Below, one piece after another: positions 1 to 64,000 of a stretch of DNA of 64,000 bases. Source of the stretch: Desulfobacterales bacterium (GTDB lineage Bacteria > Desulfobacterota > Desulfobacteria > Desulfobacterales > UBA5616); the NCBI GenBank assembly GCA_046483495.1, contig JAWODC010000090.1, positions 89,785-153,784 on the forward strand. The letters run 5' to 3'. The notes below the pieces were generated by a model. The model worked only from the letters and a program-made list of their open reading frames with translations, searched no databases and was not told where the DNA came from. Both the position numbers and the translations under genes were made by a program. Within the stretch, counting starts at the first letter, position 1. The number at the start of each line of letters is the position of its first letter.

Positions 1-289
1 ACAGCGCGAGTCCGGACGGTGTGTTGAGTTCGAGTGTCAGGCCGCGTTTGTTTCGGTTCAGGTCGTTTGTCAGCGCTTGCCGTTCCCAGGGCCGCTCGCC
101 GGGATCATTATCCGGAAACGTGCCGAAAAAAGCGGCTTCCTCCTTATCGACCGGTGATCCGTCCACCAGGGCCCGGCTTTGAATATGAATGACCTCGGCG
201 CCGAGATCGGCCAGCATTCGTCCGGCCAGCGGACCGGCCCACACATGGGTCACATCCAGCACCCTGATTCCGTTCAATGCCGATGCCAT
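1..289 (-). CDS. Family III CoA transferase (CaiB/BaiF), N-terminal part; runs off the window edge
   Basis: Not in the ORF track. Manual translation from ATG at 289 gives MASALNGIRVLDVTHVWAGPLAGRMLADLGAEVIHIQ...NRNKRGLTLELNT, the typical CaiB N-terminus. The start abuts the upstream paralog's TGA (290-292). Confidence 0.9.
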   Translation of the reverse strand, partial: MASALNGIRVLDVTHVWAGPLAGRMLADLGAEVIHIQSRALVDGSPVDKEEAAFFGTFPDNDPGERPWERQALTNDLNRNKRGLTLELNTPSGLAL

Positions 290-1504
290 TCAAATGACTC
301 CTTTTTCCTTCAATTTCAAAAGGCGGTTTTCCGTCATTTTCAACCGACCCGTATAGATATCGCGGTTATGTTCACCCAAAAGCGGCGCGCGTCCCGTCTT
401 TGCCGGTGTGCGTGACATGATAAACGGGGCGCCCGGCACGGTCAGCCGTCCGGCTTTCGGATGAAAGACGGTTTTCCAGAATCCTCTTTCCCGGTACTGG
501 GGATCCGAAAGCAGATCTTCCAGGGTGTTTACCCGGGCGGCCGGGACCCGCCATTCCATAAAGGCTTCAATGATGTCTTTACTGCTTCTCGATGCAAACC
601 AGCCAAGCACCGTTTTATCGAACGCATAGGCATTGGCCGCCCGTTTTCGGCTTGTATCGAATGCTGTATTCGAAGCAAGTTCCGGCATCTCCATTGCCAG
701 GCACAACCGTTCGAACTGATCATCGGTGACGGCACTGACGGCGACATACCCGTCCAGGCATGGATAGACAGTCACCGGGTGGGCCCACATATGGCGGTTG
801 CCGGTTCGTTTCTGAATGCTGCCGGAGTAGGCGTACCGGGAAAGCGTGTACTGGTGAATTCCCGCCATGCATTCCATGATGGAGACATCGACATAATCCC
901 CCCGCCCGGTGGCACCCCGATTCATCAGTGCGGCGAGTATGCCGATGCAGGCCTGCAGTCCGCCCTGGTACGCCGGCTGCCGCCCTCCCCCGGCCAGGGG
1001 TTCTCGGTCCGGATCCCCTGTGACATACATGTATCCGCCAAGCGCGTAGCCGGCCAGACGCCCGCCCGTATAATCCCGGTAAACCCCGGTTTGTCCGAAG
1101 TCCGTGATGGAGGCCATCACCAGCCCGGGATTCAACTTCTCGAGAATCGCATAACCCAGCCCTGATTGGTCCATGACGCCCGGACGATCATTTTCCACCA
1201 GGACATCGGCATGCTTTAAAAGCTCCAGTAGAATTTCTTTCCCCTCTCTGGTATGGAAATTCAGTGTAATGCTTTTCTTGCTTGTGTTCAGGTACTGAAA
1301 AACCGGGCTTCGCTCGGGATCTGCCGGCGTTTGCGGAGAAAAGCGGATATGCCGCGATCGGTCTCCCGTCCCCGGCGTTTCCACCTTGATCACCTCAGCT
1401 CCGAAAGCCGACATCAGTTTGGTGCAGTATGGGCCGGATAGGTACTCCGACAGGTCGATTACCGAAATGTGATCGAGTGCAGCAGCTGTATGTATGGTTG
1501 CCAT
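290..1504 (-). CDS. Family III CoA transferase (CaiB/BaiF), possibly a non-catalytic subunit
   Basis: Motifs LDHISVIDLSEYLSGPYC..FGAEVIKVE, LNTSKKSITLN, ADVLVEN and APLLGEHN. The ATG at 1504 fits the family better than the ORF-track start at 1609. Confidence 0.9.
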   Translation of the reverse strand: MATIHTAAALDHISVIDLSEYLSGPYCTKLMSAFGAEVIKVETPGTGDRSRHIRFSPQTPADPERSPVFQYLNTSKKSITLNFHTREGKEILLELLKHADVLVENDRPGVMDQSGLGYAILEKLNPGLVMASITDFGQTGVYRDYTGGRLAGYALGGYMYVTGDPDREPLAGGGRQPAYQGGLQACIGILAALMNRGATGRGDYVDVSIMECMAGIHQYTLSRYAYSGSIQKRTGNRHMWAHPVTVYPCLDGYVAVSAVTDDQFERLCLAMEMPELASNTAFDTSRKRAANAYAFDKTVLGWFASRSSKDIIEAFMEWRVPAARVNTLEDLLSDPQYRERGFWKTVFHPKAGRLTVPGAPFIMSRTPAKTGRAPLLGEHNRDIYTGRLKMTENRLLKLKEKGVI

Positions 1505-1806
1505 CAGGTGTAAGCGCCATCCGCATGCCGAAGACATCGAGCCTCGATCAACGTATGGAAACGTAAGGGGCCCGCCGGTGGCCGATATCGTTTTTACGGT
1601 GAAGTGCACCGGTTTATATTGAAGCGGATCGCGCTAAAAGGCGCCTTCCGCCCTATAACTCTATCATATACACGTTAAACTTCCCCATTTCGGCCGAAAA
1701 AGTCAAGGAATAAGGGAAAGGATGGACACTGCCTGCGAAATCCGCTAAATAGTGCAGGAGCCCTTTCACTATCGCGCTTCTCAACACACCTTAAAGGAGG
1801 TCCGCC

Positions 1807-2484
1807 ATGACTCGGATACACCCTGTCAAACTCGGATTTGTAACATGCTACCTGCTGGAATCCGACAGCAGCTTTATTCTGGTGGATGCCGGATATCCCA
1901 AAAAAGAAGACCGCCTCTGGAAATTTTTGGACAGCCGCCAAATCGATCCGCGCCACATCAAGCTGATCATCATCACCCACGGGCATGTGGATCATGTCGG
2001 CAGCTTGAAGCCGATCAAGGAAAAAACCGGCGCCCCCGTATTGATTCATGAATCCGAGGCTCCGCTGCTGTCGTCCGGCCGAACGCCGGGGGTGGCAATC
2101 ACGTTAAAGTGGCTGTCACGTTTCGTTAAAATGGAAAACGGTACAAGCGTAGCGCCGGTGGACCCGGACATCACCATTTCCGGGGAATATCCCCTGAACG
2201 ATTACGGCATCACGGGGAAGGTCATCCCGACGCCGGGGCACACCGAAGGTTCACTCTCGGTCATTCTGGATGGGGAAAACGCCATTGTCGGGGATATCGC
2301 AATGAAATTCCCAATCCTCTCCCGCAAATCATATGAACCGATCGTGGCCCGGGATCTGAATCAGGTGTATCAAAGCTGGCAAACCTTGATCGATGAAGGC
2401 GTCCGGGTCATTTATCCGGCCCATGGAAAGCCCATCGGAATCGAGGTGCTTCAAGGTTTGATCGAAGCTAAGACTCGGCCTTGA
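1807..2484 (+). CDS. MBL-fold metallo-hydrolase
   Basis: THGHVDH, TPGHTEG, GD and PAHG metal-binding motifs; AAGGAGG RBS upstream. Confidence 0.9.
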   Translation: MTRIHPVKLGFVTCYLLESDSSFILVDAGYPKKEDRLWKFLDSRQIDPRHIKLIIITHGHVDHVGSLKPIKEKTGAPVLIHESEAPLLSSGRTPGVAITLKWLSRFVKMENGTSVAPVDPDITISGEYPLNDYGITGKVIPTPGHTEGSLSVILDGENAIVGDIAMKFPILSRKSYEPIVARDLNQVYQSWQTLIDEGVRVIYPAHGKPIGIEVLQGLIEAKTRP

Positions 2485-2594
2485 GGTTATACCGGTCCGG
2501 CACCGGGCCGCATCGGGAGCAAATCCCATTGTCACGACCGGGACTTGCAGGAATTCCGGGCTCATCGAGATTTGCCGACGGCATCGGCATGCCG

Positions 2595-3284
2595 TCAGCT
2601 TTTGATTTTCATGTAATACGATTCCGAAAGATAGACAGCCGCCATGGGATTGTGGCCGGTGACACGGTCTTTGACCGCCAATACGGTTGACCAGGCATCG
2701 GCATATTTGAAGAAAAGGGAGTCATGCCCGACGCAAAGCCCCAACAGGATATTGAAATCGGTTTTTTCCGCATTCAGCACCTTGGCCTGGAAAATGGGAT
2801 TGCACATCGTTTCGTCGATCCCGGGCATGACTTTCTCTTCATCTTTGATATGGATATCATCTTTTAATGTGCCGCCGGCCTTGCACATTACCGATACCAC
2901 GTCAAACCCGTGATGGCGGAAAATGTCATCGACAATGGCCGCCTCCCGAATGAGGCCGGCGCAAAATGCCAGGCCCAGGCGGTGAAATCCCATTTTGTCG
3001 GCAAATTCATAAATTTCCATAATACGGGTTTTCGTCGGTTCCAGGACAAAGGGGTTCTCTTTGCGGTTGATGTAGCATTCGGCCTCCTGTATGGAAGCCT
3101 GACGGGCGAATTCCAGAATGTCGGGCTGCTTGTAGATTTCCGACGTCTCCGCCAAAACCTCTTTTCTCGAAACCGTCGGGCACCCCGGGGAGGCGCTCCC
3201 GTTCTTATTGACGCAGATCCGGTTGAAAATTTCGTTTTTGCACACAGCGCACGAAGCGTGGCTTATCTTCTTTTCTTCTGTCAT
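2595..3284 (-). CDS. DUF1847 family metal-binding protein
   Basis: Motifs GLAFCAGL, SVMCK, MCNPIFQA, GLCVGHDSLF and KDRVTGHNP. Confidence 0.85.
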   Translation of the reverse strand: MTEEKKISHASCAVCKNEIFNRICVNKNGSASPGCPTVSRKEVLAETSEIYKQPDILEFARQASIQEAECYINRKENPFVLEPTKTRIMEIYEFADKMGFHRLGLAFCAGLIREAAIVDDIFRHHGFDVVSVMCKAGGTLKDDIHIKDEEKVMPGIDETMCNPIFQAKVLNAEKTDFNILLGLCVGHDSLFFKYADAWSTVLAVKDRVTGHNPMAAVYLSESYYMKIKS

Positions 3285-3412
3285 TTCAGCCTCCGATGTC
3301 GATTTATATCAGGTTCACTTCACCTTAAAGCGGTTCTGCCGCAAAACCGCCTCACATGAATGTAGATGTACTATTGAAAATTATTTATTGCTGACCGGCT
3401 GCACGGCTGCAG

Positions 3413-5341
3413 TTAATCCGCCAGCAATCCATCCTTTGCAAGCACCTCGGCGACATCTTCCATGTCCAGGCTGTTCAAGATCGAGGCCGTCTGGAGGGCG
3501 GTGGCGGTATCCCATCCCCGGAGCGCATAATATTCCCTTCGCATGTCCTCGTACTTGCTTTTGTCCAGGACGTTTCCCCGAAAAGAAACAGGCTCATCGC
3601 CCGGGCCGGGTACGATCATTCTGGGATTGATGGAGGACATTTCCACCGGATCGGTAAAATTGTACTCCTGCGGATAGTCATCGACCAGCGGCTTCCATCC
3701 CTCGCGCAAAAGCACGGCACGCTGCAGATTGAATATCCGTTCACCGTATCGCAGCAGTTCCGCTTCATCCGTTTCGATTCCGGTAACAGCCGTGAAAATT
3801 TTACTTTCCAGTGACGGATCTCCCACATGATCCGGTGTGTTGAAAGAATCCATAATGGGCCAGGCCGCTTCGCACAGCAGCAGGCTGTCCTTGACCATGA
3901 CGCGCTCCTGTATGATTTTGGCGGCCAGGGCCTTTCCCTCGTAACTGGTTTGGTCCCACGCCTTGTCGCCGCCCTGGAAGCGGATCATCTGTGCCCTGAA
4001 TACTTCCGAATTCGTAGGGGAGAGATCCGGTTTAATCAGGTGCAGAAGCCATCGTGCTATTGGATAGCTGATTTCATGGAGCTGGGCTATGGGTTGACGG
4101 CTTTCAAGCGCCCACAGCAGCGCCGTCCCGACGTATTCCCTCGGTGTATACCCGCCGTTTACGCCGACACCGCCCACCCGCTCTCCGAAAAGCGACTTTA
4201 CCTCATCGCCGAGCGTTTCACCGGCCCTCAAAAGCCCTTCCGCCAGCAATGCACCGAAGCCTTCCTTTCTGACAATTATTTCCATCAAATCGTTGAAAAA
4301 TTCGCGCGTTCCTATTTTCGAAAGTGGAAGACCGGTATCCCTGTCCGATAGATAACCCGCTTCACGGCAGTCCCGAAGCCACGCGATGATATTGCCCGCC
4401 TCCATGGTGCAAATGCCGTAATCATTGCACATAGCCGTGGCATCGAGTGCCGTATGAATGCTCCCATCCTCCTGCATCAATGCATCGGGAATGTAAAATA
4501 CCAGGGACTGGCATTTCCGGACCTCTTCCCGTCCGTTCAGGGTCCGGTACAGTCCCCTGAAACAATCCAGACCGCACTGGTAGCAGGAAGCCGTCTTGAT
4601 GTACTTGAGATGCTGCTTGGGGACAGGCATCCTCAGTGTGCCGCGCCGGCTTAAGTGGATGGTGTACCTATTAAGGGCCTTTAGTTCATCTTTTCGAAAA
4701 ACGGCGGGGTTAACGGTGCCCGAAACCGCAACGGCTTTCATGTTTTTTGAACCCATTACCGCACCAAAGCCGCCCGTGGCCGCCCCCTCATGATCCGTGA
4801 TCAGTGCCGCGGTGCGGCACATGCTTTCTCCGGCCGGACCGATGCACACCGATCGCGTATGCTTGCCGTGCATTTCCTTAAGCGCCTCGCGAACGGCATA
4901 GGTTCCCCTGCCCCACAAAAATGCGGCATCCCGAATTTCGGCACCGCTTTCCGTTATCCAGAGATATACCGGACGCGGCGCCCGTCCGGAAATGACAATG
5001 CCGTCGAATCCCGCCCGTTTCAGCGCCGGACCGAAGAAACCGCCCATATTGCCGTAACAGAAACGTTCCGGCAGCGTCATGGGGGATTTGCCGACGGCTT
5101 CGAAACGGGATGCCCCCTGGGCGCCGGTGGCCGTCAGGGGTCCGTTCATCAGCATCAGGCAATTACCCGGATCGAACGCTTCGGTTTCCGGCTTCACCCG
5201 ATCGAAATAGATTTTGGTGGCGATGCCGCGGCCGCCGAGAAATCGGTTTGCATACGACCGGGTATCGCGTTCGGATATCGTGCCATGGGTCAAATCTACG
5301 TCGAGAATTTTTCCGCACCATCCATAAAGACGAGGTGCCAT
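3413..5341 (-). CDS. Aldehyde:ferredoxin oxidoreductase family (W/Mo-pterin)
   Basis: GWCGKILDVDLT, FLGGRG, GFDGIVISG, IGPAGE, GAVMGSKNMKAV, CxxCxxxC and EYYALRGWD. Start set at MAPRLY, which follows a GGAGGG RBS. Confidence 0.9.
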   Translation of the reverse strand: MAPRLYGWCGKILDVDLTHGTISERDTRSYANRFLGGRGIATKIYFDRVKPETEAFDPGNCLMLMNGPLTATGAQGASRFEAVGKSPMTLPERFCYGNMGGFFGPALKRAGFDGIVISGRAPRPVYLWITESGAEIRDAAFLWGRGTYAVREALKEMHGKHTRSVCIGPAGESMCRTAALITDHEGAATGGFGAVMGSKNMKAVAVSGTVNPAVFRKDELKALNRYTIHLSRRGTLRMPVPKQHLKYIKTASCYQCGLDCFRGLYRTLNGREEVRKCQSLVFYIPDALMQEDGSIHTALDATAMCNDYGICTMEAGNIIAWLRDCREAGYLSDRDTGLPLSKIGTREFFNDLMEIIVRKEGFGALLAEGLLRAGETLGDEVKSLFGERVGGVGVNGGYTPREYVGTALLWALESRQPIAQLHEISYPIARWLLHLIKPDLSPTNSEVFRAQMIRFQGGDKAWDQTSYEGKALAAKIIQERVMVKDSLLLCEAAWPIMDSFNTPDHVGDPSLESKIFTAVTGIETDEAELLRYGERIFNLQRAVLLREGWKPLVDDYPQEYNFTDPVEMSSINPRMIVPGPGDEPVSFRGNVLDKSKYEDMRREYYALRGWDTATALQTASILNSLDMEDVAEVLAKDGLLAD

Positions 5342-5542
5342 TCTTCCCTCCTTTATTGTGGAAAATTGCCGCACAACAAGCCCCGGCGGCTGGGAACTTC
5401 AAAAGACGCATGCAGAAAGTCACACACGTGATACTTTAATAAAATGCAATAAAAATCAAGTGCTTTATTTTAAATTGAGTCGTGCCGGCAATCGTGGTAT
5501 AGCGGGTTAAAACACGTTTGAGTGAAAGGAGAACCCCGCATT

Positions 5543-6334
5543 ATGACCGACCCCGTTATTCTCGTGGAGAAAATAGATCGCGTTGCAACCGTCACTTTAA
5601 ACCGCCCCGACGTCATGAATGCCCTGTCATCGGAATTGCGGATCGCCATTGAAGACACCTTCGAGGATTTGAAAAACGACCGGAGCATCGGCGTCGTTAT
5701 CCTTACCGGCGCAGGCCGCGCCTTCTGCGCAGGACTCGATTTAAAGGAGTTGTCGGCCGGAAAAGGCATGATCGGAGATGTCGCGAGCAAACGAGAATCC
5801 AAGGTAAACCTGGCGACACCCTTAAAGCGGTTCGGCCGGCCCATTATCGGCGCGATCAACGGTGTGGCTGTCACAGGCGGTTTCGAACTGGCCCTGGCCT
5901 GCGATATTCTGATCGCCTCCACGGAGGCGCGATTCGCAGACACTCATGCACGGGTCGGCATCTTGCCGGGATCCGAGCTCAGCCAGAAATTATCGCGATT
6001 GATCGGGATTTACCGGGCCAAGGAAGTGTCGCTGACCGGTAATTTCATCGGTGCCCAACAGGCCGTGGAATGGGGTCTCGTCAACCGGGTGGTCCCCCCG
6101 GATCAGGTCTTGCCGGCCTGCCGTGCGCTTGCAAACGATATCTTGTCATGCCCCGACGATATGGTTGAAAAGTATAAGAAGCTCATCGACGACGGCTTTC
6201 ACATGACCTTTGGAGAGGGGCTGGAACTCGAACTGAAAGCCAATATTGAACACTTCAAAAGCCTCAGCCCCGAAACCGTGGCGACACGCCGACAGGATGT
6301 GCTGGCACGCGGGCGCAAACAGCAGCAGCCATGA
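5543..6334 (+). CDS. Enoyl-CoA hydratase/isomerase (crotonase) family
   Basis: TLNRPDVMNAL, AFCAGLDL and GGFELALACD; AAGGAG RBS before ATG 5543. Confidence 0.9.
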   Translation: MTDPVILVEKIDRVATVTLNRPDVMNALSSELRIAIEDTFEDLKNDRSIGVVILTGAGRAFCAGLDLKELSAGKGMIGDVASKRESKVNLATPLKRFGRPIIGAINGVAVTGGFELALACDILIASTEARFADTHARVGILPGSELSQKLSRLIGIYRAKEVSLTGNFIGAQQAVEWGLVNRVVPPDQVLPACRALANDILSCPDDMVEKYKKLIDDGFHMTFGEGLELELKANIEHFKSLSPETVATRRQDVLARGRKQQQP

Positions 6335-6391
6335 GGCATTCGGCGGTGGGAGCCGCTTCGGCCGCCTGCAAGGCCTTTAGAAAGGATTCAT

Positions 6392-6991
6392 ATGGAAGAT
6401 CGGGTTGTTTTAGAAGTATTCTCGGATTATGTCTGACCCTGGTGCTATTTCTGTACCGGGCGTATTGAAAAACTCAAGTCTTCTTGCAATTTAGCGATAA
6501 AATGGGTTGCATTTCCCCTGCATCCCGAAACACCGGAACAGGGCATCCCTGTCCGGCAGCTTTTTGCCGGCCGCACCATCGATATCGAGGCGGTTTTTGC
6601 CCGGCTTCGGAATGCCGCCAAGGATGCGGGCCTTCCGCTTGCCGACCGTGACATGATCTACAACAGCCGCCGGGCCACGGAATTGGGCAAGTGGGCGGAG
6701 ACGATGGGCCGGGGAGAAGCCTATCATGATGCGGTTTTCAGATCCTATTTCGATGAAGGCCTCAACATTTCCGACATCGACGTTCTGAAGCGGATCTGTC
6801 TGAACGTGGATCTCGATCCGGAAAAAGCCGAGCGTGTTCTTGCTGAAAGGACCTTCCGCCTCGCGGTTGACGAGGACTGGGAGTATGCCTTGAGAATCGG
6901 CATCAGCGCTGTTCCGACCTTTATCTGCGGCGGCAGAAGGATTGTCGGAGCCCAGCCCTACGCGGTTCTTAAGAACCTGGTGAACCGTTGA
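6392..6991 (+). CDS. DsbA/FrnE-like thioredoxin-fold selenoprotein (U-P-W-C), UGA at 6434-6436 read as Sec
   Basis: AAGGA RBS then ATG 6392, in frame with track ORF 6653..6991. Translation is MEDRVVLEVFSDYV-UGA-PWCYF...FPLHP...GISAVPTF...GAQP; the UGA occupies the first Cys of the family's SDxxCPWC motif. Confidence 0.85.
6438..6460 (+). promoter_or_regulatory. Candidate SECIS-like hairpin directly after the in-frame UGA
   Basis: CCUGGUGC-UAUUUCU-GUACCGGG forms an 8-bp stem with two G-U pairs. The loop lacks the G of canonical bacterial SECIS elements. Confidence 0.4.
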
Positions 6992-7115
6992 GCCGCCCGT
7001 TTCCCTTTCCTGTCTCAGCCCAACTCGAACATATAATCCCGCAACGCCCAATTTATTTTGACTGGTCACGAATAGATAAGGTAAACTTGGTTTTTGTACA
7101 AGGAGAATAAAACAT

Positions 7116-10100
7116 GTGACCGCTTTCGGTGTGAGGCGTATGAATACGGATCCGGAAATTGCCCAATTCCCTGAACCCGGCAGCAAAATCCTTATGTTTC
7201 GGGGCAATACGATTACTTTCGAATTATCATTATCCGCCGCCCGCAAGGGATCCGGATGGCTTCGGACAAACATCGGCAATTCCGCCGTGACCCGGCGGGA
7301 AATTTTCCGCCATTTCAGATATGATGAAACGCCATTGGGCCGGGACTGGACCGATATTCCCATGAGCCCGGTGAACGAACGCCTTTTCAGTGTTACCGTT
7401 CCGCTTCCCGAAGTGGGCCACTTTGAAGCGAAGTGCTTATTTCTTCCCGAGGGAGAGATCGATCCGGTATGGCCTGCCGGCGCCAACACCGGTATCAATG
7501 TGGAGCCTGCCGATACGATCTGCGCGAATGTGATTTATAACGCGTTCGTACGCCAGTTCGGACCCAACAAGGCCGGCGGATATTTCGAGTCCACGCCGGA
7601 AGACTGCATCGAACTGCTGGATTCGAAAAAGTATGCCGTTATCCCCCCGTCCGGCACATTCAGGGACCTGATACGGGAGCTCGATTTCATTATGGGGACC
7701 CTGGGCTGCAGAATCATTCAGTTGCTGCCCATAAACCCCACACCCACAACATTCGCCCGCATGGGCCGATATGGCAGCCCTTATGCCGCCTTGAATTTTA
7801 CCACCGTGGATCCGGCCATGGCCGAGTTCGATTTAAGAGCAACGCCCTTAGACCAGTTTATCGAGTTGGTGGATGCCGTTCATCATCGAAACGGGAAACT
7901 CATTCTCGATATCGCCGTCAACCACACGGGCTGGGCGGCCGCCATTCACGAATTGGAGCCCCGTTGGCTGGCACGGGACGATAAGGGACGCATTCAGAAT
8001 CCGGGGGCCTGGGGCATTATATGGGAGGATTTGACCAAACTGGATTACTCCCATAAAGACTTGTGGGAATACATTGCGGATGTATTTCTGACCTGGTGCC
8101 GCAGAGGGGTCGACGGGTTTCGCTGCGACGCCGGGTACATGATCCCTGAACCGGTGTGGCGCTATGTCATCGCCCGGGTCCGGGAACAGTTCCCGGATGC
8201 CGTATTTCTGCTGGAAGGCCTTGGCGGAAAAATTTCAGTCACCCGTGATCTTTTGAATACGGGCAATTTCAACTGGGCTTATTCCGAACTGTTCCAGAAC
8301 TACGATCGCGGCCAGATCGAATGGTACCTGCCGCAAGCCGTCGATATCTCGAAAAAAGACGGTATTCTCATTCATTTCGCCGAAACACACGACAATCTCA
8401 GGCTGGCCGCGACTTCCCGCCCCTATGCCCGAATGCGGACCGCCTTGTGCGCATTATGTTCCTGTTTCGGTGGATTCGGCTTTGCCAATGGCGTGGAGTG
8501 GTTCGCCACGGAAAAAATCGTGGTACACGAATCGCCTTCCTTGAACTGGGGTTCACCGGAAAACCAGGTCGACCCAATCCAGGCGGTCAGCCGGTTGTTG
8601 CGGGACCATCCCGCATTCAGCGACCGCACCGACATCTCACTAATCGAGACCGGAGAGGGCAGCGGCATCGCCCTGCTCCGGCACCATCGCCCCAGCGGAA
8701 AAAAGCTGCTGATCATAGCCAACCTCGATGCCGTAAACGGCACAACGATCAATTGGCTGCAGCAGCCCGGCTTTACCGGACCCGTCCTTTGGGATATGCT
8801 GTCCCGCAAAAAGGTCCGGATCGGAAAAAGCGACCGTTACAATTCTGCAGTGCTGAAGGCCGGCGAAATTTTTTGCCTGTCCGAAGAAACCGAAGAAGTC
8901 TCCCGGACGGATAGCCATAAAACCGATCTGACATCCATACCCGAAAAGATCCTGCTTCAGCGATTGAAAGCCAAGGTGCTGGAGGCCATACATGCCGTCG
9001 ACGGTTTAACCGATCTGCAGGCGTTCGGCATCGAAGATGCGGCCTTTTCACTGGCTGCGGACCCCGTATCGTTCTGCAGCCGTTTGAATACGGCATCCGA
9101 AGAGCCGCGGGTCACGATCTGGAAGTATCCCGAAGACGTAAAGCGGGAAGTGATGATACCGCCGGATCACTTTTTCTGCATCAATGCCCGAATGCCGTTT
9201 CGTGCGATGCTGATCCACAAAACCCGGGTCGTGGGCATAGAAAACAGCCTCCCCCTGCAGGATGGAACTTTTTTTGCACTGTTTTGCCCGTGGACCCGGC
9301 CGCAAACCGCATCCGCATCTTTAGAACTCACCCTGTTTCCTTCCGGACCGGCCGTCAAGGCAACCGGACGTCTTCTTTTTCTCCACCGGAGAATGGCTTC
9401 CGACCGTCCGCGGATCAGGAATTTTTTCGCAAAAAAGGATATTCGAAAAGCGCCCATGATGTTTTTAAGCACGAACGGACGCGGGGCTATGTTCAGATCC
9501 GCTTTGTCCTGGTCGGTCTTGCAAAGCCGGTATGACGCGCTGCTCGCCGCCAACCTGGACCCGGATCATCCGGTCAACCGCCACATTATGTTTGCCCGAT
9601 GCCGGGCCTGGGTTGTCTTTCAAGGGTATTCGCAAGAGGTTACGGTCGAAACCCTCCAATCCTTCTATTACACCAACGGCGCCGGCTACTGGCGCTTTGA
9701 AATACCGACGGGCAAAGGTTCCCACATTATGCTCACCATAAAAGGGGCGATGCTGCCGGGCGAAAATGCGACCCTGCTTTCGTTTTATCGTCACCCGGGA
9801 CAACGGGCCGGAAATGGTCCGGATGACGCAGAACCCGTTCGTCTCATTCTTCGACCGGATATCGAAGACAGGGGATTTCATGAGGTCACCAAGGCCTATT
9901 CCGGTCCGGAGCAGGCATTCCCGCGGGCGGTGGCGGAGCATGGCCAGGGATTCATATTTGCACCGTCACCCCATCACCGCCTGAGTATTCACATCAGCGA
10001 GGGAGACTTTATTCGAGAACCGGAATGGCACTACATGGTGCACCGTCCACTGGAGGCGCAGCGGGGTTTGGATCCCGATTCGGATCTTTTCAGTCCCGGA

Positions 10101-11438
10101 TATTTTTCATGCCTGCTCAAGGGCGATCACCAAATCGAACTCCTTGCCCGCATCGAACCCGCCGGTGTTCTCCCGCGCCAATATCAGTCCGTCCCCTCTC
10201 GAATCAGACGAATCGAATTGCCCGAATCGTTGCAGCCGATAGCGATGGAACAGGCGCTGCACAAGGCCATGGATGCCTTCATCGTCGCCAGAAAAGATTT
10301 ATATTCGGTCATTGCGGGATATCCCTGGTTTCTGGACTGGGGGCGGGATGCCTTGATTTTCGTCAGGGGGATGATCGCCGCCGGAAAAGTCAAAACAGCC
10401 GGAGCCGTTATCAAGCAGTTCGGCATGTACGAGGAAAACGGGACACTGCCGAATATGATCGTCGGTGACTATCTGGGGAACCGGGATACATCAGATGCGC
10501 CGCTCTGGTTCTGCATGGCGTGTTCGGATCTTCTTAGAAAAGGCGAGCACATGACCTTTCTGGAAGAGGACTGCGGCGGAAGAAAAATTCGGGACATTTT
10601 GCTGTCCATCGCAAACGCCTATTCTTCACAGACGGCCAACGGCATTCGAATGGACCCGGATTCGGCACTTATTTACAGTCCGGAGCACTTTACCTGGATG
10701 GACACCAATTATCCGGCGGGAACGCCCCGGCAGGGCTACCCGATTGAAATCCAGGCCCTCTGGTACGCGGCATTGAAGCTGTTCGAACGAATCGACGGTA
10801 AGCACGACAGCAGGTGGCAAACGCTCGCCGAACAGCTCCGATCATCCATTTACGCGTATTTTTACCTCGATGCGGAGGGCTACCTGGCGGACTGCCTACA
10901 CGCCGGTCCTCAAACGCGGATTCAACACGCGAAAAAAGACGATGCCCTGCGGCCCAATCAACTTCTTGCAATCACCACCGGACTGGTCGAAGACAAGGCG
11001 GTCGGCCGAAATATGCTTGCCGCATGTGAAGCGCTTCTGATTCCGGGGGCGATCCGCAGCCTGGCGGATAAACCCACCGTGTACCCGTTGACCATCCGGC
11101 ATAACGGTGAGGTTCTCAACGACCCTCACCGGCCGTATCGAGGAAAATACGAGGGGGATGAAGATACGCGACGGAAGCCTGCCTATCATAACGGTACGGC
11201 CTGGACATGGATGTTCCCGCTGTTCTCTGAAGCATGGGCGATGGTTTACGGACCCGCGGCGAAAGATACCGCCCTGTCCATTCTTTTCAGCGGTTCCCGG
11301 TTGATGGAAACCGGATGCGTGGGGCACATTCCCGAGATTCTGGACGGCGACTTCCCTCATATGCCGCGGGGCTGCGATGCCCAGGGATGGGGGGTCAGTG
11401 AATTGCTCCGTGTGTTGATCAAGCTTAATATAAATTAA
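7116..11438 (+). CDS. Two-domain glycogen debranching enzyme (GH13 alpha-amylase-like plus amylo-alpha-1,6-glucosidase)
   Basis: N-half has IQLLPI, GSPYA, DIAVNH, GVDGFRCDAG and ETHD. C-half has IAGYPWFLDWGRD, TWMD, RPNQ, YHNGTAWTW, PEILDG and QGW. Confidence 0.88.
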   Translation: MTAFGVRRMNTDPEIAQFPEPGSKILMFRGNTITFELSLSAARKGSGWLRTNIGNSAVTRREIFRHFRYDETPLGRDWTDIPMSPVNERLFSVTVPLPEVGHFEAKCLFLPEGEIDPVWPAGANTGINVEPADTICANVIYNAFVRQFGPNKAGGYFESTPEDCIELLDSKKYAVIPPSGTFRDLIRELDFIMGTLGCRIIQLLPINPTPTTFARMGRYGSPYAALNFTTVDPAMAEFDLRATPLDQFIELVDAVHHRNGKLILDIAVNHTGWAAAIHELEPRWLARDDKGRIQNPGAWGIIWEDLTKLDYSHKDLWEYIADVFLTWCRRGVDGFRCDAGYMIPEPVWRYVIARVREQFPDAVFLLEGLGGKISVTRDLLNTGNFNWAYSELFQNYDRGQIEWYLPQAVDISKKDGILIHFAETHDNLRLAATSRPYARMRTALCALCSCFGGFGFANGVEWFATEKIVVHESPSLNWGSPENQVDPIQAVSRLLRDHPAFSDRTDISLIETGEGSGIALLRHHRPSGKKLLIIANLDAVNGTTINWLQQPGFTGPVLWDMLSRKKVRIGKSDRYNSAVLKAGEIFCLSEETEEVSRTDSHKTDLTSIPEKILLQRLKAKVLEAIHAVDGLTDLQAFGIEDAAFSLAADPVSFCSRLNTASEEPRVTIWKYPEDVKREVMIPPDHFFCINARMPFRAMLIHKTRVVGIENSLPLQDGTFFALFCPWTRPQTASASLELTLFPSGPAVKATGRLLFLHRRMASDRPRIRNFFAKKDIRKAPMMFLSTNGRGAMFRSALSWSVLQSRYDALLAANLDPDHPVNRHIMFARCRAWVVFQGYSQEVTVETLQSFYYTNGAGYWRFEIPTGKGSHIMLTIKGAMLPGENATLLSFYRHPGQRAGNGPDDAEPVRLILRPDIEDRGFHEVTKAYSGPEQAFPRAVAEHGQGFIFAPSPHHRLSIHISEGDFIREPEWHYMVHRPLEAQRGLDPDSDLFSPGYFSCLLKGDHQIELLARIEPAGVLPRQYQSVPSRIRRIELPESLQPIAMEQALHKAMDAFIVARKDLYSVIAGYPWFLDWGRDALIFVRGMIAAGKVKTAGAVIKQFGMYEENGTLPNMIVGDYLGNRDTSDAPLWFCMACSDLLRKGEHMTFLEEDCGGRKIRDILLSIANAYSSQTANGIRMDPDSALIYSPEHFTWMDTNYPAGTPRQGYPIEIQALWYAALKLFERIDGKHDSRWQTLAEQLRSSIYAYFYLDAEGYLADCLHAGPQTRIQHAKKDDALRPNQLLAITTGLVEDKAVGRNMLAACEALLIPGAIRSLADKPTVYPLTIRHNGEVLNDPHRPYRGKYEGDEDTRRKPAYHNGTAWTWMFPLFSEAWAMVYGPAAKDTALSILFSGSRLMETGCVGHIPEILDGDFPHMPRGCDAQGWGVSELLRVLIKLNIN

Positions 11439-11567
11439 TTCAGACATTTATATTTCAGATCACAGCTGAAAATAAGTGTTGCAAAGGCGGGACAAGATCG
11501 ATAGAAGACACGCTGCACGATACAGGATTCATTGTTGATAATAAAAGGGTTACCGTAAGGATATTCG

Positions 11568-14117
11568 ATGAAAAAATTGCAGACGTTCCAGGTGCTCTGG
11601 TATTTGCCCGAGCCGATTCAGTTTCTTGAAACACTGGCCATGAATTTCTGGTGGAGCTGGAAACGAGACGCCATAGAACTCTTCAGGCGAATCGACCCGC
11701 TGAAATGGGAAGCCTCCGGCAAAAACCCGATTGCTTTTTTGAGCATGCTCTCCCAGAAACGACTCGAACAGAGCTCAAAGGATCCAAGTTTTCTCGCACA
11801 TCAAAATCGCGTCATGGAAGACTTTCGGTACCGGGTTCTTTCAGAACGGGAGCAACCGGGCGAATATTTCGGACGAAACGAAACCATCGCCTATTTTTCA
11901 ATGGAATTCGGTATCCATGAAAGCCTGCCGATTTTTGCAGGAGGGCTTGGAATTCTGGCGGGGGATCATCTGAAATCCGCCTCGAATATGGGACTGCCGC
12001 TGACCGGAGTCGGTCTTCTTTACCGAAGGGGTTATTTCAAGCAATTGGTCAATTCAGACGGATGGCAAGGGGAGGAGTACCCGGAAATCGATTATTATAA
12101 TCTGCCCATCGTGAGGGCCCAGGACATCAACGGCAGGGATGCCCGAATAAACGTGACCGGCCCATCCGGGGACATTCACGCCGACGTGTGGAAAATACAG
12201 GTGGGCAAGATTCCCCTGTATCTTCTGGATGCCAATATTCATGAGAATCCCCCTGAAATCAGGGCGATTACATCGAATTTATATACCGGCGATTTAAAAT
12301 TGAGGCTTTCCCAGGAAGTTCTGCTGGGCATCGGCGGAATGAAGGCCTTGGCGGCCATGGGAATTTATCCCAAGGTTTACCACATGAATGAAGGCCATTG
12401 CGCATTTTGCGGAGTGGAGCGGCTCGCCCAAATCATGACCGATCATCATGTCGATTTGAAAACAGCACTTGAAATTCTTCCCAGAACCACTATTTTCACC
12501 ACGCATACCCCGGTTGCGGCGGGACACGATGAATTCGGTACGGACCTCGTCATCCCGGTATTGAAGCCCTATGAAAACATCTTCCATACATCCGTGGAGG
12601 AAATTCTGTCCTGGGGTCAGGTGAGCGGCCCCAATCCAACCGAACCGCTTTCCATGTTTATCCTGGGCATGCACTTAGCCCAGTATCGAAACGGCGTGAG
12701 CAAACTCCACGGCAGCACCGCCCGCCAGATGTGGTCCCATGTCTGGCCGGACCGGCCCCTGAACGATGTCCCCATTTCCTACGTCACTAACGGCATTCAT
12801 ATATCGTCTTTCATCACTCCTGAGATTTCTTCGCTGTTTGACCGTTACCTGGGGCCGGATTGGTATCTGGGTTCCCGAAGACCCGAAAATATAGAGCTCA
12901 TCGACAGCATACCGGATGAAGAATTGTGGTGGGCCCATGAACTGAGCAGAGCCCGGCTGATCAATATCTGCCGTCAACGGCTGGTGCGGCAGTACAAGCG
13001 CCAGAATGCTCCTCTGAATTTGATCGAGGACATGGAAATGGCTCTGGACAACGACACGCTGACCATCGGGTTTGCCCGAAGGTTTGCCACTTACAAGCGG
13101 GCCTATCTGCCGTTCAGCGACCCGGACCGCCTCGAATCGATACTGAACTCGGAAAACCGTCCCGTTCAGTTTGTCTTTGCCGGAAAAGCCCACCCAAGGG
13201 ATCATGAAGGCAAGGACATTATCAAACGCCTGGTCGAATTCACCCATCGGCCCGGTGCCAAGCGAAAAATCGTGTACCTGGAAGATTACAATATGGACCT
13301 TGCCCGGTACCTTATCCAGGGCGTTGACGCGTGGCTGAACACGCCTAGAAGACCTTACGAGGCATGCGGCACGTCCGGCATGAAGGCAGCCGTAAACGGT
13401 GTTTTAAACATCAGCATACTTGATGGGTGGTGGGTGGAGGGGTATTCTCCAAATACCGGATGGGCAATCGGCAATGGTGAGGAATACCGGGATTTCGCCT
13501 ACCAGGATTTCGTCGAAAGCCAGGCACTCTATAATATTTTGGAAAACGAGATCATCCCGACATTCTATGGCCGAAAAAACGGGGATCTGCCGTTTATGTG
13601 GCTGGCTAAAATGAAAGCCTCCATGAAAATGGTAATGCAGCATTTCTGCAGCCATCGCATGGTGCACGAGTATGAAAACCGGTATTACAATATGGCCGCC
13701 CGGCGTCATGATGCCATGCTGGCCGACAATGCAGCAGAGGCGAAGCGAATCGCCGACCAGGTTCGGCGATACCGGCGGCTCTGGAATCGGATCAGAATAG
13801 AAGAGCCGAAACGGGAGCGGGCCGGGTCTTTCAGAGTCGGAGAACGCTTCGAGGTCTCCGCTGTTGTATTTCTCGGGGAATTGAAGCCCGAGGAAGTTGC
13901 GGTGGAACTCTACTACGGGCCTTACAAGGAACTGGCCGAATTCACCGCCGGTGAGGCGATCCCCATGTCGGCAAAGGAGGATCTGGGAAACGGCGCATAC
14001 CTTTACGGCTGTATGATGGATTGCCGAAACGCCGGTCGATTCGGCTTCACGGCAAGGGTCACCCCAACCGGAGACCAGAGAACGATCCTGACCCCCAAAC
14101 TGATCACCTGGGCGTAA
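11568..14117 (+). CDS. glgP: Alpha-glucan (glycogen) phosphorylase
   Basis: YFSMEFG, GGLGILAGD, HMNEGH, FARRFATYKRA and EACGTSGMK (PLP lysine). Confidence 0.95.
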   Translation: MKKLQTFQVLWYLPEPIQFLETLAMNFWWSWKRDAIELFRRIDPLKWEASGKNPIAFLSMLSQKRLEQSSKDPSFLAHQNRVMEDFRYRVLSEREQPGEYFGRNETIAYFSMEFGIHESLPIFAGGLGILAGDHLKSASNMGLPLTGVGLLYRRGYFKQLVNSDGWQGEEYPEIDYYNLPIVRAQDINGRDARINVTGPSGDIHADVWKIQVGKIPLYLLDANIHENPPEIRAITSNLYTGDLKLRLSQEVLLGIGGMKALAAMGIYPKVYHMNEGHCAFCGVERLAQIMTDHHVDLKTALEILPRTTIFTTHTPVAAGHDEFGTDLVIPVLKPYENIFHTSVEEILSWGQVSGPNPTEPLSMFILGMHLAQYRNGVSKLHGSTARQMWSHVWPDRPLNDVPISYVTNGIHISSFITPEISSLFDRYLGPDWYLGSRRPENIELIDSIPDEELWWAHELSRARLINICRQRLVRQYKRQNAPLNLIEDMEMALDNDTLTIGFARRFATYKRAYLPFSDPDRLESILNSENRPVQFVFAGKAHPRDHEGKDIIKRLVEFTHRPGAKRKIVYLEDYNMDLARYLIQGVDAWLNTPRRPYEACGTSGMKAAVNGVLNISILDGWWVEGYSPNTGWAIGNGEEYRDFAYQDFVESQALYNILENEIIPTFYGRKNGDLPFMWLAKMKASMKMVMQHFCSHRMVHEYENRYYNMAARRHDAMLADNAAEAKRIADQVRRYRRLWNRIRIEEPKRERAGSFRVGERFEVSAVVFLGELKPEEVAVELYYGPYKELAEFTAGEAIPMSAKEDLGNGAYLYGCMMDCRNAGRFGFTARVTPTGDQRTILTPKLITWA

Positions 14118-14164
14118 AGGCGCCGCATCGAACCGCGGACGGGAAAGGCTGAAATACTGCAGAA

Positions 14165-15679
14165 ATGGTGAAAGATCCTGAAAATCCACGCATCCTCATC
14201 GTGACACCGGAGGTGACGTACCTGCCTGACCGCATGAAAAGCTATTCCAGCTATCTCACGGCTAAAGCGGGAGGCCTGGCGGATGTTTCAGCCTCTCTTA
14301 TCAGCGCCCTTTTCACACAGGGCGCTGATGTTCATGTGGCGCTTCCCGACTATCGTTCCATTTTCCGAAACCGGTTGGCCCCGTTTCTGGAAAAGGAGCA
14401 GAACATCATCCGCCGCATCATGCCCGACGACCGGCTTCACCTTGCCCAGGACCGGGCCTTCTTCTATTTAAACAGAGTCTATTCCGATTATTCCCCCGAA
14501 AACATTACCATGGCGCTGGCGTTTCAACGGGAAATCATCAACAACATCATTCCCCGGGTGAACCCGGATCTTATTCATTGCAATGACTGGATGACGGGCC
14601 TGATACCGGCCGTGGCGCGCCAGATGGGAATTCCGTGCCTTTTCACCATCCATAATATCCACTCGGTAAAAAGAACGCTTGCAGACATTGAAGACCGCGG
14701 TATCGACGCTGCTGCGTTTTGGCAGTATTTGTACTATGATAAGATTCCGGACGATTACAATTCTTCCCGGGAAAACGATCCGGTTGACTTTCTGTTGAGC
14801 GGAATTTTCGCCGCGCATTTTGTCAACACCGTGAGCCCCACGTTCTTAAAGGAAATCGTCGACGGCAAACATGATTTTATTTCAGAGGCATTGAAACGGG
14901 AACTTTCGAATAAATGGTATGCCGACTGTGCCTTCGGCATTCTCAATGCACCGGATTCATCCTTCAATCCAAGAACAGACCCCCATCTCGCCGCGCCATA
15001 CGATGCATACAACCATTTCGAAGGAAAGAAAAAGAACAAGTTCGTCCTCCAAAAGCTGCTGGCCCTGATTCCCGATCAAAATGCTCCACTCCTTTTATGG
15101 CCCTCCCGGCTTGACCCTGTCCAGAAGGGATGCCAGCTGCTGGCGGACATTTTTTATGGGGTGATATCCACCCATTGGGACCAAAATCTTCAAATCGTCT
15201 TCGTAGCGGACGGCGACTACCAGCCTGTATTTCGCAATATCGTAGACTATCACCATTTTTCCGAGCGGGTGGCTATCTGCAATTTCGATCAGCATCTCGA
15301 ACACCTGGCATATGGGGCCTCGGATTTTATCCTGATGCCCTCACGTTTCGAACCCTGCGGCCTGCCCCAGATGATCGGCGCCATTTACGGAAGCCTTCCT
15401 GTCGCTTTCGATACCGGCGGCATTCATGACACGGTGGTGCAGTTGGACCCAAAAGAGGGCACCGGCAACGGATTTCTCTTCGCAAATCATGATGCCAACG
15501 GGTTATGGTGGGCCATCCAGGAGGCGCTTTCGTTCTACAATCTTCCACAGGCGGTCAAGGCATCCGAGATATGCCGAATCATGATCGAAAGTGAACGCGT
15601 TTTCAACCATTCCAATACCGCCCGGCAGTATATCGCATTGTATGAAAAAATGCTGAAACGGCCGCTGCTTTCTCCGTGA
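14165..15679 (+). CDS. glgA: Glycogen/starch synthase (GT5)
   Basis: KAGGLAD, HCNDW, TIHN, SRLDPVQKG, PSRFEPCGL and TGGIHDTV. Confidence 0.92.
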   Translation: MVKDPENPRILIVTPEVTYLPDRMKSYSSYLTAKAGGLADVSASLISALFTQGADVHVALPDYRSIFRNRLAPFLEKEQNIIRRIMPDDRLHLAQDRAFFYLNRVYSDYSPENITMALAFQREIINNIIPRVNPDLIHCNDWMTGLIPAVARQMGIPCLFTIHNIHSVKRTLADIEDRGIDAAAFWQYLYYDKIPDDYNSSRENDPVDFLLSGIFAAHFVNTVSPTFLKEIVDGKHDFISEALKRELSNKWYADCAFGILNAPDSSFNPRTDPHLAAPYDAYNHFEGKKKNKFVLQKLLALIPDQNAPLLLWPSRLDPVQKGCQLLADIFYGVISTHWDQNLQIVFVADGDYQPVFRNIVDYHHFSERVAICNFDQHLEHLAYGASDFILMPSRFEPCGLPQMIGAIYGSLPVAFDTGGIHDTVVQLDPKEGTGNGFLFANHDANGLWWAIQEALSFYNLPQAVKASEICRIMIESERVFNHSNTARQYIALYEKMLKRPLLSP

Positions 15680-15746
15680 CAGCCGCGGGCCATGCACCCC
15701 GGGAATGTCCGACGGGAAAACGACATTTGAAAAGAGGGAAAATGGA

Positions 15747-17810
15747 ATGAAGTCCAATCTTTTTCGAAAACATTCGACGGACCGGCAGCGCACCGAACCC
15801 GCAACCCGGCATGTATTTGCCGATAGCGATCCATGGCTGCAGTCATTTAAAGAATGTATTCTCAAGAGAAATGCCGCCGTCTTAAGGACATTTGAAAGCC
15901 TGACCAAGCAAACAGGACGCCTTGCCGATTTTGCGTCCGGTCACCTTTATTTCGGCCTTCACAAGCACCAAGATGAATGGATCTTTCGGGAATGGGCGCC
16001 GAATGCAACCGCTGTCCATTTTATCGGCGAGGCAACACAATGGCGGGAGCTTCCGGAATACAGACTATGCCGGGTGGATGAAAACGGCGCATGGGAAGTG
16101 CGCCTCCCTGAGGAAAAAATCAAACACGGAGACCTTTACCGCTTACGAATGCATTGGGAAAACGGTTGCGGTGATCGATTGCCCGCTTATGCAACCCGAG
16201 TCGTTCAGGATCCCGAAACCTACATTTTCAATGCCCAGGTGTGGAGACCCGAACCGGCTTACCAATGGCGGATTGACACATTCATCCGGCAGCCCGAACC
16301 TCTTTATATCTATGAAGTGCACATTGGAATTGCCCAGGATGCGGAAAAAATCGGGACCTATAACGAATTCACCCGTCATGTGCTGCCCCGCATCGTGGAT
16401 GCCGGTTATAACACGATCCAGATCATGGCGATTCAAGAGCACCCGTACTATGCTTCATTTGGATATCAGGTATCGAATTATTTTGCGGCCTCTTCCCGTT
16501 TTGGAACACCGGAAGAATTGAAGCACTTGATCGATACGGCCCACGAATACGGCATCGCCGTTATTATGGATCTTATCCACTCTCACAGCGTGTTAAACGA
16601 GGTGGAGGGTTTGAGCCGATTCGACGGCACCCCTTATCAGTATTTCCATGAAGGCGGCGACGGCTACCACCAATTGTGGAACTCCCGCTGTTTTGACTAT
16701 AAAAAACATCAGGTGCTGCATTTCCTGCTGTCCAACTGTCGGTTCTGGCTGGAAGAATACCGGCTCGACGGTTTTCGCTTTGACGGCGTAACCAGCATGC
16801 TGTACCATCACCGGGGTCTCGGCAAACGTTTTACTTCCTATGATGACTATTTCAACGGTGAAGTCGACGAAGATGCGCTCGTTTACTTAACGCTTGCCAA
16901 CATGCTGATTCACGATATCGCACCCGATGCCGTGACCATCGCCGAAGATGTCAGCGGCATGCCGGGGCTTGCCGCCCCCCTGAATACGGCGGGCGTCGGA
17001 TTCGATTACCGATTCGCCATGGGTATACCCAATTTCTGGATACACCTCACAACGGATGTTCCGGATGAGCATTGGCATCTCGGAGCGCTGTGGCACGAAT
17101 TGACCAACCAGCGCAGCGATGAAAATACCATCAGCTACACGGAAAGCCACGATCAGGCCCTGGTGGGAGATCAAACGCTGATGTTTCGCCTAATCGGTTC
17201 GGATATCTACGATCACATGACCATCGGTGACGACAACATTCGCATCGATCGGGGCATGGCGCTTCATAAGATGATACGATTGATCACGCTCGCCACGGCC
17301 GGTCACGGGTACCTGAATTTCATGGGAAATGAGTTCGGGCATCCCGAATGGATTGATTTTCCGAGGGAGGGCAACTGCTGGTCGTTTTGGTATGCCCGCC
17401 GTCAGTGGCATCTGGTCGACAATCCCCATCTAAAGTACCATTTTCTGAATCGATTCGACCGCGATATGATTCACTTGGCAAGGGCCCACCACCTGCTCGA
17501 TCATTCGGATTTGGAGCACATTTGGGAAGACGGCGATGCCAAAATCCTGATTTTCCGAAGGGAATTACTGCTGTTCGCGTTTAATTTTCACCCGCATCGA
17601 TCCCGGGAGGGCTATGCATTTCCGGCACCGCCGGGAAAATACGTCATGCTCCTGGATACGGATCAACGCGATTATGGCGGCCATGGCCGTCTTGTACCCC
17701 GCCAGGAGCAGATTTCGACAGCCGATCCGAAATCGAATGAAAACATGCCGTTTTTAAGGCTTTACCTGCCGGCAAGGTGCGCTCTGGTACTGCAACGCAC
17801 CGAGGCATAA
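15747..17810 (+). CDS. glgB: 1,4-alpha-glucan branching enzyme
   Basis: FREWAPNA, IYEVHIG, EHPYYASFGYQV, DGFRFDGVTSM, AEDVSGMP, ESHDQALVGD and NFMGNEFGHPEW. Start set at ATG 15747 after GAGGG. Confidence 0.93.
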   Translation: MKSNLFRKHSTDRQRTEPATRHVFADSDPWLQSFKECILKRNAAVLRTFESLTKQTGRLADFASGHLYFGLHKHQDEWIFREWAPNATAVHFIGEATQWRELPEYRLCRVDENGAWEVRLPEEKIKHGDLYRLRMHWENGCGDRLPAYATRVVQDPETYIFNAQVWRPEPAYQWRIDTFIRQPEPLYIYEVHIGIAQDAEKIGTYNEFTRHVLPRIVDAGYNTIQIMAIQEHPYYASFGYQVSNYFAASSRFGTPEELKHLIDTAHEYGIAVIMDLIHSHSVLNEVEGLSRFDGTPYQYFHEGGDGYHQLWNSRCFDYKKHQVLHFLLSNCRFWLEEYRLDGFRFDGVTSMLYHHRGLGKRFTSYDDYFNGEVDEDALVYLTLANMLIHDIAPDAVTIAEDVSGMPGLAAPLNTAGVGFDYRFAMGIPNFWIHLTTDVPDEHWHLGALWHELTNQRSDENTISYTESHDQALVGDQTLMFRLIGSDIYDHMTIGDDNIRIDRGMALHKMIRLITLATAGHGYLNFMGNEFGHPEWIDFPREGNCWSFWYARRQWHLVDNPHLKYHFLNRFDRDMIHLARAHHLLDHSDLEHIWEDGDAKILIFRRELLLFAFNFHPHRSREGYAFPAPPGKYVMLLDTDQRDYGGHGRLVPRQEQISTADPKSNENMPFLRLYLPARCALVLQRTEA

Positions 17811-17906
17811 ACGATGGATTGCACGTTGTTGAATTGAAGACACCATTCGGGCCGATGAGCAGTTCGCCTTACCGGTTTCGCAGAATTCGGAAAAGGAGGT
17901 TCGTTC

Positions 17907-18971
17907 ATGTTCGGATTAAAAACCGTAAAACGAAAGAAAGTCGGCCTTTCGCCCGGAAGCCTTGTCCATGTCGGTGAAAAAAAATCCGACCGGATCATCA
18001 TCCGTCTGATGCATTACACCGATCGGGAGTTCGAAGAAAAAGAATGCACCACAATTGACGAATGTTTTCCGTATTTCAACGCAGACGGCATCACGTGGGT
18101 CAATATCGACGGGCTGCACGATGTCGAGGTCATCAAAACAATCGGCGAAAACCGCAATCTGCATCCCCTCATTCTGGAGGACATCCTCAATACCCACCAA
18201 TCCACCAAGATGGACGAGTTGGATCGTTATCTGTTCATCATATCGAGAATGTTATACTTCAATGAACACACCGACAGTCTCGAAAGCGAACAGGTAAGCC
18301 TTGTGCTGGGGAAAAACTTCGTGATAACATTTCAGGAACGGAAGGGGGATGTCTTCGATCCGGTAAGGGAAAGAATCAGGACTTACAAGGGCCGTATCCG
18401 GAAGATGGGGGCCGATTATCTGGCTTACGCCCTGATGGATATCATTGTGGATAATTATTTTGTTGTTATCGATAAAATCGAAGATAAAATCGAACACATC
18501 GAAGATTCGGTGATGACCGCCCCCCGGCCCGAAATGCTCGAGACCCTCCATTATCTCAAGAAGGATATCATCCTGCTTCGAAAATCGGCCTGGCCGCTTA
18601 GAGAAATCATTATGGCGATCGAAAGGGATGAGCCGGGCCTCATATGTGAAGCAACGATCATTTACTTCAAAGATCTCTACGATCATACCCTTCAGGTGAT
18701 GGAAGCCGTCGAGACATTCAGGGACCTCGTTTCCGGCATGCAGGATCTATACCTCACCAGCATCAGCAACCGAATGAATGAGGTGATGAAGGTGCTGACG
18801 GTTATCGCCACTATTTTTATCCCCCTGACATTCATCACCGGTATATACGGCATGAATTTCAACGATATGCCGGAACTTGCGTGGCCGTTCGGCTATCCGT
18901 TGGTGTTGATGCTCATGCTCATCGTCGGGCTCTTGATGGTGGCCTATTTCAGACAAAAAAAGTGGCTCTAA
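17907..18971 (+). CDS. corA: Magnesium/cobalt transporter CorA
   Basis: YGMNF signature and MPEL loop; AGGAGG RBS. Confidence 0.95.
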   Translation: MFGLKTVKRKKVGLSPGSLVHVGEKKSDRIIIRLMHYTDREFEEKECTTIDECFPYFNADGITWVNIDGLHDVEVIKTIGENRNLHPLILEDILNTHQSTKMDELDRYLFIISRMLYFNEHTDSLESEQVSLVLGKNFVITFQERKGDVFDPVRERIRTYKGRIRKMGADYLAYALMDIIVDNYFVVIDKIEDKIEHIEDSVMTAPRPEMLETLHYLKKDIILLRKSAWPLREIIMAIERDEPGLICEATIIYFKDLYDHTLQVMEAVETFRDLVSGMQDLYLTSISNRMNEVMKVLTVIATIFIPLTFITGIYGMNFNDMPELAWPFGYPLVLMLMLIVGLLMVAYFRQKKWL

Positions 18972-18989
18972 GGACAAACGGGAATTGCC

Positions 18990-21677
18990 ATGGGAATTCA
19001 CAACCTGGATAACGTTTTTCAACCCGAATCCGTTGCAGTGGTCGGCGCAACCGAAAAATCAAGAAGCGTGGGATCGGCGGTTATGCTGAATCTCATCAAC
19101 GGCGGCTACAAAGGGAGGATACATCCGGTCAACCCCCGCCACGCGACTATTTTCGGAAAACCCGCGTTTTCTTCGATAAGCGATTTGGACGAATCGCCGG
19201 ATCTTGTGGTTATCGCTACACCTATAACGTCCGTTCCTGAAATCATACGATCATGTGCGGCAAAAAAGGCAGGCGGCGCGATCATCATTTCCGCGGGGGG
19301 CAAGGAAACCGGGGAAACCGGCAGAGAACTCGAAGGCCGGATCAAACAGGAAGCCGAAGATTCCGGTCTGCGCCTCATCGGACCCAATTGTCTGGGCATA
19401 TATTCCTCCGCCTCTGCACTGAATGCCAGTTTTGCCGGCCACATACCGCAGGCGGGTGAAATGGCCTTCATTTCACAGAGCGGCGCTGTCTGCACAGCCG
19501 TACTGGATCTCGCGGTCAAGGAGCGCATGGGATTCAGTTATTTCGTCAGCCTGGGCTCCATGCTGGACGTGGATTTCGGTGATGTCATCGATTATATCGG
19601 TTCCGATCCGTCGGTGAGCAGCATTGTCATGTATATCGAAAACCTTTCCCGGATTCGAAATTTCATGAGTGCGGCGCGCGCCGTAAGCCGGGTCAAACCG
19701 ATCATTGCTTTGAAGGCCGGGCGCTCCCAGGCGGGTGCAAAAGCAGCCGCTTCGCATACGGGCGCCATGGCAGGTGAAGACGCCGTGTACGATGTGGCTT
19801 TAAGGCGTGCGGGCATCATTCGGGTAAAAACCTTCGAGGAATTGTTTGACTGTGCGGAAATTCTGTCCAAACAATCACGGATTAAAGGTCCGGAGCTGGG
19901 AATTATCACCAATGCGGGTGGGCCCGGCGTCATGGCGGCGGATGCGCTTTCCGATTACGGCATAGAGCCCCCCCGGTTAAGCGACGAAACCATAGACAAG
20001 CTGAACCGGGTACTCCCGGAGCACTGGAGTCGCGCCAATCCTATCGATATCCTTGGAGATGCGCCGCCTCAACGGTACCGGGATACGGTTGACATTTGCC
20101 TGAAAGCGCCGGAAATCAGCGGATTGTTGGTGATGCTGGCTCCGCAGGCATTGACAGACCCCACGGAGGTTGCCGACAGCCTGTCCAAAACCCTTGTAAA
20201 CGCCCGATTCCCCGTGTTTACAAGCTGGTTGGGTCAGACGGATGTGGAAAAGGGGCGTCAGATATTCAACGATGCCGGTATTCCCACATTCAATTCCCCG
20301 GAACGGGCTATTCGGGCATTCGTTGACATGGTAAACTACGCCAGAAATATCGACATGCTGCAGGAGATTCCGTCCAATTTCCCGAAAAAGCTTTCCTTTG
20401 ACAACGCCGCCGCAAACCGAATCATTACAGATGCGCTCACCAGCCGTATGGTAAATTTGACGGAAGTCGAATCCAAAAACGTGCTGGCGGCATACGGAAT
20501 CCCGACAATCCCCACCAGGATAGCCCAGACCGAAAAAGAGGCGGTTCAATCGGCGGCCGAAACGGGCTTCCCGGTGGCATTGAAAATTTACTCCAGGGAC
20601 ATCAGCCACAAAACCGAGGCAGACGGTGTGGCGCTGAACCTGAACACCGAGAGCGAAGTGAAATCGGCATTTCACCAAGTGGTGGAAAAGGCCGCCGCCG
20701 CATTCCCGAAGGCGGATATTTCGGGGGTTACCATTTCTCCCATGGTCGCATCTTCGGGATATGAACTGATCCTGGGTGCAAAAATGGACCCGGATTTCGG
20801 GCCCGTTATTTTGTTCGGGTTGGGGGGCATTTATACCGAAATCATCAAAGACAAGGCTCTTGCGCTTCCTCCCCTAAACCGCTTGCTGGCCAGACGCCTG
20901 ATCGAGGGCACGAAAATCTACCGGCTTTTGAAAGGCTACCGGAACAAGCCGCCCGTTGATCTGATGCGGCTGGAGGAAATCATTCTTCGCCTGTCGCACC
21001 TGGTCGTTGACTTTTCTGAAATTGCCGAACTCGACATCAATCCATTGATCATCGACGAGAAGAATGCCTGGGCCGTAGACGCCCGAATCGTCCTTGCCGG
21101 GCGTACACCCTCCTCTCCCATGCACCTGGTGATAAGCCCCTACCCCGCCCAATATGAAGCACATTGCCGAACCGGCGGCGGTATCGACATATTTATCAGG
21201 CCCATTCGGCCGGAGGATGCGCCTCTTTTGTCGGAACTGTTTCAAACACTCTCGCAGCAAACCATTTACTTCCGTTTTTTCAGCCCCTTAAAAACGTTGC
21301 CCCACAGCATGCTGGCACGGTTCACGCAGGTGGATTACGACCGGGAAATTGCACTGGTGGCGCTTTCCGAGACGAGCGAAACGGAAAAGCTCCTGGGAGC
21401 GGCAAGAGTGATCAACGCCCCCGACCAGGAAAACGCGGAGTTTTCCATCCTGGTGGGAGACCGGTGGCACGGAAAGGGTATCGGGGCCGAACTTCTCAAG
21501 CGGTGCCTGGAAATCGCAAAGGCGCGCGGACTCCAATCCGTTCACGGTGTGGTCCTGTCCGAGAATACGCAAATGCTGGAACTTGGCAGAAAATTGGGGT
21601 TTGAAAAAAAACGGGGTGCCGATCCCAGGGAGATCGAACTGACCATACAGCTTAGTGAGAACAACCCGACCGAATAG
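18990..21677 (+). CDS. Acetate--CoA ligase family protein / GNAT N-acetyltransferase fusion (Pat-like)
   Basis: CoA-binding GPNCLG, SQSGA, SHTGAMAG, ATP-grasp SHKTE and FGPVILFG, and a C-terminal GNAT domain (IRPIRPED, WHGKGIG). Confidence 0.92.
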   Translation: MGIHNLDNVFQPESVAVVGATEKSRSVGSAVMLNLINGGYKGRIHPVNPRHATIFGKPAFSSISDLDESPDLVVIATPITSVPEIIRSCAAKKAGGAIIISAGGKETGETGRELEGRIKQEAEDSGLRLIGPNCLGIYSSASALNASFAGHIPQAGEMAFISQSGAVCTAVLDLAVKERMGFSYFVSLGSMLDVDFGDVIDYIGSDPSVSSIVMYIENLSRIRNFMSAARAVSRVKPIIALKAGRSQAGAKAAASHTGAMAGEDAVYDVALRRAGIIRVKTFEELFDCAEILSKQSRIKGPELGIITNAGGPGVMAADALSDYGIEPPRLSDETIDKLNRVLPEHWSRANPIDILGDAPPQRYRDTVDICLKAPEISGLLVMLAPQALTDPTEVADSLSKTLVNARFPVFTSWLGQTDVEKGRQIFNDAGIPTFNSPERAIRAFVDMVNYARNIDMLQEIPSNFPKKLSFDNAAANRIITDALTSRMVNLTEVESKNVLAAYGIPTIPTRIAQTEKEAVQSAAETGFPVALKIYSRDISHKTEADGVALNLNTESEVKSAFHQVVEKAAAAFPKADISGVTISPMVASSGYELILGAKMDPDFGPVILFGLGGIYTEIIKDKALALPPLNRLLARRLIEGTKIYRLLKGYRNKPPVDLMRLEEIILRLSHLVVDFSEIAELDINPLIIDEKNAWAVDARIVLAGRTPSSPMHLVISPYPAQYEAHCRTGGGIDIFIRPIRPEDAPLLSELFQTLSQQTIYFRFFSPLKTLPHSMLARFTQVDYDREIALVALSETSETEKLLGAARVINAPDQENAEFSILVGDRWHGKGIGAELLKRCLEIAKARGLQSVHGVVLSENTQMLELGRKLGFEKKRGADPREIELTIQLSENNPTE

Positions 21678-21703
21678 CAATCCAACCGGGCAATATACGG
21701 CAT

Positions 21704-22150
21704 CTAAACGTCTTCTGTAAACACTTTGCTGGGATAACGGATCAGCTCTTTTATTTTAGCCCTGCGGATTTTCTCATCGTGAGCAAACTTCTTTTCGAAT
21801 GCGGCGGCGATTTTCTCCAGCAGGTCTTCGAATGGGATGGGCTTCAACAGGTAATCGAAGGCCCCCAACCGCATTCCTTCAATGCTGGTTTCCACCGATG
21901 CGTGACCGGTCAGCAGGAGAACTTCAATCGTTGGCCGGCGCTTTTTGATCGCTCGCAATGTTTCGATGCCATCCATGCCCCCCGGCATACGAATGTCGAG
22001 CACCACCACATCGAACAGCTGCTTTTCAAGAATCTCGAGCGCGGCTTCCCCGCTTCGGATGCCGACCGCATCGAGCTTTCTTTTCCGGAGCCGATCGACA
22101 ATGGTATCGAGGAAGTCGGCTTCGTCATCCACCACAAGGATTCTGAACAT
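21704..22150 (-). CDS. Single-domain response regulator
   Basis: ILVVDDE, VLDIRMP and GAFDYLLKP. The ORF-track extension to 22192 runs into a repeat, so ATG 22150 is preferred. Confidence 0.9.
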   Translation of the reverse strand: MFRILVVDDEADFLDTIVDRLRKRKLDAVGIRSGEAALEILEKQLFDVVVLDIRMPGGMDGIETLRAIKKRRPTIEVLLLTGHASVETSIEGMRLGAFDYLLKPIPFEDLLEKIAAAFEKKFAHDEKIRRAKIKELIRYPSKVFTEDV

Positions 22151-22185
22151 GTTACGCGATCCCGTTTCAATTGCCGTTACACCGC

Positions 22186-22220
22186 TGTCCATCCGGAAAT
22201 GAGAAAATTCACTTCAGTTC
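22186..22220 (+). repeat. Truncated copy of the MITE-like element left end
   Basis: TGTCCATCCGGAAATGAGAAAATTCACTTCAGTTC matches the start of the 22229 element and the 23262-23312 copy. Confidence 0.8.
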
Positions 22221-22228
22221 TCACTATA

Positions 22229-22377
22229 CTGGTGTCCATCCGGAAATGAGATAATTCGATTCCGTTCAAGGCAGCCGGGAAATTTTAACCGCAGGAATAC
22301 ATTGAGTGTTTTGAGGATTAAAATTACCCGGCCAACGCCGAAATGGAGCGAATCAGCCATTTCTGGATGGGCACTAG
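22229..22377. mobile_element. MITE-like palindromic element, about 149 bp
   Basis: Terminal inverted repeats CTGGTGTCCATCCGGAAATG and CATTTCTGGATGGGCACTAG match at 17/20, with all mismatches G-U compatible. There is an inner palindrome (CCGGGAAATTTTAA...TTAAAATTACCCGG) and partial copies elsewhere in the window. Confidence 0.75.
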
Positions 22378-22679
22378 ACTACGATAAAGTTGTTGCTCGT
22401 TCCAAACGAGTTGGTGCAAACCAACGAATTTTCGGCATCATTTGCCCATCGACCGTCCACCGTGAATTTGTATTCATAGGTGCCGGGATACAGCAGCAGG
22501 TACTTTTCCCAGCGGCCCTCGGTATTTTTTTTCATCGGGTGTTTTCGATCGTTCCACTCATTGAAATCACCCACAAGGCATACCGCCCGTGCATCGGGAA
22601 AATTTGCACAAAAAACAACCTTCTTTCGTTTCTGATTCGTATCCGCCGCCTTTTTCTTTACCGCTTTTTTGCCTTTCAT
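22374..22679 (-). CDS. Stand-alone glycogen-binding domain protein (CBM48/AMPK-beta-like) with Lys-rich N-terminus
   Basis: VCLVGDFNEW, PGTYEYKFTVDGRW and NSFGTSNN; GGAGG RBS. Confidence 0.85.
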   Translation of the reverse strand: MKGKKAVKKKAADTNQKRKKVVFCANFPDARAVCLVGDFNEWNDRKHPMKKNTEGRWEKYLLLYPGTYEYKFTVDGRWANDAENSLVCTNSFGTSNNFIVV

Positions 22680-22806
22680 TTACACCTCCGGTACATTAAA
22701 ACAATTGTCTGTCTCGAGATAGCTGCCGAAACCGAATACCACGGCATTTTAATCATTTTTAAGGGCGTTATCAATTCATTTTTTCAGTCCGGTTTAAAGA
22801 ATATCC

Positions 22807-23260
22807 TCAACGATGTTTATAGGACTCTTTTTTAAGGTCCAACCGTTTCATTTTGTCATACAGACCTCTGGGATGAATGCCTGCCGGCCGTGCCGCCTGT
22901 GCCACCCGGCCTTTGGTTTTCGTCAGCACCATATCATGGTACGTTCTTTCAACCTGTTCGATCACCGTCTCTTTTACTTCGTGCAGGGTTTTCCCGAGCC
23001 AGCTTTCGGGAAAACCGTCACCAAGGGGGTTCATGATTTTTGTGAAACGTATGGGGAAGATCATTTAACGTGATCTCATGGGACTCTCACGGAATCATCG
23101 CCCTTTCGATGACATTCATCAACTCGCGCACATTTCCGGACCACTCATGTCGACACAGCGCCTCACCGCCTCCCGGCTCATTCGGGTGACTTCACGGCCG
23201 ATTTTTTGACGAAAATCGCTTACGAAACGACGAGCCAGGCCCGGAATATCCTCCCCGTGA
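22807..23260 (-). pseudogene. Degraded sigma54-dependent (NtrC/Fis-type) transcriptional activator
   Basis: Across frameshifts the translation reads EDIPGLARRFV... / EALCRHEWSGNVRELMNVIERAMIP*... / LTKTKGRVAQAARPAGIHPRGLYDKMKRL. This is the AAA+ C-terminal motif plus a Fis HTH, with an in-frame stop and no N-terminus. Confidence 0.85.
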
Positions 23261-23261
23261 T

Positions 23262-23312
23262 TACCGGCCGCCTTGAACTGAATCGAATTTTCTCATTTCT
23301 GGGTGGGCACTA
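23262..23312 (-). mobile_element. Partial copy (left end) of the same MITE-like element, inverted
   Basis: Reverse complement TAGTGCCCACCCAGAAATGAGAAAATTCGATTCAGTTCAAGGCGGCCGGTA aligns with 22230-22280. Confidence 0.8.
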
Positions 23313-23568
23313 CTTAATTTGTAAATTCGGGAGGTTGAACCCCGTTTGATCGGACAGCGCTTATTTGGAAAAAACCCGCTTTTTTTAACAGAAAATCATG
23401 AAAAAAATGAGCAGTGCACCTTGACTTCAATCATTTTGAGATTATCTTTCAAAATCATCCTGAATGCCTCTCCTTACCGGGGAGCTGATTTTCATTTACC
23501 TATTCAAAAAAAGAACCTGATGCGATGACTAAAAACACACCATTTTTATCCGAAGGAGGCGAATTGAG

Positions 23569-23856
23569 ATGAAAATCAGACCACTGAATGATCGTGTACT
23601 GGTGTTAAGAGTAAAAGAAGAAGAAAAAACCGCCGGGGGAATTATCATACCGGATACGGCCAAAGAAAAACCCCAGGAGGGTGAGATTGTCGCGGTGGGT
23701 CCGGGAAAATTGAATAAAGAAGGCACCCGGGTACCTCCTGAAGTGAAAAAAGGAGATCGGGTACTCTTTGCGCGATATGCCGGAACAGAGATCAAGATAG
23801 AGGGTGTCGAGCATCTCATGATGCGGGAGGACGATATCTTAGGCATCACCTCCTGA
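23569..23856 (+). CDS. groES: Co-chaperonin GroES
   Basis: [35 protein letters not shown]. Confidence 0.97.
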
Positions 23857-23926
23857 ACAAACGATTATTAAAACCGGACATCCTGACAATCTCCTCACTT
23901 CCGGACCTGACCGCCCTCGCTTATAA

Positions 23927-25621
<1,695 letters not shown>

Positions 25622-25666
25622 ATTTTGAAAAAAACAGATGTATAAATAAACGAAAAATCCAAACCG

Positions 25667-25701
25667 AAGGCGCAGGATGACGTAAAGCCATCCTGCGCCT
25701 T
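25667..25701. terminator. Hairpin after groEL (putative terminator)
   Basis: AAGGCGCAGGATG ... CATCCTGCGCCTT forms a 13-bp perfect stem; the U-tract is weak. Confidence 0.55.
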
Positions 25702-25777
25702 GCGCAATCAACTACCCGAAACCGCCGCCTGAATGAAATGTAACGGCATGTTCAGTGACGGTCAAATGGAGTTTTAA

Positions 25778-26140
25778 ATGAAAGAAAAAGACATCCGGTT
25801 TTTTAAAGATCTGCTTACCGGGCAATTGGAGGAATTGGTCAAGGGGGCCGGGATTGCCGTTTCCGGGATCAAAGAAAGCGGTAATCAGTTTATCGATCCG
25901 CTGGACAGGGCCTCTTTTGATGAAGAGCAGACCATGCACCTTCGCATCAAAAGCCGGGAAAGCAATTTGATCCGCAAGATAAAAGCTTCCCTGGAACGCA
26001 TCGAAGAGGGCACATACGGCATTTGCGAATCCTGCGGCAAAGAAATCCCGCTCAAACGGATGATGGTCAGACCGGTGACCAACAAGTGCATCGAATGCAA
26101 GATCAAGGAAGAATCGTATGAAAAAGTCGCAGGAATCTAG
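25778..26140 (+). CDS. dksA: RNA polymerase-binding protein DksA
   Basis: DPLDRA coiled-coil tip and a C4 zinc finger (YGICESC...CIEC). Confidence 0.9.
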   Translation: MKEKDIRFFKDLLTGQLEELVKGAGIAVSGIKESGNQFIDPLDRASFDEEQTMHLRIKSRESNLIRKIKASLERIEEGTYGICESCGKEIPLKRMMVRPVTNKCIECKIKEESYEKVAGI

Positions 26141-26198
26141 ATCCGGTGAGCTCTTTCGTTGAGCGTATGGACCGATGTAGGTACCTGATGCTGTTGGA

Positions 26199-26978
26199 TT
26201 AAAACCGTGTCGCAGGCGGCATGTCCGCCGGTTTGTTTCGGCGGCTCGATGCCCCGCCCGTGGTATGCGGTTTCGATTCGACGATTCGCATGATCACCTG
26301 CCTTTCTTTTTCATTCAAAAACCGCCAGTCTCCCGGCTTGAGCTTGCCGAGTTTCAGATCCGATATCCGAATTCGTTTCAGGTCGATCACACGGTTACCC
26401 ATTTTTTCCATCATTCTCCGGATTTGCCGGTTTTTTCCTTCCTTTAAAACGATTCGAAAACGCGTTGCGGATATCCGGCGGACCTTTGCGGGACGGGTTT
26501 TGCCCTCCGGAAGAAGAATTCCTTTTTCAAGGCTCTTTATGGCTCCATCCATTAGGGGCTGTTCGACAGCAACTTCGTATTCCTTTTCGTGGTCAAAAGA
26601 AGGATGCGACAGGCGATGGTGGAGTCTGCCGTCGTTGGTAAGAAGCAGCAGTCCGGAGGATTCCTTGTCCAGCCTGCCGACGGGGTATACCCGCTCCGCT
26701 ACGTCGATGAGGTCCAGAACGGTTTTGTCTTTGGGTTGGCGACAGCTGGTCACCACTCCCCGCGGCTTGTTCATCGCGATGTAGGTCAATTGTTGATCGA
26801 GAGATATGCGCTTCCCATCGACGGCGACGCGGTCTTTTTCAGGGTCCACTTTGTCCCCCAGTTTCCGCGGTTCGCCGTTTACCGTGACCCTGCCGTCGGC
26901 GATCAGCTCTTCACCCCGGCGCCGAGAACAAAAACCCGAGGCGGAAAGGAATTTTTGAAGCCGCATCGAATTTCCCAT
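26199..26978 (-). CDS. rRNA pseudouridine synthase (RsuA/RluB/RluF family)
   Basis: S4 domain RLQKFLS..SRR, GRLDKESSGLLLLTNDG and EGKNRQIRRM; TGATG overlap with the argJ stop. Confidence 0.92.
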   Translation of the reverse strand: MGNSMRLQKFLSASGFCSRRRGEELIADGRVTVNGEPRKLGDKVDPEKDRVAVDGKRISLDQQLTYIAMNKPRGVVTSCRQPKDKTVLDLIDVAERVYPVGRLDKESSGLLLLTNDGRLHHRLSHPSFDHEKEYEVAVEQPLMDGAIKSLEKGILLPEGKTRPAKVRRISATRFRIVLKEGKNRQIRRMMEKMGNRVIDLKRIRISDLKLGKLKPGDWRFLNEKERQVIMRIVESKPHTTGGASSRRNKPADMPPATRF

Positions 26979-28171
26979 CACGAACGATAATCCGCATTTA
27001 TTTTGACATAATCAATGGAAAAATCGCAGGTGATCATCCGGTCGCTGCCATGACCCAAATTTAAATCCACGGTCACCCTGAATTCGGGCTTTTTCAGCAC
27101 TTCTGTGGCTTGTGTTTCCGCTTCATCGCCGCAGCCGGCACTGTTCTTCACCATCATCACATTATCGAAATAAATGTCGATTCTATTCGCATCGATTTCA
27201 ACCCCGGATCTTCCGACAGCACAAATGATTCTACCCCAGTTGGCGTCTTCGCCGAAAAACGCGGTTTTCACGAGATTTGAACCCGCTATTGTTTTGGCAA
27301 CCGCCAGTGCATCGCGATCGGAAACGGCCCCTTTTACGACAATGTCCACCAGCTTTCCGGCTCCTTCACCGTCTTTTACCAGCATCCTGGCAAGCCGAAG
27401 ACACATGTCGTTCAATAACCCCTGAAAATAATTCAGGCTCTCCGGCGTATCGATGACAACCCCGGAGGCGCCGTTTGCCAGGATCAGCGCCGTATCATTC
27501 GTGCTGGTATCACCGTCCACGGTAATCCGGTTAAACGAAAATGCAGCGGCCGAGACCAGTGCGTTGTGCAGGTCGGACGAAGCGATACGGGCATCCGTGC
27601 ACAGAAATGCCAGCATGGTGGCCATTTCAGGGTGTATCATTCCAACCCCCTTTGCCGCACCGATGAGGGAAAAATGCCGGCCGTCGATCGTTCCCTTTAT
27701 TTCATGCAGTTTCGGAATCGTGTCCGTCGTCATAATGGCACGGACAAAATCACCCCATCCGTCCGGCTTCAGAGACGCCGCCAAGTCAGGAACGGAGGCC
27801 TGAATTTTTTCGATGGGCAAGGGCTTTCCGATAACGCCGGTTGAAGCAACCAGCACATGGCCCTCGGAAACACCGAGTGCATCAGCGGCATATCGCGCCA
27901 TTTGCTTTGCATGAACCAGACCGTCTTCTCCGGTGCAGCAATTGGCATTTCCGCTGTTTACGATAACCGCTCTGCATGTGCACGACCGAATACGCTCAAG
28001 GTCGAGCATTACCGGTGCCGCCTTCACGCGGTTGGTCGTAAACAAACCGGCAACAGCCGCAGGAGATTCGGACGCGATAAGGCCCAGGTCCAGGACGGCC
28101 TTTTTTTTTATGCCGGCGGCAACGCCTCCTGCAGTAAAGCCTTTGCATGTTAAATGATCGCTCATGTTCAT
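26978..28171 (-). CDS. argJ: Ornithine acetyltransferase / N-acetylglutamate synthase
   Basis: NSGNAN, STGVIG, IMTTD, KGVGMIHPEMATML, DTSTND, DGEG and INADYRS. Confidence 0.96.
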   Translation of the reverse strand: MNMSDHLTCKGFTAGGVAAGIKKKAVLDLGLIASESPAAVAGLFTTNRVKAAPVMLDLERIRSCTCRAVIVNSGNANCCTGEDGLVHAKQMARYAADALGVSEGHVLVASTGVIGKPLPIEKIQASVPDLAASLKPDGWGDFVRAIMTTDTIPKLHEIKGTIDGRHFSLIGAAKGVGMIHPEMATMLAFLCTDARIASSDLHNALVSAAAFSFNRITVDGDTSTNDTALILANGASGVVIDTPESLNYFQGLLNDMCLRLARMLVKDGEGAGKLVDIVVKGAVSDRDALAVAKTIAGSNLVKTAFFGEDANWGRIICAVGRSGVEIDANRIDIYFDNVMMVKNSAGCGDEAETQATEVLKKPEFRVTVDLNLGHGSDRMITCDFSIDYVKINADYRS

Positions 28172-28336
28172 CCGTTTTCGTTGGTAGTTATGCGCCGAAC
28201 ATCCTATTCTTTAACACATATGACGTAAATGGACCAGTGGTTTATACCTCAAGAAGCACCGGCAAAAGGGATATGCATCGGTCAATCGATTGAACGGAAA
28301 AACGTTGACATCGCCTGATGTTTAACAGAAAATTAT

Positions 28337-28362
28337 TAGAAGTGGTTTCAAAACCACTTCTA
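28337..28362. promoter_or_regulatory. Perfect palindrome in the argJ/rubredoxin divergent region (operator or 5' hairpin)
   Basis: TAGAAGTGGTTT-CA-AAACCACTTCTA lies just downstream of TTGACA (28305)-N17-GAAAAT. Confidence 0.5.
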
Positions 28363-28395
28363 TTCAATACAACCCAATGGATCGGGAGAGTGCCA

Positions 28396-28605
28396 ATGGC
28401 AAAACCCCATGAAATATACCAGTGCCAAACGGCGAATTGCGGATGCATGTTCAACCCGGACAAAGGGGATCGAAAAGGCAAAATCCCCAAGAATACCCCG
28501 TTCGAAAATTTGCCGGATGACTGGAAGTGTCCTGTTTGCGGCGCCTCGAAGAAAGCATTCAGGCCGCTCGCAGGACCCGGGTCATCGGTTGAGTCGTCTT
28601 GTTGA
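28396..28605 (+). CDS. Rubredoxin
   Basis: YQCQTANCG...FENLPDDWKCPVCGA; GGGAG RBS before ATG 28396. Confidence 0.9.
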   Translation: MAKPHEIYQCQTANCGCMFNPDKGDRKGKIPKNTPFENLPDDWKCPVCGASKKAFRPLAGPGSSVESSC

Positions 28606-28692
28606 CCGTAATCACCAATTACTATAACCGGTTTCAAATTCCGCCGGTTCTAAACGGGCTGTCTCGGTTCTTCTACCCATAACGGTATTTGA

Positions 28693-29430
28693 ATGGTTCG
28701 CAATTTCAAATTGACAATTGAATACGACGGCGGCGCATATCATGGATGGCAACGCCAAAGCGATAAAGCTTCCATACAGGATGAGATCGAAAGAGCGCTT
28801 GCCGCCATGACGGGCCGAAACGTTGTCCTGAACGGTTCCGGCAGAACGGACGCAGGGGTTCATGCATTGGGGCAGACCGCCAATTTTCGCTGTGATACCG
28901 AGTTGACCCCCGACATATTTGCAAAGGGTCTGAACAGCCTTTTGCCGAACGATATCGTCGTCACATCGTGCTGTTATGCGGATAACGATTTCCATGCCCG
29001 GTACGATGTTAAAAGCAAACGGTACTGCTATTGCATTCTGAACCGACCCATCCGCTCGGCGATCGGCCGGGGGCACGCATGGCACATACGCAAAAAACTC
29101 GATATCGACGGCATGCAGAAAGCCGCACGGCACCTTGTCGGCACCCATGACTTCAAGTCATTCCAGGCGCAGGGAAGCGGAATCGAAAATACGAACCGCC
29201 ACATCATGGACCTGCAGATTCTCCGCAAAAACGATAGGATCACCATTGAAATTCAGGCCGACGGATTTCTGAGGTTCATGGTCCGCACCATCGTCGGAAC
29301 CCTGGTGAATGTCGGCCAGGGCAAATTGTCGCCGGATGACGTCAAAGACATTTTGACTTCCAAAGACCGTTCCCGTGCCGGCGCAACCGCCCCGCCGCAT
29401 GGGCTCTTTCTCATCAGCGTGAACTATTGA
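28693..29430 (+). CDS. truA: tRNA pseudouridine(38-40) synthase
   Basis: YDGGAYHGWQ, SGRTDAGVHA, GFLRFMVR and APPHGL. Confidence 0.96.
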   Translation: MVRNFKLTIEYDGGAYHGWQRQSDKASIQDEIERALAAMTGRNVVLNGSGRTDAGVHALGQTANFRCDTELTPDIFAKGLNSLLPNDIVVTSCCYADNDFHARYDVKSKRYCYCILNRPIRSAIGRGHAWHIRKKLDIDGMQKAARHLVGTHDFKSFQAQGSGIENTNRHIMDLQILRKNDRITIEIQADGFLRFMVRTIVGTLVNVGQGKLSPDDVKDILTSKDRSRAGATAPPHGLFLISVNY

Positions 29431-29469
29431 GGATGAACACGGGGAACCGATTCGGTTTTGAAGGCTGAT

Positions 29470-31320
29470 TTAAAGAACCCCGGATCCAAGCTTTTTGGTG
29501 CTGTCCTTGTTCTTCTTCATGTCGTAAATCCGCTGGTTGTAAAAGCTGATGACTTCACGCCTGTAGAGCATCCCAAGAAGATTTCGGTGGTTTTCTTCGT
29601 CCATGACGGGAAGGCCGTCGATGTTTTTTAGAGTGAATTTTTTCAAAACACCGTTTAAGTCTTCCGAGGGCGTCGTGTAAATCACATCCGAGGTGGCGAT
29701 ATCTTCCATGACGACGAGGTTTTCGATGCCGATGGAAAAAATGACGCTGCGGATGTCCGTACTGGAAAAGATTCCCACCATGCGTTTGTTCTCATCGACA
29801 ACCGGAAAATAGTGCTGCTTTGTTTCGGGGAAGTATTTCTTGAATTCCTGAAACGTCATGTTCTGTGGAACGATATCCACTTTTTTTACCAGATGCATCA
29901 AATCCTTCACCCGAATGGTTTCGAGCACATCCATAAAAAAATCGCCGGCATGGGCCGGGGATGCGATTTTGTTCTTCACCTGCTTTTCGAAAATCGTCCA
30001 GCGCTGAGCGGCCAAATAGGTGACCGAGCAAACCAGAAGGCTCGGCAGCAGCAGGTGATAGGAGTTGGTCATTTCACTGACAAAGATGATCGTTGAAATG
30101 GGGGCGTTCGATACGGCGGTAAAAAAACCGGCCATTCCCACCACGACAAATGCACCGGGTTCGGTGATGACATCGGGCATGATCATGTGAAAGAAATTGC
30201 CGACCGCCCCACCCATTGCGCCGCCGATAACCACCGAAGGCCCGAATACGCCGCCGCTGCCTCCCGAACCAATGGAAAAGGACGTGGTCAACACCTTTCC
30301 AATGGCCAGGCTCAGCAGAAATGGAATCGCATATTCATTGAAAATCGCCTTTTGGGCGAAACCGTATCCAAAAGCAAGGGTCCACGGCAGAAAAAACCCG
30401 ATGATGCCGGTGACGAGTCCACCGAGGGCGGGCTTCCAGTGATGCGGTATGTTGATTCTCTGGAACAGGCTGATGGTTCCGTAGAACGACTTTATGTAAA
30501 ATATGCCGGTGACGACCAGGACCATGGCCAAAACCACATAGGGGCCGAGCTCCATGGGGTTGTTGAAGTGGAAGTCGGGAGAGCTGAACAGCGATCCCCA
30601 GCCGAATACAAGGCAAAAGACACAATATGCAACGACCGATGAAATTCCGGCGGGAATGATGACATCCGACTCAAATTCCGGATCCCGATACAGCACTTCA
30701 GCGGCAAAAAGGGCCCCGGCCAACGGCGCCCTGAAGATGCTTCCCACACCGGCACCGATGCCGGCGGCCATCATGATGCGCCGTTCCCGTTCCGAAAGGT
30801 TCAGTTTGGTGGCCAGAAAAGAACCGAAGCCGGCGCCGATCTGCGCAATCGGCCCCTCCCTTCCCCCGGAGCCGCCGGTGGTAATGGTCAGTGCCGATGC
30901 CAGTGTTTTAACGATCGGCACCCGTCCCCGGATAAAACCACCCTTGTTATGAAATGCGTCGATAGCGGCGTCCGTTCCATGGCCTTCCGCTTCGGGTGCG
31001 AACGTATATACCAGCCAGCCGCTTAAAATCCCGCCGATCGCCGGCAGAAAGAGAAGAATCCAACGGTAAAAGGGTGTATCCGTAGACGGCAGAATGTGGT
31101 GTTCCCCGGCAGGCATGGGAGGCCTGTATCCGGCCAGGCCGTCCAGAAAAAAGTGAAGGCCCAACTGACATAGATATTGGAAAAAGACGGAGCCCAGGCC
31201 GGCAATCAGCCCGATCAGGATGAAGTTAATCCCCCATTTTCCGGCCTTGACGATATCCGGAGTTCTGTAATTTGCTGTTTTTCTGAATCCGCTTTTTATC
31301 CGTCCCGGAGAAAGCTTCAT
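29470..31320 (-). CDS. ClC-family chloride channel/antiporter with CBS pair
   Basis: GHGTD, GGREGP (gating Glu), GGVFGP and a C-terminal CBS tandem. Confidence 0.92.
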   Translation of the reverse strand: MKLSPGRIKSGFRKTANYRTPDIVKAGKWGINFILIGLIAGLGSVFFQYLCQLGLHFFLDGLAGYRPPMPAGEHHILPSTDTPFYRWILLFLPAIGGILSGWLVYTFAPEAEGHGTDAAIDAFHNKGGFIRGRVPIVKTLASALTITTGGSGGREGPIAQIGAGFGSFLATKLNLSERERRIMMAAGIGAGVGSIFRAPLAGALFAAEVLYRDPEFESDVIIPAGISSVVAYCVFCLVFGWGSLFSSPDFHFNNPMELGPYVVLAMVLVVTGIFYIKSFYGTISLFQRINIPHHWKPALGGLVTGIIGFFLPWTLAFGYGFAQKAIFNEYAIPFLLSLAIGKVLTTSFSIGSGGSGGVFGPSVVIGGAMGGAVGNFFHMIMPDVITEPGAFVVVGMAGFFTAVSNAPISTIIFVSEMTNSYHLLLPSLLVCSVTYLAAQRWTIFEKQVKNKIASPAHAGDFFMDVLETIRVKDLMHLVKKVDIVPQNMTFQEFKKYFPETKQHYFPVVDENKRMVGIFSSTDIRSVIFSIGIENLVVMEDIATSDVIYTTPSEDLNGVLKKFTLKNIDGLPVMDEENHRNLLGMLYRREVISFYNQRIYDMKKNKDSTKKLGSGVL

Positions 31321-31321
31321 A

Positions 31322-32632
31322 TTATCCTGTCAGATCCTTCACACCTCTCAAAATGATGTCAAACAGCTCTTGAATGTTATCCTCTTCAATACAGGAAAAA
31401 GCGATTCTCAAATTGTCCTCTCCGATAGCGATCAACCCCACCCCGTATCGATCCAGCAGGTGCACGCGAAGGTTTTCCGCATTCGCATGCTTTAATCGAA
31501 TGCACATGAAATAACCCGAATTGAACGGGTACGCCTCAAAAGCCTCCTTGTATTTATCCTGAGTCAGAACCGATTTAACCCGCATCGCCCGGGCTTTGAG
31601 AATTCTGAATTTCTCCTCCTTTTCTACAGGAAAATTAAGGTCTTGCATGGACCGGAGAATGATGGATTGTCCCAGGTGGGATGCATTCGAGATGGTACCG
31701 CGAACGCAGCCGGCTGTTTTTCGGACCAGGGCGTCATATACCGCCGCCTCATCCTGTTGGGGGGCACACCCATACGTAATGAACCCTACCCGCAGCCCCC
31801 AGACATAGCTTTCCTTGGTGGCGCCGTCGAGTTTCACCGCAAGAAGCCGGGGATGTTTGCCGCACAATTTTGCGAATAGGGATTCTTTCAGCGTGTCATC
31901 CTCATAAAACAGCCCGAAGTAGGCATCATCCGTGACGGCAATGACATGGGTGCCGTCTTCGGCCAACCGGGTTAATATCTCGACGATTGCATCGCCTTCT
32001 TTATGATTGGCGCTGTATCCGGTTGGATTCTGGGGGAAATTCAACAGCACGATGACCTTGTCCCTGTCACGGGCTTCTTCCCGCAATTTTTCCTCGAGCG
32101 CCGAAAGGTTGAATCCACCGGCATCGGAAAACAACGGGTACTGCGAAATGCGGGCGTTGTGCAGGACATTGAAAATCATCGTGTAATTTCCCCACATCAT
32201 GTCGGGCAATACAATAACATCATCCGGGTTTACCCACATATCGGCAAATACACTGATGGCATGCGTAATGCCCGAGGTGACCACCGGCAGACTGACTGAT
32301 TTTCCGGAAAGGGACGGATTTTTCCGGTAAAGATCTTCTTTCCATATTTGCCGCAATCCCGGAATCCCAAAGGAAGGCGCATAGGTGAGGTATTCCTTGG
32401 GTCGCATTTCGTGAACCAATCCGGCGACCGAATTGAATCGCATGGTTTTTCCCTCTTCCAGTGCGATTCCGATGGTGGCATTCAGTCGATGCGCCTTTTC
32501 CTTGGCCTCTGCACTCTGGGTCAGAATACCTTTCGGAAAGAAAAGCTTTTTGCCGACATCGGACATCATGCAGTAGATGTCCGGACAATATCGTTTAATG
32601 ATGTCGTTTAACTCGACAGCAATCGGATTCAT
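31322..32632 (-). CDS. Class I/II PLP-dependent aminotransferase
   Basis: NATIG, NFPQNPTGY, DDAYFG and GATKESYVWGLRVG. Confidence 0.88.
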   Translation of the reverse strand: MNPIAVELNDIIKRYCPDIYCMMSDVGKKLFFPKGILTQSAEAKEKAHRLNATIGIALEEGKTMRFNSVAGLVHEMRPKEYLTYAPSFGIPGLRQIWKEDLYRKNPSLSGKSVSLPVVTSGITHAISVFADMWVNPDDVIVLPDMMWGNYTMIFNVLHNARISQYPLFSDAGGFNLSALEEKLREEARDRDKVIVLLNFPQNPTGYSANHKEGDAIVEILTRLAEDGTHVIAVTDDAYFGLFYEDDTLKESLFAKLCGKHPRLLAVKLDGATKESYVWGLRVGFITYGCAPQQDEAAVYDALVRKTAGCVRGTISNASHLGQSIILRSMQDLNFPVEKEEKFRILKARAMRVKSVLTQDKYKEAFEAYPFNSGYFMCIRLKHANAENLRVHLLDRYGVGLIAIGEDNLRIAFSCIEEDNIQELFDIILRGVKDLTG

Positions 32633-32767
32633 ACGGCCTCCCCAAACCCCACGGTTGCGCTGGGTATTTTAATGCAGTGAGCTATCTTGATACTCTTACA
32701 AAACACCGGAAGTCAAGAGGAATAACGGTGGGGAAATGCTCTGAAGCGTTCACCCTGAATCGATATT

Positions 32768-32796
32768 AAAAACCCCGTCCGTTACGGACGGGGTTT
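32768..32796 (-). terminator. Intrinsic terminator after the PxxKW gene
   Basis: AAACCCCGTCCG-TTA-CGGACGGGGTTT, with a T-run on the minus strand. Confidence 0.8.
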
Positions 32797-32819
32797 GCCG
32801 TTCGACCATGAACAGCGGA

Positions 32820-33104
32820 TTATCGCCGAGCCCGTTTAGACGCTTTCAACGGATTCAACTTGGCTGCTTCTTTTGCAGCCCACGTTACATGAGATGCCAG
32901 ATTGCAATTGCCGCTTTTCCATTTCATGGACGGTTCCGGACATGACGTGCAATACCAGCTGTTTGCATATTCGACAGTCCGTTTGCAGCCATTGCACTGT
33001 TCTACGATCTCATGGCAAATCCCGCCATTGTAGGAGCATCCCTCCGGTTTCATAAACGGGCACTCCATACCTTTTCTTACGGTTGTACAAAGCATTTTGA
33101 TCAC
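32820..33104 (-). CDS. PxxKW family cysteine-rich small protein
   Basis: Multiple Cys, PSMKW motif, CNLASH and an NPLKASKR tail. Start is GTG 33104 or ATG 33095. Confidence 0.8.
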   Translation of the reverse strand: MIKMLCTTVRKGMECPFMKPEGCSYNGGICHEIVEQCNGCKRTVEYANSWYCTSCPEPSMKWKSGNCNLASHVTWAAKEAAKLNPLKASKRARR

Positions 33105-33167
33105 CCCCTGAGTTTTTTGCCCGGTCCTGTTGCCGGGGCAGCATAAAAAAAACCGCCTCTCGGCTTC

Positions 33168-33207
33168 AAAAAAAACAACCTTTGAAGATAAGGCGTTTCA
33201 AAGGTTG
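33168..33207 (-). terminator. Intrinsic terminator inside the 5' leader of the PxxKW gene
   Basis: Minus strand reads CAACCTTTGAA-N10-TTCAAAGGTTG followed by 8 T. Confidence 0.75.
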
Positions 33208-33298
33208 CCGTGGATACCGTCCAACATAACCGGTAATCCATTAAACCGTTTCATATCAGCCGATTGGCGATGACCTTTCGATCTCTTTTGCCGGCGCT

Positions 33299-33327
33299 TA
33301 TATAAAGCTTTGGCCGTCTGTTGTCAA
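33299..33327 (-). promoter_or_regulatory. Sigma70-type promoter
   Basis: Minus strand TTGACA-N17-TATATA. Confidence 0.6.
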
Positions 33328-33460
33328 CAAAAATAGGAGGAAAAAATGATCAATGCTTGTTTTTTTTTTCATAATATTCGAAGATGGTTGGGTTAAGAGG
33401 TAAGGTCCTGAAATCGGTCTTGCTGCATACACCACCATCGAAGTTGAGGTTGAAAATCCA

Positions 33461-34441
33461 ATGATCATCGAAAAAGCCAGAGACGTTCTCCGAATCGAGG
33501 CCGAAGGCATTCTCAATTTGATACAAAAGATCGGACCCGCTTTTTCCGACATGATCGATACCGTATATCGGGCAAAAGGGCGATTGATCGTGACCGGCAT
33601 CGGGAAATCGGGTATTGTCGGCCGAAAAATCGTCGCTACCCTGAACAGCACGGGAACGCGATCGGTTTTCCTCCATCCCGTTGAAGCGATGCACGGCGAT
33701 TTGGGGATTGTTTCCCGGGAAGATGTGCTTCTGGCCCTTTCTTACAGCGGCGAAACCGATGAATTGAACATACTGATCCCGAGCATACGCAGCATTGGAT
33801 GCAAAATTATCAGCTTTACCGGGAACCCGGTCTCCACGCTGGCCCGGCACAGCGATATCATCATCGACGTCGGGGTGGCCAGGGAGGCATGCCCTCTCGG
33901 CCTCGCTCCCACAGCCAGCACCACCGCCATGCTGGCCATGGGTGATGCCATGGCCATCGTTTTGATCGATAAAAATCGTTTTCAATCCAGCGATTTTAAA
34001 CGAATCCATCCCGGCGGCAATCTGGGGCAGCGGTTGGCGAACGAGGTCGGCGATCTAATGATGACCGGTGATCATATCCCGTTCGTATTCGAACATCAAT
34101 CGATGGAAGACGTGATCATGGAGATCGATCGGGTAGGACTCGGAGCCGTTTTTATTCTCTCGAGAAAATCGGTTCTTCGGGGAATTATTACGGACGGCGA
34201 CATTCGGCGCCTTCTGGCGGGGAAAAAAAACCTCTTTGACCTGGACATTATACACGTGATGACGTCAACTGCGAAATCCGTGAAGCCGGACACCCCCGCT
34301 TATGATGCCTTGAACCTGATGGAACATTACCAGATTACCGTGCTGCCGGTCACCGATGCCGGTGGAAAAGTCCACGGCATATTGCATCTGCACGATATCC
34401 TGGGTAAAGGTGAATTCAAGTTTAATGGAAAGCAACACTAA
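33461..34441 (+). CDS. kdsD: KpsF/GutQ family arabinose-5-phosphate isomerase
   Basis: GIGKSG, HGDLG, EACPLGLAPTAST, HPGGNLG and a CBS pair. Confidence 0.93.
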   Translation: MIIEKARDVLRIEAEGILNLIQKIGPAFSDMIDTVYRAKGRLIVTGIGKSGIVGRKIVATLNSTGTRSVFLHPVEAMHGDLGIVSREDVLLALSYSGETDELNILIPSIRSIGCKIISFTGNPVSTLARHSDIIIDVGVAREACPLGLAPTASTTAMLAMGDAMAIVLIDKNRFQSSDFKRIHPGGNLGQRLANEVGDLMMTGDHIPFVFEHQSMEDVIMEIDRVGLGAVFILSRKSVLRGIITDGDIRRLLAGKKNLFDLDIIHVMTSTAKSVKPDTPAYDALNLMEHYQITVLPVTDAGGKVHGILHLHDILGKGEFKFNGKQH

Positions 34442-34455
34442 CGTTTTGAGGTTTT

Positions 34456-35790
34456 ATGAATAAAGATAATCAACCCATACCCACCCGGATCGATACCTTG
34501 GGAGAGTCCAAGATCACCTCTCCGGCGATTCTCAGAGAGGATCATACCCGGGTCGTGAATCTGGTTTCCGAGGAAGACAGGGTCCTGATCGATGTCAACG
34601 CCCTGAGCATCACCGAGCGGATCCGCAATAACGAGGAGATCCCCTCTTTTGAAATGGCCGGCCCAAGAAGCAAAATATATTTCGATCCCAGCAAGCTGAA
34701 ATGCGCCATGGTCACCTGCGGCGGATTGTGTCCGGGTTTGAATGATATCATTCGCGCCATCGTCCTCGAACTGTATTACGGCTATGGCGTACGCCACATC
34801 TTCGGTATCCGGTACGGCCTGCAGGGATTCATCCCGGGCTACGGGCATGATATATATGAATTGAATCCCGCCCGGGTTACAAACATCATGGAGATGGGCG
34901 GCTCTATCCTGGGGTCCTCCCGGGGACCGCAACCCATCGATGAAATCGTGGATTGCCTCGAGCGGATGAACATCAGCATCCTCTTCATGATCGGTGGAGA
35001 CGGGACGATCCTCGCTGCATCGAAAATAGCCAATTACATCAGCGAAAATCGTCTGAACATCAGCGTTATCGGGATCCCCAAGACGATCGACAACGACATT
35101 TACATGGTGAATAAGTCATTCGGCTTCGATACGGCTGTCGATGTCTCGACGCAAGCCATCATGGGAGCCCACAATGAAGCGGTCAGCTATCCAAACGGCA
35201 TCGGAATGATCAAGCTCATGGGACGGTATTCCGGATTTATCGCCGCGACAGCCGCGCTGGCCCAGCAGGACGTCAACTTCGTTTTGATTCCTGAAATCGA
35301 TTTCGATCTTGACGGGACCTCCGGGCTGTTGACCAAATTGGAAAAACGCATTCACAATAGAAAGCACGCCGTGATTGTAGTGGCGGAAGGCGCCGGCCAG
35401 AAATTTTTCGAAACGGCGAGAGCGGAACGGGATGAATCGGGAAACATTCGACTGCATGACATCGGCATCTATCTAAAAGACGCCATCGGTGACTATTTTC
35501 AACGCAAAGGCATCGAAATCACGTTAAAGTACATCGATCCCAGTTATATGATCCGAAGCCTGCCGGCCAATGCAAATGACAGCGTTTTCTGCAGCTTTCT
35601 CGGCAGAAACGCCGTTCACGCCGGAATGGCGGGAAAAACCAAAATGCTCATCGGACACTGGAACGATTATTTCGTTCATATACCCTTCGACGCCACCGCC
35701 GGAAAACGCAAACAGGTAGATCCCCACGGCACCCTCTGGCGAAGCGTACTTGAAGCCACGGGACAGGGAAACCTGAAAAACGGCGCATGA
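34456..35790 (+). CDS. 6-phosphofructokinase (ATP-dependent clade)
   Basis: TCGGLCPG, GGSILGSSRG, IGGDGT, PKTIDND, LMGR and YIDPSY. Confidence 0.92.
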   Translation: MNKDNQPIPTRIDTLGESKITSPAILREDHTRVVNLVSEEDRVLIDVNALSITERIRNNEEIPSFEMAGPRSKIYFDPSKLKCAMVTCGGLCPGLNDIIRAIVLELYYGYGVRHIFGIRYGLQGFIPGYGHDIYELNPARVTNIMEMGGSILGSSRGPQPIDEIVDCLERMNISILFMIGGDGTILAASKIANYISENRLNISVIGIPKTIDNDIYMVNKSFGFDTAVDVSTQAIMGAHNEAVSYPNGIGMIKLMGRYSGFIAATAALAQQDVNFVLIPEIDFDLDGTSGLLTKLEKRIHNRKHAVIVVAEGAGQKFFETARAERDESGNIRLHDIGIYLKDAIGDYFQRKGIEITLKYIDPSYMIRSLPANANDSVFCSFLGRNAVHAGMAGKTKMLIGHWNDYFVHIPFDATAGKRKQVDPHGTLWRSVLEATGQGNLKNGA

Positions 35791-36263
35791 TTCCGCCGGA
35801 CTACGGACCGCATCGAATGGCGTTAAGGACAATTTTTTATCGACACCGTACCATGCCTCGCCTGATCATAAGATATACACTACTGCAGCTTCCCGGATAT
35901 GTTCTGCTTATCCTGGTCCTTATCCTGCTGCGACGGATCGTGAATATTCCCGACACCACCCTGTGGGCCGTTCTCGGTTTGTGGTTGGCAAAGGATATCG
36001 TGTTGTTCCCCTTGGTGGGACGGTATTATGCACCTGAAAACTTCCAGGACCGATTTTCAATGATCGGAAAAGACGGCATCGTCCAGAAACCGCTGGCACC
36101 TGCCGGAACCATACGCGTCCGGGGAGAACTCTGGAAGGCGGAAGTTACGGAACAGTGGCATTCCATCGAATACGGCCGGCGGGTGGTGGTGCAGGACATC
36201 AAAGGTCTTACGCTGAAAGTCAAGCCTGCGGAAAATTCCGAAAAGCCGTCTAAAACGCCTTAA
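35787..36263 (+). CDS. Short NfeD-family membrane protein
   Basis: Two TM segments plus OB-fold motif G.IRVRGELWKA...GLTLKV; start is uncertain. Confidence 0.75.
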   Translation: MIPPDYGPHRMALRTIFYRHRTMPRLIIRYTLLQLPGYVLLILVLILLRRIVNIPDTTLWAVLGLWLAKDIVLFPLVGRYYAPENFQDRFSMIGKDGIVQKPLAPAGTIRVRGELWKAEVTEQWHSIEYGRRVVVQDIKGLTLKVKPAENSEKPSKTP

Positions 36264-37660
36264 GGGATGAGCACTCCCGGATTCATGAAATTTTCCGTGT
36301 CCAGGACGCCTTTGATTTTCCTTAACAGACTCACCCCGGTTTCCCCCACTTCATCAGGCATCCAGTTTCGCCTGACCCGGCCGATGCCATGGTGATGCGA
36401 AATTCCCCCGCCGCCGTCGATGGTCGCTTCCATGACGCGTCGCCAGCATTCGTAATAAACCGCCTCCATTTTCGAGGCATCTTCCACTTTTGCGGCAAAT
36501 GTGAAATAAAGATTGATGCCGGAACGGTAACAGTGGGAACTGTGGGCCGAAGCGTTTAACATGTTTTCCACTCGATTGAGTGAAGAAACGGCGTTTTCGT
36601 AGATGCCGCCGATGCGGTCCCATGTGGCGGCGATTTCAATCGTATCAAGAATGATATTGTTTTGCAGGAAGCTCTCGAATCCGGATACATGGTTACGGTC
36701 CTCGAGCCATTTCTTCACCATTTCCACAGGGGCGGTATCACAGCCGAGATCAGCGGCAATTTCCGAGCATTCACGCATTTCCGCCGCCACCTGCCCGGCG
36801 GGCCCCTCGTGCACCAGAATGACCACGGCGTCTTGATTGCGGACCTGCTCCGGGAAAAGGCGTTTGGCTTCGATGTGGTCGTATTGCCGCATGACCGGGG
36901 GCGTCCATCCGGATTGAATCACGAATCGCTGGAACGCGATGCCCTTTGCCATGGTGGGCGCATAGTAGGCGCTGTAATCCTGCTTCTGCGGTTTCCATCG
37001 AAGCGAGAAGGTTGCGGAACAAATCACGCCCAACGTCCCTTCGCTTCCGATGAACAGCTGCTTCAAATCCGGCCCGGAAGCGGCGCGCGGGGTAAGCCGC
37101 GTATTCAGGACCTCGCCGTTCGGCAGTACCACCTCGAGTCCCATGACCATGTCTTCCACGGCGCCGTAAGCGCTGGAAAACTGTCCGCACGACCGCGTGG
37201 CGAGCCAACCGCCTATGGAGCTTACATCGATGGATTGGGGAAAGTGGGCGATGGTCATGCCCTCCCTGGCCACCGCTGCTTCGGCATCCGCACCACGAAC
37301 ACCGGCTTCGAACGTTGCCAGGAGATTATGTGCATCGATTTTTCGAATCTTTTTCATAAAACTCATGTCCAGAAGAATGGACCGGGGAGAAGCAATGACA
37401 CCGCAGACCACGCCGGAACCCAGCCCGAAGGGAATCAAGGGCACCCTGTTTTCCCGGCAGACATTGACAACGGCGATTACGTCCTGCGTTGTCCGCGGCG
37501 CTGCAACGCAAGCGGGATTGGGGGCCCCCCGTCCCTGAAGGTCCGCCAGTTGGCTGACTACCGAATAGTCATGCCGCCGTTCCATCAAAAAGGCTTCATC
37601 TGTTTTGACTTTATCCACACCGATTGCCGAGATTATTTTTTCAGTAATGTCAACTGCCAT
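36260..37660 (-). CDS. FAD-binding oxidoreductase, alkyl-DHAP synthase / YgcU-like
   Basis: HFPQS, SSIGGWLATRSCG, GPDLKQLFIGSEGTLG, HSSHCY..GINLYF and SHHHGIG. Start set at ATG 37660. Confidence 0.85.
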   Translation of the reverse strand: MAVDITEKIISAIGVDKVKTDEAFLMERRHDYSVVSQLADLQGRGAPNPACVAAPRTTQDVIAVVNVCRENRVPLIPFGLGSGVVCGVIASPRSILLDMSFMKKIRKIDAHNLLATFEAGVRGADAEAAVAREGMTIAHFPQSIDVSSIGGWLATRSCGQFSSAYGAVEDMVMGLEVVLPNGEVLNTRLTPRAASGPDLKQLFIGSEGTLGVICSATFSLRWKPQKQDYSAYYAPTMAKGIAFQRFVIQSGWTPPVMRQYDHIEAKRLFPEQVRNQDAVVILVHEGPAGQVAAEMRECSEIAADLGCDTAPVEMVKKWLEDRNHVSGFESFLQNNIILDTIEIAATWDRIGGIYENAVSSLNRVENMLNASAHSSHCYRSGINLYFTFAAKVEDASKMEAVYYECWRRVMEATIDGGGGISHHHGIGRVRRNWMPDEVGETGVSLLRKIKGVLDTENFMNPGVLIP

Positions 37661-37703
37661 ATTTCGCTTCTCCTTCACCTCCAAGTCATTTCTCGATTGA
37701 ACG

Positions 37704-39035
37704 CTAAGCCGACAAAAACGCTTCAACCACATCTTCGGCCTGTTCGGGCATTATCCCGAGCAAAAAAGACAAATCGAGCACCGTGAACCGTTCTCTCATC
37801 TGGTTGGCATGTTTCACCACTGTTAAAAAACGCTCCCGTTCGATGCTCCGGTTGTCAATGCGAATATCACTTATTTTGTGGGCCGCCCCCGCCGTTTTGA
37901 GACAATGTTTAATGGTATGCGGCGGCAACAGGGTATCCTTTATGATCGAGCGCAAATTGTCCCAGTTTTCAGGGTGTGACAAAGTGCGCGCCGCCGCCTC
38001 GAACTTCGGCAGCTTTTTGCGATATTGGTCTTTCACGACTTCGATTAACGGCCCCCAGAATCCCTGATCCGCTTCGAGGGGGATCTTGGCGAATCGCGGT
38101 TCTTCAATTTCCAGAACCCTTTCATACAACGCCGCCGAAAAAATGGTGCCGACACCGACTTGCCTGCCATGCAAATCATGCTTTTGCCCGTTAACCGATG
38201 ACGTCATGTCGATGGTATGGGATATGAGATGTTCTCCTCCTGATGCCGGGGCCGAGGTGCCGGTAATGGTCATGGCGACGCCCGAGTAGAAAAGCGCCGC
38301 AAAAAGCGCCTGAACAGCCTCGGCATCCCGCTGCCGGATCTTCTCGGGGCTGCCGAGATAAACGGGTTCCAGGTCTTTTAAAAGATCGACGGAAAATCGG
38401 CAGTAGTAATCATCGAACAAAAACCGGTTCAGCCTCCAGTCCGCGGAGCTGACGGTTTTTGCAATGACATCCCCAAGCCCGGAGACGGTCAGCTCGAAAG
38501 GGGCGTTTTCGATGATTTCCGGCACGGCGAAAACCGCTTTGCAGGCCTGCGAGGGAAAAAGCACCTTAAGTCCGTCAATGGATGCGGATACATTTGCCGA
38601 CGCATAGCCGTTCATGGAAGCCGCGGTCGCGAAAGTCAGAAAAGGTTTTTGACGCTGATAGGCAATCCATTTGGTTAAATCATTGACGACCCCGCTTCCC
38701 GCAGCGATATACATGTCGGCGTCAGGCGCTTGCTTTATAATCGTGTTAACGGTTTTATCGTCCGTCACCGGCGATTCGCCGTGGCGGTCCGCAACAATGC
38801 AGTGCCGAACGGAGCTGCCCATCGTCTCGAGTGACTGCTCGATAAAACACCCGGCAACCTTATAGGTCCTTTCATCAGCTAAAATGAGATAATCCGGTTT
38901 TAAAGCATGGCGTCCGGCCACCCGGGGGATGTGTTCTACGGCATCCGAACGGTAAATCAGGTGATCCGTTGGAACGGTATGTATTCGCCCGCATTCGCAC
39001 TCAAAGGACTTCCCCAATACATCGCTTGTATTCAC
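37704..39035 (-). CDS. sn-glycerol-1-phosphate dehydrogenase (AraM/EgsA-like)
   Basis: N-terminal CECGRIH, GSGVVNDLTK, ASMNGYAS, GLGDVIAK, PASGGEHLISH, LHGRQVGVG and RERFT. Confidence 0.85.
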   Translation of the reverse strand: MNTSDVLGKSFECECGRIHTVPTDHLIYRSDAVEHIPRVAGRHALKPDYLILADERTYKVAGCFIEQSLETMGSSVRHCIVADRHGESPVTDDKTVNTIIKQAPDADMYIAAGSGVVNDLTKWIAYQRQKPFLTFATAASMNGYASANVSASIDGLKVLFPSQACKAVFAVPEIIENAPFELTVSGLGDVIAKTVSSADWRLNRFLFDDYYCRFSVDLLKDLEPVYLGSPEKIRQRDAEAVQALFAALFYSGVAMTITGTSAPASGGEHLISHTIDMTSSVNGQKHDLHGRQVGVGTIFSAALYERVLEIEEPRFAKIPLEADQGFWGPLIEVVKDQYRKKLPKFEAAARTLSHPENWDNLRSIIKDTLLPPHTIKHCLKTAGAAHKISDIRIDNRSIERERFLTVVKHANQMRERFTVLDLSFLLGIMPEQAEDVVEAFLSA

Positions 39036-39121
39036 GCTTACTCCTCAGGTTGAGCCATATCGAAAAGCAAAAGCATTCGGTGAACGAGGGCGCATCGAAC
39101 GCTTGCAAAAAACCGCCGACG

Positions 39122-40678
39122 CTATTCATCGCTGCTGTAATGGTTGATTTTCATACAGCGCTTATACAGGGGTGCCAGTGCGCTGTATGTCTTTAAATAA
39201 ACATCGTTGAAAAGCCGGTCATAAATGGCGGTGCTTCTGCTGTCGGGCAGAAACTCCCGCCCGACTTCCACCATGGAGTCCACCGCTTCATGAAAGTCGT
39301 TGAACATGCCCACACCGACGGCCGCATCGATAGCGGCGCCGAGTGCGCAGGTTTCGTAGTTTTTCATCCGTTTTGTCGGCAGGGCGAAAACGTCGGCGGC
39401 GATTTGTACGGCGACATCGCTTCTTGAGCCGCCGCCGCCTACCCGGATTTCTTTGAGTTGAACTCCCGTTTTTTCCTGAACGATGCCGCTCAGGCGCCTG
39501 AGTTCGAATATAATGCCTTCCAGAATGGCGCGATAAATATGTGCCCGGTTATGATCGCTCGAAAATCCGATAATCGAGCCTTTCGAATATTTCAAGGAGG
39601 GATGGGGTGTCCAGTGGGGATGGAGCATAAGGCCATTCGAACCCGGTGGAATATCTTTGATGACATTATCCAGGAGCGTTTCGGGAGCGGTTTTTCGCTC
39701 CATCGCTTCAATTGCCTCCCGTTGGCCCAGCTCCTGAATGAACCAGCGGGCCATCCAAAACCCTCTGTAAATAAAGCTTTCAAGATTCCAGGCATCAGGC
39801 ACAGCGGCGCACCACGTAAAAAACCGCGACTTTTTGTCTTCGATGTATTTTCTGGACAATATACCCAGCGTGGCCGCCGTTCCAAAAGAGATCGTTCCGA
39901 TTTCCGGGGACACGGCACCGGTACCCAGTGATTCGGACTGCTTGTCGCCCGCTCCGACAATCACAGGAAGATCTTCAGGCAAACCGGTTTCCCGTGAAGC
40001 GGCCTTCGTGACAAATCCTAAAATTTCATGCGGCTTATAAATTTTCGGCAGGTGATCTCTTCGAATTTTGAAGATCTCGAGAAGATCATCGCTCCCATAC
40101 CAGTCGAATTTTTTGTATTCCAGCGGCCAGAGACCGGCGAACATGGAGGCGGAATCATGAAAATGTCCTGTCAGTTTTTTTACAAACCAACCGGACACAA
40201 GGCAGAACTTATGCGTCTTTGCATATATGTCCGGCTCGTTCTTGTGTATCCATGAAAAGAAGGAATGCCTCTGAATGACTTTGAGGGCATTCGATTTTCC
40301 GATAAGCGCAAAGATCAGTTTTATCTTCTTTCCCACCGGCGGGGGATCGTCAAGATAGCGCTGGTCAAGCCAGATAATGGCGTTTCGCAGGGCATTTCCC
40401 TGTTTGTCCACCGGAATGACATTGCCGCGCTGCGTCGTGATTCCTACGCCGGCAAGCCGTGCAGGATCGAATCGGCCGCTTTTCATTACCTTGTTTGTCA
40501 CCATGCAGAATTTGCGCCAATAATCTTCGGGCTTCTGTTCCGCCCACCCCGGATTGAGTGAAAAATAGGGCTCGTGAAGCGCTCTGGCCGAGGCCGCTTC
40601 ATTCCCTTGTCTGTCGTACACAATGGCGCGAACGCTTTGCGTACCGCTGTCAATTCCCATGATCAGATCTTTTTCCAC
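39122..40678 (-). CDS. FGGY-family carbohydrate/polyol kinase
   Basis: MGIDSGTQSVRA, GWAEQ, WLDQR, GAGDKQ, YRAILEG and GGGSRS. Confidence 0.9.
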   Translation of the reverse strand: MEKDLIMGIDSGTQSVRAIVYDRQGNEAASARALHEPYFSLNPGWAEQKPEDYWRKFCMVTNKVMKSGRFDPARLAGVGITTQRGNVIPVDKQGNALRNAIIWLDQRYLDDPPPVGKKIKLIFALIGKSNALKVIQRHSFFSWIHKNEPDIYAKTHKFCLVSGWFVKKLTGHFHDSASMFAGLWPLEYKKFDWYGSDDLLEIFKIRRDHLPKIYKPHEILGFVTKAASRETGLPEDLPVIVGAGDKQSESLGTGAVSPEIGTISFGTAATLGILSRKYIEDKKSRFFTWCAAVPDAWNLESFIYRGFWMARWFIQELGQREAIEAMERKTAPETLLDNVIKDIPPGSNGLMLHPHWTPHPSLKYSKGSIIGFSSDHNRAHIYRAILEGIIFELRRLSGIVQEKTGVQLKEIRVGGGGSRSDVAVQIAADVFALPTKRMKNYETCALGAAIDAAVGVGMFNDFHEAVDSMVEVGREFLPDSRSTAIYDRLFNDVYLKTYSALAPLYKRCMKINHYSSDE

Positions 40679-40680
40679 GA

Positions 40681-42072
40681 TTATCCCCCTATCGTCATTC
40701 CTATCGGAGAAAGATCAGGCTCCCAGGTCGGATCTTGCTGTTGGTAATAATCGAACAGCCTGAGGCGGTTCGACTCGGCCTTGCGGATAATATCCTGTTC
40801 ACTGATGATCCCCCGTTCGATCAGTAATTTATCCAGTTTCAGGGAAGCCTGCTGATACGGCAGGCACCCGTGCAGGAACGTATCGTAACCCGCAAGCGCT
40901 ATCTTGTTTCTGAGCTCCAGGGCTTCACCCGAACACCCGATGGCGCAATCGCCCAGAAAAAACGTATTTTTCAAATCCCACTCTTTCCCGGGCGGGATCT
41001 TTGGATCACTGCCTACGATTAAACTCGTCCTTTCCTTGATTTTGGAAAGGGAGCTTAAAACGCGCGCAGCCATCAGCCAGCAGGAGGAACAGGCTCCGCC
41101 GATATAGACATCCACGCTCGGGTAAACCCCGGTCACGAACGTGTCGATCGGCTGGACGTAATTCAATGGGAGCTGGAATTTCTTTCTCACAGAATCCACG
41201 CTTTCTCCGGTGACCTCGATTTCGGCGGGGTTGGCAACACCGAGGCCTTCGTGGGCGGCAATGCGCGTGGTATTGACCACGAGTGGATTGTCGATCCCCA
41301 TCACCTGCGTACAAACGGAATCGACGGCGACCACATCGCTGCCCGCCAGCACGATCCCCATGGGAACAGGCGTACCCGATTCTCCCGCGCCCATCCCCTC
41401 CATGCCGATCAACCCGTCGACAAGGGCCAGGTCGGGCTTTCGCACCTTCAAAATGTCAACCAGGTGCTGGTCAAGATCGTCGCGGTGCCCAAAATAACGG
41501 TCGCTTTTCGTCAGGATTCCCTGGAGGTTTTTGATGCCCAAAGTCACCATGGTCATGGTGTGGGTTTTCAGTGCCGGCAGATCGATGAAAACATCCGCCT
41601 CGAGAACAGCCTTTGGATAATCCAGGGCATGCAGGACTTTTCCCCCCGGGACCGTCACCTTTTCGGTTTCAGCGTCTTCCACCCCCATGATTGTACCGCC
41701 CGCCTCGGTTACCGCCCTTTCGACCCCCAGCAGTTTCATAATCTCGACGGTTTTCATGCCCCTGACCAGTATTTCCGATGCACGGCTCTTGTCGGCGTTC
41801 GCCCGGCTCATCAGGCTTCCGACGCTCACCCCTTCGAGGACCAGGACCTCTTTTGCACCGGCAGTCTTGCAAAGCGCCACGAGGGCTCCGACAACCCTCC
41901 GGTCCACGGAAATGGGGGGCGGATACGGTGCAAAAATATTCGGCTTTATGACAACACGACTCCCTTTTTTGACATAATTTCCAATACCGCCGACAAGATC
42001 GACGGCCTTCTTCACCATGCGCTCGATATCCTCTTGCCGTATCGGAAATTCGGATTTGACGATTGAAACCAT
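40681..42072 (-). CDS. DUF362 domain Fe-S protein
   Basis: VVIKPN, LPALKTH, TLGIKNLQG, DGLIGMEG, DVVAVD, and C-terminal ACSSC/GDC/GCLP. Confidence 0.85.
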   Translation of the reverse strand: MVSIVKSEFPIRQEDIERMVKKAVDLVGGIGNYVKKGSRVVIKPNIFAPYPPPISVDRRVVGALVALCKTAGAKEVLVLEGVSVGSLMSRANADKSRASEILVRGMKTVEIMKLLGVERAVTEAGGTIMGVEDAETEKVTVPGGKVLHALDYPKAVLEADVFIDLPALKTHTMTMVTLGIKNLQGILTKSDRYFGHRDDLDQHLVDILKVRKPDLALVDGLIGMEGMGAGESGTPVPMGIVLAGSDVVAVDSVCTQVMGIDNPLVVNTTRIAAHEGLGVANPAEIEVTGESVDSVRKKFQLPLNYVQPIDTFVTGVYPSVDVYIGGACSSCWLMAARVLSSLSKIKERTSLIVGSDPKIPPGKEWDLKNTFFLGDCAIGCSGEALELRNKIALAGYDTFLHGCLPYQQASLKLDKLLIERGIISEQDIIRKAESNRLRLFDYYQQQDPTWEPDLSPIGMTIGG

Positions 42073-42387
42073 TATTCACTCTCCTATAGGTTTCGGTTTT
42101 CCTGCACACGTTGACCGGTGGCCGGGCAACGGGCGGTAAAAAGCTGATTTGGGGATAAGATCTGCCGGTACTGGATTATTTCTCTATCAAAGCGGCATAG
42201 TGAACCAGTGAAAAAGAAAAATACCGGGAAATGCAGCAGATTTGCTTTGACCGTTTCTATAACTTTAATTGCATAGGCCTGTCCACTTTTTTTTCAATTA
42301 TTGTCTAACTTTCGGGGTTGAATCGGGCCATTCGCCGATGAAAAAAGGGGACGGGCGAGGGAAGCGAGACAGGCGCGACGGGACAGC

Positions 42388-42509
42388 GGGACGTCTATGT
42401 TTTTGTGCTCTTCCACCGGCAATCAGCTGGTACGGTTTTGCATGTGCAGACATCCAGTTATTTAGAATACCGGCTGATTGCGAGAAAGGTATAAAAACAT
42501 AGACGTCCC
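42388..42509. repeat. 122-bp nested inverted-repeat element
   Basis: Outer arms GGGACGTCTATGTTTTT / AAAAACATAGACGTCCC are a perfect 17 bp. Inner arms GCAATCAGCTGGTA / TACCGGCTGATTGC match at 13/14. Confidence 0.8.
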
Positions 42510-42537
42510 TGGATGGACGCCGATGCTTTAGACTTTT

Positions 42538-44337
42538 TTAGTAAAATATAACGGTCACTTCGTTGGAGCAACCTTCTGAGTCACAAACCTTGTAAATGTA
42601 AGACCCGCCGCCGCGCAGATCGATATTGTCGGTGTAAGAGCCATTATTATCTATTGTCGTAATAAGCACATCATTTCGATAGATATCTACACTCGTGTGA
42701 GTTGCACCGCTCCACTCCAAATCAGCTTTTTGAAGTCCTCTGAATTTGTACCCGGTTGCGGTCAGGGTGATGCCTCCATCGCTCCCGCCGCCAACAGCTA
42801 TGGTAATGCTGTCGCTGGCGGTGTTGCCTGCCGAATCCGTCACTTCAGCCGTTATGGTGTGGGTGCCGTCACTAAGCACCGCGCTGAAAGAGCCTCCTGT
42901 GCCGATTTGTCCTTCTTTATCAGATGCCCAATCAAGGCCGGCGGTCAGGTCTCCATCTTCATTGTCGGAAGCCGAGCCGGAAAAAGAAATGGTGGCGTTT
43001 GAATCGAACGAATCGCCGTTTGCCGGTTCGGTAATATGGGCAGTGGGTGCGGCATTTTCATCACCACCTATGGCGACAAATTCAGGGTTAAAGGTGTTCA
43101 CATCGAGCAGCGGCTCCTTTATGCCGTCTCCGGAATCGTCTACCCAATCAGAGTTTCCGGCATTGATGACCTGATCGTAAAGATTGTAAACGTCCGCGGC
43201 ATCGGAGGGGTTATCGGCACTCGCCAGCAAAGCCAGGGCGCCGGCTGCATGGGGACTGGCCATGGAGGTGCCGCTGATGGTGCCGTACTCTCCCTGCTCT
43301 ATGGGAAACGTGGACAGAATGCATACGCCGGGAGCGGCGATGTCAACGGCCGAACCCCAGTTGCTGAAATCCGCCAGGGTGTCATCCTGATCGTCCCGGC
43401 AGGTCGGGCTGCCTGAGCCTCCCGGTGCGCCGTCGAAATCGGCCAGGGCGCTTACGGTCAGGACATTGTCAAAAGCGGCCGGGCTGTAATTGGCGGCATC
43501 GTCGTCTGAATTGCCGGCGGCCACCGCAAAGGCTACCCCTTTATTAACGGCGCCCTGGATGGCGTCGTATTCGGCCTGGTTAAAGCCGCCGCCGCCTAAG
43601 CTCATGTTGGCCACTTCAATTACACCCGCATTGGCGGCTACCCAGTCAATGCCGGCAACGATGCCGGAGGAGTAGCCCGAGCCGCTCGAATCCAGAACCT
43701 TGACGGCCCAGAGACGCGCGCCGGGCGCTACACCGACCACTCCGATGCCGTTGTCGATTGCGGCGATCGTCCCCGCGACATGGGTTCCGTGATAATGATC
43801 GTCATCACCACCGGTGCCTTCCGTACTGCTGCAATAGTACTTCCTCGCCCACGGCGGCCCGCCGCCGGAGCAGGTGCAGTCTACGCCGCCGGCCACATTG
43901 AGATCGGGGTGCTCGAAATCCACGCCCGTATCGATGACCGCCACCCCCACGTCGACCCGGTAGTCGTCTGTACCATCGATATCGATGTTTGTGTTCGTGT
44001 CGGCGAAAATGCGCTGAACGCCGGTGGGAACGGTCTGTGCAAAGGCGTATCGGACCTCATCGGTGACTACGTACTTGACGTTGGGATTTTTTTCCAGGGC
44101 AGCCACCGCCTGTGGGGGCACTGTGATGGAAAATCCCTTCAGCGCGTGCTCGTAAATGAATCCAACCCGCCCCCCTGCCTGCCCTACGATTTCTTTAGCG
44201 GCGTCTGCAGGCGATCTCACGCTATCGTTCAAGACGACGATATAGCCTGCATGTTCAGGGGGATCGGCGTTCACTGCGGGGGATATACCGAGCAGCACAG
44301 CCAATATAAAAACCACGGTTACAGGCATACGTTTCAT
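42538..44337 (-). CDS. Secreted S8 subtilisin-like serine protease with I9 propeptide and C-terminal Ig/PKD-like domains
   Basis: Signal peptide, VAVIDTG, HGTHVAG, AAGN and SGTSMASPH; AGGAGG RBS before ATG 44337. Confidence 0.93.
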   Translation of the reverse strand: MKRMPVTVVFILAVLLGISPAVNADPPEHAGYIVVLNDSVRSPADAAKEIVGQAGGRVGFIYEHALKGFSITVPPQAVAALEKNPNVKYVVTDEVRYAFAQTVPTGVQRIFADTNTNIDIDGTDDYRVDVGVAVIDTGVDFEHPDLNVAGGVDCTCSGGGPPWARKYYCSSTEGTGGDDDHYHGTHVAGTIAAIDNGIGVVGVAPGARLWAVKVLDSSGSGYSSGIVAGIDWVAANAGVIEVANMSLGGGGFNQAEYDAIQGAVNKGVAFAVAAGNSDDDAANYSPAAFDNVLTVSALADFDGAPGGSGSPTCRDDQDDTLADFSNWGSAVDIAAPGVCILSTFPIEQGEYGTISGTSMASPHAAGALALLASADNPSDAADVYNLYDQVINAGNSDWVDDSGDGIKEPLLDVNTFNPEFVAIGGDENAAPTAHITEPANGDSFDSNATISFSGSASDNEDGDLTAGLDWASDKEGQIGTGGSFSAVLSDGTHTITAEVTDSAGNTASDSITIAVGGGSDGGITLTATGYKFRGLQKADLEWSGATHTSVDIYRNDVLITTIDNNGSYTDNIDLRGGGSYIYKVCDSEGCSNEVTVIFY

Positions 44338-44691
44338 GATGCTTCCTCCTTGATTCATTGTTTTCAGGAAAAAACACAACTACCCGCTTTTGAGCTGTTT
44401 TTCGAATGAAGCTGTTTGTAAGACGGGTACCGCCCGGTTCGGATGGGCCGGGTTACGAGCTATCTCAAAACAATTATTCTGCTTCGAGATGGAAGCGGAA
44501 CCGCAGTTTGGCCGGAGGCATACTAACATATGTCGAGAACGTAACCTGTGGTTCCACGCGGTATTGGGACAAAAGATGATTATTTGCAGCTATAAATATC
44601 ACGTCCTAACCAACACGTCCATAATTTCTTGCCATTCTCGATTCAATTATTTTATCCCGACGCTTTCCACGAATAAAAAAGTCTGGTATAA

Positions 44692-44850
44692 AACCCCCAA
44701 TCTGCGCTCGTTGGGCGGCAGCGGGAATTCTGCAGAACATGGCCGAACCAAAAAGAGGTTACCGTCAAGGGAATTCATTTTGTCCAGGAGGACTCTCCCG
44801 ACGAAATCGGTCGGGCCGTTGCCGATTTCATCAAAGAAATTCATGAATAA
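44692..44850 (+). pseudogene. C-terminal relic of a haloalkane dehalogenase (LinB-like)
   Basis: Translation NPQSALVGRQREFCRTWPNQKEVTVKGIHFVQEDSPDEIGRAVADFIKEIHE*, preceded by an in-frame TAA at 44689 and with no start codon. Confidence 0.8.
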
Positions 44851-44979
44851 ATTATGGAGGACATTGGATCGATTGTTTGTATGCTTTTCTCACGAAACGA
44901 AATCTCATTTGCAAACTTCCCGTCTCTTTTGATTAGAGGCTTATCGTGAGAAAAGCATAAAAACCCAGCGCCTTTAGTA

Positions 44980-45903
44980 CTACCATTCATCATCTTCGTA
45001 AAATGCGCTCGAGATTTCGCTTGTCTTTATCTTGACGGTTTCTATTTCTTCCGGACGCAGGCGCTTTTTCCAGTTTTTGATATTTTCTTTGCTGTTTCGT
45101 TTAAGCTCCCTTCCGGGCTGCTGCTCCGCAGGATTGTGAACGCCGGAAGTCTCCAGAATGCCCGACTCGACTGCGGGCGTGAACGCCAGACCGAACTTAC
45201 GGTAGATGGATTCGAAATTCCCCAGTGGATCATTGGACAAATCTTCATGCCTCACAAACAACCATTCCGGATGGTCCTCTTGGTATAGTGTTGCTGTATG
45301 GTGAATACAGTTCCAAAGCAATATGGCTTGATCGATAATCGATTGCTCTTCCTTTGCGAACTCACGTATTTCATTTTCAAATGGACCCAAATACCTGTCC
45401 ATTAACAAGGGCTGGTTCAAAAGGTTGTTAAAATTAAATTTCCAGTTCTTTATTTTCAGGCTCGAACAATATGCAGCAGGGTGCCTTATCATTACAAGGA
45501 CATTCATTCCGTACGTTTTGCTCAACCATTCAGCAGAAAAAAACGCGATAGGATCTTTGACAACAGGAGTATTTTTTCTGATTCGGTGTAACAGCGTAAT
45601 CCGTTGGTGTCTGAAAATTTTCACCACATCTTTAAATCCTCTTGCTTTGGCCAAATTGCCGAGCAGCGGGTATTTAAATTGAATAACGCTGTCAAGCGCC
45701 GCTTTATACGGATTTTCGTTTTCTTCACATACATACTGGAACCAGCAATTGAAGGGGCTGTCGACAACAGACAGTTTGTTGCGGATATTGAAGGGCTCAT
45801 GGATGTACCCGGCATGTGGCGCTAAGGCCAGAATCCTTCCAGCCCACGTCGTCCCGGACCTGTGTGAACCTGTCACTAAAATAGGTTTAATAGCATCACT
45901 CAT
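44980..45903 (-). CDS. Sulfotransferase family protein
   Basis: 5'-PSB loop VTGSHRSGTTW, HEPF, 3'-PB RHPAAYCSS and VRHEDL. Confidence 0.88.
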   Translation of the reverse strand: MSDAIKPILVTGSHRSGTTWAGRILALAPHAGYIHEPFNIRNKLSVVDSPFNCWFQYVCEENENPYKAALDSVIQFKYPLLGNLAKARGFKDVVKIFRHQRITLLHRIRKNTPVVKDPIAFFSAEWLSKTYGMNVLVMIRHPAAYCSSLKIKNWKFNFNNLLNQPLLMDRYLGPFENEIREFAKEEQSIIDQAILLWNCIHHTATLYQEDHPEWLFVRHEDLSNDPLGNFESIYRKFGLAFTPAVESGILETSGVHNPAEQQPGRELKRNSKENIKNWKKRLRPEEIETVKIKTSEISSAFYEDDEW

Positions 45904-46141
45904 GTGCAATCACATCATCATGCCTTAAATGGATTTGCTCTGAAAAAGCCGGCCACGCCCTCGATATTTTTTGCTAACTGAATAAAAACATCACACTTCA
46001 CGAAAGCTAATGCGCTCCACAAAATAAGGGGATAACATCATGAACTTTTCTGCATCTTCCGGATCAGATAACATACCCGTGAGAAAATGCCAATAATGAC
46101 GATTACACGACGAAATGGATCACAAATGGTTCACCATGGGT

Positions 46142-46174
46142 AAAAAAAAGGCCGACTCGAAAGTTGGCCTTTTT
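46142..46174 (-). terminator. Terminator downstream of tRNA-Leu
   Basis: AAAAAAAAGGCCGACT-CGAA-AGTTGGCCTTTT. Confidence 0.7.
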
Positions 46175-46198
46175 CGTGTAACCTGTTGATTTTTTAGG

Positions 46199-46285
46199 TG
46201 GTGCCGAAGGGGAGACTCGAACTCCCACGGAAGTACATCCACTAGACCCTGAACCTAGCGCGTCTACCAGTTCCGCCACTTCGGC
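46199..46285 (-). tRNA. tRNA-Leu (anticodon CAG)
   Basis: GCCGAAGTGGCGGAACTGGTAGACGCGCTAGGTTCAGGGTCTAG...GTTCGAGTCTCCCCTTCGGCACCA: 87 nt, long variable arm, encoded CCA. Confidence 0.97.
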
Positions 46286-46380
46286 TTTAGAGGCATAAAA
46301 AAGATTGATTTAATCTCAGAGCTGTTTTATCTATAGCCTTTTAAATTTGTTGTCAAGATATATATTTTCAGGTTCGATAA

Positions 46381-46406
46381 AGTGCCCATCCGGAATCGGC
46401 CGATTC
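46381..46406. repeat. Degenerate end of the 22229 MITE family
   Basis: AGTGCCCATCCGGAATCGGCCGATTC resembles the reverse complement of the right end, AGTGCCCATCCAGAAATGGCTGATTC. Confidence 0.55.
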
Positions 46407-46449
46407 AGATTCATTCCATGATTGGGTGGTCGCTGGGAAGAAATAATAA

Positions 46450-47385
46450 ATGAAGCTGATCGAGGGACTGGAAAACATACAAGCGCCCTTTAAAAACGCG
46501 GTGGTGACCATCGGAAATTTCGATGGCGTGCACATCGGCCACCAGGCCCTATTTCACCAGGTGATCGAAAAAGCGGACGCCATTGACGGAACCTCTGTTG
46601 CCATAACGTTTAAACCCCACCCCATCCGGGTACTGAAACAGAACGGGAACCCCCCGCTGATAACCCTGTATGATCAGAAAGCAGAGCTGATCGAGCGCTC
46701 GGGGATGGATGCATTGATCGTCATTCCATTTACCCGTGAATTCGCCGAAATACCGGCCGATGCGTTCATTCGGGATATCCTGGTGCGGCAGATCGGATTG
46801 AAGGCCGTCATCATCGGTGAGGATTACAGTTTCGGGAAAAACCGGGAGGGCGACTTCGACATGCTGAAAAGCTTCGGCGAGCAATTGGGATTCGAAGTCA
46901 TCGTGGCGAACTGGATCTTAACGCCCAACGGCGGCTCTCAGCGCATCAGCAGCACCCGCATTCGCGAGCTCGTCATGGACGGCGATGTCTCCGGTGTTCA
47001 GCCCATGCTCGGTCGCCACTATCAAGTCCGGGGAACCGTAGAAGCCGGACGCAGCAGGGGGGGCAAACTTCTTGGTTTTCCAACGGCGAATATCCGGCTC
47101 TTCGACGAATTGTGCCCAAAAACCGGCGTGTACGCGGTTACGGTTGAATTGGCGGATAACCACTATAAAGGTGTTGCGAATATCGGCTACAGCCCGACAT
47201 TCGATGACGGCATGTACACGGTGGAGGTGCACATCCTGGATTTTCATAAGGACATATATGGTCGACAGATCCGCGTAAATTTTATCGAACGCATTCGGGA
47301 TGAAAAGAAATTTTCCGGTATCGACGAACTTTCCCGTCAGATTCGAAGGGATGTGGAACAGGCCCGCAGACGGGCTACCCTTTAA
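46450..47385 (+). CDS. ribF: Bifunctional riboflavin kinase / FAD synthetase
   Basis: GNFDGVHIGH, ISSTRIR, LGFPTAN, GVY and EVHILDF. Confidence 0.96.
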   Translation: MKLIEGLENIQAPFKNAVVTIGNFDGVHIGHQALFHQVIEKADAIDGTSVAITFKPHPIRVLKQNGNPPLITLYDQKAELIERSGMDALIVIPFTREFAEIPADAFIRDILVRQIGLKAVIIGEDYSFGKNREGDFDMLKSFGEQLGFEVIVANWILTPNGGSQRISSTRIRELVMDGDVSGVQPMLGRHYQVRGTVEAGRSRGGKLLGFPTANIRLFDELCPKTGVYAVTVELADNHYKGVANIGYSPTFDDGMYTVEVHILDFHKDIYGRQIRVNFIERIRDEKKFSGIDELSRQIRRDVEQARRRATL

Positions 47386-47478
47386 ATCTCTTGGCAATTG
47401 GCGGGGGCGTATGTGTATTTGCCGTTCCCCATCGGTTTCCCACAAGCAAAAAACTGATAAAGGATTTTGATATCGTTC

Positions 47479-48579
47479 ATGAACAGGAGAATCGCCGTTT
47501 CACTTTTCGTCGGCACACTGGTTTCCATCATCGGTCTTTATCTCGCATTTCGAAACGTCCCCTTCCTTGAATTGTACCGTTACATAAAAAGCATCAATTA
47601 TTTTTGGACGATACCGGCGGCAATGGTCGTCATTTTAAGTTTCCTCCTGCGTGCTCTTCGATGGCGGCTGATGTTGACGATTTCGCAGCCTGTTTCCTTT
47701 TGGGAAGCCTTTCACCCACTGATGACCGGCTTCATGATCAACTGTGTCCTCCCCGGAAGGGTCGGGGAAGTCGCCCGCCCTGTAATCACACAAAAAAATT
47801 CCGGAATCCCTTTTCCCGCCGGGATCGCCTCGGTCGCCGCTGAACGGATATTCGACGTGGTGATTCTGCTCGGACTGTTCGCCGGACTCGTCATGAATAT
47901 GGAATTCGACAGAAGCGCCGAGGTCGCGTTCGGCGGCATAACTCTCGACAAGGCGATGCTGGACCGCGCCACCCTTGGTGTAGTCCAGGTTTTTGCGGTT
48001 CTGATTGCCGGCATTACCGTTATCTGCATTCCTCGATTCCGAAAGAAAATCGGGTTGGGAATTCAAAAGATACCCGCCATGCTTTTCTTTCTCGGACCGT
48101 CGGGGAAACATTTTATTCACGAGAGGATCTGCATGCCGCTGATCGCTTTTTTAGATCACACGGCTTTCGGCTTTTCATTTTTGCGGTACCCGAAAAAAGT
48201 GATTTCCTGCGCCGCCCTTACCTGCGCCATCTGGATTCTTGCAGCTGCTTCCTATTTTCTGGTGGCCATGGGCTGTCCCGGAATTTCCCTGTCGCTGCTT
48301 GAATTTTTCATCGTTATGGTTATAGTATGTTTTTTTATCGTACTCCCTTCGGTTCCCGGCTACTGGGGATTGTGGGAGGCGGGCGGTGTTTTTGCTCTGG
48401 TATTGTTCGGAATCGATCACAAAGACGCCGCCGGTTTTACGCTGGTGAATCATGCGGTTCAAATTTTTCCGGTCATTGTCATCGGTTTTATTTCCGCCGT
48501 ATTGATCAGTGTGGATATCAGCCGGTTTTCATGGTCTCGAAAAAATGAAAGCACGATTTTAGAAGGAGAAAAAATTTAA
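47479..48579 (+). CDS. Lysylphosphatidylglycerol synthase TM-domain (UPF0104, flippase-like) protein
   Basis: RALRW, N.VLPGRVGEVAR, ERIFD and PSVPGYWGLWE; multiple TM segments. Confidence 0.85.
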   Translation: MNRRIAVSLFVGTLVSIIGLYLAFRNVPFLELYRYIKSINYFWTIPAAMVVILSFLLRALRWRLMLTISQPVSFWEAFHPLMTGFMINCVLPGRVGEVARPVITQKNSGIPFPAGIASVAAERIFDVVILLGLFAGLVMNMEFDRSAEVAFGGITLDKAMLDRATLGVVQVFAVLIAGITVICIPRFRKKIGLGIQKIPAMLFFLGPSGKHFIHERICMPLIAFLDHTAFGFSFLRYPKKVISCAALTCAIWILAAASYFLVAMGCPGISLSLLEFFIVMVIVCFFIVLPSVPGYWGLWEAGGVFALVLFGIDHKDAAGFTLVNHAVQIFPVIVIGFISAVLISVDISRFSWSRKNESTILEGEKI

Positions 48580-48654
48580 ATTGAACCGATTCTTTGCCGT
48601 AATGTTCGACGTTCCCGGGTCATCGATTCAAGGCGCAAATGGGTTTATTTATAG

Positions 48655-49164
48655 GTGACGCCAGTGGAAATTCTAACTTATCCGGATACGTTCTTGAAAA
48701 CCCCTGCAAAACAGGTAACGGATATTGACGGCGCTCTCCAGGAGTTGATCGACGATATGGCGGGCACCATGTACGCAGCACCCGGCATCGGCCTGGCCGC
48801 AGTCCAGGTAGGCATCGACAAGAGCCTCGTGGTTTATGATATTTCCCCGCGGGAAGAAGGACGCTGTCTGGACGTCCTGATCAACCCGAAAATTATCAGC
48901 GCCGAAGGCACCACGGTATCCGAGGATGAAGGGTGCTTGAGCGTCCCGGATTTTCGGTCGGATGTCAAACGGCATGCCCGGGTTCAGGTTGAAGCGGTCG
49001 ACCGCCATGGGAACCCGCTTCGTTTCGAGGCCGAAGGATTGCTGGCCATTATGCTCCAGCATGAAATCGACCATTTAAATGGTATCTTGTTCATTGACCG
49101 GATCAGCAAACTCAAACGGGAGCTGTATACCCGCCGGATCAAAAAGCAATTGAAGCAGGAATAG
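48655..49164 (+). CDS. def: Peptide deformylase
   Basis: GIGLAAVQ, EGCLS and QHEIDH. Confidence 0.97.
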   Translation: MTPVEILTYPDTFLKTPAKQVTDIDGALQELIDDMAGTMYAAPGIGLAAVQVGIDKSLVVYDISPREEGRCLDVLINPKIISAEGTTVSEDEGCLSVPDFRSDVKRHARVQVEAVDRHGNPLRFEAEGLLAIMLQHEIDHLNGILFIDRISKLKRELYTRRIKKQLKQE

Positions 49165-49284
49165 TTCGTTCAGTGTCTCCATGAGCGTGCACATAACCCC
49201 GTCCGAAACGGCCTTTAGACCACAGTTGCGGCCCCAGACCAAAATCAGGCCTTTTGGGAAAGGCACCGGGAACGGTGAAGCAGG

Positions 49285-50226
49285 GTGAAAAAACACCTTA
49301 CGATCATTTTCATGGGAACTCCGGAATTTGCCGTCCCATCTCTTCTGGCCCTGCATGCCGGCGGACATGACGTTTCCCTGGTAGTGACCCAACCCGACCG
49401 CCCCAAAGGGAGGGGCAAAAAGATGGCGGAACCGCCGGTAAAGCGTGCGGCGGATTCTCTGGGATATCCGGTTGTCCAACCGAAATCGTTGAAAGACCCG
49501 CACATTGCACACCACCTGAAGAGCCTGAAACCCGATGTATTCGTCGTTGTCGCATATGGTCACATTTTAAGCCGTGATATTCTGGACATACCCACATTCG
49601 GCGCCATCAACCTGCATGCATCCATTCTACCCAAATACCGTGGACCGGCACCCATCCAGTGGGCGATTATCAACCGTGAAAAAGTAACCGGCGTCACGGC
49701 GATGTTCATGGATGCCGGCATGGATACCGGTGATATTCTCTCGATAGAAAAAGTTCCCATCCGTCCCGACGATACGGCCGCCACCCTTCACGACACCCTG
49801 GCGCAAAAAGGCGCCGACCTGTTGATCGAAACCCTTGCCCGGATTCAGGAAGACAGCATACAAAGGCACCCCCAGGATCATAACCAAGCCACCTATGCCC
49901 CGCTGCTGAAAAAAGAGGACGGTCGGATCGACTGGCACGAATCCGCCGTACACATCGATGCTTTCGTACGCGGCATGTCGCCGTGGCCCGGCGCCTTTAC
50001 GTTTTATGAAGGCCAACGGCTGAAAATTTTTTCCGTGCAGCCGGTGCAAAGGGATTTTACCGCACCGCCCGGCACGATTATCAAAAGCTTCCCCGGTGAA
50101 TTGGCGGTCGCGACAGGACAGGGAGCTCTGCTCATCAGGCAACTTCAGGGCGCCTCCGGCAAACGGCTTGACATTAAGGATTTTTTAAGGGGTCACCCGA
50201 TGCCCCCGGGAGCCCGGCTGGAGTAA
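49285..50226 (+). CDS. fmt: Methionyl-tRNA formyltransferase
   Basis: FMGTPEFA, NLHASILPKYRGPAPI and MDTGD. Confidence 0.97.
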   Translation: MKKHLTIIFMGTPEFAVPSLLALHAGGHDVSLVVTQPDRPKGRGKKMAEPPVKRAADSLGYPVVQPKSLKDPHIAHHLKSLKPDVFVVVAYGHILSRDILDIPTFGAINLHASILPKYRGPAPIQWAIINREKVTGVTAMFMDAGMDTGDILSIEKVPIRPDDTAATLHDTLAQKGADLLIETLARIQEDSIQRHPQDHNQATYAPLLKKEDGRIDWHESAVHIDAFVRGMSPWPGAFTFYEGQRLKIFSVQPVQRDFTAPPGTIIKSFPGELAVATGQGALLIRQLQGASGKRLDIKDFLRGHPMPPGARLE

Positions 50227-50233
50227 ACCGCCC

Positions 50234-51598
50234 ATGAAATCCCATCCTGACAATGCCCGCAACGCCGCCCTGGCCGTTTTAAATCGGCTCGACAAGGGCG
50301 GCGAGACACTGGATGCCGTTCTGGATGATGCCCGTGAAGACGTTTTCCATTGGGACAAACGGGAAAAGGCCCTCCTCAATGCCCTGGTTTACGGGGTTCT
50401 GCGGAATCGGGCGCGCCTGGACTGGGTTATCGGGCGATTTTCAAAAACGCCTCTAAAGAAGATCGAATCGCAGGTTCTGAATATTCTCCGAATCGGACTC
50501 TACCAGATCACGGACCTGGATCGCATTCCGGTTTCCGCCGCCGTCAACACCTCAGTGGAAATGGCCAAACGCAATGCCGCACCATGGGTACCCCGTTTCG
50601 TCAATGCCGTGCTGCGAAATGCATCACGCAACCAGGGGCGTGCAGCGCCTCCCGATATGGCAAAAGATCCGTTGATATCACTTTCAATTTCAGCCTCTTT
50701 TCCCGAATGGCTGATAACCCGATGGATCGATCGGTTCGGTTTTTGCGAAACAGAAGCCATGTGCCGTTTTTTGAATACGATTCCGCCGATTACCCTTCGA
50801 ACCAATACGCTGAAAACCTCCCGGGAATCCCTGCTCGAAGCCATGGTTGAAGAGGCTGCAGATGCCCGGGCCACGCCCTATTCCCCTGAAGGTATTTTTT
50901 TGACCGGTCCGAAAAAGCCCCTGTTCGAGATGCCCTCTTTTAAAAAAGGGCTCTTCCAGGTGCAGGATGAAGCGGCACAACTGGTAACCCGCCTTTTAGC
51001 GCCGGAACCAGGCCAGGCGGTTTTGGATGCCTGTGCGGGTTTGGGGGGCAAAACAGGGTATATCGCACAACTGATGAACGACACCGGCAGACTGACGGCT
51101 GCTGATATGGATGTTCACCGTCTCTTTCAATTGGAAAAAGAAATGGAGAGGATCGGGGTCACCATTGCCGCCACACGGGCTGTCGACCTTTCCAAGGCGC
51201 GGGAGGTCGCGTCATTTCCCCGGTTCGACCGGATTTTGATCGATGCTCCCTGTTCGGGCCTCGGCGTCATACGCCGAAATCCGGACATCAAGTGGCGGAT
51301 GATTCCGGAGCATCTGCTTCGACTTTCCAAAAACCAGGGGCGCCTGCTGGCAAACCTATCCGAACGCGTCAAACCGGGGGGTCTGCTCGTATATACCGTG
51401 TGCAGCCTGGAACCCGAAGAAACCGTGGATGTGGCTGACGCCTTTCTCAGGGAAAATCCGGGTTTCACCCTGGACGCCGATTGGGATGAAGTATCGATTT
51501 CGGCAAATCCGTTTAAATCGGACAAGGGGTATTTTAGAACCGTTCCCTATGTTCACCACATGGACGGTTTTTTTTCGGCACGCTTCAGAAAGCATTGA
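50234..51598 (+). CDS. rsmB: 16S rRNA m5C967 methyltransferase
   Basis: NusB-like N-terminus, VQDEAAQ, DACAGLGGK, DAPCSG and YTVCS. Confidence 0.93.
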   Translation: MKSHPDNARNAALAVLNRLDKGGETLDAVLDDAREDVFHWDKREKALLNALVYGVLRNRARLDWVIGRFSKTPLKKIESQVLNILRIGLYQITDLDRIPVSAAVNTSVEMAKRNAAPWVPRFVNAVLRNASRNQGRAAPPDMAKDPLISLSISASFPEWLITRWIDRFGFCETEAMCRFLNTIPPITLRTNTLKTSRESLLEAMVEEAADARATPYSPEGIFLTGPKKPLFEMPSFKKGLFQVQDEAAQLVTRLLAPEPGQAVLDACAGLGGKTGYIAQLMNDTGRLTAADMDVHRLFQLEKEMERIGVTIAATRAVDLSKAREVASFPRFDRILIDAPCSGLGVIRRNPDIKWRMIPEHLLRLSKNQGRLLANLSERVKPGGLLVYTVCSLEPEETVDVADAFLRENPGFTLDADWDEVSISANPFKSDKGYFRTVPYVHHMDGFFSARFRKH

Positions 51599-51688
51599 CG
51601 CTGACCCGTTTAAAAATGCTTATTATTTTCATTCACCAGGTATTCGAAGATTGAATTTCGGATAAAATTCGTTTAAAGCAAGTCAGGT

Positions 51689-52651
51689 ATGACGCGCATC
51701 ATTCGCTACATATTGTTATTCATCCTTTTTTCGGCGGCCGTTTCCGCAAGCGCCTACTTTACGCTCGCCCATTTTATGAAAAGCCGGGATACGGTCTTGG
51801 TTCCGGCCCTGGAGGGGAAAGAAATCGTTTACGCACTGGAACTGCTGACGGAAATAGGACTGAATATCAAGGTGAAGGGATCCGAATTCAGCCCGGATAT
51901 ACCGAAAAACCATATTATATTCCAGGACCCGTCGGCAGGCAGTGAAATCAAAAAAGGGCGGGATGTCAGAATCGTCTTATCCAAGGGCACGGAAAACATA
52001 CCGATGCCGAACCTTACGGGCATTTCGCTTGCAGAGGCGCACATCATCATGGAAAGCAACGGTGTGAAACTGGAAACGATTTCATATGCAAGCAGCGCGC
52101 AAAACGATAAGGGCGTCATTATCGCGCAAGTGCCGCTGCCGGGTGTCGTTACGCGCCGCAGTGAGGGCGTAAATCTCCTGATCGGGACCGGGCCCCGACC
52201 CGCCGCATTTCAAATGCCCGACCTTACCGGAATTCCCCTGGATAAAGCGGTCATGGCCATGGAACACCTGAATCTTTCCGTTGGGGATGTCGTAACCGTA
52301 TATCGTGAAGAACAGGGGATCAACACCGTGGTCGGCCAGCACCCCAAGGCGGGCAGCCGTATTACGACATCCGATCCGGTTGAATTGACCGTAAACAGGC
52401 CGCGTGAAGCATCGATCCTGCCGCCGTCCGCCCTCTTTAAAGGGCCGAACCTTTATGTTTACAAGGCGGAAAACGGGTTTTTGAATACAAGAATCCGCCT
52501 CCGCCTGAACATTCCGGGCATCTCGATGGATCTGTTCGACGATTTTATCGAACCCGCCCGGGACCTGTGGGTCCTGGTACCCAGCAACCGGGGCGCAGGC
52601 CTCTTTCTCTATGAAAATGAGGAACTGGTCGCAGCGGAAATATATGACTAA
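51689..52651 (+). CDS. Membrane-anchored PASTA-domain protein (three PASTA repeats, no kinase)
   Basis: N-terminal TM segment; VPALEG...QDP, MPNLTG...QVP and MPDLTG...QHP. Confidence 0.85.
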   Translation: MTRIIRYILLFILFSAAVSASAYFTLAHFMKSRDTVLVPALEGKEIVYALELLTEIGLNIKVKGSEFSPDIPKNHIIFQDPSAGSEIKKGRDVRIVLSKGTENIPMPNLTGISLAEAHIIMESNGVKLETISYASSAQNDKGVIIAQVPLPGVVTRRSEGVNLLIGTGPRPAAFQMPDLTGIPLDKAVMAMEHLNLSVGDVVTVYREEQGINTVVGQHPKAGSRITTSDPVELTVNRPREASILPPSALFKGPNLYVYKAENGFLNTRIRLRLNIPGISMDLFDDFIEPARDLWVLVPSNRGAGLFLYENEELVAAEIYD

Positions 52652-52693
52652 CGAGCGAGACGGGACAAAGGATATGAAAACAAGGGCCTTATC

Positions 52694-52756
52694 CCCATAA
52701 CCCATAACCTATAGGCTATAGCCTATAGCCTATAGCCTATAACCCATAACCCATAA
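52694..52756 (+). repeat. Heptamer tandem array (CCYATAR) x9
   Basis: cccataa cccataa cctatag gctatag cctatag cctatag cctataa cccataa cccataa. Confidence 0.92.
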
Positions 52757-52781
52757 CCTATTTTTCATACTGGAGAACCAA

Positions 52782-53432
52782 ATGAAACTCATTGCACCAT
52801 CCATCTTATCCGCCGATTTTTCCAAGCTCGGTGATGAAGTTACTGCTGTTGAAAAGGCCGGAGCGGATTGGATACATGCCGATGTCATGGACGGACATTT
52901 CGTCCCCAATATCTCCTTCGGCCCCATCGTTGTCGAGGCGGTGCGAAACGTGACTAAACTGCCGATCGATGTCCATTTGATGATCGAGAATCCGGACATG
53001 TACATCCCGGATTTCGCCAAAGCCGGGGCCGACTGGATATCCGTTCAGGTGGAGGCATGCATCCATCTGAACAGAACGCTGCACATGATTCGAGACCTGG
53101 GAGTGCATCCGGGAGCGGTGATCAATCCCGCCACCCCGCTGACCGAACTGGAATGGGTGCTGGAATACGTGGATTATGTGCTCATCATGAGTGTGAATCC
53201 GGGATTCGGAGGCCAGGTATTCATTCAGAACTGCCTCGAAAAGATAAAAAACCTCAAAGAATTGATCGAGGAAAACGGGCGAAAGGTACTCATCGAGGTG
53301 GACGGCGGCATCAATGCGAATACCATCCACCAGGTCTCGTCGGCAGGGGCGGATGTCTTCGTTGCGGGATCGGCCATATTCGGCAGCCTGGACTACAAAA
53401 AGACCATTGAAAACTTAAAAGGGTCGGCATAG
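52782..53432 (+). CDS. rpe: Ribulose-phosphate 3-epimerase
   Basis: [32 protein letters not shown] and DGG. Confidence 0.97.
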
Positions 53433-53459
53433 TTTAATGGTTACATCAAGAGGCGCACT

Positions 53460-53906
53460 ATGAAAACCAAAAGCAAAATTCTTGTCATCCACGGCCCGAA
53501 TCTCAACATGCTTGGAAAACGCGAGCCCGAGCTTTACGGCACGCTGACACTGGCTGAGATCAATGAAAATTTACGGCAAAAAGGGGTGTCTTCAGGCATC
53601 GATGTGGAATCGTTTCAATCCAATCACGAAGGCGAAATCATATCCAAAATTCAGGAGGCCGTGGAAACATATCAGGGGATGATCATCAATCCGGCGGCAT
53701 ACGGTCATACGAGCATCGGCATTCGAGACGCCCTCCTGATGCTGAATATGCCGATCATCGAAGTTCATTTGTCCAACATATACCGGCGTGAGCCGTTCCG
53801 GCATCAGTCGATGATCACGGATGCGGTCACCGCGCAACTGGCCGGCTTCGGCCCGATGGGTTATGAAATGGCCCTGAGTGCCTTAGCCGAAATGATTCAT
53901 AGATAA
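53460..53906 (+). CDS. aroQ: Type II 3-dehydroquinate dehydratase
   Basis: HGPNLNMLGKREP, QSNHEG and EVHLSN..RE.FR. Confidence 0.96.
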   Translation: MKTKSKILVIHGPNLNMLGKREPELYGTLTLAEINENLRQKGVSSGIDVESFQSNHEGEIISKIQEAVETYQGMIINPAAYGHTSIGIRDALLMLNMPIIEVHLSNIYRREPFRHQSMITDAVTAQLAGFGPMGYEMALSALAEMIHR

Positions 53907-53910
53907 CGAA

Positions 53911-54693
53911 ATGTTAAAATCTATTTATTCAAGTATAACATTAATTATTGTGCTGGTACTCACATGCACACTGGTGCATGCCGCATCGGCAAAAGCCCGT
54001 GATTTTGCCACGGCACAGGAAATCGTGGATCTGGGATTCGAATATTTACGGGAAAATACCTCCTATGCCGTGGTGGAAATGGTGATCCATCGCCCGGACT
54101 GGGAGCGCCGAATGGTAATGCGGGGATGGACCCGGGGAGAGGATGAAAGCCTGATCAAGATCATTGCACCGTCGAAAGACAAGGGAAACGGCACGTTGAA
54201 GATCGGGCGTGAAATGTGGATCTACAATCCAAAAATCAACCGGGTGATCAAGGTGCCGCCCTCGATGATGAGCCAGTCCTGGATGGGATCGGATTTTTCA
54301 AACAATGATCTGGCCAAATCGGACACTTTAATCAAAGACTATGTTCATGAAATTGTCGGAACGGAGTCTCACGACGGGAAAAACGTCTATGTGATCAGGT
54401 CCATGCCCAAGCCCCACGCACCGGTGGTATGGGGCATGCTCGAGTTGAGAATCCGCGAGGACCTCATCTTTCTGAGTGAAGAATTTTTTGACGAAGATCT
54501 CGAATCCGTCAAAATCATGTTCGGCAGGGAGATTCAGGAAATGGGCGGCAAACTGTTTCCAAAAGAATGGATCATGCAAAAAACCGGTGCAGAAGAAGAA
54601 TACACCAAGCTTACCTACGACACCATCGAATTCAACGTGGAACTCGAAAACAACCTGTTTTCCATCTCGAGCCTGAAGAATCCGATCCGGTAA
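53911..54693 (+). CDS. LolA-like outer-membrane lipoprotein-sorting protein
   Basis: Signal peptide, MWIYNP...KV, SWMGSDFSNNDL; lies upstream of two FtsX/LolE-like permeases. Confidence 0.8.
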   Translation: MLKSIYSSITLIIVLVLTCTLVHAASAKARDFATAQEIVDLGFEYLRENTSYAVVEMVIHRPDWERRMVMRGWTRGEDESLIKIIAPSKDKGNGTLKIGREMWIYNPKINRVIKVPPSMMSQSWMGSDFSNNDLAKSDTLIKDYVHEIVGTESHDGKNVYVIRSMPKPHAPVVWGMLELRIREDLIFLSEEFFDEDLESVKIMFGREIQEMGGKLFPKEWIMQKTGAEEEYTKLTYDTIEFNVELENNLFSISSLKNPIR

Positions 54694-54754
54694 CAGCCCT
54701 CGGCCAAGGCGCGGAAATGAAAATGCACATGGCGGGCGATGAGGCAATGCTGAC

Positions 54755-56005
54755 ATGATCATTGATATCGTAATGGGCTGGCGAAACATCTGGCGAAATC
54801 CCCGGCGCACCATCCTGACGATCATGGCCATTGCATTTGCCTGCACGCTGCTGGTGTTCATGCTCTCCTTTCAATTCGGCAGCTACGAAACGATGATCAA
54901 TGCGTCGGTCAAAATCAACACCGGCCATTTGCAGGTTCAGGCGGTCGGATATCATGAAAAAAACGATATACACCTGGTGGTCAGCGATCCTTCGGCGGTA
55001 GCCCGGTCACTTTCGGGAATCCCCGATATCTCCGCATATACATTCCGCGCTTCCGGATTCGCGCTGGCATCTTCGGCGCAGCGAACGTATGGTATTCTGG
55101 TCATGGGCATCGATCCGGAAAGGGAGGCGCAGGTTTCCACCCTGAAAAAATTAATCCGCCGGGGACGCTACTTATCCGATGTCCACACGGATGATGAAAC
55201 CGTACCGGCGCTTGTTGGAAAAATGCTGGCGCAAAATCTTCGGGTGCGCATCGGCGACGAATTGACCCTGCTCGGACAGGGGCGCGACGGCTCGATAGCG
55301 GCCGCATTGGTCACTGTTGCCGGCATCTACAGCTCCGGAATCCAGGAATTCGACCGATCGGCAATCCATATTCCCCTGGACCATTTCCAGGAAATCTTCT
55401 CGATGCGGGGAGCCGTTCATGCCGTGGTGATCCTGTGTGATGCGTTGAGTGATGTCGAGAGCGTCGAACGAACGATTGAAAACCGCATCCATGATAAGGC
55501 ATTTGAATTCCCGCTGGTCGTTTTGGACTGGGATGAAATGATGCCCGGCCTGCGGCAGGGAATAAAACTGGACCTGATTTCCGGGTTGATCACGTACCTG
55601 CTGTTGATCATCGTAGTGGCTTTCAGCATTTTAAACACCTTTTTAATGGCCATTCTCGAGCGCACCCGTGAATTCGGAGTGCTGATGGCCATCGGCACCT
55701 CACCGGGCCGGCTCATGCGGCTTCTGCTGATCGAATCCGCGGCGATTACGGTCCTCGGCATCGTGATCGGCATACTCTTGGGAATACTGGTCACCTGGTA
55801 TTTCCAGATCCACGGCCTTTATTTTTCGGGCGCCGACGAGATTTTAAGCCAATTCGGTATTTCAGGAAGAATTTACCCGAAACTTTCGCTGCTTTCCATC
55901 GTGACGGGCCCGGCCATGGTATTTGTCATTACGATTTTTTCGGCTTTGTACCCGGCACTTAAGGTCCGGCGGCTTAGGGTGGTTGAAGCTTTGGCACATG
56001 CGTAA
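54755..56005 (+). CDS. ABC transporter permease (FtsX/LolE/MacB-like)
   Basis: WRNIWRNPRRT, NTFLMAILERTREFG and YPA. Confidence 0.9.
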   Translation: MIIDIVMGWRNIWRNPRRTILTIMAIAFACTLLVFMLSFQFGSYETMINASVKINTGHLQVQAVGYHEKNDIHLVVSDPSAVARSLSGIPDISAYTFRASGFALASSAQRTYGILVMGIDPEREAQVSTLKKLIRRGRYLSDVHTDDETVPALVGKMLAQNLRVRIGDELTLLGQGRDGSIAAALVTVAGIYSSGIQEFDRSAIHIPLDHFQEIFSMRGAVHAVVILCDALSDVESVERTIENRIHDKAFEFPLVVLDWDEMMPGLRQGIKLDLISGLITYLLLIIVVAFSILNTFLMAILERTREFGVLMAIGTSPGRLMRLLLIESAAITVLGIVIGILLGILVTWYFQIHGLYFSGADEILSQFGISGRIYPKLSLLSIVTGPAMVFVITIFSALYPALKVRRLRVVEALAHA

Positions 56006-56046
56006 TGTTAAACATGAAAGCTGCTGCACAACGAATGGCGTAATGA

Positions 56047-56423
56047 AAATTCGAAATTCTAAATTCGAAACTCGAAACAAATTCGAAATCATAAATTCAA
56101 AAATTCTAAACGGGGCGTGGTATCGATAAAGCACCGATCCGATGTAATTTTTTAAACCGTGAAATCCGTGTCAAAAAAATATGAACGGTGAACAGTGAAC
56201 AGTGAACGGTCTGGTTGGAACCAAGACCAACCGGCGTGAAATCCGTGTCTAAAGAAAAGCTCCTGCGGCGCGTAGCCGCTGACGCGGATTTTTTTTGACA
56301 CGGATTTCCCCGGTGAAACAGAAAAAAACAGGTTTCACAGGGCAGGCACGGATTACACGGTTACGGGCATAGGATCGGCTCTTTATTGGATTACTCACCA
56401 CAAAGAGCACGATGAACACAAAA
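56047..56423. repeat. Composite intergenic repeat region B
   Basis: Contains a TTCGAAA-type 7-mer block (56047-56115) and a CCGTGAAATCCGTGTC arm (56131-56180) with its inverse (56288-56381). Also (GTGAACR) x4 at 56181-56208 and a hairpin cassette at about 56308-56346. Confidence 0.85.
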
Positions 56424-56451
56424 TCTTTGGCCGTTTCAGATTGGATCGACT

Positions 56452-57675
56452 ATGTTTCTGACGATAGCCTGGCGCAATATATGGCGGAACACCCGAAGGA
56501 CGATGGTAATCCTGATCGCCATCATCATCGGGGTGTGGAGCATGATTTTTTTAGGGGCCCTCATGCGCGGCATCGAACATGGGATGATCCAGAACGGCAT
56601 CAAAACCCTCACGGGCCATATTCAAATCCACCAGGTGGGATACCGCAATGATCCGGTAGTGGAAAACAGCATCGAGAACACCGAAACAATAGAATCCGCC
56701 TTGAGACGGCTTCTGCCGCCCGGTACCAACTGGTCATTCCGTATACGGGTGAATGCGATCGCCAGCAATGCGCGGCACACCAGCGCCGTTACCCTGGTTG
56801 GAATAAACCCTGTTATGGAAGCGGATGTTTCGTTTATCGGAAATGCGGTTTCCGACGGCGCGTACCTGGAACCCGAAGACCCATACGGCATCCTGGTCGG
56901 CCGTGCCTTGATCGAGGATTTCGAAACGGAACTCGGCCACAAATTGATATTGATGTCACAGGATACGGACCGGGACATTGCCTCACGGGCTTTCCGCATC
57001 AAGGGCATCTACGATGCCGAGTTGGAGCAGACGGAAAAAAAGTTCGTGTTCATCTCCCTGCCGGCCGCCCGCGAAATGCTGAACATGGAAAACGCCATAT
57101 CCGAGGTGGCGATTCTTCTTCAACAGGAGGACCAGGTTGGACCTGTCTTGAAACGGTTGAAGGCCCAGCTCCCCGCCGCCGATTACGAGGTGCTTCCCTG
57201 GACGGAAATCGAGCCGCTGCTGAAGACCTATTTGAAGCTCTATGACCAGTTTATCGCGATCTGGTACCTGGTGGTGTTCATCGCCATGGCATTCGGCATC
57301 GTGAATACGACGCTTATGGCGGTATTCGAACGTATGCGGGAGTTCGGACTGCTGAAATCCCTGGGGATGAAGCCCCGGCAGATTATCGTTCAGGTCGTCA
57401 CGGAATCCTTTTTCCTGCTGCTGATCGGAGCCGCTGTCGGCAATGTGCTGGGCATTGCCGCCGTTCAGGCGCTTGCGGTCAACGGAATCGACCTGACCGC
57501 GTTCGCCGCCGGTATGGAAACCTTCGGCATGACCCGGATCATCTACCCGGTCCTGCTGGGTGAAGATGTTCTTCTTTCCAATGCCGTGGTGTTCGTGTTG
57601 GGGCTGCTTGTCTGTTTGTATCCGGCTGTCAAGGCGGCTCGGTTTACTCCTGTCGAGGCTTTGGCGTATACGTAG
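56452..57675 (+). CDS. ABC transporter permease (FtsX/LolE/MacB-like)
   Basis: AWRNIWRNTRRT, NTTLMAVFERMREFG and YPA..AAR..PVEAL. Confidence 0.9.
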   Translation: MFLTIAWRNIWRNTRRTMVILIAIIIGVWSMIFLGALMRGIEHGMIQNGIKTLTGHIQIHQVGYRNDPVVENSIENTETIESALRRLLPPGTNWSFRIRVNAIASNARHTSAVTLVGINPVMEADVSFIGNAVSDGAYLEPEDPYGILVGRALIEDFETELGHKLILMSQDTDRDIASRAFRIKGIYDAELEQTEKKFVFISLPAAREMLNMENAISEVAILLQQEDQVGPVLKRLKAQLPAADYEVLPWTEIEPLLKTYLKLYDQFIAIWYLVVFIAMAFGIVNTTLMAVFERMREFGLLKSLGMKPRQIIVQVVTESFFLLLIGAAVGNVLGIAAVQALAVNGIDLTAFAAGMETFGMTRIIYPVLLGEDVLLSNAVVFVLGLLVCLYPAVKAARFTPVEALAYT

Positions 57676-57680
57676 AAAAA

Positions 57681-58242
57681 TGGGCTATAGGTGATAGGTT
57701 AGAGGTTATGGGTAATGGGTAATCGAATTTAAAAAATAGAAATTCCGCACCCGTTTTGAATTTTGGATTTATTATTTAGAATTTGTTTCGTTTTTCGTGT
57801 TTCGTATTTCGAATTTTCCCGTTGGTCGGCCGGGATTGGGGGGATTAAGGCTTAATCCGCCTGGTTGGGGCCTGTTCAGTGTAACTCAGGGCTGGGCACT
57901 TGCTGGGAAATGCATTGAAGCTGTGGGTTTTTTAGTGGATTTGGTTCTATTTTAAAAAAAAATTTTGGGCACGGATTACGCGGTTAAAAAGTAAAAGAAT
58001 TGGATCGGTGCGAATTTAAAAAAAATAAAAACTCCGCATCCGTTTTGAATGTAAAAACCCAATCCGAACTTATATGTATTTAACCGTGTAATCCGTGAAA
58101 TTTGTGTCAAAATATTTTTTCAAGGTGAGCGAAGCGAACCGACCTTGAAATCCATGCAAAACAAAATATTAAAGAACCAATCCAAACCCATAACCCATTA
58201 CCCATAGCCCATAACCCATAACCCATAACCTATAACCCATAA
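57681..58242. repeat. Composite intergenic repeat region C, closed by inverted heptamer arrays
   Basis: (TRGGTWA) x6 at 57681-57722 pairs with (CCYATAA) x8 at 58187-58242. Inner inverted arms are CACGGATTACGCGGTTAAA / TTTAACCGTGTAATCCGTG and GGATTTGGTTCT / AGAACCAATCC. Confidence 0.9.
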
Positions 58243-58260
58243 CCCCATACCGAGATACCC

Positions 58261-58947
58261 ATGAGCATAGTAGAATGCACAAACATTAAAAAATCCTACC
58301 AACAAGGAAAAATAACCGTCCACGCCCTGGTAGGCGCCGATCTATCCATCGACCAGGGCGAATTCGCCACCCTGGCCGGTCCTTCCGGCTCCGGCAAAAC
58401 CACCCTGCTGAACCTCATCGGCGGCCTGGACAAACCGGATACCGGCGACATCACGGTGGACGGACACCGCTATGCCGACATGACCTCCGCCCAAATGGCC
58501 GAACTGCGCCTGCACAGGATCGGATTCGTGTTTCAATCCTACAACCTGATACCGGTGCTGTCGGCAGTCGAAAATGTGGAGTATGTCATGCTGCTTCAAG
58601 GAAGAGATGCGAAACAACGGCGGGAAAGCGCCATAGCCATATTGGACGAAGTGGGGCTCGAGGGCGTCTACAACCGCAGGCCCGCGGAACTGTCCGGCGG
58701 ACAGCAGCAGCGCGTGGCCGTTGCAAGGGCCATCGTTTCCGAACCGGCCATCATTTTAGCGGACGAACCCACCGCAAACCTGGACTCCAAGACCGGCCGA
58801 GGGCTGTTGGATATCATGAAGCGAATGAACGAGAAGAAAAACGTGACATTCATCTTCTCCACCCATGATCAGATGGTGATGGATTATGCTGAGCGGATTA
58901 TTATGATTCGGGATGGGCGGGTTGAGGAGGATCGGAAGAAACGGTGA
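58261..58947 (+). CDS. ABC transporter ATP-binding protein (LolD/MacB-like)
   Basis: GPSGSGKT, LSGGQQQRVA, ILADEPTANLD and STHD. Confidence 0.95.
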   Translation: MSIVECTNIKKSYQQGKITVHALVGADLSIDQGEFATLAGPSGSGKTTLLNLIGGLDKPDTGDITVDGHRYADMTSAQMAELRLHRIGFVFQSYNLIPVLSAVENVEYVMLLQGRDAKQRRESAIAILDEVGLEGVYNRRPAELSGGQQQRVAVARAIVSEPAIILADEPTANLDSKTGRGLLDIMKRMNEKKNVTFIFSTHDQMVMDYAERIIMIRDGRVEEDRKKR

Positions 58948-59451
58948 ACGGTGAACAGTGAACAGTGAACAGTGAACGGTGAACGGGAAAAAACGGGTCA
59001 GGGGTTAGGGGTTTTTAGTTGATTTGGTTCTATTAGAAAAAAATTTAGACCCCGATGAAACAAAAAGACAGGTTTCATTGGGTAAACACGGATTACTGAG
59101 GGTTTCACGGGGCAGGCACGGATTACGCGGTTATATATGGAAAGAATCGGATCGGTGCTAATTTAAAAAAAATAGAAAACCGCACGCTTTTTGAATTTCT
59201 AATTTAGGATTTGGAAAATTGTTTCAGCCCGCCCTGGTGCGACATACTATGTTACAGTACAAGAACTTTTATAAACTAAACCGTGGGCTTAGGAAAAAAA
59301 TAGATGGTGATCGGTCTGGGCCAGGGCCCGCCCTGGTGCGACTACCTATGGTCCGAAGAGATCAAAACTTTTTATCACGCTAAAGGAGTTCATTATAATT
59401 TATGCAAAAACGGTCTGGGCCAGGGATTTCGTGCTTCGTATTTCGAATTTT
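58944..59451. repeat. Composite intergenic repeat region D
   Basis: (GTGAACR) x6 at 58944-58985 overlaps the stop codon. Block 59008-59197 is homologous to 57926-58050. Two 99-bp cassettes at 59228-59425 split a TTTCGDA-type block. Confidence 0.88.
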
Positions 59452-60817
59452 CTTATTGGGGAAAAACCCGGATGGTGGGAAAATAAAGCCCCAAAGCACA
59501 CCTGTTTTCCATTTTTCCTCACCTGTTTTTCTTTACCTTTTATCGCTGGTTCTATTATTTCTCCTTCTCCCCACAGGGACTTTCGCCTCCCCTACCCTGC
59601 CCATTTCCGGCCAACTCCGATTCACCGGGACGGTTTCCGACGTAGAACCCGATTCCCTCCTGGGGGTATTTGAAGAGGGTAATTACTTCGACGGCCAGGC
59701 AGACCTCCGGCTGATGAATACGCACTATTTTTCAGATCGGGTGTACCTGGTCACGCACTACGAAGCGGTGACTGCCGGCGGCGACACCCGGGAGCAGACC
59801 AATGAACTACTGGACCTTATCGGCACTTCCGGACCGGCGATCATTTTTCGGGACTACCCGATCGAAGACGACCGGCGCCTGATGGACCTGACCCACATCG
59901 TTTCCGATGAAAATGGCCGCATCGCCTATCATCGCCTGGACAGGCTGGCGCTGGGCATTCGCTATAAACGGGGCGCCGTGATTATCGGCCGCCAGGCCCA
60001 GACCTGGGGGAACGGCCTCATCTTCAATCCCATGGATCTGTTCAACCCGTTTGCCCCGACCGATATTCGGCGGGATTACAAAATCGGCGACGATATGATC
60101 TCGGCCTCATTCTCGACCGGCCGGCTCGGGGATGTCCAGGTGCTTGCCGTCCCCCGAAGGGATTTGGAGCACGACATCAGGTGGGACGCATCCTCGCTGG
60201 CGGCAAAATGGCATGTGTCCAGAGGGACCCTGGAATTGGACTTCATGGGTGCGCGGCACTATGACGATTATGTCGTCGGACTGGGAGGTGCGGGATACCT
60301 CGGGAATGCGGCATGGCGGATGGATGGGACCTGGACCTTTTTAAAGGATGATCCGAATGCCTTCGAGGAGGACGACGGCTTTTTCACGTTCGTGGCGAAT
60401 ATGGATTATTCGTGGGTTTGGGGAGGAAAAAATTTCTACGGATTTTTGGAATTCCATCATAACGGTCTCGGTCGGACGGATTATATCGAAGCCTTCTTCG
60501 ATATGAACGTGCTCGAAAGGCTGGAGCGGGGCGAAATTTTTACCTTGGGCCGATATTACCTGAGCGGACTGGTCCAATTCGAAATTCACCCCCTGGTCAA
60601 TCTCTTCTGCACCGTCATCGAAAACCTGGAGGACCCTTCGGGCGTCGTTCTGCCCCGGCTGTTGTGGAACGCGAAACAAAACCTTCAAATCACCCTGGGC
60701 GCTTCCATTTTCACCGGTGGAACGGACACGGAATTCGGGGGAATCGGGATTCCGTTTACGCCTGTTTATCTTAAATCGGCAAACAATGCGTTTGTTTGGG
60801 TTACTTGGTATTTTTAA
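59402..60817 (+). CDS. Putative outer-membrane beta-barrel protein associated with the ABC operon
   Basis: Hydrophobic signal segment, HRLDRL, GRQ..TWG.G..FNP.D.FNPF.P, and a terminal aromatic WVTWYF. Start is uncertain (ATG 59402 or TTG 59456). Confidence 0.7.
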   Translation: MQKRSGPGISCFVFRIFLLGKNPDGGKIKPQSTPVFHFSSPVFLYLLSLVLLFLLLPTGTFASPTLPISGQLRFTGTVSDVEPDSLLGVFEEGNYFDGQADLRLMNTHYFSDRVYLVTHYEAVTAGGDTREQTNELLDLIGTSGPAIIFRDYPIEDDRRLMDLTHIVSDENGRIAYHRLDRLALGIRYKRGAVIIGRQAQTWGNGLIFNPMDLFNPFAPTDIRRDYKIGDDMISASFSTGRLGDVQVLAVPRRDLEHDIRWDASSLAAKWHVSRGTLELDFMGARHYDDYVVGLGGAGYLGNAAWRMDGTWTFLKDDPNAFEEDDGFFTFVANMDYSWVWGGKNFYGFLEFHHNGLGRTDYIEAFFDMNVLERLERGEIFTLGRYYLSGLVQFEIHPLVNLFCTVIENLEDPSGVVLPRLLWNAKQNLQITLGASIFTGGTDTEFGGIGIPFTPVYLKSANNAFVWVTWYF

Positions 60818-60874
60818 ACGGCCCTTTGTGAATTTCTAACCATTTCGAGGACGAAAAAGCCGGGGCAACAGTTA

Positions 60875-61020
60875 ATCGAAATCGGGATCGGTATCGGGAT
60901 CGATAAAATCCTATTCCGCAGTCATGGGAAAAATCAGAGCACTTATCAATTCCGGGATCAACAGACCTTATGAAGATTAAAACTAATCGATACCGATACC
61001 GATTTCGATCCCGATTTCGA
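60875..61020. repeat. Inverted hexamer arrays (ATCGRD) x5 / (HYCGAT) x6 around an 81-bp core
   Basis: atcgaa atcggg atcggt atcggg atcgat ... atcgat accgat accgat ttcgat cccgat ttcga. Confidence 0.88.
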
Positions 61021-61068
61021 ACGGGCAAGGCAAGCGATTAGGAAGTGAGCATTTAAGAATAACTTATC

Positions 61069-62289
61069 ATGGCATCGAAGATGAAACTACGCATTTGTAT
61101 CGTAACCAGTTCATTTCCCAGGCATCCAACCGATGCTTCGGGTATTTTTGTTTACAACCTCGCCAAGTGGCTGGCAAAAAAGGGCCTGGCGCTCAACGTC
61201 ATAGCCCCCCATGATAACGGCAGCCGATTCAAAGAGACATTAGACGGCATCACCATCCACCGGTTTCCGTACTTTTTCCCCTTCCAACTGCAGAAGCTCA
61301 GTTACCGCTCGGGCATTATGAAAAACATCCGGCAGCAACCTGCAACGGCCTCATTGATTCCGGTTTTTCTGCTGTCGGAGACCCTCTGCACGCTGTTTAT
61401 CGCCAAACGAATAAGGCCCGATATCCTGCATGCCCATTGGACCATTCCCCAGGGGATTTCCGGCGTCATCTGCAAAAAGCTCCTGAAAATCCCACTGGTC
61501 ACCACCGTCCATGGCTCCGATATTTTCAGCTTCAGCCGGTCGAAATTAAATTCTCTGAATACATGGATTCTGAAACATTCGACTGCCTGCACCGTCAACA
61601 GCAGCGCAACGGCAGCGGCCGTCCACAAAATGGCGGGAATAGACCCCACCATTATCCCCATGGGGGTGGATACGGATTTTTTCAGACCGAAAAAGAAAAA
61701 GAAAACTGAAAAGGAATTAAACGGAAGATGGGAAAGAACAATTCTTTTCGTGGGCCGTTTAATCGACTGGAAAGGCGTGGATAACCTGGTGCGCGCCATG
61801 CCGCTCGTATTGGCGAAATTTCCTGCGTCCAGGCTGATTGTAGTCGGCGAAGGTTTGGAAAGGCAGCGGCTGGAAAACCTGTCAAGAGAGTTGGGTGTTG
61901 CCGGAAGCATCGATTTTACCGGCGGACTTTCGCAGAATGAAATCGTGGATTATTACCGGATGGCCGATGTTTTCGTCCTGCCGTCGATTATCAATGAAAA
62001 GGGCGAAACGGAAGGTCTGGGTGTTGTCCTGTTGGAGGCCCTGGCTTGCGGGGTTCCGGTGGTGGGCACGAAAGTGGGTGGGATCGTGGATATCATTGCC
62101 CATGAAAAAACCGGACTCCTCGTACCGCAGAAAAGTCCCGAAAAACTCGCCGGCAGCATTGTCCGGCTATTTGAAGAGGATGCGCTTCGGCAAGCGACCG
62201 CCAAAAACGGCAGGGAATTCATAGAAGCCCGGTTTTCCTGGAATGTCATATCCGATGCTTTTATTAAAACCTATAATTCCATTTCCTGA
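61069..62289 (+). CDS. Glycosyltransferase family 4
   Basis: HAHW, TVHGSD, FVGRLIDWKG and EGLGVVLLEA (EX7E). Confidence 0.92.
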   Translation: MASKMKLRICIVTSSFPRHPTDASGIFVYNLAKWLAKKGLALNVIAPHDNGSRFKETLDGITIHRFPYFFPFQLQKLSYRSGIMKNIRQQPATASLIPVFLLSETLCTLFIAKRIRPDILHAHWTIPQGISGVICKKLLKIPLVTTVHGSDIFSFSRSKLNSLNTWILKHSTACTVNSSATAAAVHKMAGIDPTIIPMGVDTDFFRPKKKKKTEKELNGRWERTILFVGRLIDWKGVDNLVRAMPLVLAKFPASRLIVVGEGLERQRLENLSRELGVAGSIDFTGGLSQNEIVDYYRMADVFVLPSIINEKGETEGLGVVLLEALACGVPVVGTKVGGIVDIIAHEKTGLLVPQKSPEKLAGSIVRLFEEDALRQATAKNGREFIEARFSWNVISDAFIKTYNSIS

Positions 62290-62458
62290 AATCATTAACC
62301 ATTTGATTAAACCAAATGTGTACGCCAAGGTTGGATTTTCGTATTTTCCGAGGGTTAAAGCAATCCGCTTTTTATTGACAACACAGCCTTCTTTGGCCTA
62401 TTTTGCATAAATTTTGAGGTAAGTTGAAAGCCAACGATTAAAAAAAAGGAGAAAAAGC

Positions 62459-62779
62459 ATGGCAGATGACAGCATCCTGAAATACAACAGCGAGGACATC
62501 CATTTCCAGGAAGAGGCCAAAAAACAAATTGAAAAACTGCGCGCTAATGCCCAAAAAGAAACCACCGAAGCATACGCCGCCGCTCATAAAAATCACTGTT
62601 TCCGGTGCGGAACACACAGCCTGGTGGAGGTAGAGCAGGGAAACGTTCACGTGGACATTTGCGTAAACGAGGGATGCGGCGCGGTTCACCTCGATCCCGG
62701 CGAACTGGAAAAGCTGCTGGAGGGCGAACGATCCGCTTTCGGCAAAATCAAAAAATCGGTTTTTTCGGTTTTCAAATAA
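62459..62779 (+). CDS. Small zf-TFIIB-like zinc-ribbon protein
   Basis: HCFRCG...VDICVNEGCGAVHLDPGELEKL; AAGGAG RBS. Confidence 0.75.
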   Translation: MADDSILKYNSEDIHFQEEAKKQIEKLRANAQKETTEAYAAAHKNHCFRCGTHSLVEVEQGNVHVDICVNEGCGAVHLDPGELEKLLEGERSAFGKIKKSVFSVFK

Positions 62780-62787
62780 AAAAAACG

Positions 62788-62831
62788 GGGGTTCAGGAAT
62801 GGGATTTAAACCTCCCAGCCTGTAACCCCCC
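62788..62831. terminator. Hairpin between convergent genes
   Basis: GGGGGTT-CAGG...CCTG-TAACCCCC preceded by an A-run, which is a T-tract on the minus strand. Confidence 0.5.
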
Positions 62832-62944
62832 GCATTTGCCTTCCGTTTCACAAATTCTCTGATCTTTTTCTCAAAACATGATTACTATTTCACCGCAATT
62901 AATCCTGTGATGCCTCTGACCAGCATAATAATGATAAACACCTT

Positions 62945-63976
62945 TTAACGATGAGCTGAGGCATCCAAAACCTCCTCGAACAATTCTTTATATTCCTTTA
63001 CCATTCGATCCAATGTAAAATATTTTTCAACTTTTGCCCGGTTGTATTCCCCCATTTCTTTTCTCATTTTCGGGGATTCAGCCAAGATGTTGATCTTTTC
63101 GGCAAAGTCATCCACGTCGCCTACAGAACACAGAAATCCGCCTTTTCCATGATCAACCAGTTCCGGAATTGCCGAACAATTACTTGCAACGACAGGCAAT
63201 CCGCAGGCCATTGCTTCGGCCACGGCATAACCGAAGCCTTCCAGGCGTGTCGGGAAAACCAGGATGTCCGATTGATTGTACAGATCAGACAGCCTTTCAG
63301 CCGTTACGTTCTCTATTATTTGCAAATTATCCGGACATTTTTTCATGTTCTTCGGTCTTTGAGAAACACATACGAGTTCAAATTTCCCTCCCAACCTTTT
63401 CATCACATCCAAAAGGATATCCACTCCCTTTCTTATAGACATAGTTCCGACAAAAATAAGTCGATGTAATGTATCGTCCCGGTTTGATTTCGGAATAAAA
63501 AGATTTTGGTTTATACCGTTATAAATTGTCACGACCGTATCTTCAGGTATTTGGAATTGAGAGCAAAAACTTTTTTTTGTTGACATGCTCACAGAAATTA
63601 TTCTGTCGGCATACTTTATAGATCTTTTTAGTCTGTTTTTGAGTAGTCCATAATGGTATGCTTTTTGATATAGTTTTGTAAATCTCTGGTATTCAGATTC
63701 AAACACATTATGATGAAGAACCAAGGTCATTTTCTTATTTAAGTCCTTGAAAAAATATCCATATTCACAATTGGCATGAATAAGATCGGCACTATACAAG
63801 TGTTTTAATAAAGTCTTATAATAAAATGGTATAAGCTCATGCTTATATTTCATCCAATGTATGTTCGCATCGCAACCTAACTTTTTGAAGCCATCGCACA
63901 AGCTGTTAAAATATATATCACTGCCTGAAAACGCCCTAATGGTCGGGAAGCACAATTTTGCATTCTTAATTCTCAT
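62945..63976 (-). CDS. Glycosyltransferase family 4 (AT-rich)
   Basis: IYNGI, FVGTMSIRKG and EGFGYAVAEAMACGLPVV. Confidence 0.9.
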   Translation of the reverse strand: MRIKNAKLCFPTIRAFSGSDIYFNSLCDGFKKLGCDANIHWMKYKHELIPFYYKTLLKHLYSADLIHANCEYGYFFKDLNKKMTLVLHHNVFESEYQRFTKLYQKAYHYGLLKNRLKRSIKYADRIISVSMSTKKSFCSQFQIPEDTVVTIYNGINQNLFIPKSNRDDTLHRLIFVGTMSIRKGVDILLDVMKRLGGKFELVCVSQRPKNMKKCPDNLQIIENVTAERLSDLYNQSDILVFPTRLEGFGYAVAEAMACGLPVVASNCSAIPELVDHGKGGFLCSVGDVDDFAEKINILAESPKMRKEMGEYNRAKVEKYFTLDRMVKEYKELFEEVLDASAHR

Positions 63977-64000
63977 TAATAACTCGTTAGTGGTTATAAA

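Follow-up and report, generated by a model that had tools for sequence, protein, structure and literature searches.

A G1PDH-bearing mosaic operon with a kinase and a short AGPS-like flavoprotein in a Desulfobacterales bacterium

We found that a Desulfobacterales bacterium carries, within the 64,000-nucleotide stretch of DNA analyzed (the window), a four-gene operon encoding a DUF362 protein, an FGGY kinase, an AraM/EgsA-type sn-glycerol-1-phosphate-dehydrogenase-like protein (G1PDH), and a short AGPS/ADPS-like flavoprotein (adps). The operon is a mosaic variant of a known kinase-dehydrogenase-AGPS-like module, and its four-gene order was found only here. From the gene order, protein families, and residues, we infer its substrates, direction, stereochemistry, and use of a nickel-pincer (NPN) cofactor. 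On this basis, it likely salvages substituted glycerol in this anaerobic bacterium rather than making lipids. In the particular scheme that we favor, with slightly less than even confidence, a mono-substituted glycerol (X-glycerol) would be broken down through X-DHAP, G1PDH would serve the sn-1-phosphate enantiomer, and X would probably be an alkyl or acyl group of lipid origin.

The four open reading frames (ORFs) are co-oriented on the minus strand with gaps of 2, 86, and 43 nucleotides (nt), as the first-pass annotation had described. The DUF362 gene comes first (42072-40681; 463 amino acids [aa]; PF04015), followed by the FGGY kinase (40678-39122; 518 aa; PF00370/PF02782), G1PDH (39035-37704; 443 aa; PF13685), and adps (37660-36260; 466 aa; PF01565 and PF02913). 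Domain searches and PDB matches confirmed the families assigned to all four. The flavoprotein starts at the ATG at 37660, with an AAGGAG site upstream, and the database protein likewise has 466 aa; this start corrects the ORF call and removes an overlap with the dehydrogenase gene. Contigs from two DNA runs of different studies spanned the G1PDH/adps junction, one run perhaps being the source sample and the other having 4 differing positions, and since two runs bridge it, the junction is not an assembly artifact. Upstream of the DUF362 gene, a weak sigma-70-like site (42175..42204, minus strand) is a consensus match only (9/12), and such matches were not above chance in the region (7, compared to 5.1 ± 2.4 in shuffles). 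One contig of RNA run X2 spans 42150-42219, although contigs are no proof of transcription. Among the ORFs of the window, no sugar transporter adjoined the operon, and neither the ORF list nor the domain search revealed an acyltransferase or fatty-alcohol gene within it.

Relatives of the flavoprotein have different neighbors. A GlpD-like gene lay directly upstream of them in 125 of 150 loci (29/32 for relatives with ≥58% identity). They were accompanied by a GlpK-like kinase in 105 of 134. The initial expectation that related clusters carry a GlpD-type dehydrogenase was thus correct, and it also holds for the Pseudomonas aeruginosa operon PA3026-PA3024, which encodes an FAD oxidoreductase, a GlpD-like protein, and an FGGY kinase (PMC8151288). 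In the operon described here, G1PDH occupies the upstream slot in place of GlpD. None of the 163 loci of close flavoprotein relatives contained G1PDH, and the four-gene order appeared in no other genome searched. The co-occurrence of the four genes elsewhere, on which the original proposal had depended, therefore largely fails, and this result counts against salvage. Conversely, the relatives nearly always have a kinase and a dehydrogenase of the glycerophosphate type as neighbors, which supports it. The operon shares with PA3026-PA3024 and the wider kinase-GlpD-AGPS-like module an AGPS-like flavoprotein, a non-GlpK FGGY kinase, and a glycerophosphate-type dehydrogenase, but its GlpD slot is taken by an NAD(P)-linked dehydrogenase of the G1PDH type. 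It also differs in the added LarA-fold DUF362 protein, the short flavoprotein, and a gene order found only here.

The flavoprotein gene has moved from an ancestral glpD-adps-kinase site to a position behind a DUF362-kinase(-G1PDH) unit. In the same-genus genome G401 the order is lysC-glpD-[adps-kinase]-pyrF, and the host adps is 79% identical to its G401 counterpart. The host glpD is still at the old site, approximately 71 kb from adps; it retains its full length of 544 aa and shares 74% identity with its orthologue in G401. The G401-type partner kinase of adps was not found in the host genome, in which the best match (34%) was the canonical GlpK. Instead, adps lies 43 nt behind, and in the same orientation as, a three-gene unit containing the only kinase of the AGPS-linked clade (see below) found in this 4.2-Mb genome. 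The new kinase neighbor and the apparent absence of the old one support salvage.

The receiving unit is conserved separately, since both its DUF362-kinase and kinase-G1PDH pairs recur. Eight genomes carried DUF362-kinase with neither G1PDH nor adps beside it. Within family f21, the pair follows tpi-secG, mostly with gap-pgk, in 7 of 8 genomes. In genome G117, DUF362-kinase-G1PDH is followed by an unrelated gene and not by adps; in G083, the contig stops inside G1PDH. Eight of 50 adps-bearing genomes had a G1PDH homologue, and adps was present in none of those 8 G1PDH regions. The solitary pairs, the G117 arrangement, and the adps-free regions count against salvage. Together with the intact glpD, the first two favor a somewhat unlikely alternative, in which DUF362-kinase-G1PDH would act on plain G1P or on a small, polar compound of the glycerol type. 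In this alternative, adps would have landed behind the unit by rearrangement and, if working at all, would still be paired with the distant glpD-like gene. Against such a chance landing stand the co-oriented arrival of adps at the sole site of this kinase type and the apparent loss of its own kinase. Moreover, AGPS-like genes at two other loci (L036 and L138) are flanked by the same DUF362-kinase pair, and G083 and G117 carry long AGPS-like and glpD-like genes at other sites. The sole hint that the present arrangement recurs, which we counted for salvage, is that kinase, G1PDH, and short-flavoprotein records share two contig sizes (415,550 and 543,831). The flavoprotein of those records falls in another subclade, so that any pairing of adps with G1PDH there would be an independent recruitment.

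The kinase scored below all NCBIfam cutoffs; its best model was XylB, and TIGR01311 gave 170.6 against a cutoff of 590. Only two of the five residues of the GlpK signature (R83/E84/Y135/D245/F270; PMC3245297) are kept (R84 and D245), the others being changed to G85, no Tyr, and T270, so that this is not an ordinary glycerol kinase. In a tree, it was nested among kinases adjoining AGPS-like genes (the AGPS-linked clade), and all 9 clade kinases other than K517 with known context had an AGPS-like gene in their cluster. E84 and Y135 of GlpK are missing in both AGPS-linked lineages, and the host carries a separate GlpK and GlpD. The constant AGPS-like neighbor, as well as the loss of these residues in a host with its own GlpK and GlpD, supports salvage.

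The flavoprotein most closely resembled AGPS (EC 2.5.1.26; PDB 4bby from guinea pig and 2uuu from Dictyostelium) in both sequence and fold. Its best PDB match was 4bby (phmmer, E 3.5e-54), and AGPS gave the top Foldseek matches (TM 0.86), with D-lactate dehydrogenases nearly equal (TM 0.84). The HHHGxG (H422-424) and LYF (Y385) motifs reported in the first-pass annotation are present. These residues and R258 are invariant in 46 relatives and are equivalent to the HHH loop, the Tyr (Y508/Y578), and the first Arg (R352/R419) of AGPS, which supports salvage. The proposed likeness to alkyl-DHAP synthase therefore stands for the fold, the HHH loop, the Tyr, and the first Arg, but it breaks down at two points. 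Glu329 replaces the second catalytic Arg (R447 in Dictyostelium, R515 in guinea pig), as mapped onto the alignment with an inferred +3 numbering offset for R447; Arg occupies this position in 7/7 long bacterial forms aligned and in 4/20 short relatives. In addition, the segment after R258, which we take to be possibly the AGPS gating helix, is about 20 to 24 residues shorter than in AGPS and is also shorter than in the long bacterial forms. Arg447 is important for catalysis in the Dictyostelium enzyme (PMC3509576). Both departures argue against a lipid substrate. The protein further differs from AGPS in its low identity (about 27%), its much shorter N terminus, and its kinase partner.

These departures, together with the closeness of the D-lactate dehydrogenase fold, are what one would expect if the operon degraded a small polyol or sugar (or sugar acid), with an ordinary FAD dehydrogenase and a DUF362 epimerase resembling the LarA-family gluconate epimerases. 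The XylB match of the kinase, the tpi-secG context in the f21 genomes, the epimerization of sugar acids by LarA homologues (PMC11770544), and the location of araM inside an ara operon of Bacillus subtilis (PMC5059525) point the same way. We nevertheless consider such a function unlikely. The AGPS-type motifs HSSHxY, LYF, and HHHG are kept here and absent from GlcD-type rows, and, in contrast to the "mid" clade, no gene for an Fe-S partner accompanies the flavoprotein. The usual partners of the flavoprotein are of glycerophosphate-dehydrogenase types, and no sugar transporter is adjacent. Furthermore, the related P. aeruginosa operon shares its regulation with a lipid kinase and a phospholipase C (PMC8151288). 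Deletion of that operon caused no growth phenotype (PMC8151288), which counts against salvage.

The best PDB match of the dehydrogenase was the G1PDH 9h4x (E 6e-38), the closest chain, followed by 5fb3 and 4rgq. Like the bacterial G1PDH AraM (B. subtilis) and archaeal EgsA, it retains the NAD-binding and metal-ligand motifs. The motifs first noted (G188-D189, E268-H269, S272-H273, and H289-G290) are all present; D189, E268, H269, S272, H273, H289, and G290 were invariant in a 19-row alignment, as were the NAD glycines G113 and G115. The metal ligands (D189, H269/H273, and H289) and these glycines were aligned to 9h4x. It differs from AraM/EgsA in falling below the NCBIfam cutoff (NF002022, 176 bits against 413), in having SMNG (ASMNG) at the SxDG position, and in the frequent location of its relatives behind importers: Ugp- or Phn-type importers precede 12 of 20 G1PDH homologues in the class and one 60% homologue. 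UgpB binds G1P (PMC12718374). This context points to catabolism and so supports salvage. However, the catalytic segments are essentially the same as in a Ugp-linked homologue, the probable substrate of which is plain G1P. No remodeling for alkyl-G1P is therefore visible, which favors a passenger adps and counts against salvage, as does the uphill nature of NAD-linked oxidation of glycerophosphate.

The G1PDH equilibrium lies on the side of reduction. That would suit a biosynthetic route to G1P-based bacterial ether lipids, in which the flavoprotein would convert acyl-DHAP to alkyl-DHAP and G1PDH would reduce the latter to alkyl-G1P. AGPS makes ethers in that direction (PMC3509576), synthesis of alkylglycerol ethers has been documented in a sulfate reducer (PMC11181052), and PlsY/PlsC accept both glycerophosphate forms (PMC13400652). 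Yet this route, which the first-pass annotation had offered as the reverse option, is very improbable. It would make the most constant partner, the kinase, superfluous, and the operon contains neither an acyltransferase nor a fatty-alcohol gene. Searches for PcrB/GGGPS (PF01884) and CarS (PF01864), which together with G1PDH carry out archaeal-type ether lipid synthesis, gave 0 matches in the 96.7% complete host genome, although controls were positive; GpsA is present. The importer context and the failure to find PcrB and CarS make lipid synthesis unlikely. Moreover, none of 400 other genomes of the class had a close G1PDH, and the same-genus genome gave no match, a distribution too patchy for a membrane pathway.

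The N-terminal part of the DUF362 protein has a LarA fold bearing H171, K181, and H196, and its C-terminal module (CxxC...GDC...GCLP) is weakly NuoB-like. We compared the NPN-anchor residues of LarA (Lys184, His174, His200, His108, and Arg75). H171 and K181 align with LarA H178 and K188, and H196 has about the right spacing; an equivalent of His108 or Arg75 is absent in the profile alignment, and the match (E 0.077) does not improve on that of a control (E 0.053). The host has larB, larC, and larE, but also a true LarA. The protein shares its fold with the LarA superfamily (PDB 5huq, 7s91, 9eia, and 9q3j; Pfam clan CL0471) but differs in its 12 to 16% identity, its Cys-bearing C-terminal module, its kinase neighbor, and its only putative NPN use. 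It is a candidate NPN hydride-transfer enzyme, and thus more than the Fe-S redox partner first suggested.

According to the salvage model, X-glycerol would be phosphorylated by the kinase at its free primary hydroxyl. The G1PDH-like enzyme would then form X-DHAP by oxidizing the sn-1-phosphate enantiomer at C2, and the flavoprotein would split X-DHAP into XH and DHAP. The sn-3-phosphate enantiomer would be handled by the distant glpD-like gene product, while DUF362 would provide a second, NPN-dependent hydride transfer on the same carbinol, as a dehydrogenase or stereo-inverter. A narrower version, O2-free cleavage of sn-3 glycerol monoethers, is quite unlikely. In it, archaeal-type monoethers, or the head groups that deacylated betaine lipids carry as sn-3 ethers, would be phosphorylated to the G1P configuration, oxidized by the G1PDH-like enzyme, and cleaved to alcohol and DHAP by the AGPS-like enzyme in reverse; nickel-pincer DUF362 would invert or oxidize C2, making both enantiomers usable.

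In the literature searched, we found no activity for any operon member and no assigned reaction for DUF362 or the kinase-dehydrogenase-AGPS-like module. The recycling of archaeal G1P and glycerol monoethers has been stated to be unknown (PMC12718374). The weight of the operon is limited because only a single lineage shows its gene order, which may be incidental. It nonetheless constitutes a natural experiment, in which the flavoprotein swapped a GlpD-type neighbor for a G1PDH-type one beside a LarA-fold protein, and the four genes can therefore be used jointly to test the chemistry of the module, its stereochemistry, and the substrate class of DUF362.

The first-pass annotation described four ORFs together with their families and motifs, and all were found in the window by Pfam and PDB searches and alignments. 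The ORFs lie on the minus strand, where the DUF362 gene (42072-40681) is followed after 2 nt by the FGGY kinase gene (40678-39122), after a further 86 nt by the G1PDH-like gene (39035-37704) and after another 43 nt by the flavoprotein gene, adps (37660-36260). An AAGGAG site precedes the adps start (ATG at 37660), which agrees with a 466-aa database protein. The G1PDH/adps junction is spanned by contigs from two DNA runs of different studies, one possibly being the source sample and the other differing at 4 positions. Just upstream, on the same strand, lies a gene for a subtilase with an I9 propeptide and Ig-like domains (42538-44379), after which comes a terminator-like hairpin (42521-42502). 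We take the ORF at 44980-45909, in a GC-poorer stretch (0.46), to be sulfotransferase-like. At the other end, an NfeD-like gene (35787-36263, plus strand) meets adps head-on with a 4-nt overlap of stop codons; an NfeD-like gene after pfkA was not seen in the three relatives examined.

The flavoprotein matches AGPS best in both sequence and fold (TM 0.86, versus 0.84 for D-lactate dehydrogenase), and its R258, Y385 and H422-424 correspond to AGPS R419, Y578 and HHH. Compared with AGPS, it has about 24 fewer residues after R258, possibly the place of the gating helix. Its Glu329 aligns with AGPS R447 (R515 in guinea pig, with a presumed numbering offset of +3); Arg is found here in each of the 7 long bacterial forms of the alignment and in 4 of 20 short relatives. 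The sequence suggests that the flavoprotein resembles AGPS at the flavin, yet should not be classed as AGPS.

We mapped 179 flavoprotein loci, some of them near-duplicates. Genomes contributed the best 80 of 446, a metagenome scan that covered half the collection contributed the best 80 of its 343 confirmed matches, and a phylum search added 19. In the 163 loci whose flavoprotein is at least 42% identical to that of the window, a profile of 40 G1PDH relatives detected no G1PDH; its sole non-self match (28 bits) fell in a locus with a 31% flavoprotein. Upstream DNA of 600 nt or more was available for 150 loci, and in 125 of these the gene immediately upstream was GlpD-like; at a flavoprotein identity of at least 58% the count was 29 of 32. 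A same-strand GlpK-like kinase was present in 105 of 134 loci with downstream DNA. G1PDH homologues occurred in 8 of 50 adps-bearing genomes examined (of 79), two of them close (56-60%), and none of the eight fetched homologue regions contained adps. The four-gene unit is not conserved: co-occurrence of the four genes was not borne out in the loci searched, and of the suggested exchange between G1PDH and GlpD, the GlpD-like partner was recovered there but G1PDH in its place was not. The fullest form of the module among the loci surveyed here (L138:1000-10390) holds long and short AGPS-like genes, a HAD hydrolase, GlpD, DUF362 and a kinase behind a regulator.

In the same-genus genome G401 the order is lysC-glpD-adps-kinase-pyrF, and glpD-adps-kinase is present too in two family members. 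The window's genome, G000, retains lysC-glpD and pyrF at the ancestral site (C56:52391-57066), where its 544-aa GlpD is 74% identical to the G401 counterpart and an unrelated 305-aa gene occupies the place of adps and the kinase. The orphaned glpD-like gene and the following 305-aa membrane-protein-like gene (G000:C56:53675-56267) lie outside the window. G000 adps, 79% identical to that of G401, stands about 71 kb from glpD, behind G1PDH. No orthologue of the G401 cassette kinase was found in G000 (the best match, at 34%, is canonical GlpK), and DUF362, kinase and G1PDH had no close match in the glpD-adps-kinase relatives examined.

Of the three upstream genes, DUF362 and the kinase form the conserved core. 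Among 301 phylum genomes, 12 (G000 counted) encode a close DUF362 (59-71%), and in all 11 besides G000 its gene is followed by the kinase. The kinase is followed by G1PDH in G083 and G117 (in the latter over two contigs), AGPS-like genes stand before the pair in L036 and L138, and eight genomes of family f21 carry the pair with neither G1PDH nor adps adjacent. That adps is a passenger behind the upstream genes seems to us unlikely, although not strongly so. In a 43-row kinase tree (quick search, SH-aLRT only), the window kinase is part of a 30-row clade, and all nine members of known context outside its own subgroup are clustered with an AGPS-like gene. By size, nine contigs appear common to the kinase and G1PDH record lists (chance mean, 0.8), one being too short for both genes; eight fall among the 28 closest kinases. 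Two contig sizes, 415,550 and 543,831, are common to the kinase, G1PDH and flavoprotein lists, as known from sizes and not gene order; they look like sister lineages and therefore count as one event. In seven of the eight f21 genomes (L362-L368) DUF362-kinase directly follows tpi-secG, mostly with gap-pgk. Five of them (L031-L033, L038, L040) carry, apart from this pair, a cluster centred on a more distant AGPS-like gene, which when complete also includes Fe-S, GlpD, kinase and transporter genes. Distant DUF362 homologues (34-39%) stand beside larE-larB-larC or near larE (L375:3769-8207, L374:5710-10231); G000 has 10 DUF362 matches and one LarA.

The G1PDH-like protein has intact NAD and metal motifs, with SMNG replacing SxDG, and scores far under the family cut-off. 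G1PDH matches were present in 4 of 401 phylum genomes and 21 of 401 class genomes, G000 included. Twelve of 20 class homologues (32-37%) stand immediately behind ABC importer genes (Ugp-type in 7 cases, Phn-like in 5), one Ugp set meeting the UgpB/A/E/C cut-offs and the remaining importers being assigned by similarity; four of the other eight are near contig ends. A 60% homologue likewise stands after ugpC. PcrB and CarS were not found in G000 (96.7% complete), and GpsA is present. The importer context of the G1PDH relatives supports oxidation rather than lipid synthesis, and so do the lack of PcrB and CarS and the presence of GpsA; the reverse direction entertained earlier, synthesis of G1P-based ethers, is very improbable. 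A 32-33% homologue lies upstream of presumed lpxA-, lpxB- and polA-like genes, named partly by best hits, in three genomes (L305:8821-14295, L306, L307), and a 44% homologue (L222:2423-10653, G165) lies about 4 kb from isoprenoid genes presumed to be dxs- and ispA-like. In their catalytic segments the kinase-linked G1PDHs match the close Ugp-linked enzyme; therefore no adaptation to alkyl-G1P is visible, which speaks against the proposed role on that substrate.

Passages of PMC3245297 give the GlpK signature as Arg83, Glu84, Tyr135, Asp245 and Phe270. The window kinase keeps R84 and D245, differs at G85 and T270, and has no Tyr, in a region of uncertain alignment. GlpK-like kinases of the usual cassette likewise lack E84 and Y135, and G000 encodes its own GlpK and GlpD. 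We infer that the kinase substrate is not glycerol and that there is room at the distal hydroxyl. Catabolism of a small polyol or sugar acid appears decidedly unlikely. Our preferred reading, held tentatively and at somewhat less than even confidence, starts from a mono-substituted glycerol (X-glycerol), which would be converted to X-glycerophosphate. G1PDH would take the sn-1-phosphate form to X-DHAP, the distant GlpD-like enzyme would handle the sn-3-phosphate form, and X-DHAP would yield XH and DHAP; DUF362 may carry out a hydride-transfer step with NPN, the nickel-pincer cofactor of LarA-type enzymes. Betaine-lipid head groups are sn-3-substituted glycerols, hence of G1P configuration. Any sn-3-substituted glycerol yields this configuration, including archaeal monoethers, which arise in sediments according to passages of PMC12718374; intact archaeol would be barred from the route because its C2 is etherified.

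The closest described system, PA3026-24, shows co-regulation with lipid genes and no phenotype in the passages of PMC8151288 concerned, and no characterised bacterial version of the module was found in the open-access papers searched. The operon is a real, lineage-specific form of a widespread module of putative function. Passages of PMC12718374 state that G1P is bound by UgpB and the Phn-family GpxB and call its use unknown. The importer-linked AraM-like G1PDHs (class loci L269-L277, L279, L281 and L282, and L302 for the 60% homologue) are candidates for this use, in which they would act catabolically on G1P once it has been imported.
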